Translations under genes and position numbers: made by a program
From: Hypanus sabinus
Taxonomy: Eukaryota
Length of the DNA: 64,000 bases
Direction: 5' to 3'
NCBI RefSeq assembly: GCF_030144855.1
Contig: NC_082715.1
Coordinates: forward strand, 117,614,001 to 117,678,000
Notes under the pieces: generated by a model
Databases searched by the model: none
Told to the model about the DNA's origin: nothing
What the model saw: only the letters and a program-made list of their open reading frames with translations
In this document: positions 1-64,000 of the stretch, piece after piece
Layout: the number at the start of each line of letters is the position of its first letter
Position numbering within the stretch: the stretch's first letter is position 1

Positions 1-994
1 ATAGTGCTAAAGAGGCTGCAAAGTAAAGAGGGCCTGTGTGGGGATGTTTCATTTATGAGGAGTTGCAGGAAAACGTAGGCCTGTCTTCCTTCAAGAGGAG
101 GACAAGAGTGCATGCGCATACATATCCTTCTCAAGTAATGAATTTTGAATTATGTACAGCCTATCTGGGAAATCTGCAAAATGGATTTCTCAGCTGATGC
201 AGGTTAGAAGGGGACTTCTTGACACTGGATGGAATTTTGCAAAATCAAAACTAACAAGAACACATTTTAGCAAGCAGCCATTTTGTGTATCCCATCTAGA
301 GACATGCTGTTCAAATGTTCCACATCAGATTCCATTGTAATCTCTTACCCTTTAACTTAAATGAATGCCTTCTAATTTTATTCACCTCTGGCAAAGGTAA
401 TAAATTCCTGCAGCCTATCCTATCTATATCCCTTATAATTCTTTATATATGTCTTCCCCAACAGATAAGCTGAAGATAGATTAGATAATATCAGCTTTAT
501 TAGTAGGAATGGGAAAATGAAATTTAAACTGCTTCTGACCTTTTCTATGGGAGAACACATCTCGGCGAGCTCTTTCTGCCTTGTGGAAACTCAGTTCAAA
601 GCTATAGTTCCAACTTGTGAATTGTTCTGGTGAGAAACAATTCTACTATAACTTGAAGAGGATCTGTATATAAAACGATGTGGAGTATCGATATAATAGA
701 GTACAGCAATATTTTCTACTTATTGGTGGAGGTGTTGAGGATCTGAGGGGATGTGATAAAATTAGAGGACGTATATATAGGCTAAGGAGTAAAAGAGTTA
801 GATGGAATCTGAGGGAGTTGTTATTTACTCAGAGAGTGTAAAACCTACTACCTGCAATACATTGCCGAAGAGACTGGTGGAAGCAGTTTCACTGACAGTA
901 TTTATGGGGTGTCTAAGAAAGCACCGAGGCATTGAAAGCTGGGAACAAGTGCTGAAAAATGTGATGTGGGAAGAGCTCTGTCCACAGTATTAGA

Positions 995-1700
995 CAGGAA
1001 GGCATGGTGTGGAGATTTGGAGAATGGAATGGAGTCCTTACAGGCAACAGGGTTTAGAGAACTATAAACAGGGTAGTTGTTGGTGCCTGTGGTTTGTAGT
1101 AGGTGTCAATGGCTAGACCATTCCCCGCAATGGAGACAGAGAGATCCAGAACAGGAAGAGAGGAGTCAGAGATGGACAATGTGACAGGGAGAGCAGAGTG
1201 GAAATTGGCTGCAACAGGGATGAAATTCTCGAAGCAGTCACAGCTTGGGCAGTGAGTGTGTTGTTGGAGGGGAACTGGTTGAGCATCTGTTGGAGGAGGT
1301 AAAGGAGGATGATCAGAACCTCCTAATGTGGGGTGGAGAAGTAAAGGGAATGTATATCCCTGGTGTAGATGAACCAGTTAGAACCATGAAATTGGAAACT
1401 GTTGAGGTAGCAGAGTATTCCAAAGTTTCAGAGATTCAAGTGGGAAGGGACTAGAGCAGGGGAGAGGAATTGGTCTCAAGGTAGGAAGAAGCAAGTTGAG
1501 GTAAGACAAGACTGAAGCAGTGGATCTCGGACATTATGCTTGTGGATCTTTGGTAGCAGGTGGAAGGGCACTCTGCAAGGTTGGGACACTACAAGGTTGG
1601 AAGTTGTGGCAGGAATATCTCTTGAGGAAAAGAAGTCTGTGATTTTATGGGAGACCATGGCCTGATGTTCACTGATTGGGTGGTTTGATTGAGTCTTTCT
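995..1700 (-). mobile_element. Penelope-like element RT fragment
   Basis: Minus-strand FHLLPKIHK and ANFHSAL...SISDSSLPVLDLSVSI...YYKP motifs typical of PLE RT. Confidence 0.8.
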
Positions 1701-2474
1701 GAACTGACATTCACTCTCTGAAAAAAGGAAATGAGTAGGTTTGAGGCAATTAGTTTTGGTCTATGGGGAATAGCAGTGTGTCAGACTATACAACATTACC
1801 CAGACTGTACAACATTAACAACACTTTACACAATCAAGGAAACTTCGCAGCCCTTTAAAGTCAACATCTTTCCACCCCATCAGAGGAATACCCTTCCTTC
1901 TACTTATCACGCTCCCCAACATTCTTTGCTTCTGAAATTTGCTTTCTCACTTTCTCAGTTCTAATAAAGTCTCCAACCTGTTACTTTAAATCTTTCTCTT
2001 GCCCTAAAGGCAGTGTTTCTTGCATTATTGATTGTCAATGAAATGATGTATTATTTAGATAAGATGAAGATGAAATAAAGTGTTTAGCTAGATTTATTCA
2101 CTGTGGTTAATGTGACAATTTCTGAAAAGCAACAATCCAAGTAATGTTTGCATCTACAAGGGCCTCAAAACTAATAGGACAATCTGAGAGGAATTACAGG
2201 GACATTATTTAACAGCTACAGAATCTTTATTGTGGGATGATGTCAGGTGATCTCATGTGTCAGTCACATCCATGCTCCACCTGAAGCTGTCAGTGTGGAG
2301 AGCAGCAATGGCCTCAGAAATGGAAGTGTAGGTTATGAGAGATGCACCAATCATTCTAACACTGTTAGTACCGATCTCTACCCGTGTGACCAGCTTGCTC
2401 ACCGCAGTCTGACCACATCTCTCCGGAAAACAATGCACAAATGCTTCAACAGTGTCAACAACAACAAATCTTAC

Positions 2475-2649
2475 CTCTCATAAGTGTTTACTAGAGGAGT
2501 ATTGATTACTTGAACTGACGGATCTTTTGGGAGAGGTGGAGTTTGGATCTCAAGAGGCAATGAAACGAAGACTGAAAATTGAGGTATTATAATACCATTT
2601 TCAAATGGGGCTCTAATTGCCCAAGGTGCAGAGATGGGAACTATTGTAC
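2475..2649 (-). CDS. SOUL-family gene exon (GTIVPISAPWAIRAPFENGIIIPQFSVFVSLPLEIQTPPLPKDPSVQVINTPLVNTYE)
   Basis: Acceptor ttctttctccacAG, donor AG|gtaaga, 175 nt, phase 1-2, joining the previous exon in frame. Matches the SOUL I.MTAPV and PP.P.D..V motifs. Confidence 0.85.
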
Positions 2650-3659
2650 CTGTGGAGAAAGAACAGTTTACAGTTACAGCATTGTCATAGAGTCATACAA
2701 TAATACAGTTCACATATAGGCCCATCAACTCAATTGGCCATAAGACCATTTGGCACATTATGTCTGTCCTCCATTCCGTTCTGGGTGATCTGTTACCTTT
2801 CTCAACTCCACACTCCTGCTTTCCCCACCTAACCCTGGCACCCCCACTAATCAAGAAACTATCAAGCTCCACCTTAACTCACTTGGTCCTCTCAGTTGTT
2901 TGTGGCAATGAATTCCACTGATTCACCACATTCTGGCTCAAGAAATTCTTTTCATCACTGTTCTAAAGCGATGTACTTCTATTCTGAGGCTGTGCACACT
3001 GGTTATAGCCTCTCCCACAATAGGAAATATCCTCACCTCATCCACTCTATCTAGGCCTTTCAATATTGGATAGGTTCAATAACATTCCCCGCCCCCACTA
3101 TTCTTCTGGACTCCAGCAGGTACAGACCCAAGGCGATCAAATATGTCATCATTCCTGCCAGAGACCCCTTCCAATCCATTTTGTCCAGCTCATTTCTTGT
3201 GCCACTGTAGTTCCCTTAACTCCATTGTAATACTGATTTTAGCTTTTCTGTCTCAAACTATCTCCTAACGTCTTCTTCACCTTAAGCAATGGGTAGTGGC
3301 AGATACATTGGGGACATTTAAGACATTCTTTAATAGGCAAATGGATGAAAGAAAAACTGGAGGATTATGTGGGAGGGAAGTGTTATATTGTTCTTAGAGT
3401 AAGTTAGAGGATTGGCATAACATCGTGGGCTGAAAGGCTTGTACTGTGCTCACAAAGTGCTGGTGGAATGCAGCAGGCCATGCAGCAGCTCCAGCATTTT
3501 GTGTGTGTTGCTTGAATTTCCAGCATCTGCAGCTTTCCTCGTTGTACTAAGCTGTTCTGTTTTATGTTTATCTTTAAAAATACTTTGGTGTGGAGTCAGA
3601 GGTAAGAACAGATAAGGTTGTTATTTTCCTTTTGATCCTAGAGCTGGATTCAGTGCAGC

Positions 3660-6600
3660 CATTTTGGTAGTTAGGGCAGTGGAATGCTTCTGCTGCAAGT
3701 TATGCCAAGTCAGGGAAGCTCACAGTTTCCCTGATGACTATGTCTATGGGAAGTGCACCCAGAGGCAGCTCCCGACCAACTGGGTCAAGGAACCGCAGTA
3801 GAGTTTGGATGGACTTGGGATCATCTGCGAAGCTGTAGACTTCACAAATGAGAATTTTACTGAGGTGGTTACACCTGAGGTACAGGCTTCAGGTAGATGG
3901 GTATCCACCAGGAAAAGTATGGTGAATAGATATTCATTGCAGAATTCCCATGTGATAGTCCCCTTAGTGACTGGTTGAGTGTGATGTTCATTCAGGTGTT
4001 AGCAGCAGTAGTCAGGTCTGTGGCACTGTGACTCGCTCTGAGGCTCAGAGGGAAAGGGTGCAGACAAACAATGAGGAGGTCAGACAGAGGTCCTTTGACT
4101 GCAGAAGAGATGGCAAGGTGATGGGTTGCCTCAAGGGTCAAGGATGTCCCTACACAGCAGCAGAAAATTCTTGAGTGGAATGATGAACAACCTGAGGTTG
4201 TTGTACATGTTGGTTCAAATGATGGGGGTAGAACAAGGGATGAGGTTCTACCAAATAAGTTAGGTAGGGAGTTAAGAAGGAGGACCTTGTGGCTACTGAT
4301 CTCTAGCTCTTTCCTGCTACTATGTGCCGGCAAAAACAGAAATATAAAGATAGGGCAGATGAATTTTTGGCTGAGGAATTGGTGGAGGGGCGGTTGTGAG
4401 GTCTTCTGATCTTTTCTGGGGTAGAGGAGACCTGTACAAGAGGGTTGGATTGTACAGTACTTGAATCAGAGAGGGACCAATATACTTTCAAGAAAATTTG
4501 CTGATGCTACAAATGAGAGTTTATATTAGATTGGCAGGGTATGGGACTCTGAACAGGATAAAGCAGTAATCAGTAAGAGCAGGTTTTGTAATAAGGATAG
4601 GCAAGGGCACAGTAAATAAATAGAAATTAATAATCAGTTAAATTGCATTTCTTTTAATCAGTTAACTCGCATTTGTTTTAATCCACAAAGTTTAACTGTT
4701 AAGGCAGATCAAGTTGGAGTATAGATTAGCCCTGAGGAATGAGATGTTCAAAGTTCAAAGTAAATTTATTATCAAAGTACCTACAGTATATGCCACCATA
4801 TACTGAGATTCATTTTCTTGTGGGCATTCACAGTAGATACAAAGAAACACAACAGAGTCAATAAAAAAAATTACACACAAAGACAGAAAAAAGACTAAAG
4901 TAAAAAGACATCAGATTGTGTAAATACAAAGCAAAAAACAAAGAATAATGAATTAATATTATGAGAACATATTTAGTTTCCTTGAGAGTGAGTCCATAGG
5001 ATGTGAAATCAGTTCAGTGTTGGGATGAGTGAAATTGTCCACAATGGTTGGGAGACTGATGGTTGAGATATACTAACTGCTGTTGAACATGGCGGTGTGG
5101 ACCTGAGGCTCTTGAACCTCCTTCTTTATGGCAACGGTGAGAAGAGAGCATGGCCTGGATAGTGGGGATCCTTGATGACGGGTGCTACTTTTCTGTGACA
5201 GTGCTCCTTCTAGATGCGCTCCATGGTGGGAGGGCTTTACTTGTGATAGACTGGGCCGTATCCACTATTTTGTGGATGTGTCTGTTGAAGGACATTAACG
5301 CTTCCATACCAGGCCATGATGCAACCAGTCAATATACTCTTCACTGCATCAATAGAAGTCTGCCAATGTTTTAGATGACATGCTGAGTCTTCACAAACTT
5401 CTAAGAAAGTAAAGGTGTTGCTGTGCCTTCTTTGTAATGACACTCATGTGCTGGACCACAGCCATAGAGCAAATATGACTAAGAAAAGGGCAGGACCAAC
5501 AGCTCAGTATTCTCGGATATTGATGCTACAGGCATGACAGAAGTGCAGGTAAGAGACGGTGGCATGTTGCTTTTTTGATAAAGAAGGACATATTACCAGT
5601 ACTTAGACATAATGGTTCTGTGAGATTATCCCATTATGAGTAGAATGTAGAAGCAAGGAGGACTGGGTCACTAATGAGGCTGAAATGTCCAAGATTATCC
5701 CTATTACCTTTCTTGAACAAACGAATAACATTGGCCATCCTCATATTTTCTGGTACTACTCCTATAAACGTCAGTGAGCATTCAAAGATCATTGCCAACA
5801 GCACAACAGTCTTTTCTCTCAATTTCCACAGTAACCTGGGGAATATTCTTTCTGGCCCTGGAAATTTATTTATCCTACTCCTTTTCAAATGTTCTAAGAC
5901 ATCCTCTTCCCTAACCTAAACGTGTTCCAACATATTAACCTTTTCTACTTTGGCCTCATACTTGTCAAGGTCTCTCTCTCTGCTGAAGCAAAGTATTCAC
6001 TAATGACCTCCTCGAACTCCAAGCACATATTCACCAAAGCCTTCTCATGTCACCTTCAAGTATTCCCAAGTTCCGAGGAAAGATTCCCAAGTTCCAAGGA
6101 AAGATTCTGTGAGTGGTCCCTGACGTCCTTCTCACAGCACAGTGTTTTATTTTACGAGGCCAAGTTGCAAGCTCGACACTCAACCTGGCACAGATGAAAA
6201 GCGTGTCTGGGAGCGGCCTGATTGGATTGGAAAGAGATACCAATCAAAGGAAAGTGAAGTCCCCAGTAACACCAACCCTGTTATTTTTTAACCTTTCCAA
6301 AATCTGCCCATTGATATGTTCCTCAGTGTCCCTGTTGCTATTGGAGGATCTGCAGAATACTCCTAACAGTGATTGCTCCCTTCCTGGTCCTGACTTCTAC
6401 CCACACTTACTCAGTAGATGATCCCTTCATGACATCCGCCTTTCTGTAACTGTGATACTATCCTTAATGAGCAATGCCATTCCCTTCCTGTCCCTTTTGA
6501 AATATCTAAACTCTATAATATCCGGCAGCTTGTGACAGTCAATTCTCTGCAATGGCAACATTGTAGTTCCAAGTACTGACCCCCAGTGGTCAGTAGGGGT

Positions 6601-7290
6601 TTGAGCACCAAGAGTTTATATAAATTGCTCATAATAGTAGGAATAATAGGATTGTAGTAGTGGGATATTCTTATTTTCCTAATAGTGATTGTTAAGAGCC
6701 TGGATGGGGTGGAATTTATGAAATATATCTTGGAATGTTCTCTGAATCAATATACAGTAGAAAGGGTACTACTTGAGAAGGTGCAATCCTGGACCTTCCT
6801 TTTATAGGAACAAGACAGTAAAAGTTACTGGACTGACAGTCAGGGAGCTCTTTAGTTCTCGTAAATATAATTATGTCGGTTTTAAGATAGCAATGGAAAA
6901 GATCCACAGGTTAGGGCCAGAAACTGAAGCAGGGCTAATTTTGGGGGAAATGGGCAGGATGTTGCAGATAAGAGAGAATCTGCAGATGCTGGAAATCCAA
7001 GCAACACACAGAAAATGCTGGAGAAACTCAGTAGGCCTGACAGCATCAATGGAAAAAGCACAGAGCGTGATATCAGGAATCCAGAAACAGCATATTCCTA
7101 CGAGGGTAAATGATAAACCTGGCAAGTTTATGGAATCTTGGCTGATGAGAGGTATTGAGACTCTGGTCAAGTAAAAAAAAAGGAAACCTACATTGTATTT
7201 AGTAGCTTCTGGACAACTTAATTTCTTGCCGACTGTAAAAAGATTAAGACTACTTTTAAGAGGGAAATCATTGTAATTTTCTAAAATACA
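3660..7290 (+). mobile_element. Decayed CR1 5' part (ORF1 zinc finger and esterase, ORF2 endonuclease) with nested insertions
   Basis: ORF1 Cys motifs and VVVHVGSND. Interrupted by Rex1 (4745-5460, -), an inverted CR1 piece (5690-6580, -) and a Penelope repeat. Confidence 0.75.
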
Positions 7291-7310
7291 CAATGTCAGT
7301 CTCTCACTTT

Positions 7311-7345
7311 CACTCACTCACTCACTCACTCACTCACTCACTCAT
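7311..7345. repeat. (CACT)n microsatellite
   Basis: Direct reading. Confidence 0.95.
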
Positions 7346-8146
7346 TCACACTCTCCCCAATTAGAATTTCAGCCAGTATTCCTGCACTCTTGAATTTACT
7401 CCCGATGAATCCGCTAAGCGGAGTTGAGGTCTCAAGGGTTCCAATAGTCAAGAATCAGCAGGGAAGTGTAGGAATCTGAATGGTGTGAGTAACAAAGATT
7501 GTTTCAAAAAGACACCAGTGTGCAGTTCTGGTCACCTCACTACAGAAAGGAGCAACAGGATGTAAAGTGGTAAGAGCCAACTTTGCTCCTTTGCCCAGGC
7601 ATGGTCAGGAAGGGTCACCTGGCCAAATTCTACCTGTATAACTAAATATGGCTCTTGTCTGCCTGTCTGCTCACTAGTTTGAAATAATATCCCTATACAT
7701 CCCTTCAGAGCACTATCTACAGGAGGAGTTATCTTAAGAAGGGAACATCTACCAACAAAGATCTCCACACTTTGGGCCATGCCATCTTCTTAGAGCTACC
7801 ATTGGACAGAACGTACAGAAGCCTGCAGAAACCTTTGACCATTTGGTCTTGAATCAACCTGCATAAACCAAATAGCTGCCTCAGCTTAGCAATACTAGAC
7901 AACTTTGACAATCTTGCACTAATAAACATTGTACTTTTTTTAAATTCTAACTCTGTTCCCTATGGGATAAGTTTGAAATAATTTATGCTGAACCTACATT
8001 GTCAGATGCAATGAATGCTGCTGCAACTAAATTTTTCATTTGACCTCTGCAAATGACAATAAATCTGACTTTGACTTTCAGATGAGTCACACACTAAGAC
8101 GAAAGGTATGTTCTGTGCTGTAACATTGAAGAAACTTCTCACATAC

Positions 8147-8276
8147 CAGCATCATTATGAAAGCGTGAATAATTGAAAAATCTCTCCAGGCCCGATTTTA
8201 TTGCAGTCTCCATATCCATTCCATTAACAAACGTATGAAGCCAATGAAGAGTTGGGAGCTCTATTTCTTTATAACC
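8147..8276 (-). CDS. SOUL-family gene exon (GYKEIELPTLHWLHTFVNGMDMETAIKSGLERFFNYSRFHNDA)
   Basis: Acceptor tttactttctttcccacAG, donor G|gtatgt, 130 nt, phase 0-1. Aligns by eye to HEBP2 SYEIRHYGPAKWVSTSVESMDWDSAIQTGFTKLNSYIQGKNEK. Confidence 0.85.
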
Positions 8277-8429
8277 CTGTGGGAAAGAAAGTAAATAGAT
8301 AGTCACAGAAACAGTGGCAAAGTTCATTGGCAGCGTCTGTGTTGAGGCTGTGTGATGGATGCCTGATGAGGCATACCTACCAGAGAAGGCTGCAGCAACA
8401 CTGCCTCTGGCGTTGGTAAGCAGGAGGAT

Positions 8430-9750
8430 ATGGAGTACTTGGCGACACAGGACAAGAGAGACAAAGTCATCAGGGTTTCTTTGAGGGAAAATCTTACCTG
8501 ACAAACCTGGTGGAATTCTTTGAGGAGATTACAGGTAGGATAGTTAAAGGGGATGCAGTGAATGTTGTATGTTTGGATTTTCACGAGGCTTTTGACAAGG
8601 TGCCACGCATGAGGCTGCTTATCAAGTTAAGAGCTCATGGTATTACAGGAACGTTACTAGCATGGTTAGCGAATTGGCTGATTAGTAAGAGGCAGCGATG
8701 GGAATAAAAGGATCGTTTTCTGGTTGCCGCCAGTAACTAGAGGTGTTCTGCAGGGGTTGGTGCTGGGACCACTTCTTTTTATGCTGTATATAAATAACTT
8801 AGATGATGAAATAGATGGCTTTGTTGAGAAGTTTGCAGATGATACGAAGATTGAAGGAGGGGCAGGTAGTGGTGAGGAAAGATAGGATGCAGAAGGACTT
8901 AGACAGATTAGGAGAATGGGCAAGAAACTGGCAAATGAAATACAATGTTGGAAAATGCATGGTCATGCACTTCTGTTGTAGAAATCAATGTGTGGACTAA
9001 TTTCTATACAAGGAGAAAATCCAAAAATCTAAGATGCAAAGGAACTTGGGAATCCTTGTGCAGAACACTCTAATGGTTAACTTGCAGATTGAAACAGTGG
9101 TGAGGAAGGCAAATGTAATGCTAGCATTCATTTAAAGAGGTTTAGAATATAAGAGCAGGGATGTGATGCTGAGGCATTATAAGTCACTGGCAAGGCCTCA
9201 CCGTGAGCATTCTGAACAGTTTTGGGCTCCTCATCAGAGAAAATTGTGCAGGCTTTGGTGAGGGATCAGAGGAGGTTCACAAGGATGATTCTGGGAATGG
9301 AAGGATCATCATGAGGAATGTCTGATGGTTCTGGATCTGTGCTCACTGGAATTTAGAAAGATGGGGGCATCTCATTGAAACCTTTTGAATGTTGAAAGGC
9401 CTAGACAGAGTAGTTGTGGAAAGGATGTTTCCCATGGTGGGAGAGTCTAGGACAAGAGAGCACAACCGTAGGATAGAGGGGCATCCATTTAAAGCAGGAA
9501 AGGGGAGAAATTTCTTCAGCCAGAGGGTGATAAATTTGTGGAATTTGTTACCACAGGCTGCTGTGGAGGCCAGGTCATTGGGTGTATTTTAAGCAGAGAT
9601 TGATAGGTTCTTGGTTGGTGATGGCTTCAAAGATTACAGAGAAAAGGCCAGGGAGTGTGGCTGAAGAAGGGAAAAAAGGACCAGTCATGACTGAATGGTG
9701 GAGCAGACTCGATGGGCCAAATGGCCTAATTCTGCTCCTATGTCTAATGG
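8430..9750 (+). mobile_element. CR1 LINE 3' portion (RT to 3'UTR)
   Basis: LDFHEAFDKVP, FADD, 3'UTR gatgggccaaatggcctaattctgctcct. Confidence 0.92.
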
Positions 9751-9769
9751 TCTGGCTTTGTGGCTCTGA

Positions 9770-12183
9770 CGGGAAGGGATGAGAAAAGGAGAGCACTGAC
9801 GATAGGGGATTCAATTGTTAGGGATACTGACAGGTGATTCTGTAGACATCAAAGATTCCCAGATGCCAGGGTCAGTGACATCTTATATTCAGTCCACTGA
9901 ATTCTTAAAGGGAGGGTTGAACAGCCAGAATTTAAATTAAATATTGGCACAAACAAGATAGCTAGGAAAAGGGATGAAGTCCTGGAGAGAGAATATGTGG
10001 AGCTTGGAAGGAAACTGAAAGGCAGGACTTCAAGGGTGGAAAACCTTTGATTGCCGCCTGTTCCATGCACCAGTGATGGTAAGAATGATGCTATGGAAGC
10101 TGAGTGAGTGGCTGACGGATTGGTGCAGAGGGCGGGGTTTCAGATTCGTAGATCACTGGGATCTTTTCTGGCGATGGTATGATGTATACTAAAAAGAAGG
10201 GTTACATTTGAAATTGAGAGGGACCAATGTCCCTGCAGGTGGGTTTGCCAGAACTTTTTGGGAGGGTGCACATTAAGTTGGCAGGGGAATGGGAGCCAGA
10301 GCAATAGGTCAGATGATGGAGCTGTTGATGTAAAGGTAAATATAATCTGCAGAGAGACTGTAAGGAAGGATAGGAAGTCAGTTAGATGGGTTAAAATATG
10401 TTTACTTCAATGTGAAAAATATCAAGAATAAAGGTGGTGAACTTAGAGCATGGTTAAGAATATGAAACTATGAAGTTGTGGCCATTACAGAATCTTGGCT
10501 ATCGTAAGTGCAGGAATGACTGCTAGATGTTCCAGGATTTAGATGTTTCAAAAGGGACAGGAAGGGAGTTAAAAGAGGTGGGGAGTGGCATTGCAAATCA
10601 AGGATAGCTTCTGATAACTGCAGCAAAGGAGGACATTGTGAATGGATTGTCCACTGAGTCAGTGTGGGTGGAAGTCAGGACGAGGAAGGGAGCAATCACT
10701 CAATTGGGAGTATTCTATCGATCCCCAATAGAAACAGGGACACTGAGGAGCAAGTCTGCAGGTAGATTTTGGAAAGGTGCTAAAATAGCAGGGTTGTTGT
10801 CATTATTGACATCAACTTCCTTCATCTTAATTGGCACCTCCTTAGTGCAAGAATTTTAGATAGGATAAATTTGTTAGTTGAGTCTAGTAAGGATTTCTGA
10901 CAAGTGTGGACAGGCTGTGGGGAGGAGAGGTCATATTAGATCGAGTATTAGACAATGAACCTGATCAGTTGACAGATCTCTTGGTGGACAAACATTTCAG
11001 AAACAGTGACCACAACTACCTGAAGATTCACATAGTCTTGGAAGAGATAGAAGCAGATTGTATGGTAAAGTATTTAATTTGGGGAAGGCTAATTATGATG
11101 TTATTAGTGATACTAAAATTTGGAAGATTAAATTGGCAACAGATATTCTCGGGGAATATCTGATGGTGAGTTTGTTTAGAGGACACTTGCATGGGGTTCT
11201 GGATAGTCTTGCTCCATTAAGCTAGGGAAAGGATGGCAGGGTGAAAGAACCATTGTTGCATCGAGAGAAAATGGAACATTTAGTCAAGAGAAGAGAAGAA
11301 CCATTCTTAAAGTTTAGGCCCTACCTGCCTCTTCGAGCTGTGTCACTATGAGCAAATTCCACTTTAACCCCAGCCTAATCACAGGACAATTTACAATGAC
11401 CAATTAACCTACTAGCTGGTACATCTTTGGATTGTGAGAGGAAACCAGAGCACCTGTAGGAAACCCATACATTCCATCATGAGGACTTACGAACTCTTCA
11501 GAGAGGACGTTGAGAATTGAATTTCGAACACTGATGTATAATAACTTTGTGTTAAGTGCTACACTACCATGGTGCCCTAGTGTGGTCACTTTCAGTAGTT
11601 GATTTCAAGAGCCACAGGTATTGCAGCAACTCTATAAAACTGTAGTTAGACACACCTGGAACATGGTGTTCAGTCCTGTTTGCCTCATTACAGGAAGCAT
11701 GTAGAGCTTTAGAGAGGATGCAGAGAAGGTTTACCAGGATGTTCCCTGTATTAGAGGAAAGGCTGAGCAATCTGTGGCTTTTCTTTTTAGAGTGAACGAG
11801 GATTAGAGGCAACTTTATAGATATGTACAAGATGATAAGAGGCGTAGTCAGAGAAGACAACAACGCCTTTTACCCAGGGTGTCAATGGCTAATAGGAGGT
11901 AATTGGAGTAAGGTATAGGGGAGATATCAGAGGTAGAAATATTACATACAAAGTGGTAAGTACATACAATGTACTGCCTGAGGTGGTGGTTGAGGGATAT
12001 TCATTAGGGACATTTAGGAGACCCTTAGATAGGCACACGTTTGAGAGAAATATGGTGTATTATTTGAGAGTTGAGGGCTAGATTGATCTTAATTGATTGA
12101 TTAAGGTTAAAATATCAGCACAATATCATGGGCTGAAGAGCCTGCACTGTGCTGTTCTGTTCCATGTTCTATGTTCTATGCTA
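9770..12183 (+). mobile_element. Internally deleted CR1 (ORF1 esterase, endonuclease, 3' end)
   Basis: ESVWVEV, GVFYR, SDHN endonuclease motifs; (TTCTATG)n tail at about 12160-12183. Confidence 0.85.
11320..11580 (-). mobile_element. HE1/V-SINE-like tRNA-derived SINE inside a CR1
   Basis: tRNA-like head and V-domain-like GGTGCTCTGGTTTCCTCTCACAATCCAAAGATGTAC...GGTTAATTGG. Decayed relatives at about 31190-31300, 32780-33050, 42460-42695, 43610-43720. Confidence 0.75.
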
Positions 12184-13029
12184 TTCGCCCGTCTACACTG
12201 GGTGAATTGCTCCTTTATTGGCTGCAAGTCTCCAATGGTGAATGAGTTTGAAGTTTCTAAGCTCATCTCCCAGACAGCCATCAAAGAAAAACATGGGATT
12301 GAGTAGAGAATGGTCAGACTGATTGGGAGTTGCTACTCTATGAGCCCTGGGCTGCAGTCCTACATTTGACTTTGCTCTGTCTCTGTCTATGGTACAACAT
12401 GTCCAGGACAAATAGGTGCATCTGACCTGGAAGATCTGAAGAGTAGTGCATCTGCAATCTGACGGAATTTTCTCAGTACAATGTAAGTAACAGCAGCATA
12501 AACCTGTAAGGATCCAGTGCAAGAAGCAATGGAACTTTACTTCTGAATTGGATCTCAGTGCACACTGCCCCACCAGTTGTTACTAGTCTTGTTCCCTCGC
12601 ATCTCCCCCATTCCTACAACACCTGCTTCCCACTTTGTCGATCATACAGTTACCCTCAGGCAATAGTTACCCTGTTTGTTCTAATGCTTCATATATTGGC
12701 CAGTTCCACATTAGTGGATAGACTAACTTCCTTCTTTTCTTGAGTGAAAATGTTGCTGGATCTTCATTTTTTTTTTTGAATTTTCTCCTCTGACATTATT
12801 TTTAAGACTGAAAAAAGAAATAATTGTATGATCATAATACAGATGTCATTAAGAAACATTCCTCACTTTCCATTCCATCTGGGATAATATATAGTGGAGG
12901 TTGGAGTGAGAATGTGGAGACATCCAGCAGAATGAGTCCAAGATGCTTTCTGATCTTCATGGTTGAGTTTCACAACATGAGACAACTTGTCAACAGTGGA
13001 TTATCAGTGACATGATTTAAACTACAGAG

Positions 13030-13800
13030 AAATTTTAACCAGAAACTAGTATAGAACTGGGAAGGTGGACTCACGAAAGACAACTTTTACTTAGACAAGT
13101 GTGTAGTGTTGCATTTAACCGTGGAAGACTTGCACAGCAAATGACAGAGCTTTGCAGAATGTTATAGAACAAAGAAATCTAGGGGTACAGTTCCATAGCT
13201 CCCAGTAAATGGTGACACAGTTAGTATGGTGAAGAAAGCATTTGGCACACATGATTTCAGTTGTCAGGACACGCAGGACAAGAGTTAACATATCATATTA
13301 GTAAGATCACATATGGAATGTTGTGTACACTTCTGCACCCATTTATACTGTGTCAGCTGGAAAGAGTGCAGGGAAGATTAATAAAGATATTACAGGGACT
13401 GTGGAGATTCAGCTAAAAGGAGAGATTGGATAGGCTGGTGCTTTTTCCTTGGTATATAAGGGGCTGAGGGACAACCTGACAAAGGTTCATAAGATCATGA
13501 GGGGCATAGTCTCAATCTTTCTTCCAACATAGAGTACTCAAAAACTAGAGCTCACTGATGAGAAGAGGATCTGAGTTGCTAATTTTTTTTTACATAGAGT
13601 GTATGTTGAGCAAGTTGCAAGGGAAAGAAATAAAGGTAAAATTACAATATTTCAAAGACATTTGAACAGATACAAATACTTCAAAGACATTTGAACAAAT
13701 GTATGGAATGAGAAGGGAAAAATCCCAAGGGATTAGCTCAGGTAAACATCTTGTTGGCCTGGATGAGTTGTATCCAAGATGCTGCTTCCATACTCTATAG
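13030..13800 (+). mobile_element. Old CR1 3' fragment
   Basis: Degenerate ORF2 C-terminus and 3'UTR. Confidence 0.7.
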
Positions 13801-13880
13801 CTCTTTGCCCCTCAACTCTAAAACAGGATATTAATAGTCTTCCTCACCAACCACCAATGTTAATTCCCAATAGTACTTAC

Positions 13881-13967
13881 ATTATGCTCAATGACTTTCA
13901 AGACTGGTTGACAGATTATGCTGTCGCACGATTCTTGCACAAGATCTATTCCATTTATTCCTGCAAC
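13881..13967 (-). CDS. SOUL-family gene exon (VAGINGIDLVQESCDSIICQPVLKVIEHN)
   Basis: Strong acceptor ctctttctgtcctctttatgttccAG and donor AAT|gtaagt. 87 nt, phase 0-0, open frame. Confidence 0.75.
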
Positions 13968-14519
13968 CTGGAACATAAAGAGGACAGAAAGAGTTACACA
14001 GAGTCTCAGCATCTTGGGCTCTGCTCCGATTACTGTTTAATGCACTCAGTTACTCTCTGAACCTTCAGGTGGATCTGCTGTTCAAGCAGTGAGGTCAAAC
14101 CTATTTATATTGTGTAATGAAGGTGGTTTTGAATATAGACACTCAGGAATGACATCACCTTATGTATTATGCAACACTTGTGCCAAGACAACGTTGTGTC
14201 CTGCACTCATTAATTCTTCCAACTCTGGGGAACGCTGAGTTACCACAGGAGATATTTAAACGGACTGGTTTATTAAACATCATTGACTGGTGAGATCTGC
14301 AGAAGATGGAATTAGCAGGAAGGAGGTCATTAATGGAAATGGTTTATGACTGGTCCCAATCTAAATATTTTCTTGCAGGCATTCACAGTAGAACAAAGAA
14401 ATACAACAGAATCAATGAAAAACTGCACACACGGACTGACGAATAATTAACTTGCAAAAGCAAATGAACTGTGCAAATAAAAATAAATAATTAAGTAAAT
14501 GATACTGAGAACATGAACT

Positions 14520-15140
14520 CCTCTATCCCTATCAAAAAGGTGCAACAGCGCCTTTAATTGTTGTGGAGCATCAAGAAAGCTCACCTCAGTCCCGCGACAC
14601 TGACGGACATTTACTGCTGTACCATTGAGAGCATACTCAGCAGCTGCATCTCAGTGTGGTATGGCAATTGTCCCTTATCGGACCGCAAAGCACTCCAGCC
14701 TGTGGTGAAAACTACCCAGCGGATTATCGGCACCCAATTGCCCACCATTGAGAAAACCTACTATAAGCACTGCCTAGGCAGGGTGAAAAGCATTATCAAG
14801 GATGCATCTCACCCTAACATGGATTTTTTACTCTTCCTCCCCCCCCCCCCCCACCCGGTAGGCACTACAGGAGCCTCTGCTCCCGCACCAGCAGGCACAG
14901 GAAGAGCTTCTTCCCTGAGACTGACCCTGCTGAACCTCACATCACAGCACTTAGCTGTATTGCACCCATATTGTAATATCTCAGTACTTTTATATTTGTG
15001 TGCTGTAGCACTTACTTTTTATTTGCAGTTATTTTTAAATAACAGTATTCTTTGCATCTCTGCTTTGATTCTAACTGCAATTCGTTGGCTTTGTATCTGT
15101 ACTCGGCACAATGACAATAAAGTTGAATCTAATCTAATCT
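14520..15140 (+). mobile_element. Rex1/Babar-like LINE 3' end
   Basis: YCCTIESILSSCISVWYGNC, HP motif, AATAAA and (AATCT)n tail. Confidence 0.85.
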
Positions 15141-15144
15141 ATAG

Positions 15145-15770
15145 AGTCCTTGAAAATGAGTTTGTGTAATCATTTCTGTGTTGAGTGAAGTTGTTCCTGC
15201 TGGTTTAGGAGTCTGATAGTTCAAGGATGATAACTGTTCCTGAACCTGGTACGTGTAGGACCTAAGGCTCCTGCACTTCCTTTCTTATGGCAGCAGCAAG
15301 AAGAAAACATGGCCTGGATGGTGGGGTCATCGATAATGGAAGCTGCTTTCTTGTGGCAGTGCTCCTTATAAATGTGCTCAATGATGAAGGGTTTTGCTTC
15401 TGATGATCGGTGCTGTATCCACCACTTTGTGTAGGCTTTTCCATTCTTGGTCATTGGTGTTTCCATACCTGCCCTTGATGTTCACAGTAAGATTACACTC
15501 CCATTGGGCAACTATAGAAGCTTGCCAAGGTTTTAGGTGACATGCTGAATCTGTGAAAACTTCAAAGTAACTAGAGGCACTGCTGCACTTTCTTTGTAAA
15601 GGTATTAATGTGCTGGTCCCAGGACAGATCCTCTGAAATGATGACGCCAAGGAATTTATACTTACTAACCTTCTCCACCTCTGATCCCCCAATGAGGACT
15701 GGCTCATAGATCTGTTTTCTTCCTCCAGCAGTCAATAATCAGCTTTTTGCTTTGCTGATGTTGAGTGTGA
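15145..15770 (-). mobile_element. Rex1/Babar-like LINE fragment (likely continuous with 14370-14518)
   Basis: Same C-terminal motifs on the minus strand. Further copies at 4745-5460 (-), 7680-8080 (+), 18000-18860 (+), 26630-27440 (-). Confidence 0.78.
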
Positions 15771-16019
15771 GTGTAATTCATTGCACTTCAGGAGGTCAGT
15801 TGTTGGAGGAACGTATAGTAAGAATAGTATAAAGGAAAGTGTAGGAGATAGAGCAATGTCAGTCATCCCATCATGGTCTGTCATGAATATTAATCATGAA
15901 ATTGAAGTTAGCAGATATACATACTCATTATGGATCAGGATTGGATTTACAGCTGTGTAAATGGCAAAAAGAAGCAAGTGATCAAGAAGAAGGTGGTGCA
16001 TAAAAGAGGAGTATAAGAA

Positions 16020-17270
16020 ATGCAAGAGAAGACTTAAAAAAAATTAGAAAGGCTTAAAAAGGGCATGAGGCTACTCCGGCTGACAAGATAAAGGAAAATC
16101 CCAAGGGTTACAAAGATATAGCAGGAACAAATAGGTAGCAAGGGACAAAATTGGTCCTCTTGAAGATCAGAATGGTCACCTATGCATGAAGCCAAATGAG
16201 ATTGAGGGGATCTCAAATGGATTTTTTTGTATCTGTATTCACTTGAGGGACAAACATAGGCTGAAGAAGTGAGGCAAAACAACAGTGAAGTCATGAACTG
16301 TGTATATATCACAGAGGAGGATGTGTTTGCAGTCTTGAGGTAAATTAGGATTGATAAATCCTCAGAGGCTGACAAAGTATTCCCTTGGACCTTGTGGGCG
16401 ACTAGTGCAGAAATTGCAGAGATTCTAGAAGAGGTATTTAAAATACCCTTAACAACAGGTAAAGTGCTTGAGGATTGGAGGATATCTAACATTGCTCCAT
16501 TGTTTAAGGAAGGCTCTAAGAAACAGTCAGGAATTTATCGGCTGGAGAGCCAGACATCAGTAGTGTATAAGTTACAGCACTTGATGGTATTCTAAGGGAT
16601 CGGATATATAAATATTTGAATAAGACTGACTAGGGATAGTTAATAGAGCATTGTGCGTGGTATGTCATGTCTAACTGAGTGTATAGTTTTTCAAGGAAGT
16701 TACAGGAAAGTTGATGAAGACAAAGCAGTGGGTGTTGTGGACTTTGGCAAGGCTTTCGATGAGGTGCCGCAGGGCAGGTTGGTCAAGAAGGTTCAGCTGG
16801 TTGGCATTCAGGATGAGGTAGTAACTTGTATTAAACATTAGCTTTTTGTGAAAAGCCAGAGGGTGGTAGTACACAGTTACTTCTCTGATTGGAGGCCTGT
16901 GATTAGTGGAGTGTCACAGGGGCTGGTGCCTGGTTAATTATTTTGTCATTTAAATCAATGACCTGGATGATAATGTGGTCAACTGGATTAGCAAATTTGT
17001 GGATGACACCAAGACTGGGGGCAGACTGGACAGCGAGGAGGGCTATGAAAACTTGCAGTTTCACCTGGACCATATAGTAAAATGGGCTGAAAAATGGCAG
17101 ATGCAATTTAATGCAGACAACTGTAAGGTGTTGCACTTTGGATGACAAGGGTGCGGAACGCTGTAGTCCAGGTTCAGGTCAATGGGAGTAAGCAGGTTAA
17201 TAGTTTGGCACAGAATAGATGGGCCAAAGGGCCTTTTTCTGTGCTGTCGTATTCTATGACTATGACTATA
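16020..17270 (+). mobile_element. CR1 ORF2 RT fragment with 3' tail
   Basis: EDWRISNIAPLFKEG, DFGKAFD, FVDD; (CTATGA)n tail. Confidence 0.88.
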
Positions 17271-18661
17271 ATGAGATAAAGAGACGGTGTTGGATTTGTA
17301 CTTCAGGATTGAACTGAAATGTGTCAACAGGTGTTTAATTTTTTTCATCCTATTAATGAGAAACCAATGAGGCACGTGTATTGTGTAGAATAACCCGAGC
17401 ATGGGGAAGAAAGTGTGGGAGTTCGGCTGTAAATGGGGAAGGCTTCAGGAGCAGTTAGAGGATGAAAACCAATAATTATAAAACAAATGCAGTTGTTAGT
17501 GAGCAGCACTAATGATCCACAATAAAAATAAAGTGGCTGAAAGAGAAGGGAACAGAATATTCTAAAAGCCATTGGGAAATTGAAATACTGAAACAGCAGT
17601 CTCAGATTCAGAGAGAATACATGTCTTTTTATCTACAAAGGCTCAAAGTGGTGAGGGTCGGGAAGATGGTACACAGAAACTTGCTGGAAGATCTCTAGAC
17701 CTGGTATCAAGCAAATAGCCTCTCCCTCAATGTCCACAAGACAAAGGAGACAGTAACACGCACACAGTGCTGGAGGAACACAGAAGACCAGTCAGTATCT
17801 ATGGACAAGTGTAAAATGAAAAGTCCTTCTTGTCTTTTTCTCACTCCCAATGAAGGGTTTTGGCCCAAAACATCAACTGTTCACTCTTTTCCATAGACGT
17901 TGCCTAGCCTGCTGAGTTCCTGCAACGTTTTGTGTGTGTTACTTGGACTTGCAGCATCTGCAGATTTTCTCATGTTAATACGAAGGAGATGGGTATCAAC
18001 TTCAGAAGAATTTGCATCACTCACACCCCTCTTTACATTAGTTGCACAGCAATGGAAGCTGTAAGCATTTTCAAACTCCTGAGATTGCAAATCTTGCAGA
18101 ACCTCTCATGGTCCTAGAACACATCTGACACAACCAAGAAAGCTCACAGCACCTCTATTTTCTGACTGTGGACATCAAAACTCATGCCCTTCTATAGATG
18201 CTGCATCACTGCATGGTATGGAAGCTGCACTGCAGCAGACAGGAAGCCTCTACAACAGGTAATCAGGACTGCCCAACTCATCATGGCACCAACCTGTCCG
18301 CCATCAAGGACAGTATATACAGTAAGCTGCAGGAAAAAGGCCAGCAATATCATGAAGGATCCTACCCACCCTGCTCTCGGACTGTTTATCCAATTCCCAT
18401 CAGGGACAAGGTTATGTAGCAACCACGCTCGGACCCCAGACTCACAAACAATTACTTTTCCCAAGCAGTAAGATGATGAACACCTCCACCCACCAACCCA
18501 TCACACCACACTCCTCCTCCACTACTACTTCGTCCATTTCTGTTGGATTTACCTAAAGTATGGACCCTCCTCTACATAGCAGCAGTTTAAGTACATTCAT
18601 TCGAATCAGCTATCTAATGTATTTATATTTATTCTTTTTATTACTGTGTTTTTATCTTATT

Positions 18662-18754
18662 ACAAACAGAAAATCTGCAGATGCTAGAAATCCAAGCAAC
18701 ACACACAAAATGTAGGAAGAACTCAGCGGGCCAGGCAGCATGTATGGAAAAAAG
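18662..18754. mobile_element. Penelope terminal-repeat fragment with 11-bp TSD inside a Rex1 3'UTR
   Basis: TSD TTTATCTTATT (18651-18661 / 18755-18765). Related copies at about 3450, 6968, 17760, 24555, 33500, 34195, 41510. Confidence 0.8.
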
Positions 18755-19303
18755 TTTATCTTATTGTTTTTTTTTTGTGTTGCATCAGATCCAGGGTAAT
18801 AATTATTTTGTTCTCCTTTATGCTTTTGTACTGCAAGTGACATTAAACAGCCTTGAATGTAGATTAACCTTAGTTAAGTGAAGCAGCTATTAAGTACAAA
18901 CTGGTTGAGTGTAAAACGAGTCCTCTAGCACCATGGCAATTGGCAACTGGGAAATTAATCATTACTTTGGAATTTGAAATTGGTATTTTGGGCAGTAGAT
19001 TGGAACAATAGAGGAGTAATTTGAAATGTCACTTTTACTAACAATGTTTCTTTTTCCAGAATTTTTTAGGATTTGCTTAAGACTTTTGAGATCCTGAGGT
19101 ATCAGTTGGCCTGATGGTCTCTATGTCTTGAAGTGTTTCGCTATTTTCACTTTCCATATATACTACCTGGACTTCTGAGTGCTTCCAGAACTTAATGTTC
19201 TAATTTCAGATTTCTAACATCTCATTTTTATTTTCATTTATGAGATAAGAGATACCAGAAGGTCCAGTGAGGAGTATGGTGACAGAAGAAAAGGCATGTG
19301 TAC

Positions 19304-19369
19304 CTGTTCAAGTACTTGTTCCAATTGAACAAGTATCAGTGGAATCAGCATATGGAGAGTTAATTTCAT
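19304..19369 (-). CDS. SOUL heme-binding-family gene, putative first coding exon (signal-peptide-like)
   Basis: Minus strand: acceptor tttatttctatccttgtaatAG, 5 nt of UTR, then ATG and MKLTLHMLIPLILVQLEQVLEQ, donor CAG|gtacac. 66 nt, ends in phase 0, matching the next exon. Confidence 0.55.
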
Positions 19370-19414
19370 CAAGACTATTACAAGGATAGAAATAAACAGC
19401 ATTTCTGGGGCATC

Positions 19415-19995
19415 ATACACAAAATGCTGGAAGAACTCAGCAGGACAGGCAGCATCTATGGAAAAGAATAAAAGTTGATATTTCTGCACTGACACCCCTT
19501 ATCAGGACAGGAGAGGAAGGGTGAAGAAGCAGATTAAGAAGCTGAGGGATGGGAAGGAGTACAAGCTAGAAGGTGAAAGGTAAAGCAGGTGGGTGGGGGG
19601 GTGTAAAGTAAGAAGCTGGGAAGTGATAGATGAAGAAAGTTAAGGGCTGGAGAAGAAGGAATCTGATAGGAGAGGAGAGTGAATCATTGGAGAAAGGGAA
19701 GGAGATGGGGGGGGGGGATCCAAGGGAAGGGGATATGCTGATTAGGAAAAGAGAAGAGGCAAGAGCACATCCAGAGTGGGTAAATGAAGAAGGGGGGGAA
19801 GGGGAAAATTACTGGCAGTTGGAGAAATCAATGTTCATACTATTCGGTTGGAAATTGCCCAGGTGGAATATGAGGTGTTGCTCCTCTAACCTGAGAGTGG
19901 CTTCATCATGGCAGTAGAAGAGGCAATGGACCGACATGTTGGATTGTAATTAAAATGGTTGACAACCGGGAAAGTCTGCTTTTTGTTGGTGGAAT
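19415..19995 (-). mobile_element. Penelope-like element 3' end with terminal repeat
   Basis: Same GIY-YIG C-terminal segment as at 56.8 kb, followed by the cacaaaatgctgg...gcagcatctatggaaa terminal repeat. Confidence 0.75.
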
Positions 19996-20190
19996 GAGGA
20001 GGATTTTGTAGAACAGAGTGACTTTGAAGTTCAGGTGCATGATTTCCCAAAAGTGGAGTCACAGGTAGACAGTGTGGTGAAAAAGGCTTTAGGCACGTGC
20101 ATCTTCATAAAACAAACCACTGAGTGTAGAAGTTGGGAGGTTATGTTGCTGTTGTCCAAGATGCCGATAAAGCCACAATAAGAGCATTGT

Positions 20191-20390
20191 CAAACAAGAG
20201 AAAATCTGCAGATGCTGGAAATCCAAGCAACACACACAAAATGCTGGAGGAAGTCAGAAAGCCAGGCAGCATCTATGGAAAAGCATATGAGATCCTGCTG
20301 AAGGTTCTTGGCCCAAAACGTAGGCTGTACACTTTTCCATAGATCCTGCCTGGCCTGCTGAGTTCCTGCAGCATTTTGTGTGTGAGTTGC
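20191..20390. mobile_element. Palindromic Penelope terminal-repeat mini-element with 12-bp TSD
   Basis: TSD TAAGAGCATTGT (20179-20190 / 20391-20402); inverted arms around a degenerate CTGATGA...GAAAC loop. Confidence 0.85.
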
Positions 20391-20539
20391 TAAGAGCATT
20401 GTGTTGAATTTTGTTCACCCTTATTTAAGGAAGATTTTACTAAACTGGAAAAGAGTGCAGAAATGATTTACAAGGATTTTGCTGGGAACTCAAGGAACTG
20501 AGTTATAGGGAGAGTTTGGACAGGCGAAGACATTTTTTC

Positions 20540-21945
20540 CATAAGACCAAAAGACATTAGAGCAGAATTAGACCACTCAGCCCATTGAGTCTGCTCCGCC
20601 ATTCCAACATGGCTGATTCCTAATCCCACTCAACCCCTTACACCTGCCTTCTCACCATATACTTTGATGCCTGCATTCCACAGATATATTACTCTCTGAC
20701 TAAAAAGAATTCCTCCTTACCTCTGTTCTAAAAGGTCAACCCTCAGTTTTTAGGCACACCATAGGAAACATCCTCTCCGCATCCACCCTTGGAGTCCTTT
20801 CAACATTCGGTAGGTTTCAATGAGGTCTCCTCACATTCTTTAACTTTCAGTGAGTACAGGTCCAAAGCTCCAAACACTCCCTATATGTTAACATCTTCAA
20901 TCCTGGAATCATCCTAGTGAACCTCCTCGAGACTCTCTCCAATGACAACACATCTTTTCTCAGATGTAGGCTCCATAACTGTTGACAATACTCCAAGTGC
21001 AGCCTGACCAGTGTCTTATAAAGGCTTAGCATTATCTCCTTTCTTTTATATTCTATTCTCCTTCAAATAAATGCCACCATTGCATTTGCCTTCTTTACCA
21101 CAGACTCAACCTGTAAATTAACCTCTAGGAGCCTTGCACGAGGACTCCCAAGTCCCTCTGCACCTCTGATGTTTGAACCTTCTCCCCATTTAGATAAAAT
21201 TCCACACTATTGTTCTTTTTACCAAAATGCATTCTCATGCATTTCCCAACATTGTATTCCATCAGCCACCTTTTTGCCCATTAGTCCGATTTGTCTAAGT
21301 CCTGCTGCAAACGCATTGCTTCCTCAGCACGACCTACCCCTCCACCTATCTTTGTATCATCCGCAAGCTTTACCACAAAGCTGTCAATTCCATTATCCAA
21401 ATCATTTGCAAATAATTTGAGAAATAGCGGTTGCAATATTGACCCCTGAGGAACACCACTAGCTATTGGTAGCCAACAAGAAAAGGTTCCCTTTATTCCC
21501 ACTTGGTACCTCCTGCCTGTCAGCCATTCCTCTATCTTTGACAGTATCATTCCTATAATACCATGATATTTTATCTTATTAAGTAGCCTCATGTTTGGCA
21601 CTTTATCAATCTCCTTCTACAAATACAAGTAAATGACATCCACTGCCTCTCCTTTGACCACCCTGCTTGCTACTTCATTGAAGAATTCTAACAGATTTCT
21701 TAATCAAGATTTCCCTTCACAGAAACCGTGCTGACTTGGACTTATTTTAACATTAGTCTCCAGGTACCCCAGAACCTCATCCTTAATAATGGACTGCAAA
21801 ACTTTCCCAGCCACTGAAGTTAAGCTAACTAGCCTATGATTTCCTTTCTATTGCCTTCCTCCCTTCTTAAAGAGTGGAGAGATACTTGTAATCTTCCAGT
21901 CTTCTGGGACCATGCCAGAATCAAGTGATTCATGTAAAATCATGA
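20540..21945 (-). mobile_element. CR1 RT to 3'UTR
   Basis: SGVPQGS, LADD, LYKTLVRLHLEYC. Confidence 0.9.
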
Positions 21946-21948
21946 GCC

Positions 21949-24155
21949 TTGGCTGCTGTATTTACCAATAATCAGAGATCCCCTTTCTTCAGGCTTTTTC
22001 AAGGTAATAGACAGGGTTGTCCTTTAAGTCCTTTATTATTTGATATTGCCCTGGAGCCCTTGGCAATTGCTATTCGTGATTCACCTAATATATTTGGCAT
22101 TATTCTTGGGAACGGGACGCATAAAATATCATTATATGCAGATGACCTGTTATTGCATAATTCTAAGCCAGAGAAATCCATTCCTGCAGTAATGACTCTA
22201 CTTGCCCAGTTTAGCAGTTTCTCTGGGTATAAATTGAATCTTGATAAGAGTGTGCTTTTCCCATTAAATATGCAAATCCCTATTTATAGATAATCACCAT
22301 TTAGATTTGCTACTGATTATTTTGCTTATTTGGGGGTTAAAATTACTAAGAAGTATAAGGATATATTTAAAGTTAATTTTTTTCTTTAATTGATCATATT
22401 AAACAACTGTTTACTAAATGGTCCCCACTGTTCTTGTCTTTGATCGGTAGAGTTAATGCTATTAAGATGTTTATTTAACCTAAATATCTGTATCTATTTC
22501 AGGCAGTATGAATTTTAATTCCTAAATCTTTTTTTGATACTATTGATTCTAAAATTTCTTCATATATATGGCAATATAGAAATCCCAGGTTGAGTAAGAA
22601 TTATTGACAGAAATCAAAAACGGAAGGCAGTTTGGCTTTGCCGAATCTTACATTTTATTAATGTGGAATTGATATTTGATATTTAACATTTTGGACAGAA
22701 CAGTTGGATGAATCTCAATTCCCACGATGGATGAACCTTGAGCGGGAATCTGAACCGGGGTATTAATAGGCTTCTATTTTAGGAGCTGTGCTTCCCATTG
22801 TATTTACTAAACCGAATATACAAATGATAAATCCAATAGTTAAACATACAATACGAATATGGTTTCAATTTTGTAAATATCTGGATAGAATAAATTGATC
22901 TTGTCAAGTTCTGTTATATCTAAATTTTTTCCAACCTTCTAGAATTGATCAAGCTTTTTTGCTATACTAGGTTTTCGTGATATATTTATGGATGGTTATT
23001 TTATGTCTTTTGAACAGTTGTCTAATAAATACGATTTGCCAAGATCACAATTTTTCTGATATTTACAGATTAGAAACTTCCTGAAGGCCACTTAACCTAC
23101 CTTTCTGATATCATATCCAATCGAAGTTGCAGAAAAAGTTTTAGGTTCAAACCCCTTTCAGAAGAGTTTAACATCAATTATTTATGATCTGATTATGAAA
23201 ATACATCCAGGTATTTCTGATAAAATTAAGAATGAGTGGGAAAGAGAACTTCAAATATCTTTATCTACAGAGAAATAGGAGAAAATTCTTAAACCAGTGA
23301 ATAATTCTTCAATGTGTGCTAGACATGCTTTGATACAATTTAAGATGGTTCATAGGGCCACCTTATCCAAGGATAAGATAGATCTTTTTTACCGTCATGT
23401 AAACGCTGTTTGTGATAGATGTAATTCTGAAGTAGCTTCTTTGACACATATGTTCTGGTTTTGTCCTCTGTTCAGAAAATTTTGGGAAAACATTATTGAA
23501 AGTATTTCAGTAGATCTGTGTGTTGATTTACAACCTCATCCTATTACTGCAATCTTTGGACTACCAGTGATACAATCTAGTCATTTATCCTCATCAGATT
23601 TTCGTTTAATTGTTTTTGTGACATTAATAGCCAGAAGACCCATTTTATTTAAATGGGAAGATTCCAACCCACTTACCACATTTCAATGGTTTTTCCAAGC
23701 GATAGCATGTCTAAATTTGGAAAAAATTAGGAGCAGTACTATGGACCTTCTGTTAGATTTGAAGAAAGTTGCAAGTCATTTATTCAACATTTTCATATGA
23801 TGTAAGTTGACCTTGCTGTATCCATTTTTCAGTAATTTTTTATGTAGAGGGGAGCGTAGTTAATGACAATTTATAATTTTAACAGACAAAATATGGCAGC
23901 CTAATCATTCTTTGTTTTTTAATGGTTTAGGTTTATTTAGTTTGGGGGGGGGGTTCTTTTTTTTTGCCTTTTTTTCCTTTTACAAAGATCGTTTTCATGG
24001 TCAATTACTAAGATATTGAGAGGTTAGACTCCATTTGTTTCTTGGAATTTGTGTTTTTCCATGTTAACCATTATTAATGTATTCCTGATCTCTATGTATC
24101 AGTATCAATATTGATCTGTTTGTTAATTGGAAAGTTAATAAAAATATTGAAACAG
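21949..24155 (+). mobile_element. L1-clade LINE, RT C-terminal half to 3' end
   Basis: RQGCPLSPLLF, LYADD, CCHC-like CDRC...THMFWFC, AATAAA near 24137. Confidence 0.9.
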
Positions 24156-24619
24156 AAATGTCTAACATCTGCATTTATTTTTATTATCATTTATGAGGTA
24201 AGATATATCAGAAGGTCTAGTGTGCTGATTTGATATTTCAGAAGCCTAACTTGTGGTCTAGAAACTAACCTGTTTTTCCAACATGAATGTAACCAGCACA
24301 CAGAGAGTGAATTCCTCCAAGTCCATCAGAATGATAAAACTAAACGGAATTTCCATAACACGTCAGTTAAGATCTTCATAAATGGGTTACATTTACTTAA
24401 CATGGAGTAGGGTGACATCACCTGTCTGGATTTAAATCTCACTTAAACCTAACAACTTTACACATGCAAGACTTGTCTCTGCCCTGAATATTAACTTCAA
24501 TTGTCTGACCAGATAGAAAGAACAGTCAGGCTCTACAGACAAGACAAACAGGAGTATTGATGAAGAGTCTCAGCCTGAAACACTTTATTCTTTTCCAGAG
24601 ATGCTGCCTATCCTGCTAT

Positions 24620-25275
24620 ACCGCTAATTTTTAATAAACTAAATTTTCCAGAACTACCAGTTGATGAAAGTTTGGTATTAGATGCACCCAATACTGAAGA
24701 GGAAATAAAGAAGGCAATTATTTTGATAAACTCAGGTAAAGCACCTGGTCCAGATGGTTATGTAGTTGATTTTTTTTTAAAACCTTTTCAGATTTACTCT
24801 CTCCCTAGTAATGTAAATTTTTTAAACATGCTTTATTAGTAGGTAAATTACCACAATCCTTTTATGAAGCATCTATTTCCTTAACTCTTAAAAAAGATAA
24901 AGATCCCACTGAATGTACATCATATAGGCCTGTATCATTGTTGAATGTGGATTCTAAAATCTTTTCCAAAATATTAGCAATGAGATTAGAGAAGGTCTGC
25001 CTCAAGTTATTTCTCAGGATCAGATATAGTTTCTTCAAAATTGATATTCACATTTTAACGTTGGGAGGTTAATGAATATTGTATACACTTCTTATAATAC
25101 TTTGGAATGTGTTGTTTTGCTTGACGCCGAGAATGTGTTTGATAGACTTGAATGGGAATATTTATTTAATATATTTAAGAAATTTAATTTTAGGTCAAAG
25201 TTTATATCTTGGATTCAGCGGATATATCACACACCCTTTGTTGCTGTATTTACCAGTAATCAGAGATCCCCTTTT
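24620..25275 (+). mobile_element. L1-clade LINE, RT N-terminal fragment
   Basis: GKAPGPDG, YRPVSLLNVD, LDAENVFD; ends at VAVFTSNQRSPF. Confidence 0.88.
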
Positions 25276-26032
25276 AATATGAAATAGATGCCACAGCCTT
25301 GATGCGAGAGGAGGAAGATTTAAAGTCAAGCATTACTTTTACAAGGAGTGGTATATCTCTGGAACTTGCGACTAGGAGTGGTGGTGGAAGCAGATGTGAT
25401 AACAACCTAACAGAAGCATTTAAACATGACATTGAGAAGATGGAGGAATCTAAGACTATTGTTCCTGCCTCAACCATTTCCTCTGACAGCTTGTTTCAGT
25501 TTCTCAGCACCTTCTGCACAATGGTGCCCCTCAGGTCTCGTCCAAATCATTCCCCTCTCACTCTGAATCTGTGTCTCCAAGATTTAGAACATCAAACAGT
25601 AGAGCACAATACAGGCCATTCAGCCCAAGATGTTATATTGATTTTTTTTATCCCACTGTATAATTAATCTAACCCTTACCTCCTACAGGACCCTTAATTT
25701 TTCAGTCATCCATGTGCCTATTTAAGTATTTATTGATTTCTTTATTCTTTCATCCATTCATTCATTGAATTGCCCATTTATTTATTGATGTATGTATGTA
25801 TGCTACCGCTTTGGTTACTTTCCACACACAAAGCCATGCTGTCTCCTGCTAATCAGACTGCCTGTCCCAATGCTGGTAGATCCTGTACCTCAGAATTCCC
25901 TCCAGTAATTTCTCTATTACTGATGTCAGGCTGACTAGTCTTTAGTTTTGTGGCTTGTCTTTGCTGCTACTCTTTAAAAATTTAATGATATTAGCCACCA
26001 TCCAGTTTCCAGTGGCTAATATTGAAGCAAAT

Positions 26033-26280
26033 ACAGTTCAAGTACCCCTTATCTGAAATTCCAAAACCCGAAAACTTCCGAAATCTGAATTATTTTCTGA
26101 GCACTGACATGATAGCACAAATGGAAAATTGTGTAAGGTGCTGTGAAGATTCCCAGGCAATACACAGGTCACTGCACACCACAGAGAGTTCTGAGAAGTG
26201 ACCTCATGTATGTAATGAATGGAAGTTAACGAAAAATAGTAAATCACTGCATTGTGAAAAATTAAGATCCCAATCATCCC
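26033..26280 (+). mobile_element. Tigger/pogo-like DNA transposon end fragment
   Basis: TA followed by CAGTTCAAGTACCCCTTATCTGAAAT, resembling Tigger-type TIRs. Confidence 0.5.
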
Positions 26281-27449
26281 ATTTTCCCCCTTAAAGTACT
26301 CTTAGTTTTATAGTCAAAGGATACACTCCTCCCTGACATCCTAATCAAAAGTATGCCACCTTTTTCTTAACCAACTCTCTTGTCTCTCAGCCAATGTTCT
26401 CTAAGTCTGCCAGGCTTTCCCTTCATCCTAACATGAACCTGTGCCCCTGGATTCTTGATATCACACTTTGAAAAGCTCCCATTTGCCATTCATTCCTTTC
26501 TCTTCAAACTGGGTCACTGGATTGACATCTGCTAGATCCTGTCTAATTTACCCAAAACCGGCCCAGCCGCAGTTTAGTATCTTAACCTGTGGACCTGTCC
26601 TATCCTTTCTCATCACTATCTGGAAACTAGTTCAAAGTTCCAACTACAAAGTAATTTTATTGTCAAGGTATGTAGGCACATGTCCCCTTGAGATTCATTT
26701 TCTCGCAGCATTTACAGGAAAAAGAAATACGATTAGAACTTATCAAAAATTAGGCATTAGACCAACAAAGAACCAATGTAAAAAAAGACAAACTGTGCAA
26801 TCAAAATATACTGTGAACAAGAATTGTAAAGAGTCCTTAAATATGAACCTGTGTTGTAGAATCAGTTCAATCATGGTGATTGAAGTTATCCACAGACTGA
26901 TGGTTGTAGGGTGATAACTGATTCTGAACCTGATGGTGTGGGACCTAAGGCTTCTGGACCTTAGGTTCAGAAGAGAAGAGGGCATGGCCTGGATGGTGGG
27001 GGTTGGTGGGCCGTTTCTTTGATGATGGATACTGCTTTCTCATGGCGTCACTCCGCATCAAAGTATTTAATGGTGGGGAGGGCTTTGTCTGTGATGGACA
27101 GAGCTGTGCCCACCTTTTCAATTGCTATTTTCATACCGGGTCATGATGCAACCAATTTTCACTCTGCATCTGCAGTTGTTTGTTAAAGATTTTGGTGACG
27201 GGCCAAATCTACACAAACTTCTGAGAAGGTAGCGGCATTTGTCATATCTTTGGTGATAACTCTTACTTGCTAGTCCCAGGTCAGATTCTCTGATATGTTA
27301 ACAAGGAATATAGAAGTACTGACCCTCTGTACCTCTGTTGCCTTAATGGTGACTGGCTCATGGACCTCCAGTTTCTTTCTCCTGTACTCAATAATTACTT
27401 TTTTAGTTTTGCTGATTTTGTGTGAGAGGTTTTTGTTATTGTAATAGAA

Positions 27450-29074
27450 TTATAGTTACTCAAGCTAAAGTCACCCAGACTGCCACTTCAGTTACCTACC
27501 CTGACTTATTCGACAGGAGGAGATATAGTTTATCACACTCCTAAGTAGGGTCCTCAGCATACTGACTCAAACTTTCATCTACACTTTTCAGATTCCTTCC
27601 CATCCAGGTCCTCAGCTATGGAGTTAGTCCAGTAAAAGTTAAATCCCCCACTAACAAAACTTATTATTCCTCCAACTATAATACAGTTCTACAAGAGTGT
27701 TTCTAAGTTCTACCCATGTGATTTCACTGCATAATTTCATTAATGCTATCTTTAAGTACTCTGTTTTCCTCCTTTTTCAAAAGGGTTACAGTGCTTTCCC
27801 CCTTACTGGTACTCCTGTCACATCTGTATACTGAATACTGAGCTGCCACTCCGGCCTTGTCCCAGCTATGTTGCTGTTTCCATTGTTAACATGCCAGCCC
27901 TGAGAACCAATCCATGTCCTAACATCATCCCTTACCTGTTGAACCTCCAGAAGTGAAATACTGTAAATCGCAGTAAGTATTCCTTTCCCTGCCTTTCTCA
28001 ATGACTGAACTTGCTCACTGGCTCTGCTTCATCCCATGACGCTCCTACTTGTAGTTCAACAGCTTCCCCCTCACCAATAAAACTTAAATCCTCTCCCCGA
28101 GTAGCGTTAACAAATTTCCCTGCAAGGATATTGGTGCCGCTTTGATTCAGGTGCAACCTTTTGACTTCTACAGGTTGTGTCTACACCCCGTAAAGTTGCC
28201 AGTAATCCAAGAAACGGAATCACTGCCCCCTGCACCAGTTCCTCCACCACAAGTTTAGCTGGCATATCTTGCTACTTCTGTCCTTTGCTAGTATATGATA
28301 CCAGTAGTTATCTAGAGATCACTACCTTAAATACCCTGTTTCGTAACTTCACACCTAACTCCCTATACTCCTTCTGCAGAACTCTCACCCCTTGTTGAAC
28401 CCATTATCATTTGGGCTAACATGTACAAACGCCTCCAGAATTTTCTACAGCCACTTAGAGGCATCTTGACTATGTCACCATGGAGGCAAAGCACCATCCT
28501 GGCGTCTCTTCCGCAGCTTCAGAATCTCTTGCCTGTCCTACTCACTACTGAGTCTCATGTCAGTATTGTTCCTGTCTGACTGTGACCTTTCCCTCTGAGC
28601 CTCAGAGCCAGTTACAGTGCCAAAAGACTTGACCACTGCACCAGCCTCTGTTGTTATCAACAATATCTGAGGGGACATGCATGCTAGTGAGGGGAATCCT
28701 TCACTGACTTCCGACTCCCCTAATTTTTCTTGATGGTCACCCATTTATCTGAAGCCTGAACCATGAATGCTGCCACTCAGTGAAATGCTCAGATATAAAA
28801 CTCTCAGCTTTCCGTTCCGATTACATCAAACTCCAGTTCCGCTTCCTTGACGCTGTCTGTCAGGCACTACACTGGTGTGCAATTCCCACAGTTGTACTCC
28901 TGAGGTTCCCTGACTTCACATCACGTAGGAGAAGTATTCCACTGCCCTAGCTACCTCCATCCTGCACTGAATCAAGTACCGATGATGAGCAGCAAAATCT
29001 GAATGAGACCTGAGTCCTTTCACCAAGGCCTCAACTCCCCATTCTCTGATCATCTGCTCCAAAAGGTGACTCCA
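27450..29074 (-). mobile_element. CR1 5' portion (5'UTR, ORF1, start of endonuclease), decayed
   Basis: Reverse-strand similarity to the ORF1/endonuclease segments at 3.7-4.7 kb and 9.8-10.9 kb. Confidence 0.65.
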
Positions 29075-29860
29075 CTTCTTCTTGTGAAGTTTAATGGCAG
29101 TTGGTAGACCAACACAAGGTACATTACTGCCGCTTACTGAGTTGGAGTGTGGAGCAAATTCTACCCACCATAAAACTCCAATAATATCAAGAAGTCTTTT
29201 GCTTTTCAGAAAGTCAAACTTGCACTTCTATACATTACAATGGCAGTGATATCCTAACAAACTTTCAATGTTAAACAGTGTCTGTCCCAAAGATCTCAAT
29301 TTAGGAATTAGAAGTTTCCTTTGCACCTCATAGGATCTGCACTCGAACAATATCGGCTGCACCTTTTCTTGACAAGTGCACTCCCCACAAATGCCTGTAA
29401 CATGCATATTAATGCTGAACATGGAATTATTTAACCTGGTATGTCCAGTACATAAACATGTAAGTATAACTTTCTCCCTCCTTTTAAACTCATCTCCCAG
29501 TTGAGTTCTTACCATCCTCTGATTTTATATAAATCCCATTCTTTCATTTCCTTATCCTAACTTTGTTGCCACAGTTATTGAATAGAATTTATTAATTATG
29601 GCTTTTACCTCGCCTTTATGCAAAGCCACCACTATTTTTATAGCCTTCATTTTAAGTGATTGCTTGGCAAGAGTGTCTGTCACCTCATTTCCTTCAACCC
29701 CAATATGGACAGGAGCCCGTGTGATATGTATACACAAGCCTAGACCCTGCAGCCTCAATGGCTGTCCAATCTCAAGAAGAATGTCTGGCCTACAATTTGA
29801 AGTACCCATCTTAATAGCTGTCAAGTCTGAAATCGAACCAGAGCACAGAAGTACATTTGG
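29075..29860 (-). mobile_element. 5'-truncated I/Nimb-clade LINE (RNase H + CCHC) inserted into XDH exon 34
   Basis: RNase H end APVHIGVEGNEVTDTLAK, then LCTGH and CGEC...ILFEC; 3' tail (AAG)3. Confidence 0.8.
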
Positions 29861-29963
29861 ATCTTGTAGGTGACTGGATTCCAGGTGTATGAACTCCATC
29901 CGATGAATACCATAACTCATCCAAAGTGAAGATGATGAGGCCCTGTGCAAAACATCCTTCCAC
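29859..29963 (-). pseudogene. XDH: XDH exon 34, 5' half, frameshifted and truncated by a LINE
   Basis: VEGCFAQGLIIFTLDELWYSSDGV/(frameshift)YTWNPVTYKI vs [36 protein letters not shown]. Preceded by a long polypyrimidine tract (purine run at 29965-30110 on +). Confidence 0.9.
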
Positions 29964-30909
29964 CTGCACCAGAGGGAAGAGGGAGAGAGAAAAAGATAAA
30001 GTGAGAGAATAAAGAAAAACAAAGAAAAACACCAAAGGATGAGAAATTGAATGAGGGAGAGGGAGAGAGAATGAGAAAGAGAGAAAGAAGGGAAAGGAAA
30101 GAAAAGAGAATCAGTTCAGCCAACTACCAGCAAACTGGCCTTTAACCCTTCATCTTCCCTCCTTTTGATTTAACAAGGGAGATGTTAAACTATCTACCTT
30201 CACTGGTTGATCCTGTGTTCATTCTTCAAGGTGGTCAGGTGATCTCTTCTCGAATTCTGCTATCCAGGGTTTATATATCTCTTAAGGAGCTTTCCTAGAA
30301 TTGATAGGTGGCTGGATAGGGGTGGCCAGCGGCAGCGCACATCCCAGTTCCTGGGTATAAAATTCAAACCCAACCTCAGACAGGCCAAGCTGATCTCAAC
30401 CCAATGTTCAAAGGTCAAAGTTCAAAGTAAAATTTACTATCAGAGTACATACAGGTCACCACGTACCCAAGTCCCTTGGCTTAATGTCTATAGTCAACCA
30501 AACACTGAATAGGTGCAAGTTCACTGCTCACAGCTATGCCTGCAGGCATTTCAAGGGGTTACTGAATATACTGTATTCCCAGAGAAAGGCTATTCGGTCC
30601 ATCTAATCCAGCAGATTTGCCCTGACCTGACCCAATTTGAGCCTGAATGTCTGACTCAGAATATATAACAGAACTGAACTCGGTGCCTTCCTACAGGTCT
30701 TAATTTAGGTGCAAAGTGAATTCCAAGAGTCAGATGTGACCATGATTGTTAACTCTCACTATTTTACAGAAGCAGTACCACATTGTGAAGTAGCTCATTG
30801 GCTGTAAGCTGACCTTCGACATGCTGAGATGCAGGAATCCCGGCCGACTTTCCCCACCACTCCTGTTAACACCAGGGCACTTATTCCTTGCGCAGCAAAG
30901 GAAGCTCAC

Positions 30910-30975
30910 CTGCCCAATGTCCAACGCCTGGTTCAGGCTCATGCTGACATCCAAGACAATGTCAGTGCAGAGATC
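30910..30975 (-). pseudogene. XDH: XDH exon 33 remnant
   Basis: 66 nt, AG and gtgagc intact. DLCTDIVLDVSMSLNQALDIGQ vs [22 protein letters not shown]. Confidence 0.92.
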
Positions 30976-31905
30976 CTGAAATCAAAGTACTCTGAGTGAC
31001 AAAGGGTTAGTTGAACTTGCCAGAAAGCTGCTTCACATGTTGCCAAGAAGCAGGACTGATTAAACACTAGTCCATGTGATTCACAGCTAAAGGAATGCCA
31101 CCCATGTTTCCACATGACATGGAACGGGACTCTTTGACCCTTTGCTCGCTCAAAGAGCAATCCCAGTTTCTCATTAGTTGATCCTTTGATCTATTCTCAT
31201 CAACTTCTCCCAAACTCTGCACTCACCTATATACTAGGGACAAAGAACCTGTCAATGCTTGATATGTGGGAAAAGACCAGAACACTCAGAACACTCCATG
31301 AATTATATTTTATTAACTGATTTATGGTAATATTTTGGTTTATGTGCTGTGTGATATATGCTTTGTGGATGCACCATGGTCCGTAGGAATGTTGTTTCAT
31401 TTGATTGGATCTATGTACAATCAGATGATAATAAACTTGAACCTGAATTTAGAAGAGTGAGAGCAGACTTGTCTAATTCTGAACTTCTTAATGGAGTGGA
31501 TGTGGAGAGGATGTTTCCCCCTCTGGGTGATTCTAAGGGTCACTTTTCTAAAACAAAATAGCTGACAATTGCTCTTAAAATGGTAGATAATGGTGGAGCA
31601 TACTCAATATGATGAGTGGCCTAATTCTGCTCCTATGACATGGTTTTATTGTCTTTTAGACAAAAGAGCAAAATATTTTCTCTCACAGGATTGCGAAAGT
31701 TTGGAACTCTTCTCTAAAATGCAGTGGAAGTTAAGTCTTTGAATTTTTTAAGGCAAAGATAGGTGGATATTTGATAAGCAAGAGGTTATAAAACTAATGA
31801 AGGAGACAGGAATGCGGAGGTTTTAATCAGATTAGACGTGATTTTATTAAAAAGTAAAGCAGGTTCAAGGGCTTGAGAGGTTCACTCCTGTTCCAATGTT
31901 TTTAC

Positions 31906-32020
31906 CTTGTGATCCCCAGTGAGACAGACAACTTCAACTTCAGAATAAACCACACCATAACTGAAGCCAGGGTAGAGCTTTCCTTTGTTTTCACTCTAGT
32001 TATGGTTCAGATCCCAAGTC
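31906..32020 (-). pseudogene. XDH: XDH exon 32 remnant with stop
   Basis: 115 nt. TWDLNHN*SENKGKLYPGFSYGVVYSEVEVVCLTGDHK vs [38 protein letters not shown]. TAG at 31996-31998. Confidence 0.92.
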
Positions 32021-32042
32021 CTGGCCAGAGAATAGCCAGCAT

Positions 32043-32200
32043 AAAAATAAAAACAGAAAATGCTGGCAGAACTCAGCAGGCCAGACAGCATCTATGGGAG
32101 GAGGTAGACTACCATAGATGCTGTCTGGCCTGCTGAGTTCTGCCAGCATTTTGTGTTTTCATTTATTTCCAGCATTTGCAGATTTACTCGTGTTGCTTTT
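32043..32200. mobile_element. Palindromic Penelope terminal-repeat mini-element with ~13-bp TSD, next to the XDH exon 32 acceptor
   Basis: TSD GAATAGCCAGCAT / GAATAGCCCGCAT (32030-32042 / 32201-32213); hairpin arms. Confidence 0.82.
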
Positions 32201-32645
32201 GAATAGCCCGCATCATCAGTTTATCCAATGATGAACTTTTATTTACAGCATAATCCCAAACATTTTTTTTTTGTGGTCCAAAGTGAACAACTCAGTCTTC
32301 AGAGTTCAAAGTTCAAAGTATATTTAATATCAAAGTAAGTGTAATCTGAGATTTATCCTTTTGCAGGTTGTCACAAAACAAATGCCATGGAACCCATTTA
32401 AGAAAATGTCAAAAACATAACAGGTGAAAAAAGAACAAATAGTGCAAATGGCAAAAAGCAAGGACTTTCCTGCAAACCCATTGCCACCTTCCTCTCTCAA
32501 TCAATTTAGTTCATTGTGTTAATTACTGCTAATGTTTCAATTTAACACAAGATTTATTTGTCAAATGTCCTGTTTTCCTGCTCTGTTTATCTCAGGGCCA
32601 ATCTAGCTGTGAATCCACAGATTGTGACTGGATTTATAGGTTTAG

Positions 32646-32697
32646 CTATAAGATTCCACTCATGACAAACTAATCTTTTCCTGTAGGTGGCAGAAAC
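32646..32697 (-). pseudogene. XDH: XDH exon 31 remnant
   Basis: Acceptor ctcttctctcAG. VSATYR..ISLS..G..Y with indels vs VTAAYMDTVSLSATGFYR. Donor GT mutated to CT. Confidence 0.7.
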
Positions 32698-33585
32698 CTG
32701 AGAGAAGAGCAGGATGGACAGTTAGTGATTGCTCACGTGTGCCTAACGCTGAGGCCAGCCATACATCATACTGATGTCTTGTAGCTGCAATGACCCAGGT
32801 TCAGTTCTGACCTCCAGTGCTGCCTGAGTGTAAATTGCAAGGACAGTATGCAATTTCTCTGGATCCATGGTTTCTTCCCATACCACAAAAATACTTTGGT
32901 TAGTTGTGTAATTGGCCACTCCAGGTGGATAACAGGAGAATCAGGAGGAGTTATGGATGGGGATATAAAAGAGAATGGGTTATTGGAAAGTGAGTGGGAG
33001 AATGGGAATCATGGATTGCTGGGACAGATGTAACAATCTCATTGGGCCGAATTGCCTGAAGTGCAATTTGAAATTCTTTAGAAGGGGAAAATTAAATTTA
33101 AAAAAAAGAGCAATATAAAGGATCTTTCATGCATTGACAGGGGTAATGTGAAAGCATCTTCCTGTGGGAGAATCTAGACCCAGCAATACCTTTTAAAAGT
33201 AAGAGACTAGTTGTTTAAAACAGAGATGAGTGACATTTTTAGGTCATTAAATGTTAGATTCTCTGCTTTAAGAGTGGTTGATGCAGTATTTTGAATGATT
33301 TTAAAGTAGATAGATCCCCAAAGAGCAGAGGTTAAAGATTACTGTAGGTCAGAGTTTAGTCAATGTTGTGGCAAGTTTGAGGGGCTGAATGGCTTACTCC
33401 TGTTCCTAATCCACATGCAATAGAAAATAACCAAGGCCAACAGGAACGTAACTCTTAGGCCCCAGCTCAGCAAATGGAAGCTGGTTCAGATGAATGTGAG
33501 AAGTTCTGCAGACGCTGGAAATCCAAAGCAACGCCCTCAAAATGCTGGAGGAACTCAGCAGGTCAGGCTGTATCTAAGGAGATGA

Positions 33586-33895
33586 TTAGTTAAAAAAGTT
33601 AAAGTCTGTCCTGAGTCTTATAGGCTCATCGGGACAGTGCTTACACCGGTTTCCGTGGCGTGAAGCGACTGAGAGTACGAGACTCACCACCCCCCACCCT
33701 CAGATAGGACACCAGTCTATCGTGAGGTTAACCCCCAGCATTATGTCCCTACCCATTTTCAGCTGGGTGGATTGGAGCAATGTGTGGTTAAGTGCCTTGC
33801 TCAAGGACACAACATGCTGCCTCAGCTGGGGCTCGAACTTATGACCTTCAGATCACTAGTCTAGCAGCTTAACCACTTGGCCACGCACCACACAT
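33586..33895 (-). mobile_element. tRNA-derived SINE inserted into a Penelope repeat
   Basis: A box TGGCCAAGTGG, B box GTTCGAGCC, body TCCTTGAGCAAGGCACTTAAC, 8-bp TSD GGAGATGA (33578-33585 / 33896-33903). Confidence 0.88.
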
Positions 33896-34388
33896 GGAGA
33901 TGAAAAAGCAGCCAATATTTCAGACAATACCCTTCTTCAGGACTGGAATGGAAGGGGAAAGATGCCAGACTAAAAAGTCTGGAGGAGAATAGGGATAGCT
34001 AGAAGGTGCTGGGGGAGTACATAATCAAAGAGTTAAAGAGTAGCATTTCAGTACTGGAAAGGAAGCGGGAATATGCCAGAATAAGCATTGACCAAGCATT
34101 TCTGGAGGAAATCACTTGATTTCAATACAAAACATTCAGTAAAACAACATGAAGTGCTCACTCTCTCCTGACCCACAGAAACTCCTAAAACAGCAACAAA
34201 AAATGCTGCAAGTTCTCAGCAAGTCAGGCTGCATCTGCTGAGTACTTCCAGCATTTTGATTTTATTTTACATTTGCAGTTTCTGCAGCTTCTCAGTTACA
34301 TCAAAGATCCTGATCTGCTGTCCCTGCAGGAGCGATAGGTGCTGGGAATGAAGTGAAACTTCAAAGCAACGGGCCTCATTGCTCTTAC

Positions 34389-34455
34389 CCATTGCTCCCA
34401 GGTTCCTGTCACACTGGCAGACTTAAACAGTTCTAAACTTTCTCAAAGTGTCTGA
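34389..34455 (-). pseudogene. XDH: XDH exon 30 remnant
   Basis: QTL*ESLELFKSASVTGTWEQW|gtaaga vs [23 protein letters not shown]. In-frame stop and eroded 5' end. Confidence 0.8.
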
Positions 34456-34499
34456 AACGGTAAAGGCAGTACGTATATTTTTATTATTTGAATTCTAAC

Positions 34500-34627
34500 C
34501 TTAATCGCATTCCATTCAGTTCACAGCTGGGTGAGGCTGCTGTTGGACTTGTGTGGGGAATGGTGTTGGTGCTTGTCTGACTGATGTGATTCTGGGAAAC
34601 TGGAATTCCCCACACTTTACAGACAAC
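34500..34627 (-). pseudogene. XDH: XDH exon 29 remnant (Moco domain)
   Basis: VVCKVWGIPVSQNHISQTSTNTIPHTSPTAASPSCELNGM vs [40 protein letters not shown]. Acceptor reads CAA instead of CAG; 1-nt deletion near the 3' end. Confidence 0.9.
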
Positions 34628-35399
34628 TTGGATAAAGAAGAACATTAGAACATAGAATGGTGCAACACAGTAACAGGTCCTTTGGCCCATGATCCTGTGC
34701 CAAACCAATTAAACTAATGACTCATAATCCCTTCGATCTGCACGTGATCCATTTCCTTCCATTCTCTGCAAGTTCATATGCCCACCTTTTACACATCTCT
34801 ATTATAGCTGCCTTATGCAGCACTGCTGACAGCACATCCCAGGCACCCAACACTCTTGCCTTGCATAGTCCCGTGAACTTTACCCCTCACCTTAAAAGTT
34901 TAAGGTACGTTTATCATCAAAGTATGTACAGATTATACAATCTTGAGATTTGTCTCCTTACAGGCAACTACAAAACAAAGACACCCAAAATTACCCATTA
35001 AAAAACAGACCGTCAAATACCCAATGTGCAGAGAGGAAACTATTCTTTGGACATACAATAAAAGTAAGCAAATGGCATTTAGAATGAAAGTGAGTCCTCA
35101 GACAGGGAAACCAAGCATTCCACGGTGTCAGCTTCTGTTCAGCGCAGAGACAAGTCAGCGTATCAGAGCCCACAGACACGCAGTGTGGCGTAGCCAGAGT
35201 AGGCCAAGGTATCAACCTCAGTTCAGGTCAGAGGGGAAAAAGTACCGCGGAGCCCACAGACATGAAGTCCGGAGTAGCTGGAGTAGGTCACAGCCTTAAT
35301 CTCAGTGCAGCACGGAACGAGTAAACATTGTGGGGTGGTGATTAGAGCCAGCCCGACTCTTGCCTCCGGTCCTGACACCCTGGCCTTTGCATCCAGAAA

Positions 35400-36510
35400 A
35401 TATAGTTTCAAATGCATTTCAATGCAATGAATAATATGCCAACTATCTACCCTCTGTATGCCTGTCATAATTAATAACTTGCGCAGGTGCCTACTCAGCC
35501 TCCACTGCTCCTACATCCTGTCTCTAAGAATCTTCCCCAATCATTTGTCCAACACTGAAGTAAGACTCACTGACCCATAAATCCCAGGATGTTCCCCACT
35601 TGAACAAAGGAATAACATTTACCACCTTCCAGTCATCCGGTACAACTTCTGTGGCTATTGGGGATGCAAATACCATAACTCCTCCTCCACTTTCCATGGT
35701 AACCTGGGGAATATCCCATCTGATCCCAGAGGACCTATCTATTGTAATGTTTTTCAGAAGTTCCAGCATAGCCTTTCTTAGCATCAACACGTTCAAGCAT
35801 ATCAGCCTGTTTTGCACCGTCCTCACAAATGGCAAGTTCCCTCTCTCTGGTGAATACTGAAGCAAACTATACATTATGGACTTTCCTTTCCCACTCCAAA
35901 CCCAGGCATATGTTACCTCTACTTTCCTTGATCAGTTCCTACCCTCACTCTTGCCATCCTCCTGTTCATCAAAACATATAGAATGGTTTTCCTTAATCCT
36001 ACTTGCCAAGGCCTTCTCATGTTCCCTTCTAGCTCTCCTAAGTCCATTCTCCAGTTCCTCCCTGGCTACCTTGTAATTCTCTAATGTTCTGTCTGATCCT
36101 TGTTTTCAAACCTTATCTAAGCTTCCTTCTTCCTCTTCTACATCTCTTGTCAACTATGGTTTCTTCAGCCTAGCATCCTTCCCTGCCTCAGTGGGACAAA
36201 CCTACCCAGAACACCATGAAAGTTCTTCCTAGACAACCACCACATTTTTGTTGTGCATTTCCCAAAGGACATCTGTTCCCAGTTTACACTTTCAAGTTCC
36301 TGCCCAGTAGCATCAAAATTCCCCTTCTGTCTGCTCCTATCCTTTTCCTAGGTTGTGGTAAAAGTCAGGGAGTTGTGGTTGATGTCTCTAAAGTACTCTC
36401 TCACGGACAGATCTCTCACCTGACCTGGTTTGTTAACTAGCAGCAGATCCAGCACAGCCTCTAGTCAGCCTGTCTATTTATTGTGTCAGGAATCCTTCTT
36501 GGGCACACCT
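35400..36510 (-). mobile_element. CR1 ORF2 fragment
   Basis: VPDDWKVVNVIPLFK motif. Confidence 0.8.
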
Positions 36511-36519
36511 AAGACTGTT

Positions 36520-39500
36520 CAGCTCAGTAATCTACCTGAATCTTGTTGGTCTTCTGGAATCAATGGAATCAAAAAAAAGTATCCATTTCACCTCATGTGG
36601 CTGAATTGAAGAGAATGTCCAAGCATTATCAGTTCAGTGAAAGGCTTACTGATGCACTGAGAGATTGTTTGGTTTGTAGATTCTTACAAGAAAGCATTCA
36701 AAAATAGCTCGTAACTGAAGCACAGCTCACATTTAAAAGAGCCGTTGAAATTGCTGTCTCAATGGAAACTGCAGACAGAAACACAACTGAGATGGAGTCA
36801 GGAATGAAAGTGAATGTGAAAAATATTGCCACAGCTAAACAGAAACCATCTTGGCCAAACAAATTGCGTTACTGTTGTGGCAGGGGCTCACATACACTAG
36901 ACCAATACAGGCTGAAAGATGAAACTTGCAGAAAATGCAAAGTAGGACACATAGAAAGGGTTACTTAGACAGATAAAAACAAATGGACTGCATGGGGAAA
37001 AACAACAGTTAGAAGTCAAGTTGCAGTTCAAAACAGAGCAATGATCTGCATGCTGCTGATGAAAAATCTGATAATGATGAGAGTAACACAGGATTGGGTA
37101 GCTTACAGCAGATGTGAAAGGCAAGTTAATTAAAATGGCTCGACTGTTTCAGTTATTCCACAAAATGAGTTGAAGTGGCATTTCAAATAAACTGAACACA
37201 AGTCTGCAGATACCAAACTAAGAACTTATGATAAAACTCCTGGGGGAATGACATTTTTACATTGAAATACAACAACCGACAAGCTACATTGGGTTTATAG
37301 GTGAAAAACCAGGAGGACCAGCATTGTGGGGTTGTGATTGGCTGAGACAACTACAACTTGATTGGAGATCCATCCCACATCCCCAGGAACCCAAGCATAT
37401 CAAGGGTAAAATAATGTGAAATGAAAATGCCACACCCACATTTTACAAAGCCCATTTGGTTCGTTATATCATCTGCGATAAAGTCGCAAGTGAGCTTGAT
37501 TCCATGGAGGCTGAAGAAATTCTTTCCAACACTGATTGGAGCCCATGGGCAAAGCCAGTTGTCCCAGTAACCACAAAGAATGGGTCTGTGGTGATGTTAA
37601 GGTCACCGGCAATCCAGTACTGAAGGCAGATCACTATCTTCTGCCCAGGTTAAAGGATATCTTTGCAAACCTTTCTGGAGAGAAACACTTCAGCAAAGTG
37701 GACTTAGCTGAGGCTACCTACAGATGGAGATACAAGAAGAGTCCAAAGTGTTCCCTGCCATAAATACTCACAAAGGGCTTTATTGCAATAATAGGCTAAT
37801 TTGTGGAGTAGCATCTGCATCTACACTCTGGCAGAAAGCTTTGGACCAGGTGCTGAAAGGCTGCCCAGGCACTAAATGTTACCTGGATGACTTCATTGTT
37901 ACCAGTGAGGAGGACAAGAAACATCTTGAAACTCTTAAGACTGTGTTAAAAATATTAGAAGATTATGGGCTCAGAGCACATTGTAACAGATGTGAATCCT
38001 TTAAACCAAGTATCAGTTACTGTGGTCACAACTTTGATGCTCAAGTATTACACAAGTGTGCTATGAAAATTCAAGCAGGGTGGATGCTCTAAGACCAAAG
38101 GACATATCACAGTTGCAATCTTTTTCAGAATTTGTCAATTACTATAACAGGTTCCTGCCAAACCTGGCTACTGTTCTTCACCCCTTGAACTCATTACTAC
38201 AGATTGGGAAGAATTGGCAATGGACAGAGATTTGTGAGGTGGCTTTCAAAAAGGTAATGGAAATGATGATGTCAGACCCTGTACTCACATAATATGATCT
38301 ACATTGCTCAGCATAGCTTGTCTATGATGCCTGGCCTTATGGTACAGGTGCAGTCATGCCCCAAGTTATGAGTGATGGAAGTCAATGCCCCCTAGCATTT
38401 GCAACACATTCCCTTTTTGTGACAGAGAAAAATTACAAATGGATTGACAGAGGGCTTTCAATCTGGTTTGGATTGTAAAACATTTTAACCAGTACTTCTA
38501 TGGGAGAGAGTTAACCCTCATTACTGATCATCAACTACTAGTGTTCATTTTCAATCCACAGAAGTGTGTTCCAACAAGAGCAGCAGCACAAATGCAGAGA
38601 CAGGCTCTGTGTCTTGGAGGATAAAATCAATCTCAAGAGGACATCTGATCATGGAAATGCTGATTGATTGTCCCATTTACCCTTGGAAATGGAAATGCCT
38701 GAAAAATTTATAAAAGAGGATACATATAAATTTATAAAAGAGGACGCATACATACAAGGGGCTTGGACCTGGTGGGAAAGTGTTGAACAACGACATCTAT
38801 CTTGGAATGTTCTGTGGCAGATGGAACTGCTCTGCATTTCTTTTCTATACAGGGCAGTGAATGACCTGCTCCCAACACCTGCCAACCTCAGCACCTGGTA
38901 TGAAGATAAGACAGAGAGGTGTGCTGCTTGTAGTGAGAAGGGAACACTTCAACATATTTTGAGTGCATGCAGAGTCAACCTTTCCAGCGGCATGTACACT
39001 TGGAGACATAACAACGTTCTCAAACTTGTAACAGAAGCGGTCGAGCAGAGAGTACAGCAGCACAACTTATCTCATGCCCCACGCAGCAGAGAACATTGCA
39101 TATCATTTGTGAAAGTAGGCTCCAAGCCAAGGGTGCACAGCGCAGGCCCACGATCAAGCATACTTTCTTCAGCCAATGATTTGTGTGTCAAGGCTGACCT
39201 GGATGGGAAAGGCAGTTTCCTGGAGCAAATAGTTTTCACCACATTGCGTCCAGATATAATCGTCTGGTCTGACATCAGGAGAGAAGCGGTTATTGGTGAA
39301 CTCACAGTTCCCTGGAAAGACAACATCGATGAAGCCCATGAGCGCAAGCTAACCAAGTATGCAGAGTTAAGATCAGAGTGCAGAGACAGAGAGTGGAAGG
39401 TTTCATGCTATCTATTCGAAATAGGTTGCTGTGGCTTTATTGCGTTCACTTTCCAGAAGTGGCTGCGTGACCTTGGCTTCACTAGAAGAGAGATCAAGTC

Positions 39501-40550
39501 AACCAGCAGGGCTGTAGCTGAGGCAGCAGAGACAGGATTATCATGGGTGTGGACCAAGTACGTCCAGAGGGGCAGATAGTCAGACAGTGTATCCATCTTT
39601 TGTAAACTCTTCAGTAGCTGCATAGATAATTCTAATTTTATATCGATGTATTCTCCCTAATGCAGATTGAAAATCTCCCTATTACACAGAGAGGATCCAA
39701 AAGGAAACCAGAAAATAACCTAGACTGTTTCAGGTCTATGTTGCCACCCAAAATTGGCTGGGATGTGCAACAGAAATAGAAGTTTCACCATTTTTACCAG
39801 CGTCGGGATGAACTTGCCTTTGATGGAGGTTGTAATTGAGAGTTTTCGTGTCATTCAAACTGTGAGATAAAGTGTCAGAGAAACTATGTGCCTGTCCTCT
39901 CGGAGTGGTCAAAATAAAAGCATTGACTTGAAGCTTTGTCTGGCAGCCTGGGATAAATCAGCAGATCAAGCAGCTTGCCATGCTCTGTTTGGGATGCTGA
40001 TACATTGCAAACAAAGGTATCCAGAGCTATCAGAACAATTTCCTGCTGTCCCAGAGTCAACACCTACAACCACTGCGGAGAGCCCCAGAACCTGAGATTC
40101 TTTCACACTGACAAGTCTCACCTGCCAAGCAGAGTAACCTCCCTGGTGAGGAAAGATTTTATTCCACAAGAGTAAGAAATCCTCCACACCAATTATGTCT
40201 TTAGATCTGAATGGAACAATTAAAGTTTACAATGCTGTGGATGTCTATGTAGTAGTTATATTTTATACAACGTATACAGTTGAGATGCATTCTATACTGA
40301 GTTGGAGTTTATAGCTAAGCAGTGTTGTGGATTTAATATATCAATAATTTTTGAGTAATACTGTAAATATGTTGTTTGATTAAGCATTCTTTGTTGTTTG
40401 CATAATGAGTTATATGAAAAACTATGTGAATGGCATACATCAAGATGCCACCACATCATACGTGTGCGCCTCGCTAAAGTTAAAAACAGAAATATAGTAC
40501 ACAATACTCTGTTCTTCTTTTGATAAGTTTTTGGAGTTAAAAACATAACA
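36520..40550 (+). mobile_element. Degenerate Gypsy/Ty3 LTR retrotransposon with 3' LTR at about 40323-40550
   Basis: gag zinc knuckle near 36870, RT YLDD (KCYLDDF), RNase H, eroded integrase, LTR TGTTG...TAACA. Confidence 0.88.
38750..39620 (+). mobile_element. 5'-truncated RLE-type non-LTR retrotransposon (HERO/R2-R4-like) nested in the Gypsy pol
   Basis: Stop-free ~275-aa C-terminus with CCHC (CAAC...TLQHILSAC), WRHN, RPDI and ELTVPW...AHERKLTKY. The Gypsy frame breaks after EKFIKEDT and resumes at DVFSLMQIENLP (about 39645). Confidence 0.85.
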
Positions 40551-40774
40551 CATATGATTAAGTTTATTTTTGAATTTTAAAAAAAGGTGATCAGCAATGG
40601 CAGTAAATACTGCCCTTGTTGGCCACACACTCATGCCTCAATGACAAGAAACTCAGTTTCAGTTATCAGATCCTGTTGTCAGGGCAAATAAAGACAGGTC
40701 TATAAAAACAACCTCTGGTAGCCACAGTCTGACAAAAGCAAAATATTTGGCTGCAGCCATTTTAGTTTCCTTAC

Positions 40775-40836
40775 TTTGATGAAGGTAGGATAGCTCTTGA
40801 GGATGGGGCTGTATCCTGTGCAGCGACACAAGTTTC
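40775..40836 (-). pseudogene. XDH: XDH exon 6 remnant
   Basis: 62 nt, AG and gtaagg intact. (G)[20 protein letters not shown] vs [21 protein letters not shown]. Confidence 0.93.
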
Positions 40837-41671
40837 CTGGGAGGCAAATTAACAGAACTTATTTAAAATTAAAACAGCCACACAGGCATTGTTCTAACAT
40901 CCTGGGACCTGTTCTCTCTCTGATGCTGTGAAATTCTGCAGAGAATTTATCTCAGTCAGCAGCAAGAAGGTGCAGTGGAGAGCAGTGTGAGCTGGTGAGA
41001 TACAGTAGCTTCCAGTAGCTGACAGAGGACACCTTTGGTCCTTGTGTGAAACCAAGAACATTAGAGTCGAGACTCACATATAAAATATGTGGAAGAGGCA
41101 GTGACTGGAATCATCGATTCTCTTTGTCTTACAAATGCTGCCTGACCTGCTAAATGTTTGCACCAGCTTTTGGAAAAGATACAAGCTTGAAGGCTGTGAG
41201 GAGATTTAATTGGGTGGAAAGGTTGAATAAATACAAGGGAGAGCAATCTGGACAGGCTGGACTGCAAGAACAAATAAGGGAGAGGTCAAAACTAGGAGAA
41301 ATTTAAGTAAAATTAATAGAGCTTAGAGGGAAGTGGAAGAAAAGATTGGATCCAGAGGCTGGTCTGGAGACACTGGGTGACAGGACAAAAGCCCTTAGAG
41401 TATTTGTGAAAGATCTGGATGCCAATTTGATCTGTTGTGGCCAACGCAAACTCAGACTGAGAATTGGGTAGTCATATTCACATCTCACAGTTTCCTCAAA
41501 CTACTGTAAACACAAAGTTCACTGCAGATGCTGTGAATCAGATCAACACGTACAAACAAGCTGGATGAACTCAGCAGATTGGTCAGCATCCATTGAAATG
41601 AGCAGTCAATTTACTGGCTCTTCTAATCCAACCTTAGTTTGGGGTTACTAGGAGAGAAAGTCCCAGTACAT

Positions 41672-41751
41672 CAGAGGTTCCCAAACTGGGATCCACAGAG
41701 CCTTCAGTTAATGATAAGGCTCCATGCCATTAAAAGTTTTGGGAGCCCCTG
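41672..41751. mobile_element. 80-bp hAT-like MITE
   Basis: TIRs CAGAGGTTCCCAAAC / TTTTGGGAGCCCCTG; imperfect 8-bp TSD CAGTACAT / CAATACAC. Confidence 0.75.
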
Positions 41752-42696
41752 CAATACACTGTACAGAAAGCTTCACATTATCAATGTCATGTACATACAG
41801 AATTCCCCTCTTCTCTATTCACCTCACTCTCACAGGCTAAATGCCCACAAGAAAATGTATCTCAGGGTTGTTATGGTGACATATATGTACTTTGATAATA
41901 TTTTTACTTTGTACTTTAAAAATGTTGCTTCTCTCTGACTCTTAGTTGAACCAATCCAAATTTGATGTTCCTGTTACTTGGAACCTCAGTTCCAGAACCA
42001 GAGTCAGGTTTATTGTCACTGACGTAAATTCAGAAACTTGTTGTTTTGTGGGAGTAGTATGGTGCAGACTAAATAAGTAAATTTACAATAAAACTAATGA
42101 AGCAAATATTGCAGAAGAGCAACAGTAAGGTCGTGTTGATGGGTTCACGAACCATTCAGAAATCTGTAGGCAAAGGAGAAGAAGCTGTTCCCATCTTAAA
42201 CTGAGTGGAAGAGCTTATGGTGAGATTTAAAATTTGTCTGAGAGCAGTATGATTCAACATGTTGAAGGAGTGCTGCAGGGATGTAACTTTGTATTGCGTA
42301 CAGCATGTACATTTTCTGACGGTTATTTGGAAGGTCTGCGATCCTGTCTGCACTCACTTGCACCACCTAAATTACACACACACCCTCCTGTTCATTGATC
42401 ACCTGGTTTCTCCATGGAATGTGTGTCAAAGTTTTGGCTTTTATTTTTGCCAGAACAGAAAAGGAGACCATTGAGCCCATCAGGTCCATGCCAACTCCAA
42501 GGTGAGAGTAACCCTATCAGTCCTAGGCAGCCTACTTATCTTCTTGTACCCTGCAAATTTATCTTCTCTCATCAGTTCCCCTTGGATTATTTTGCTCCAT
42601 CTCTGCACAAAAGGTTAATTTACAATGGCTCATTAACCTCCCAGCACATCTTTGAAATGTGAGAGATGGCTCTGGAACCAAATGAAATCTGCAGAG

Positions 42697-43455
42697 TGTC
42701 GTGGATATTCTCTTTCAGACCCCAAAGGGCTCCGTCCTAACATTGGGTTTTTTTTTGGCCCAGAAGCAGAACTGTCCAAGGTTCACGAAGTTTGTTGTTC
42801 ACTAAGATAAATTCATTTTTAGCCCAGCAGCAGAAAATGTCCACGGGTCAAGTGTTTGTTGTTCATTAAGCCCAGCAGAAGAAATTGCCCAAGATTCAAG
42901 ATGTTTGTTGTTTAATAAGTTAAATTTCTAACTGGGATACTTTGCTCATATTCTTCACTTCTAACCAGTTGGCTTTGGCTTAATCAAGAGAAACAATGGG
43001 TCCATGCTGAACTTGTTGAACTATGACCCAATCAAGAGAAACAAGGGTATCTCCATTAGACTAATTAAATACACCATCTTCCTAACCTGATAACCTGCTG
43101 AGAAACATCACATGCCAATGATGACAATTGATAGAAAAACAGTATAAATATTAGAAGGCAGTCACAGTTGGGAGAATCGATAGAGTGAAGAAACAGGATT
43201 CATTCCTCTGCCTTGGTTTCGGCAACGGATGACTTGTTCATCTTCAACTCTTTGGTACGTCTTTCTAGATTTTAAGAAATCTACCTGCATTTGGAAATCC
43301 TTTAAGTTATACATCTGTCTGGAATTATACCTCAGAAATTAATATGTTTCACTTAAAAATAAACTGTGTTTAATCTGCACCATTAGCTGGAAGTATCGTC
43401 TCCTTGGTGGCGAGGGGAGGGTGCAATAGTGATTACTAACAGCTGACCCCTTTCA
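42697..43455 (+). mobile_element. Putative solo LTR in XDH intron 5
   Basis: TG...CA termini, three ~45-bp tandem U3-like repeats (42758-42920), TATAAAT near 43143, AATAAA near 43358. No clean TSD seen. Confidence 0.6.
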
Positions 43456-43783
43456 GGAAGAGATTAAATAAGTGAAAGTAAATGAGTCTGGTTGAAGTAA
43501 ACTAGTGTAGATTAATACAGTGTAATCTCACTAAAATGCAGGTTTTTGTAGATATTTAAACCAGATGTGGCTTAGTTTTGATTAAGCTTATCACACACAA
43601 AATCATCACAACAGCTGCAGGGAGATGGTGCAAACTCCAGAGAGAGAGAGTTGGGCAGGAATAATCCTGCACATGTGGAGCTATGAGGCAACAGAACTAA
43701 CTGTTGCACCAACAGGCCCCCCCTTTGAAACTGGTCTCTCTGCTTAAAAGTCTGGAACTGAGCCACAAACTTAGAGAATTTAC

Positions 43784-43910
43784 CTTGGAGGGTGTCTTCA
43801 ATTTCCTCCATTGTGGGATCCAGGTTGCTCTGAAATAAACAGTATACAGACATGACAATTCTAGCGATGCAGAATCCTCACTGGGAACTGTGGGCCTTTG
43901 CAATATGCTC
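43784..43910 (-). pseudogene. XDH: XDH exon 5 remnant (2Fe-2S domain) with in-frame stop
   Basis: 127 nt, AG/GT intact. EHIAKAHSSQ*GFCIARIVMSVYCLFQSNLDPTMEEIEDTLQG vs XDH [43 protein letters not shown]. TGA at 43878-43880 replaces an Fe-S ligand Cys. Confidence 0.93.
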
Positions 43911-44119
43911 CTGAGATTGAAACAAAAGCTGAGATTTAGTGTGGGAAGTTTGATCAGACGTGGAACAATAACTGGACTGTCACATAAAGCATGGATGAGG
44001 AGATTTGAAAGCTTTGGATTCTGTAGTAAGAAGAATCACTAATTCCATAATGGTTAAAGGGAATTATGATGCAGCTAGAGTTTTACTGAGAGGTCTGGGT
44101 TCCAGCAATCCCATCACTG

Positions 44120-44790
44120 TCAGTGAAAGCCTTTGATTTCACATGTAAATTGAGTTCCAATGCAGCCAATAGAGCCACTGCATAACAGCCCTTGTGACCT
44201 ACCTTCAATCCTGACCTTGTGAACTAACTGTGTGGACTTTACAGCCACACAGGGACCCCCTAGGTGACAAATTACCACCCACATCCCCTTCACCAGAACA
44301 TAAAGCACGCTTTCTGCTATATCCTCCTATTTTAATCCTCCATGGTGCTCAGCACAGACAGCTTTCCAGAGATTACTACCCTTGTGGCTCGGCTTTCTAG
44401 CATTCTACCTCGCTACCTTTTCTGACCTATATCATCGGTGCCAATATTAACCACAACTTCTGGCTGCTCACCCCCCACCCTTAAGAATGATTGGACCCAA
44501 TCTGAGACACCCCTGACCCTGGTACCAGCGAGGCAACATACCATCCACGAGACTCACAATCTCCTATCACTTTCTGTATTGCCACCACCATCTCGCTTCT
44601 CTTCTCCCTCCTTCGCCTCTGAGCCACAGAGCGAGACGCAGTGCCAGAGACCTGGTTGCTGCAGAATTCTCCCAGTCAGCCAACCCCCAGCAATATTCAA
44701 AGAGGTATAGCTGTTGTTGAAGGAACAGCCGCAGGGGTACTCTGTACCATTTGCCTGCCCCCTTTCCCTTCCCTGACAGTCAACCAGTTA
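44120..44790 (-). mobile_element. CR1 ORF1 fragment
   Basis: Esterase-like VVVNIGTDD segment on the minus strand. Confidence 0.7.
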
Positions 44791-45237
44791 CATACCCCCT
44801 CCTGATTTCCCCTCACTAGAAACAATTGCTCTTTATTTACCCTATGATCACCAACAACAAAATGTGTTAAACAATAAATAAAAGAATATTTTATTTTGAA
44901 ATATTTAGAGTGCAGAGGGTGGGTGGCCATTCAGCCCAACGTCTCTATGGTGAGGAAGTTCAAAACACAATCTTGTTGTCCATGAAGGAATTAAGCTGTG
45001 GGAGAAATCTGGAAGCTAACTGGAAGGAGTTAAGGACAGACAAAGTAAACAAACCAGATGGCTTCATTCAACCAATCGGTTGAAGGAATGGAGGTCACTA
45101 TTTTGTGAAACTGCCCTGCAAGCTCTGTCTTGTGAGCTGGTTTTGCTCAGGAATGGCTGTATGTCGGTGCTTTAAAGCAGATAGAATGAGGCTCCTGATA
45201 ATCTGTTGAACTAGAAATCATTCCCAAATAATTGTAA

Positions 45238-45293
45238 GATTATTATTATTATTTTTATTTTTATTATTATTAATTATTATTTTATTATTATTG

Positions 45294-45325
<32 letters not shown>
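45238..45325. repeat. Imperfect (TTA)n microsatellite
   Basis: Direct reading. Confidence 0.95.
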
Positions 45326-45329
<4 letters not shown>

Positions 45330-45679
45330 TGTAAGATGTTCTCTGGGAAGTTAAAACGTGCAGGTTTATAGATAGGGCAGCCTTCTCTGACCTGAGGAAC
45401 TTGAGCCTAGCAACCGGCTGATTTATAACAGTGACATTAATTTCACTTTGTCACTGGTGATGAGGGCAATAAGAGTTTGGCTTGGAAAGCTAACACATGT
45501 TAGCCAATAGGGCAGAATCTCCCATTCACTTCTTGTTTGGCCAATTGGCCTCTATTGCAGTGCTATCACTTTGAGAAGTTATTTGCATTGATATTTGTGT
45601 TGGGAAAAGGTGAAATCTTTAACTTGATTAAGAATTGTGTACTGAATTGCCTACCTTGGATCAGTAGATAGCATTATAC

Positions 45680-47700
45680 AGTCATGGAAAAGTACAGCAC
45701 CAAAACAGGCCATTCAGCCCATCTAGTCATGCTGAAATCACTTCAACTGTACTCCCATCGATCTGTTCTGGGACCATAGACCTCCATATCCCTACTATCT
45801 ATATACTTATCCAAACGTCACGTAAATATTGAAATCAAGCTCACATGCACCACTTGTGCTGGCAGTTAAGTTCACACTCTCACGACCCTCTGAGTGAAGA
45901 AGTTTCTCTTCATGTTCCCCCTAATCTTTTCACTTTTCACCCTTAACCCATGACCGCTGGTTGTAGTCCCACCCAAACTCCGTGGAAAAAGGCTTCTTAC
46001 ATTTACCCTATATATGCCCCTCATAATTTTGTATACATCTGTCGAATCTCCTCTCAATCTTCTACTTTCTAAGGAATGAAGCCCTCACTTATTCAATGTT
46101 TCCTTATAACTTAGGTCCTCCAGAGCCAGAAATATCCTTGTAAATTTTCTTTGAACCTTTTCAACCTTATTTACATCTTTCCTGTAGGTCGGTGACCAAA
46201 ACTGCATACAGTACTCCAGATTAAGCCTCACCAATATCTTGTCCAACTTCAACATAACATCCCATCTCCTGTACTCAATGCACTGATTTTGAAGGCTGAT
46301 GTGCCGAAATCTTTCTGTATGACCCTATCTACCTGTGACACCACTTTCAATGAATTGTGGACCTGTATTCCCAAATTCCTTTGTTCTACTACACTCCACA
46401 GTGCCCTACCATCCACTGTGTAAGACCTACCCTGGGTTCGTCCTACCAAAGTGCGACTCCTCACACTTGTCTGCATGAAATTCCATCAGCTGTTTCTCAG
46501 CCCAATTTTCCAGCTGATGTAGAACCCTCTGCAAGACATGTTAGCAGTCCTTGCTGTCCACTACACCCTCAATCTTGGTTTCATCTACAAATTTTCTGAT
46601 CCAGTTAACCACATAATCATCCAGATCGCTGATATAGATACAAACACCAATGGACCCAGCATCAATCCCTGCGGCACACCACTGGTCACAGGCCTCCAGT
46701 CAGAGAGGTAACCAACTACTCCTATGCTCTGGTAGTCCCACTAAACCAATGTCTAATCCAATTTACGACCCCACTGGCCAGCCTCCCATGCGGGACCTTG
46801 TCAAATACCTTTCTGAAGTTCATGTTGACAACAACCGCTGCTTTGCCTTCATCTTTGCTGGTAACTTCCTTGTAAAACTCTTTAAGAATTGGTTAAACAT
46901 GGCCTAACATGAACAAAGCCATGCTGACTATCCCTAATCAGTCCATGTCTATCCAAATATTCATATATCCGGTCCCTTAGAATACCTTCCAATAACTCTC
47001 CCACTACTGATGTCAGATTCACCGCCTATAACCTCCTGGTTTATGTTTAGGGCTTTTCTTAAACAGCAGAACAACATCGGCTTGTCACCTGCCCTGTCTC
47101 ATTTCCTAACGGCAGAGCAAGTATTGCATACTCTCTCACTGGGACATCGATGTACTGATTAAGGAAATTTTCTTGAATACATTTGGCAAACTCTATCCCA
47201 TCCAGTACTTTTATAGTTTGGGAGTCCCAGTCAAGATGTGGAAAGTTAAAGTCACCTGCTGTAACACCTTTCTGTTTCTTGCAATTATCTGTGATCTCTA
47301 CAAATTTGTTCCACTAAATCGCTTGGTCTATTGGGTGGTCTGCAACATAGCCCCATCATAAAGCCTCACTAGACGAGTTTTCCAGTCTGTCCTGATGGAA
47401 CACTGCTGTGACATTTTCCCTGAGTAGTAACGTCACTCCTCCTACTCTAATCCTACTGTTCTGTTGTGTCTGAAACAGAAGCCTGGAATGTTGAGCTGCC
47501 AGTGCTGCCCCTCCTGCAGCCACATCTCATGAATGGCTACAATATCATAATTCCACATGTTGATCCATGCCCTGAGCTCATCCACCTTTCCTACCATACT
47601 TTTGCATTGAAATATACGCAACTCAAGATTCTAGTCGCACCATGCTCAACCGTTTGATTCCTGACTTTGTCTGAGTTCTTACCAACATTTGGTTCCACAA
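45680..47700 (-). mobile_element. Internally deleted CR1
   Basis: YKIMRGI...GHGLRVK...FFTQRVV 3' end, plus RT and endonuclease fragments. Confidence 0.85.
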
Positions 47701-47719
47701 GCTCTCCACCAATGATTCC

Positions 47720-50700
47720 TGGTGTTATGTCAATAAATTTGGTGTTCCTTGGTCAACTCAAAGAAAAACAGAGGTCTGGGCCCTATGTTTCGAGTCAACC
47801 TACATACTAGGTTAGGATATTAAAATGAGAAAAGAAAAATATGGACAAGAAGAACCCAGGGTGTTTGGGGGATTGGAGAAATTACATTTATAGTTCAATA
47901 TAAAGAAAATTGCCCAACTATGAGGTGTCGCTAGGAAAGGTTGAGAATGGAAGGTCAGCATCACTTGAGATGCATGGTGGAAAGAAATTAAGGAAATGAA
48001 ATCAAAGAGATTACGAGTGATTGACTTGCCAACTGCTCCAGACCATATCCTGGGAAGAGATGTTATTAGGAAAGTAGGTTTTTGAATGTTGATCTGATTA
48101 TTTATATGTCTTGGCAGTTTAATATTGTGGGTTGTAAATACACTAACCATTTTAATAGAGCATACTCTAATTCAGCTTTTGCTGGATGGCCATATCAAGG
48201 ATGGGACAATCAGTCAAACTCGACTGGTCTGATCAACATTGCTATTACAAGGTTGTAATATTCCACTTAAGATGTTCCCTTGAAATCAGGAAAGGAAAAT
48301 AAGGTTGTGTCACTGGCCCGTTTCTTTTTAAAGATCTTTGTTGATGGAATGTCATCAATTCTAGATGGGGAGAGCCTTACAGGATGTGATTTATATGTAG
48401 CAGACAAGGAAGGAGTCGAGAATAGAAGTGCTGCAATCAAGTTATCTAAAAGAATGTGTGTGCAAGTGGCACAACATGTTGCTATAAGTTTTGTTGTTAT
48501 CAATCCTTCAGGAGCGAGTATACAGTCAGAAAGCATGCATGGTTGTAATAGCTTGACTGAATGTTTACCTTTATAGGAAGCTGGAAGTTCTATTTTAGCA
48601 AATGGTAAACTTTTACCACTGGCACCCTTGTTAAAGTATAATATTTAACAATGCAAGAGGAAACATGGTGAAGGCTCACTCAAAAACATCTCCGGAAGAG
48701 AACCAGAAGGTGGACGAGTTAGCCAAACTAGGAATGGGATGCGGGGTGAAATACAATCCAGATACAGGGAGAGTGATGGCACAGTAAAGAGCATATCTAT
48801 AGAGTTAGTCAAGGTACAGCAACGGGATCAGGAGTTAGCACAGGTGCAAAGAGGAGAGAATTTTGAAGAATATGGTAAATATACAGGAATGGAATGGGAT
48901 TGTAATAATAGTAAGTTTGTGGTGCCAGAAGGTGTACGGATATTTTTAGGCATCAAGGACCAGATAGAGCTATGGTACAGCAGAAGCATCTGTGTTGATG
49001 GCCAAAAAAGCAATGAGGTGTAAGAACTGTTTGACTTTGTTCCCCAGTATAACCCAGATAACTCAGTTTAAAAAAAAGTTTTTAGACCCAATGTAGAGCC
49101 ATGGGTTAGCTTGCAGATTGATTTTGTGGAGCCTTTACCTCCATCTAGTGGAGGAATGAAAAATATCCTATCGATAGTGTCAACTTTCACCAAGTTGTTG
49201 GAGGATTTCCCAACTGGAAACAGCACTGCTGAAGATACAGTCAGCATTTTGTTTGAGAGTTTTTACCCACTGGATATTGCCAGGATTCGAGAGTCACATC
49301 CCCACTTTGCCACAAAGGGGATGTAAAATCTGATGAAACTGTCTGGAGTCAATCAGAGGTTCCACATCCCTTCATCGAACCCAACCCCAGTGGGATCGTT
49401 GAACAGATGAACAGACCAATTTTAGCCAAGATTCAGGAAGGTCACTGTCTTACGCTGAGTTCTTATGATGATCCATACCATTGAAGCTCCTTCTACTGGA
49501 TTTACCAGGAGAGAAATGAGAGGATGAGAATTTCTGATCGGACTAGATTTATCAAACCTAAGTGTGATGGTCTTGTAAAGGACAGATGTGTATGTCAATT
49601 AATTGACACCGTTAAGGAGCCCCATTATGTCACAGTGGGTAACATGGGACAGAAGAAGCAGCAGAGCAAGTCTTATTTTGGTGTGTGAACAAAGACCTAG
49701 GGAGCTGAAATTAGGATAGGAGATAATAATCTCAATTTATCAACCAGGTCCTCAACCATCTCTGAGATATCATTGGCAGAGCCAGCTGATTAATCTATCG
49801 AATCCAGACTGCTCCTAACGAGTTAGGTTGGTATCATATTAACCAACATGAACCCCTTAGAAAATCTATGTCCTGTAGAAGTTGACATCCATAAGGCACA
49901 TTATCAATGAGATGCTCTGGAGATGAAGATGCTCTCTGATTTACTTTTCTGGCAATTGACATTGATCTGAATGAAAGAGCTATTGCCTATTCAGTGAGCT
50001 GGGCACCCACTTCCAGTTTGCACCAGAATTTTAAAGATAGTTCCCTTTAAACTCAACATCAGGAAGGGAAGGTTAAGGCAAGCAAACATTGCAAAGAGCC
50101 ACGGGAAGAGGGAAACAAATGGGAGACTGCACTCATCACCAGATCTTCTGGAAATAAAGCAGGAGATGGAAGAATTACTAGATAAATACAGAAACTGCTC
50201 TTGATGTTACTCTTCCAGGTATTCGGAAATGATTGTAGTTGGAATACTACTGCTGAGTGGCTTCGAATTGGACAAAAGCTCTGCTGAAGGTTATATGTAA
50301 TACAATATAGTGTATTATTGGCCAATTATATATTCATCTGGACAGATGCAAAGTATGAAGATTAGGTTGGCAGCAGAGGAAGTATTCACAACATTCACTG
50401 AGAAGTCTATTTGGATTCCTTCCGATACCATGGTAATAATAGACTGTGTGGATGAGGAAGGTGAAATAGTGGTACGAATATATGAAGAACGGAGACAAAC
50501 ATTTGCAAAAGAAATGAGATCAAGGTCTGTTGATAATTGGGGTCAAGTTACAGTGATATGGGTTAAAGATGGCAATTCTAAGTTAACAGTGGGAAGTCAT
50601 GTTTTTTTGGGTCCTGCTTCAGGCAAAAAAGGCTTTATAACTCGAGTACAACTTCATTGTGAATGTGATGGTACTGTTGGTATGGACAGCAATCAAAGAA

Positions 50701-52730
50701 AAGATCATCGATTAGCATGTGCTCCAGGCAACTCAATCCCAGTTGCTCTGGAGCCCCAAGATTTTCCATATAAACCTTACCCTTCGGTAGAGTCAACGAC
50801 CATTGACACCACAATCATTGCAGTGACAACTGTTACTAGTCCTTTGTTGTGTGATGAGATTCAGACAGACACAAAGGGAGTAGGTCTTGTATTAGAAGAA
50901 ACAGAAGAGCGAATTATTCTAGTGCCAGGGTATAGACACGTGCAAGTATTGTTCAACTTAACGTCGCTTCAGATTCCTAGTTGGTGTGGAATAAATCTCC
51001 AGGAACTTTTCCAACATTTATTAATTGAACAGTTTACCCACTCAGAATTGAAAACAGGAGAGAGGCGAAGACGGGGGCTTATTGAATTTATGGGATTGGG
51101 ATACACTGCTGGAGTTTCCACAGTAAATACACTGGATATTGCGGAGCTAAGCTCTCAGGTAAATTCTCTAAGGAAAAAGATGAAAGAAATAGTAAATCGG
51201 GATTTTCAGGATATGGGAGGGGTGAGCACATTAGGTAAGCAACAAGCAAATGTAGTTTCGGAAATGCTCCATATTTTACAGCCATTAGGAGATATGACAA
51301 ACTGAATTATTGACAGAGTTAACACTGAAACTACTCAACACACTAAGGATGCTGTTTGCTCAACTTATACCTCGTGGTTACTTTCTGTAATTGGGCTTAA
51401 TATGGTACAATTAGAGAACCATAGGGTTCCCGATTGGATTTCAGATGAACAGTTAAAAGAATGGGTTGGTACTAACACACCAGCGTGTCACATTAGAGAA
51501 TTCACTTTTACAAATCATCTCCTTGGAAATTGTAGGAATGGATCTGGACCACTCTATGTTGGAGCAGTTCTTCACATTCCTTACCATAGTGATAACCAAA
51601 CATACACACTGTACAAGGTTCATAATGTTGGGAAGTATCAAGACAGAGTTTCGATTTCACTTACCAATCCACTTACCAATTACTTATTCTATTAAGTGGC
51701 AAGGATCTACAAAGGGTGTAAATTTGGCTTCCTGTCATCAAAAGGGGGAATATTGCATCTGTCCAGAGGATTTGCTTAAGAATGGGTTAACAGATTGTGG
51801 GTTTGTTTCTTATGATAATTGTTCTCTATCTATTTTACCTCTCAATAACAGGACATTCATAAAGTTTGCTTTGGTGAATGATACTTACTACTTTGCTACT
51901 TCAAGCACACATTACAAGAAGGGATCTTTAACATGCAGTTTGTATAACCATAACGTAGCACTTTCCAATGTTTTGAGGGACTTATTTTTAGCTGGACAAG
52001 TGTTACCCAAACCTGTTGTAAAGCCACCTATTCACCTGGATATATATATCAATGATACTGCTGAGGGCTTACTTAGATATGTACCTACAGCTCTTCCACC
52101 CATCCCTCATTTTACTGCACAGTGGGATCGAGTAATTAACCATAATGAAGCCATTATTAAACAGTGGGATGAATTGTCCAAGACTATTAAAGATTATGCA
52201 GATTTAGCTAATGATATTTTGCAGGATCCACCGTTTTGGAGTAAGGTTTGGAACTGGGGTCGGAACGTTAATGTACATCCTTGGATACGTATTATTTCAC
52301 ATGTTGTTATAGTTCTGCTTCTCGTTCTAATGATCATCCAGTGTATTTTCCTAATTGTTTCCCGCAGGCAGCTTAAACAACTCAAGGGTTTGCGTGCTAA
52401 ATCTCATTCCAATTCTCTTTGCAGCAATGTTGTCTGACTTTACACCATGGTGTTGTCTTACTTTGAGTACTATGTACCTATACATCATTATATATGCTAA
52501 CATACAGTATGAAATCAGATAAGTTTCATCATGTTTCTTTTATAAGCTTTTGTACTGATATTATTTTAAATATGCCAGTATTTTGATAGACTCCACAAAA
52601 TGTAATATGATATTTTGTTAGTATCTTTATTGGCATTATTTGTTGTCATCATGAATGCTAGTGTTCCTTTTGTCCTGTACTCACTCAGATATATAAACTA
52701 AAATTGGGGAGATGTTTTGTCATGTAAGAA
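47720..52730 (+). mobile_element. Degenerate endogenous retrovirus (protease end, tether, RNase H, integrase, env); RT deleted; lokiretrovirus/foamy-like env
   Basis: Protease-like ILGRD near 48050. Tether-like HTLIQLLLDG...RLV*STLLLQ at about 48160-48250. RNase H IFVDG...ANGK at 48280-48620. Integrase LQIDFVEPLP from 49111. env at 50310-52437. PPT-like GGGGAGA then TGT near 52706-52715. Confidence 0.85.
50310..52437 (+). pseudogene. env: Retroviral envelope (class I fusion glycoprotein), about 700 codons with one in-frame stop and one frameshift
   Basis: Furin site RRRR (51063-51074), fusion peptide GLIEFMGLGYTAGVSTV, heptad repeat, Cys-rich region, several N-X-S/T sites, Trp-rich PPFWSKVWNWG, TM helix IISHVVIVLLLVLMIIQCIFLIV. 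TGA at 51303-51305 reads through in frame into ORF 51402-51695; frameshift near 51690. Confidence 0.88.
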
Positions 52731-53049
52731 TGTAAGAATGTCATGTAAGAATTCCCCTGTGGGAATGACATTCACAGCATTGAAATACAACAACCAACGA
52801 GCCTGAGACTTTTTCTGATTAATGTTCAGCCTGATGTTGAGAAGCTGATGTCACTGCAACAAGCCCATCCATCCCATTGAGAGGCGAATAAGCAATGAAG
52901 TACTGAATAGTTGGACTACTAATGTATGCTGTAAAATTGTTAATGAAAATTGATTTTACTGTGATTAAAGAAACAATTGTATTTGTAGCTTTAGATTGGA
53001 TTAATTTTTGAATTTGCATTTCTTATTTTCTTCCACGGTGCACTGTAAC

Positions 53050-54900
53050 TCAAAAGTCTTTATAGGGTTTTTGTAATGGCTGGAAAACAAGAGGGGGTCA
53101 TTGGGAATGTGGTCTGGTGGGAAAGCGGGCAGCAACTCAGAAAAACTGGGAACCACTACTCAAAACCTTGCTTATTCGTGCACCTGTTAAAGAGTTCCAA
53201 TACGCAAAAAGGAAGTTGTCCACCTTGTGCTGTAGAGAAATGTTCTCCTTTTCCATCACTTTAATGGACTTCTTGACGGTTTGGATGTCCCTTTCAGCTA
53301 ACCCATTCATTGCTGGTTTGAAATGTCTGATGCTGTTTTTCTTCATGAATAACCTGAATTCTTCTGATGTGTATTGTGGTCTGTTGTCACTCACAATTTG
53401 TTCAGGTAAGCCAATTCTGCTGAAGATTGTCCTCAGGGTAGAAGTAGTCTTTCCTGATGTGGGTGACTTCATTGGTATAATCTTTGGCCACTTTGAATGA
53501 GAATCCACAGCAATCAGAAACATGGAGTCCATGAATGGCACAGCAAAGTTAATACTGTATGTACTCGTTGCCTCGGTGACAACAGCCACTCTCATCGGTA
53601 TAATGGTACCTGTGGGGCTGCAATTTGAACATTTTGGGCATCCTGAACAGCTTTTGGTCTAGCCTTCACTCTTCCTATCTATTCGCAACCACCACAAGTA
53701 ACTCCGGCTGAGACTTCATATTGGCTATACCCAGGTGTCCTTCATGCAGATTCTCTAACACCTTCTCAGGAACATTAGCCAGCTGGGACAGTCTCTGTTT
53801 AGTCCTACCATTTGGGCTGCCATTGCCGGCCGATGACTCATCGAGAGCTTTGATTGTGTGGCAGTCTGGTTAGATTTTTCTCAACCATTCATGTCCAAAA
53901 TGCTGGCTCTCCACTTTTCAACACAAAGCTCTAACTGTTGTGTTTGGCTTCCATACATCACATTCACTTTCAGTTGGCCTTTGGGAGACACTTTTTCACC
54001 TGTGTAGGTCTTTAGCATCACTGTTTTCTCTGGTAGTATCTTAGAAAACAGTCTGTTGTAGTCAGCCTCTGGAATTAGAGACGAGGCTGACTCTGTATCC
54101 AGCTCCATTTGCAGTTTTACACCAGACACATCTATTGTGATCCAAATGATTGTGTGATCTGCTTCAGCTATACTATGCAGTTCTCAGCATGGCAGTTCAC
54201 CTTTGTCAGACTCTGTGTTGTCTGATTCTGTTTCACATTTGGTAACTTAATGTATTTGCTTAGTTTTGTGTTTGAAACTTTTTACTCAGTTATGCTTGTC
54301 TGCCTTTCACATGCTAGAGGGTCTTATCTGTGACACTTTGTATAAACTCTTTCTTTGATCCAACAGTCACTTGCATCATGGGAGGATCTGCCACATCAAT
54401 AAAATATTTGTTTTTTTGCACCGTTCAGGGACATCTTGTCCATTTCACATTCTAACATCTTTTTCTCTAATTCTGCTGTTTCCTTTGCTGCAGTCTCTAC
54501 CAATATTGCAATGGTCAATGCCCATTCTCTTTCTGACAGTAGCCTCATTTGAGTGCTTTGACTATGCAGACCACACACCAGCCTGTCCTTTATTGAATCA
54601 GGAAGCCCATCTGCAAAGTCACAGTATTGAGAAAGCTTGCACAGTTCTGCAATGATTTCAGAAATGCTTACCCCCTTTGTCTGGTTCCTTCTGTAAAATC
54701 TAAACCTCACAGCTTGTACCAGCAGTTTAGGGCTCAAGTGATTTTTTAGAATTGTAACAATTTTGTCGAACATCTTGCTTGCTGGCTTTTCAGGAGTTAC
54801 TATGTTGCACAAGAGACTGTACATTTTAATATCCATTAAGCTGGGAAGAGTGGCGGCTTTCTTTTGCTCATCCATGTCAATCGCCTTACACAACAGTTCA
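53050..54900 (-). mobile_element. Internally deleted Gypsy element (gag, protease, integrase; RT missing)
   Basis: gag ORF 54396-54959 (DRLVCG), protease MELDTES near 54100, integrase VDSHSKWP...IVSDN...NGLAER at 53137-53595. Confidence 0.85.
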
Positions 54901-54904
54901 ACCC

Positions 54905-55290
54905 TTTTGATAATTTTGTGGCCTAAGGTAGAAGGAGTCAATTTTAGAAAAGGGCACATTTACTTTTCAACGTAGTCCCCTTCTACATTTGCACACTTAG
55001 TCCAGCAGTCGTGGAGCATACGGATCTTGGACCTCCAGAAAGTGTCCACAGCAGGGGTGATTGATAAGTTTGTGTCCTAAGGTAGGCGGAGATGAGTAAT
55101 ACAGCTCTCGTTACATGCACGTGCAGTTCAACTCTTTGAGTGATTATCCAGAAAGTTTGAACTTAATAACTTAACTCCTTCTACCTTAGGTCACGAACTT
55201 ATCAATCACCCCGATGAGTTATTAACATCGGACTTTCTGCAATCACTCAAAGAGCTGAGCTGCATGTGCATGTAACGAGAGCTGTATATC
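54905..55290. mobile_element. Tc1/mariner-like MITE cluster with nested inverted repeats
   Basis: TIR-like GGGGTGATTGATAAGTTTGTGGCCTAAGGTAGAAGGAG direct at about 54908 and 55053, inverted at about 55176-55212. Confidence 0.7.
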
Positions 55291-55299
55291 CCTCGGATC

Positions 55300-56090
55300 T
55301 ATTTTTAATCATTCTCTTCTCACCATAAACCTATGTTTTCTAGTTTTAGGTCCCAGTCCGTGAGAACAAGACTGTCCTCTCATCCCCTCGTGCCCCTCAT
55401 GTATTTTATAAACCTCTATAAGATCACCCTTCACCCTCCTATGTTCCTGATAAGTGTCCCAGACTATCCAGTTTCTCATTATAAGTCACACCCTCCAGTC
55501 CCAGTAACATCCACAAGAGTCTTTACTGCATGCTTTATAGCTTAATTACATCCTTTGAATATCCTAGTAACCGGAAGTGCACACAGTATTTCAAGTGTGG
55601 TCCATCCAGCATCTTGCATGACTGTAACATGATGTCCCAAATCTTGTCATCAATGGCCTTACTAATGAAAGTAAGAGAGCCATATGTCTTCTTCATCAAT
55701 CTGTCTATCCGTGTTTCTATTTTCAGAGAACTATGTACCTGTTTCCCATTATACAACACTTTCCAGAGGTGTACAATGGTCTATGTAAGTCCTGCCCTAG
55801 TTTAACATAACAACGTTTAACACCTTTGCCTTGTCAAGAGTTAAATTCCAGTTGCCATTCTCTGGCTCACTTCCCAAGTTGGTCCATATTTATTTTCAAA
55901 CCTCTTCACTGCTCATACACCAGCAATATTAAGATTGTCTGCAAACTTATCAACCATCTTAACAATATTGTCAATCAGATCAATAATATAGATAACAAGC
56001 ACAAGTAGATGCAGCAAAGACCCCTGCAGTGCACTGCTCTTCATGACCTCAGTTTTGAAAAATAACATTCTGCTTCTTCCATGAAACCAG
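55300..56090 (-). mobile_element. Old CR1 fragment
   Basis: Degenerate PHLKYCVHF motif. Confidence 0.75.
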
Positions 56091-56099
56091 TTTTGTTTC

Positions 56100-56710
56100 T
56101 ATTTATTTACTTATTTCATTGTCACCAAAATAATTGATACTGGAGTGTACAATCATCACAGCGATATTTGATTCTGTGCTTTGCACTCCCTAAAGTACAA
56201 ATCAAAGTAAGTATAATAAAAATTTAAATTATAAATCATAATTAGAAAATAGAAACGGGAAAGTAAGGTAGTGCAAGTCAGGTCCAGATATTTGGAAGAT
56301 ACGGCTCAGATCCGGGACAGGATCCATTCAGCAGTCTCATCACAATTGGAAAGAAGCTGTTCCCAGATCTGGCCATACGAATCTTCAAGCTCCTGAACCT
56401 TCTCCTGGAGGGAGGAGGGACAAAAAGTGTGTTGGCTGGGTGGGTCATGTCCTTGATTATCCTGGCAGCACTGCTCTGACAGCGTGAGGTGTAAAGTGAG
56501 TCCGAGGACGGAAGATTGGTTTGTGTGATGTGCTGGGCTATGTTCACGATCTTCTGCAGCTTCTGCCCCTCTTGGACAGGACAACTTCCATACCAGGTTG
56601 TGATGCACCCTGGAAGAATGCTTTCTCTAGTGCACCTATAAAAATTGGTGAGAGTTTTACCGGACAGGCCAAATTTCTTCAGCTTTCTCAGGAAGTAAAG
56701 GCACTTGTGG
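56100..56710 (-). mobile_element. Rex1/Babar-like LINE 3' end
   Basis: LYFLRKLKKF...FYRCTRESILPGCITTWYG...THP...NSFFP. Confidence 0.88.
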
Positions 56711-58305
56711 GCCAACAGGAGAAGATAGGAAGTCATGGAAGAGAGAAAAGGGAGAGGAACACCAGAGTGAAGTAATGGGTAGGTAAGGAGATAAGGTGAG
56801 AGGGAAATTGGAATGGGGAATGGTTGGGGGGGGGGGGGTGCTTTACCGAGTTCATGCCATCAGGGTGGAGGCTACACAGACAAAATATAAGGTGTTGCTC
56901 TTCCAACTTCAGTGTGGCCTCCGCGACAGTAGAGGAGGCCATGGACTGTCATGTCGGAATGGGAATGGGAAGTGGAATTAAAATGGGTGGCCACTGGGAG
57001 ATCCTGTTTTTTTCTGGCGGATGGAGTGTAGGTGCTTAGTGAAGCGGTCTCCCAATATACGTCAGGTCTCTTTGATATACAGGAGGGCAAAATGGGAGCA
57101 CCGGATACAGTAGATGACCCCTATAAACTCACAGATGAAATGTCACCTCACCTGGAAGGACAGTTTAGGATATTGAATTGTAGTCAGGGAGGATGTGTAG
57201 GGGTGGGTGTAGCACTTGTTCTGCTTGCAAGGATAAGTGCCAGGAGGGAGATCAAATGGACACAAGATCTAGGTGTACAATGAGTACAACCAGATCTAGA
57301 TGTTCTTGTACATCAGTCAATGAAAGCAAGCATTCAGGTACAGCAGGCAGTGAAGAAAGCTAATGGCATGCTGGCCTTTATAACAAGAGGAATTGAGTAT
57401 AGGAGTAAAGAGGTCCTTCTGCAGCTGTACAGGGCCCTGGTGAGACCCCACCTGGAGTATTGAGTGCAGATTTGGTCTCCAAATTTGAGGAGGGACATTC
57501 TTGCTATTGAGGGAGTGCAGCGTAGTTTCACAAAGGTAATTCCTGGAATGGCGGGACTGTCATATGTTGAAAGATTGGAGCAACTGGACTTGTATACACT
57601 GGAATTTAGAAGGATGAGACGGGATCTGATTGAAACATATAAGATTATTAAGGGATTGGACACGCTGGAGGCAGGAAGCACGTTCCCACTAATGGGTGAG
57701 TCCAGAACTAGAGGCCACAGTTTAAGAATAAGGGGTAGGCCATTTAGAACAGCGATGTGGAAAAACACTTTCACCCAGAGAGTAGTGGATATGTGGAATG
57801 CTCTGCCCCAGAAGGCAGTGGAGGCCAAGTCTCTGAATGCATTCAAGACAGAGTTAGATAGGGCTCTTATAGATAGCGGGGTCAAGGGATATAGGGAGAG
57901 GGCAGGAACGGGGTACTGATTGTGCATGATCAGCCATGATCACAGTGAATGGTGGTGCTGGCTAGAAGGGCCGAATGGCCTTCTCCTGCACCTACTGTCC
58001 ATTGTCTATTGTCTATTGACAGGGGAGTCATGCAGGGAGCAATCCCTGAGGAAAGCAGAAAGTGGGAGAAAGGGAAAGATATGCTTGGTGGTGGGATCCT
58101 TTGGAGATCGTGGAAGTTATAGAGAATAATGTGCTGGACATGGAGGCTAGTGGGATAGTAGGTGAGGACAAGAGGAACTCTATCTCTGGTGGGGTGGCGG
58201 GAGGATGGGGTGAGGGTAGGCTTGCACGAAATGGAAGAGATACGGTTGAGGGCAGTGTTAATGGTGGAGGAAGAGAAGACCCTTTCTTTGAAGAAAGAGC
58301 ATGTC
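56710..58305 (-). mobile_element. Penelope-like element (GIY-YIG end) split by a CR1 insertion
   Basis: DLPVATHFNSTSHSHSDM and LEEQHLIFCLCSLHPDGMN. PLE sequence resumes at about 58018 after the CR1 tail. Confidence 0.8.
57280..58017 (+). mobile_element. Young 5'-truncated CR1 with (CTATTGT)n tail
   Basis: Near-intact ORF2 C-terminus (57464-57919), 3'UTR and microsatellite tail. Confidence 0.93.
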
Positions 58306-59475
58306 TGACCAGGGAGAGTCAGTAGATGTCATTTACTTTGATTTTCAGAAGGCCTTTGACAAGGTGCTACACATGAGGCTGCTGAACAAGAAAAACGTCC
58401 CATGGTATTACAGGAAAGACTCCAGCATGGACAGAAGGTTGGCTGACTGGCAGGAGGTAAAGAGTGGGAATAAAGTGGGCCTTTTCTGGTTGGCTGCCAG
58501 TGACTAGTGGTGCTTGCTAGGATTTGATATTCGATACATACGTCTTCCTATTGCATGTTAATAATCTGGATGATGGTATTATTCATTTTGTGGCCAAGTT
58601 TGTAGGTGAAGCAAAGGTAGATGGAAGGTTAGGTGGTGTTAAGAAAGCACAGATTCTGCAGAAGAACTTGGACAGATGAGGATAATAGGAAAAGAACTGG
58701 CAGTTAGAATACAGTGCAGAGAAATGTATGCTCATGCACATTGGTAGAAGAAATAAAGGTGTAGACTATTTTCTAAATAGGGAACAAATGGTCTCGGGAG
58801 CCTAGCATAGGATCCTGCAAGGGTTAACTTGCAGGTTGAGTTGGTAGTAAAGAATGTAAAAGGAATATTTGTGTTAATTTCCAGAGGACTAGAATATAAA
58901 AGCTAGGATGTAATTCCGAGGTTTTATTGGGCATTGGTCTGACTGCATTTGGAGTACTGTGAGCAGATTTGCCCCTATATCTGGGAAAGGGTGTGTTGAC
59001 ATTGGAGAGAATCCAGATGAAGTTTACAAGAATGATCCCCAGATTGAAAGAGTTGTATGAAGAGCATTTGATCTCTCTGGGCCAGTAGTCGTTGACCTTT
59101 AGAAGAAGGAGGAGGTATCCCATTGAAAGCTTCTGAATATTGAAAAGCCTGGCTAGAAAGGATATGGAGAGGATATTTCTAATAGTGTGAGAGTCCAGCA
59201 TCAGAGGGCACAACCTCAGGGTATAAAGACATCCCTTTAAAACTGAGATGAGGCCGAGTTTCTTTAGCCAGAGGGGGGAGGGAAAATTCATTGCCACAGG
59301 CAGCTGTGGAGGCCAATTCATTGGGTATATTTAAAGTAGTGATAGATAGGTTCTTGATTAGTGAGGGTGTCAAAGGTTACTGGGAGAGGGTAGGAGAATG
59401 GTGCTGAGAGAGAAAATAAATGAACTATGATGTAACAGAAGCGATATCTTGAATGTTCTAATTTGGATCCTAGGT
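58305..59475 (+). mobile_element. CR1 RT to 3' end, decayed
   Basis: FDFQKAFDKV and downstream C-terminus. Confidence 0.88.
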
Positions 59476-59509
59476 TAGTTTCTTATCATCCAGTGACACT
59501 AACTCCAGT

Positions 59510-60037
59510 AGAACCATAGAACATTACAGCACAGAAACAGGCCTTTTGGCCCTCCTTGGCTGTGTTGAACCATTTTTCTGCCTAGTCCCACTGTCCTGCA
59601 CCTGGTCCATATCCCTCCATACACCTCTCATCCATGTACCTGTCCAAGTTGTTCTTAAATGTTAAAAGTGAGCCCGCATTTACCACTTCATCATTCCACA
59701 TGTCTACCAGTCTCTGTGTGAAGAAGTTCCCCCCCACCAATGTTCACTTTAAACTTTTCCCCCTTCACCCTTAATCCATGTCCTCGTTTTTTTTTCTCCC
59801 CTAGCCTCAGTGGAAAAAGCCTGCTTGCATTCACTGTATCTATACCCATCATAATTTTATATAGCTCTATCAAGTCTCCCCTCATTCTTCTACGTTCCAG
59901 GGAATAGAGTCCTAACCTATTCAACCTTCTTCTGTAACTCAGTTTCTCAAGAGCTGGCAACATCCTTGTAAACCTTCTCTGCACTCTTTCAATCTTATTA
60001 ATATCCTTCTTGTAATTTGGTGACCAAAACTGCACAC
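59510..60037 (-). mobile_element. Young CR1 3' fragment joined to the UQCR11 retrocopy
   Basis: VQFWSPNYKKD...YKIMMGID...GHGLRVK; tail TTCTATGGTTCTA. Confidence 0.93.
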
Positions 60038-60081
60038 GATCGGACTTGGTCCGATTATTCCCTTAAATCCATCAATAATCT

Positions 60082-60249
60082 TCAATCACTCTTGAATTTT
60101 CCTTTCATACATGGGATACAGCTAACTGCAACTTTCCAATCTGTAGCGTAGACCAGCAGTACACCAGCCACAGCTCCCCATGTACTGATAGTTGGAATCC
60201 AGATCTTCAGCAGCTGCCCATGTCTGGGCCCAAGAATTCGCTGCAGCAT
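60082..60249 (-). pseudogene. UQCR11: Processed retrocopy of UQCR11 (cytochrome b-c1 subunit 10) with open 55-aa ORF
   Basis: MLQRILGPRHGQLLKIWIPTISTWGAVAGVLLVYATDWKVAVSCIPCMKGKFKSD vs human MVTRFLGPRYRELVKNWVPTAYTWGAVGAVGLVWATDWRLILDWVPYINGKFKKDN. Intronless CDS; GC-rich 5'UTR-like leader to about 60290. Confidence 0.88.
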
Positions 60250-60469
60250 CCCGGCGGCTGTTCGTGCCCTCCCGATTGACCGACTGCCGGCCCACATACT
60301 TGCCAATTGGAAAGCCGTAATGGAAAATGTTAGTTGTTAAGCTTTTGTTCCCCATTCTCCAATTTACGATTGCTAGCACATGCTTTCTGTAAGGTGGATA
60401 TGTTCCAAGGCATCCTTATCCATATCCCTTAATTCCTTGGCTTCCATGCAATTTTACTTTTTGTTTGTA

Positions 60470-63400
60470 ATTTATTTTTTATTGAAGTTCATCTTCAAAC
60501 AAACATTTCCATAAATTGTATTTCAGACATTGTACACATATATCATATAATCATATATGTCACAATTCTCCACATAGTATTTATCTGAGGTATACACTTA
60601 TAGAAAAGAGTGGAAAGAAAAAACAAAGAAAAGGAAAAAACTATGTACAAGTAGGGAGTGATCTTGTTTTTACAACATATTCATTGATTTGTGAGAATAA
60701 AAGCAGGTCTATGAGGCATTATGTAGTTATAACATTTTTCCCAGTATGAATCAAATTGATCTAGGTTATGATTAACAGATGCTGTTATCTTCTCCATTTT
60801 GTAAATGTCCATTGTCATTTTCATCCATACATTTAAAGTTGGGCTCTCCTGTGATAACCATTTCCCAGGAAGAGTCTTTTTACCAGCCACCAACTGTATA
60901 TTCATTAAATATTTATCTCATTTCAAACATTCTTGCGGTATATATCCAAAATCTATGGTCTTACTCTCTAAGGGCATTTCACATTTAAAGATGTCTTGTA
61001 GGGCATTGTGAATCCCCCTCCAATAGTCTTTGATAACAGGGCAGTCCCAAAAAAAAAATATGATAATGATTTGTATTTTGATTTCCACAATTTCTCCAGC
61101 AAACAGGGAGGTTACTATCTGTGGTGAACTACATATACCTGTCTGGACACGACCCCTGCTGACTGCTCCTGTGGCTCCTCCCACAGACCCCGGTATAAAG
61201 GCGATTGAGGCCTGAGCCTGGCCCTCATTCTCCAGGATGTAGTGTGGTGGTCAACTACTGCTTGTTCTTTCTTCCAGTCAATAAAAGCCGATATCTCGAC
61301 CACGTCTCAGAGGGAGTTATTGATGGTGCATCACTATCATAATGGGATTTCTGAGAGGGTGTAATAAAATATCTTATCAAGTTTTTCCATCCAAACTTCT
61401 TCCATTTCTGTGAACTGGTGCACTTCCATTGATACCTCCATATTATTGTCCACTCTTCCTCAGATATAATTATCCCTCCTTCCTTCTCCCATTTTGTTTT
61501 AATGTATGAAGTCAAATGTGTTTTAAGATTTGACAACCCCTTATACATGCTTGAAATGATTCTACTACCATTATCTGAATTATATGCTTTTCTAAATAGC
61601 TCTATCAAGCATGTACTTGCCTTGGTTACATTTTTAAGCTTCTTGTTAACATATTGTCATGTCTGTAAATACCGATAAAACTCTTGTTTTTCTTATGTTT
61701 CTCCTTAAGCATTTCAATACTGACCAGTGTTCCTTCTTTCATTATGTTGCAAAGAACTGTTATTCCTTTAGCTGTCCAGTCCTTAAACCTAGCATCCAAT
61801 TTATTTGATGTAAAATCCGAGTCATATGCACACCATTTAAGAATTGCAATATCTCCATCTAGATTATATTCTTTTATAGTATTCTTCCATATTTTAAGAG
61901 TCAATTTCATCCATGGGTTATCAATACTATTTATGTACCTTTGCAGGTTGTTATCAGCCAAAATTGCTTGTATGGGGATGGGAAGTACCCGCTCCTCAAT
62001 GTTTTTCCATTGAGTGTCATATGATGGGTTGCACCAACATATCACAGCTCTCAACTGTACTGCAAAATAATAATCTCTAAGAGTAGGTAGGCCCCATCCC
62101 CCCTTTTACTTTGCTAATTGCAAAGTTTTGAGACAAACTCTAGGCCTTTTATCCTGCCAAATATACCTTGATAACATCATGTTCCATTCATTGAATTGAT
62201 TTTGATTAATTTCTTTTGGTCGGGTCTGAAAGAAATATAACAGTCTGGGCAGTATATTTATTTTAATAGACTCAATCCTTGAACTGAGACTGAAAAAAGG
62301 AATCAGGTTCCATCTTGTCATATCTTCCTTAATTTTTTATATAAAGGCTGATAATTACATTCTGATAATTTTGCCAAATCTTTTGGCATAATGATGCCCA
62401 TATATTTGAAAGATTCTGTTTGCCATGCCCAGGGATATCTACCTTCAATTTCTCTTAGTGGCCTGTAGTAATATGAAAGTAATTGGGTTTTATCTATGTT
62501 GATCTTGTATCCTGATAATTGCCCATATTGTTCAAAAGTAGGTAAATTTAGGTAAAGAGTATGTTGGTTGCCTTAGATAGATCAAAATGTCATCCGCGTA
62601 ACAAGCCAATTTATGCTCTGTCCCTTTAATAGTAATTCCCCTGATATCTTCATTTTGTCTGATGCAGTGAGCTAATCGTTCCAGATATAACGTGACAAGT
62701 AGCAGTGACCATGCACAACCCTGTCTCATGCCCCTTTCTAGGGTAAGACTATTTGATAAATATCCATTGATAAATAACCAAATCTATGTAAAACTCTGGA
62801 AAGAAAATTCCAATTAACCGAATCAAATTCCTTTTCAGCATCCATACTTAACACTATTGCTTCGATTTTTTTTGTATATGATCCATAATGTGAAGTGTCC
62901 TTCGTATATTGTCTTGTGTTTGGCGTTGTCATATAAAACCTGTTTGATCGTTACGAATCAGTATGGGTAGAAACTCCTCTCTAACCGTTTGGCCATGATG
63001 GAGGTAAATAATCTATAATCTACATTAAGAACGGATATTGGTCTAAGTGACCTGCATTCCATTTTATCCTTGCCTTCTTTCGGTATAGCTGAGATTATCA
63101 CTTCCTTCCAACTGGGTGGCATTTGTGCCTTTTTTAGAGCCCAGTTCAATGTGGGGAGTAAAACAGGAATTAACTCATTTTTAAATTCTTTGTACCACTC
63201 TGCTGTATACCCATCTGATCCTGGTGACTTGCTTGATTTAAGCCTACTAATTGCAGTTTTTAATTCAACTTCAGTTATGTCAGCAGTCATCATTCTATTT
63301 TATTCTTCGTTTAAAGTGGGTAACTCAAGAGAATTCAAGAAGGAGTCAATTTGGGTTATGCTTCCCCCTGGAACTTCGGAATATAGAGTTTTGTAAAACA

Positions 63401-64000
63401 CTTCAAAGCTTCTTGAATTTCACATAGCTTATTTTTGATCATTTTCGTTCTTGGGTCCTTAATTCTATGAATTGTATTTTCAGCTATCTTTTTTTTTCAG
63501 TTACCACGCCAGTATTTTCACAGATTTTGATCCACTTTCATAATGTCTCTGTTTCAGAAACATTAAATTTTTCCTGATTTTTTGCATAGACAAACTATTA
63601 ATTACATTCCTAATTTTTTAAATTTCCCCTAATGTATCCTTTGCCAAATTCAATTTGTGTTTTTTCTCTAGTTCCTTCAGCCTATTTTGTAATTCCTCTA
63701 ATGTTTTATTCCTTATTTTTTTCTTATATGAAGATATCGCTATAATTTTCCCTTTTAAGACCGCCTTCAGAGTATCCCATAAAATGGGGGGTGAAAACTC
63801 TCCATTATCATTAAATTCTAAGTAGAGACCAATTTCTTTATTAATTTCTTCCTTAAAGTATGGATCATTGAGTAGACTTGAATTTAGTTTCCAAATAGTA
63901 TTCTTAGTTGTAGTTCAAAATCAACAGATAAGTATATAGGTGCATGGTCACTTACATCTATTGTCCCAATTCCACAGGTGTTTATTTTGTCTTTGTGTTT
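60470..64000 (-). mobile_element. L1-clade LINE ORF2 (endonuclease end, RT, C-terminus, A-rich tail); runs past the window edge
   Basis: [37 protein letters not shown] motifs. AATAAA and A-rich tail near 60470-60485. Confidence 0.92.
61120..61333 (+). mobile_element. 214-bp solo LTR inserted in L1
   Basis: TG...CA ends, perfect 5-bp TSD CTATC (61115-61119 / 61334-61338), TATAAA near 61194, AATAAA near 61280. Confidence 0.92.

What the first reader, a model, noticed from the sequence alone, without database searches (positions are those of the whole stretch)
50310..52437. env is far better preserved than the adjacent pol: possible captured envelope gene
Seen: about 2.1 kb of env has only one in-frame TGA (51303-51305, a plausible CGA>TGA CpG change) and one frameshift (about 51690), plus possibly one at the signal peptide. 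The pol of the same provirus has no ORF above about 100 aa, RT is deleted and the LTRs are essentially gone. Inference: env may have stayed under purifying selection after insertion (syncytin-like or restriction role) and been lost recently, or the lesions may be assembly errors. Many rays are viviparous, so this is worth testing.
Basis: inference. Interest (0 to 1): 0.75.

Follow-up and report, generated by a model that had tools for sequence, protein, structure and literature searches.

The report
Broken copy of captured stingray envelope
This is a broken copy of a retroviral envelope gene that stingrays seem to have kept and still transcribe elsewhere, possibly the first captured viral fusion gene in cartilaginous fishes, though its job is untested.

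Summary
Intact 745-aa relatives exist in two named stingrays (94% to the window, 96% to each other), and 20 listed runs from 12 organisms hold part of the stretch. A small exon 7 kb upstream splices into env: an RNA-like contig from another ray starts exactly at the acceptor and has no frame-breaking gap of its own. That ray shares nearly all pol lesions, so pol decayed while env stayed open. The window copy itself looks like a decayed duplicate. It shows 28 private amino-acid changes against 11 and 14, and 3 breaks against 2.9 expected neutrally. It groups with a second copy that is broken independently, as with primate envV1/envV2. The protein is an F-type (loki/foamy-like) fusion protein without the CKS17 motif, so CKS17-based screens miss it. 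Against: window-versus-relative divergence is no lower in env than in pol, dN/dS and host-gene synteny were not measured, and tissue and function are unknown. Antiviral receptor blocking is slightly likelier than a uterine fusion role.

The parts
43143..43148 (+). TATA-like box in front of exon 1
   Evidence: sequence; function inferred
43190..43254 (+). Upstream exon 1; in-frame ATG at 43229; GT donor at 43255
   Evidence: encodes the first residues of both intact 745-aa models (best score 37 vs next 27); its letters are joined to about 52689 in run X1; 64 unaligned letters precede the env acceptor in run X6; the 5' end is inferred
44974..45675 (+). Probable 5' LTR remnant (edges approximate; interrupted by an ATT microsatellite at 45239-45328)
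   Evidence: a 20-letter motif that follows the polypurine tract in run X1 matches 45001-45020 with 2 mismatches, 0.01 expected by chance
45676..47719 (-). LINE-type repeat inserted into the provirus; its junction is shared with organisms A and D
   Evidence: about 69% matches to other repeats in the window; very high depth in DNA runs; contigs 1 and 17 cross the junction; the LINE label is from recall
47720..49950 (+). Decayed protease end, RNase H and integrase; RT absent
   Evidence: (best but weak hit: foamy virus integrase, E 0.16)
50219..52437 (+). Env exon, F-type envelope; ATG at 50229; broken in this copy
   Evidence: 94% and 93% identity to P0003 over residues 10-493 and 493-745; acceptor context; contig 30 of X6 begins at 50218
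50298..50300 (+). Break 1: in-frame stop after the signal peptide, private to the window
   Evidence: all four laid runs differ from the window here (table 3)
51063..51074 (+). Furin-type cleavage site followed by fusion peptide and heptad helix
   Evidence: R-X-R-R at residues 291-294 in both intact proteins; position mapped
51303..51305 (+). Break 2: in-frame stop
   Evidence: both intact relatives are open here; state in the laid runs not shown
51673..51681 (+). Break 3: frame change, private to the window, beside an 11-nt local direct repeat
   Evidence: (table 4: X1, X4 and X6 differ from the window)
52279..52359 (+). Transmembrane anchor
   Evidence: hydrophobic segment, residues 689-727; helix in the model
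52668..52731 (+). Second splice acceptor (before 52689), polypurine tract and first bases of the 3' LTR; the rest is replaced by a high-copy repeat in this copy
   Evidence: (tables 2, 7, 8)

Best explanation
An old endogenous retrovirus with an F-type envelope entered the germ line of a stingray ancestor. Its gag/pol decayed (RT lost, LINE inserted, many stops and frameshifts) while env stayed open and came to be made from a spliced mRNA: a small upstream exon is joined to the viral env acceptor. The predicted product is a signal-peptide-bearing, furin-cleaved, membrane-anchored trimeric glycoprotein. The locus was later duplicated. One copy lineage remains intact (P0003, P0004, the organism-D transcript). 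The other (this window and the main organism-A copy) lost constraint and broke independently. SHOWN: lesion contrast, intact relatives, exon structure, shared pol decay, excess change on the window branch. INFERRED: selection for a host benefit, duplication, and the function. Given capture, I put receptor interference against related F-type retroviruses at about 45%, host cell-cell fusion (reproductive or other) at about 35%, and other roles at about 20%.
For: (1) Intact 745-aa P0003 (Hypanus sabinus) and P0004 (Hemitrygon akajei); all 16 cysteines of P0004 are also in P0003, and the furin site and TM are kept. (2) Four contigs of DNA run X4 cover 1,889 nt of pol that hold at least 14 lesions in the window, with only 0, 9, 1 and 1 gap letters and 2.9% substitutions, so most lesions are shared. 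The same organism's RNA-like env contigs have no gap except at the window's own frameshift. With 8-14 shared lesions, the chance of none in env is 8e-5 to 7e-8. (3) X6 contig 30 starts at 50218 with 64 extra letters in front; depth is 25-33 over env and 0-4.9 over pol; X1 joins exon-1 letters to a second acceptor. (4) Private amino-acid changes over 727 sites: window 28, P0003 11, P0004 14 (p 0.009 and 0.044); 3 breaks observed vs 2.9 expected neutrally. (5) Only 3 of 29 differences between the intact pair fall in the fusion core, residues 295-500 (p 0.037), against 9 of 28 on the window branch. (6) Organism K: env contigs 4.9% vs pol contigs 8.4% from the window (p 0.0009). (7) The window's own ORF and P0003 are listed with the same longest-contig length, and the window shares letters with X1's main contigs against D and K at 5 listed sites, so two copy lineages are likely.
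Against: Window-to-D divergence is not lower in env (2.4% DNA contigs, 3.0% RNA contigs) than in pol (2.9%; p 0.42 and 0.93), so amino-acid constraint looks mild. Only 40 of 795 difference rows were shown, so dN/dS was not computed and stop codons in the X6 contigs are not excluded. One listed site (52134) conflicts with the window+A grouping. The core contrast between branches is borderline (Fisher p 0.056). Orthology of K's contigs and of P0003 with P0004 is not shown by host genes. In X1 the abundant transcript runs through pol and its env is frameshifted. Whether X6 is RNA is the tool's guess, and tissue is unknown. Protein databases show only intact copies, which biases the sample.
Confidence: 0.65

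Rival explanations
1. No host function: env stayed open because the element or a helper family was still spreading (reinfection, complementation, or gene conversion from intact copies). Intact and broken copies are a neutral scatter.
For: Equal env and pol divergence from organism D; broken copies in the window and organism A; many family fragments at 85-90% identity and high-depth deleted forms; X4 contigs of this locus have depth 65-101 against 10-15 for some other family contigs (a hint only).
Against: The LINE junction and pol lesions are shared across organisms, which dates the copy as long-resident; neutral survival of env over that time is 1e-4 or less. No young intact family was found: 1 cluster, best other relative 46% identity.
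Confidence: 0.15
2. Single-copy captured gene that was lost in the window's own species, with no duplication.
For: Exon 1, the acceptor and the env are all present in the window; lineage-specific loss of captured envs is common (PMC8922424, passages).
Against: Same longest-contig length for the window's ORF and the intact P0003; the window groups with organism A's separately broken copy.
Confidence: 0.12
3. The window copy is functional and the three breaks are assembly errors (or it is a falsely duplicated haplotype).
For: No laid run carries the window's own copy (best share 0.51), so the breaks could not be checked on reads.
Against: 28 private missense changes; 3 breaks match the neutral expectation of 2.9; the frameshift sits at a local direct repeat, not a homopolymer; 6% protein difference and letters shared with another organism are too much for two alleles.
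Confidence: 0.04
4. What is selected is the transcription unit or a truncated or non-coding product, not full-length Env.
For: Exon 1 is also spliced past env to an acceptor near 52689 in X1; X1's abundant transcript has a broken env; a 319-aa product is on record for the window.
Against: Two species keep the full 745-aa frame with all cysteines; the 319-aa frame lacks the signal peptide.
Confidence: 0.04

Closest known systems
Primate envV1/envV2 (ERV-V; PMC3610889, abstract and passages)
   Same: Post-integration duplication; one copy full length, the other broken independently in several lineages; over 94% identity
   Different: EnvV is a placenta-expressed primate gene with tested fusion; here F-type, in rays, tissue and activity untested, duplication inferred
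Co-opted foamy env of geckos, ERV-Spuma-Ppi/Gja (PMC6669660, abstract and section 3.2)
   Same: Captured env outside the classical syncytin type; open frame across species; transcript evidence
   Different: 943 aa, at least 96 My old, dN/dS 0.14, synteny shown, no pol left; here 745 aa, younger, pol remnants present, weaker constraint
Lokiretrovirus Env (PMC7947760, section 5 and passages)
   Same: Signal peptide, R-X-K/R-R site, fusion peptide, coiled coil, TM; likeness to paramyxo/pneumovirus F
   Different: Cartilaginous fishes are not among the listed hosts; no co-option terms in its main text; defined by RT phylogeny, untestable here
Teleost captured envs: percomORF, Seb-env (PMC12813294, passages, methods section, supplement rows)
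   Same: Captured env in fishes, some viviparous
   Different: That screen required a CKS17-like motif, which this protein lacks; none of its 26 H. sabinus ORFs exceeds 1,980 bp
Fv4-type restriction envs and syncytins (recalled, not looked up for Fv4)
   Same: Env kept after proviral decay and expressed from a spliced mRNA
   Different: Neither receptor interference nor fusion has been tested here

Membership tests
Co-opted retroviral env gene (the intact copies) | Env of retroviral origin within proviral remains | tested here: met
   protease, RNase H and integrase remnants upstream, polypurine tract downstream
Co-opted retroviral env gene (the intact copies) | Open frame kept across species while the rest of the provirus decays | tested here: met
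   P0003, P0004; shared pol lesions with organism D. Not met by the window copy itself
Co-opted retroviral env gene (the intact copies) | dN/dS below 1 | tested here: inconclusive
   indirect only: branch asymmetry and K contrast for, D contrast against
Co-opted retroviral env gene (the intact copies) | Same insertion site across species | tested here: inconclusive
   LINE junction shared with A and D, and 52975-53130 covered in A; no host gene found in the window ORFs scanned; flanks of P0003 and P0004 not available
Co-opted retroviral env gene (the intact copies) | Spliced env transcript | tested here: met
   contig starting at the acceptor in X6, exon-1 junction in X1; two annotated models share exon 1; contigs only, RNA status guessed
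Syncytin | Expression at the maternal-fetal interface | not testable with these tools
   run libraries not on record
Syncytin | Cell-cell fusion activity | not testable with these tools
   furin site, fusion peptide and TM present, no assay
Gamma-type env (classical syncytins) | CKS17-like immunosuppressive motif | tested here: not met
   no match in P0003 or P0004
F-type class I fusion proteins | Likeness to paramyxo/pneumo/baculovirus F or foamy Env core | tested here: met
   Atlas features 0.92 to Fusion_gly; TM 0.53 to Baculo_F on residues 225-700; weak Foldseek top hits hMPV F and foamy Env, E about 1e-3, on a poor model; no Pfam sequence hit
Lokiretrovirus | RT groups with lokiretroviruses | not testable with these tools
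   RT is deleted in this copy
Lokiretrovirus | Env layout sp, RXKR, fp, cc, tm with F likeness | tested here: met
Foamy virus (Spumaretrovirinae) | Integrase closest to foamy virus | tested here: inconclusive
   best PDB hit PFV integrase but E 0.16
Foamy virus (Spumaretrovirinae) | Foamy_virus_ENV family match; accessory genes after env (feature recalled) | tested here: not met
   no PF03408 hit; only about 260 nt between the env stop and the polypurine tract

The most novel reading that the evidence does not exclude
Stingrays captured an F-type (loki-like) retroviral fusion protein, put it under an upstream non-proviral exon and promoter, duplicated it, and use it for cell fusion or immune protection in the uterus or embryo. 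It would be a syncytin-like gene of a fusogen class and vertebrate group where none is described in the papers searched.
Probability: 0.17. Interest if true: 0.88.

Novelty: new member of a known kind. Interest (0 to 1): 0.62.

Why it matters
Captured envelope genes are known from mammals, lizards and bony fishes. My searches found none described for sharks or rays, although live birth is widespread there. This locus gives a named, annotated, intact candidate in two stingrays, with a decayed pol next door and a decayed duplicate as built-in neutral controls. It makes the question of whether viviparous elasmobranchs co-opted viral fusogens directly testable. It also shows that screens keyed on the CKS17 motif miss F-type envelopes.

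Tried and rejected
No whole genome is held for the window, so copy number and synteny could not be checked. No listed holder is on record as RNA; this is not counted as evidence. Pfam gave no family-level hit for env, and PDB sequence searches gave nothing significant. Both AlphaFold models were poor (mean pLDDT 29 and 39), so fold hits are leads only. A search for full-length pol relatives found none among 3,033 candidates, so lesions were counted without a reference. The profile search returned only P0003. No relative was found in viral contigs. No tRNA or Rfam hit in the window. The 43440-44100 block gave no gag hit. A GT..AG joint 49340-50716 in X1 comes from a minor, fragmentary contig and was not used. 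Uncovered pol bins in X6 are a weak hint only. An Ig-like N-terminal domain, suggested by earlier notes on other elements, found no support. Absolute age was not obtained. Literature searches with no description of this gene: locus id, 0 papers; 0 papers. The 2020 survey of 177 co-option events is not held and its tables may bear on novelty. The 98 H. akajei rows of the PMC12813294 supplement were not read beyond the first.
Full report
Observation. The env region is read in two frames with an internal stop. Against an intact relative it aligns at 94% over residues 10-493 and 93% over 493-745. It has three breaks: a stop at 50298-50300, a stop at 51303-51305 and a frame change near 51673-51681. 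A reference-free minimum count gives 3 lesions in 2,216 nt of env against at least 18 in 2,231 nt of protease-to-integrase (p 0.0015). RT is missing.

What the element is. The upstream remnants are protease (weak Pfam RVP hit), RNase H (read by eye) and an integrase whose best PDB match is foamy virus integrase, weakly (E 0.16). The envelope has a signal peptide, an R-X-R-R site at 291-294, a fusion peptide, long helices and a TM anchor, and no CKS17 motif. Language-model features and predicted structure place residues 225-700 with F-type fusion proteins (0.92 to Fusion_gly; TM 0.53 to Baculo_F). Foldseek on my low-confidence model ranks hMPV F and foamy Env first, none below E 0.001. This is the layout described for lokiretrovirus Env (PMC7947760, section 5); foamy Env shares the fold (PMC11468914, abstract). 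Distant fragments occur in four shark genera. Without RT the lineage cannot be assigned.

Intact relatives. The only cluster found holds 745-aa proteins from Hypanus sabinus (P0003) and Hemitrygon akajei (P0004), 96% identical, plus the window's own 319-aa ORF. Both begin with nine residues not encoded next to env. These map to 43229-43254, followed by a GT donor, in phase with an AG acceptor before 50219. Of 24 listed runs, 20 from 12 coded organisms hold part of the stretch (shares 0.05-0.51); I laid 4 of them.

Transcripts. In X6 (RNA by the tool's guess, organism D) one contig aligns from 50218 with 64 unaligned letters in front, as expected if exon 1 is spliced on; the letters themselves were not shown. 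Depth is 25-33 over env and 0-4.9 over pol. The env contigs have no gap except at the window's own frameshift. In X1 (organism A) a loose end matches exon 1 at 24 of 25 letters (read by eye) and is joined to a second acceptor near 52689, so the donor is used in vivo. X1's main contig, however, runs through pol and carries its own net frameshift at 51455-51491.

Order of events. Four contigs of DNA run X4 (organism D) cover 1,889 nt of pol that contain at least 14 lesions in the window; they show 0, 9, 1 and 1 gap letters and 2.9% substitutions, and one crosses the LINE-provirus junction. Most pol lesions and the LINE insertion therefore predate the split between the window copy and D's. Env collected none in that time, since P0003 and P0004 are intact and D's frame is open; the neutral chance is 8e-5 to 7e-8. 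This is the strongest argument for capture. In organism K, env contigs differ from the window by 4.9% and pol contigs by 8.4% (p 0.0009). I left out two K env contigs at 12-14% as other family members, and orthology of the remaining contigs is assumed.

The window copy. Over 727 sites the window has 28 private amino-acid changes, P0003 11 and P0004 14, with 3 sites all different. Three breaks match the 2.9 expected for neutral decay since the split from D (the indel rate is a rough figure). The intact pair has 3 of 29 differences in the fusion core, the window branch 9 of 28. The window's ORF and P0003 are listed with the same longest-contig length, which suggests two copies on one chromosome. 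Among the 40 of 795 difference rows shown, five group the window with organism A's contigs against D and K, and one conflicts. I read this as a duplicate lineage that broke twice independently. The parallel is primate envV1/envV2, a post-integration duplication with one copy repeatedly broken (PMC3610889, passages).

Evidence against. Window-to-D divergence is the same in env (2.4-3.0%) and pol (2.9%). The intact pair differs at 29 residues; 45 would be expected if their neutral distance equalled 2.9% (p 0.007), but that distance is not measured. Constraint is therefore probably moderate. dN/dS, host-gene synteny, tissue and activity were not obtained. Stop codons in the X6 contigs cannot be excluded from the truncated table.

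Promoter. The sequence that follows the polypurine tract in X1 matches 45001-45020 in the window, which marks a probable 5' LTR at about 44974-45675. Exon 1 lies 1.7 kb further upstream and shows no likeness to it. Env may thus be driven from outside its own provirus (about 65%; inference). The TATA, donor and AATAAA pattern around exon 1 could be an older LTR.

Mechanism. Shown: a spliced, potentially full-length membrane glycoprotein gene in some rays, dead in this copy. Inferred: the protein folds as a cleaved F-type trimer at the cell surface. Core conservation fits both receptor interference and fusion. From recall, stingray embryos are fed by maternal uterine secretions rather than through a syncytial placenta, and birth-and-death with duplication fits antiviral genes, so I rank restriction (about 45%) slightly above fusion (about 35%).

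Novelty. Ten library searches found no description of this gene or of a captured env in elasmobranchs (the relevant ones). A 2026 survey of 40 chondrichthyan genomes required CKS17 (PMC12813294, passages and methods), and its 26 H. sabinus ORFs reach at most 1,980 bp. Co-opted foamy envs are known from geckos (PMC6669660, abstract and section 3.2). Frequent gain and loss of captured genes is reviewed in PMC8922424 (passages); the underlying survey was not available. Also seen: bioRxiv 10.1101/2023.10.26.564294 (passages), PMC10699275 (part 1 of 4), PMC13023373 (passages). Verdict: a new member of a known kind, in a new host group; interest 0.62.

Noticed in passing
window 53066-54400 (minus strand): A separate, better preserved LTR-retrotransposon pol fragment (integrase core, Pfam rve E 1e-9), high-copy in DNA runs, lies right behind the provirus in opposite orientation.
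   Followed up: partly
window 52732-52915: A high-copy short repeat (second copy at 37239-37284) sits where the 3' LTR should continue; contigs of A, D and K leave the window sequence at 52731.
   Followed up: partly
run X4 contigs 17-23: Depth 65-101 against 10-15 for several other family contigs; may mean several near-identical copies in organism D, but the tool warns that depth is not copy number.
   Followed up: no
window 43400-44100: Purine-rich block after exon 1 and an AATAAA at 43358; may be the leader or gag remnant of an older LTR element; no Pfam support.
   Followed up: partly
window 42758-42926: Degenerate 48-nt tandem repeat upstream of exon 1, of the kind seen in LTR enhancers.
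   Followed up: no
   Followed up: no
run X19 joints 50766-50851 and 51278-51411: High-depth internally deleted env forms in organism K, suggesting amplified non-autonomous derivatives.
   Followed up: no
window 32045-32164 and 55054-55287: Near-perfect inverted repeats (56-nt arms with an 8-nt spacer; 47- and 54-nt nested arms), probably head-to-head short repeats or a MITE.
   Followed up: no
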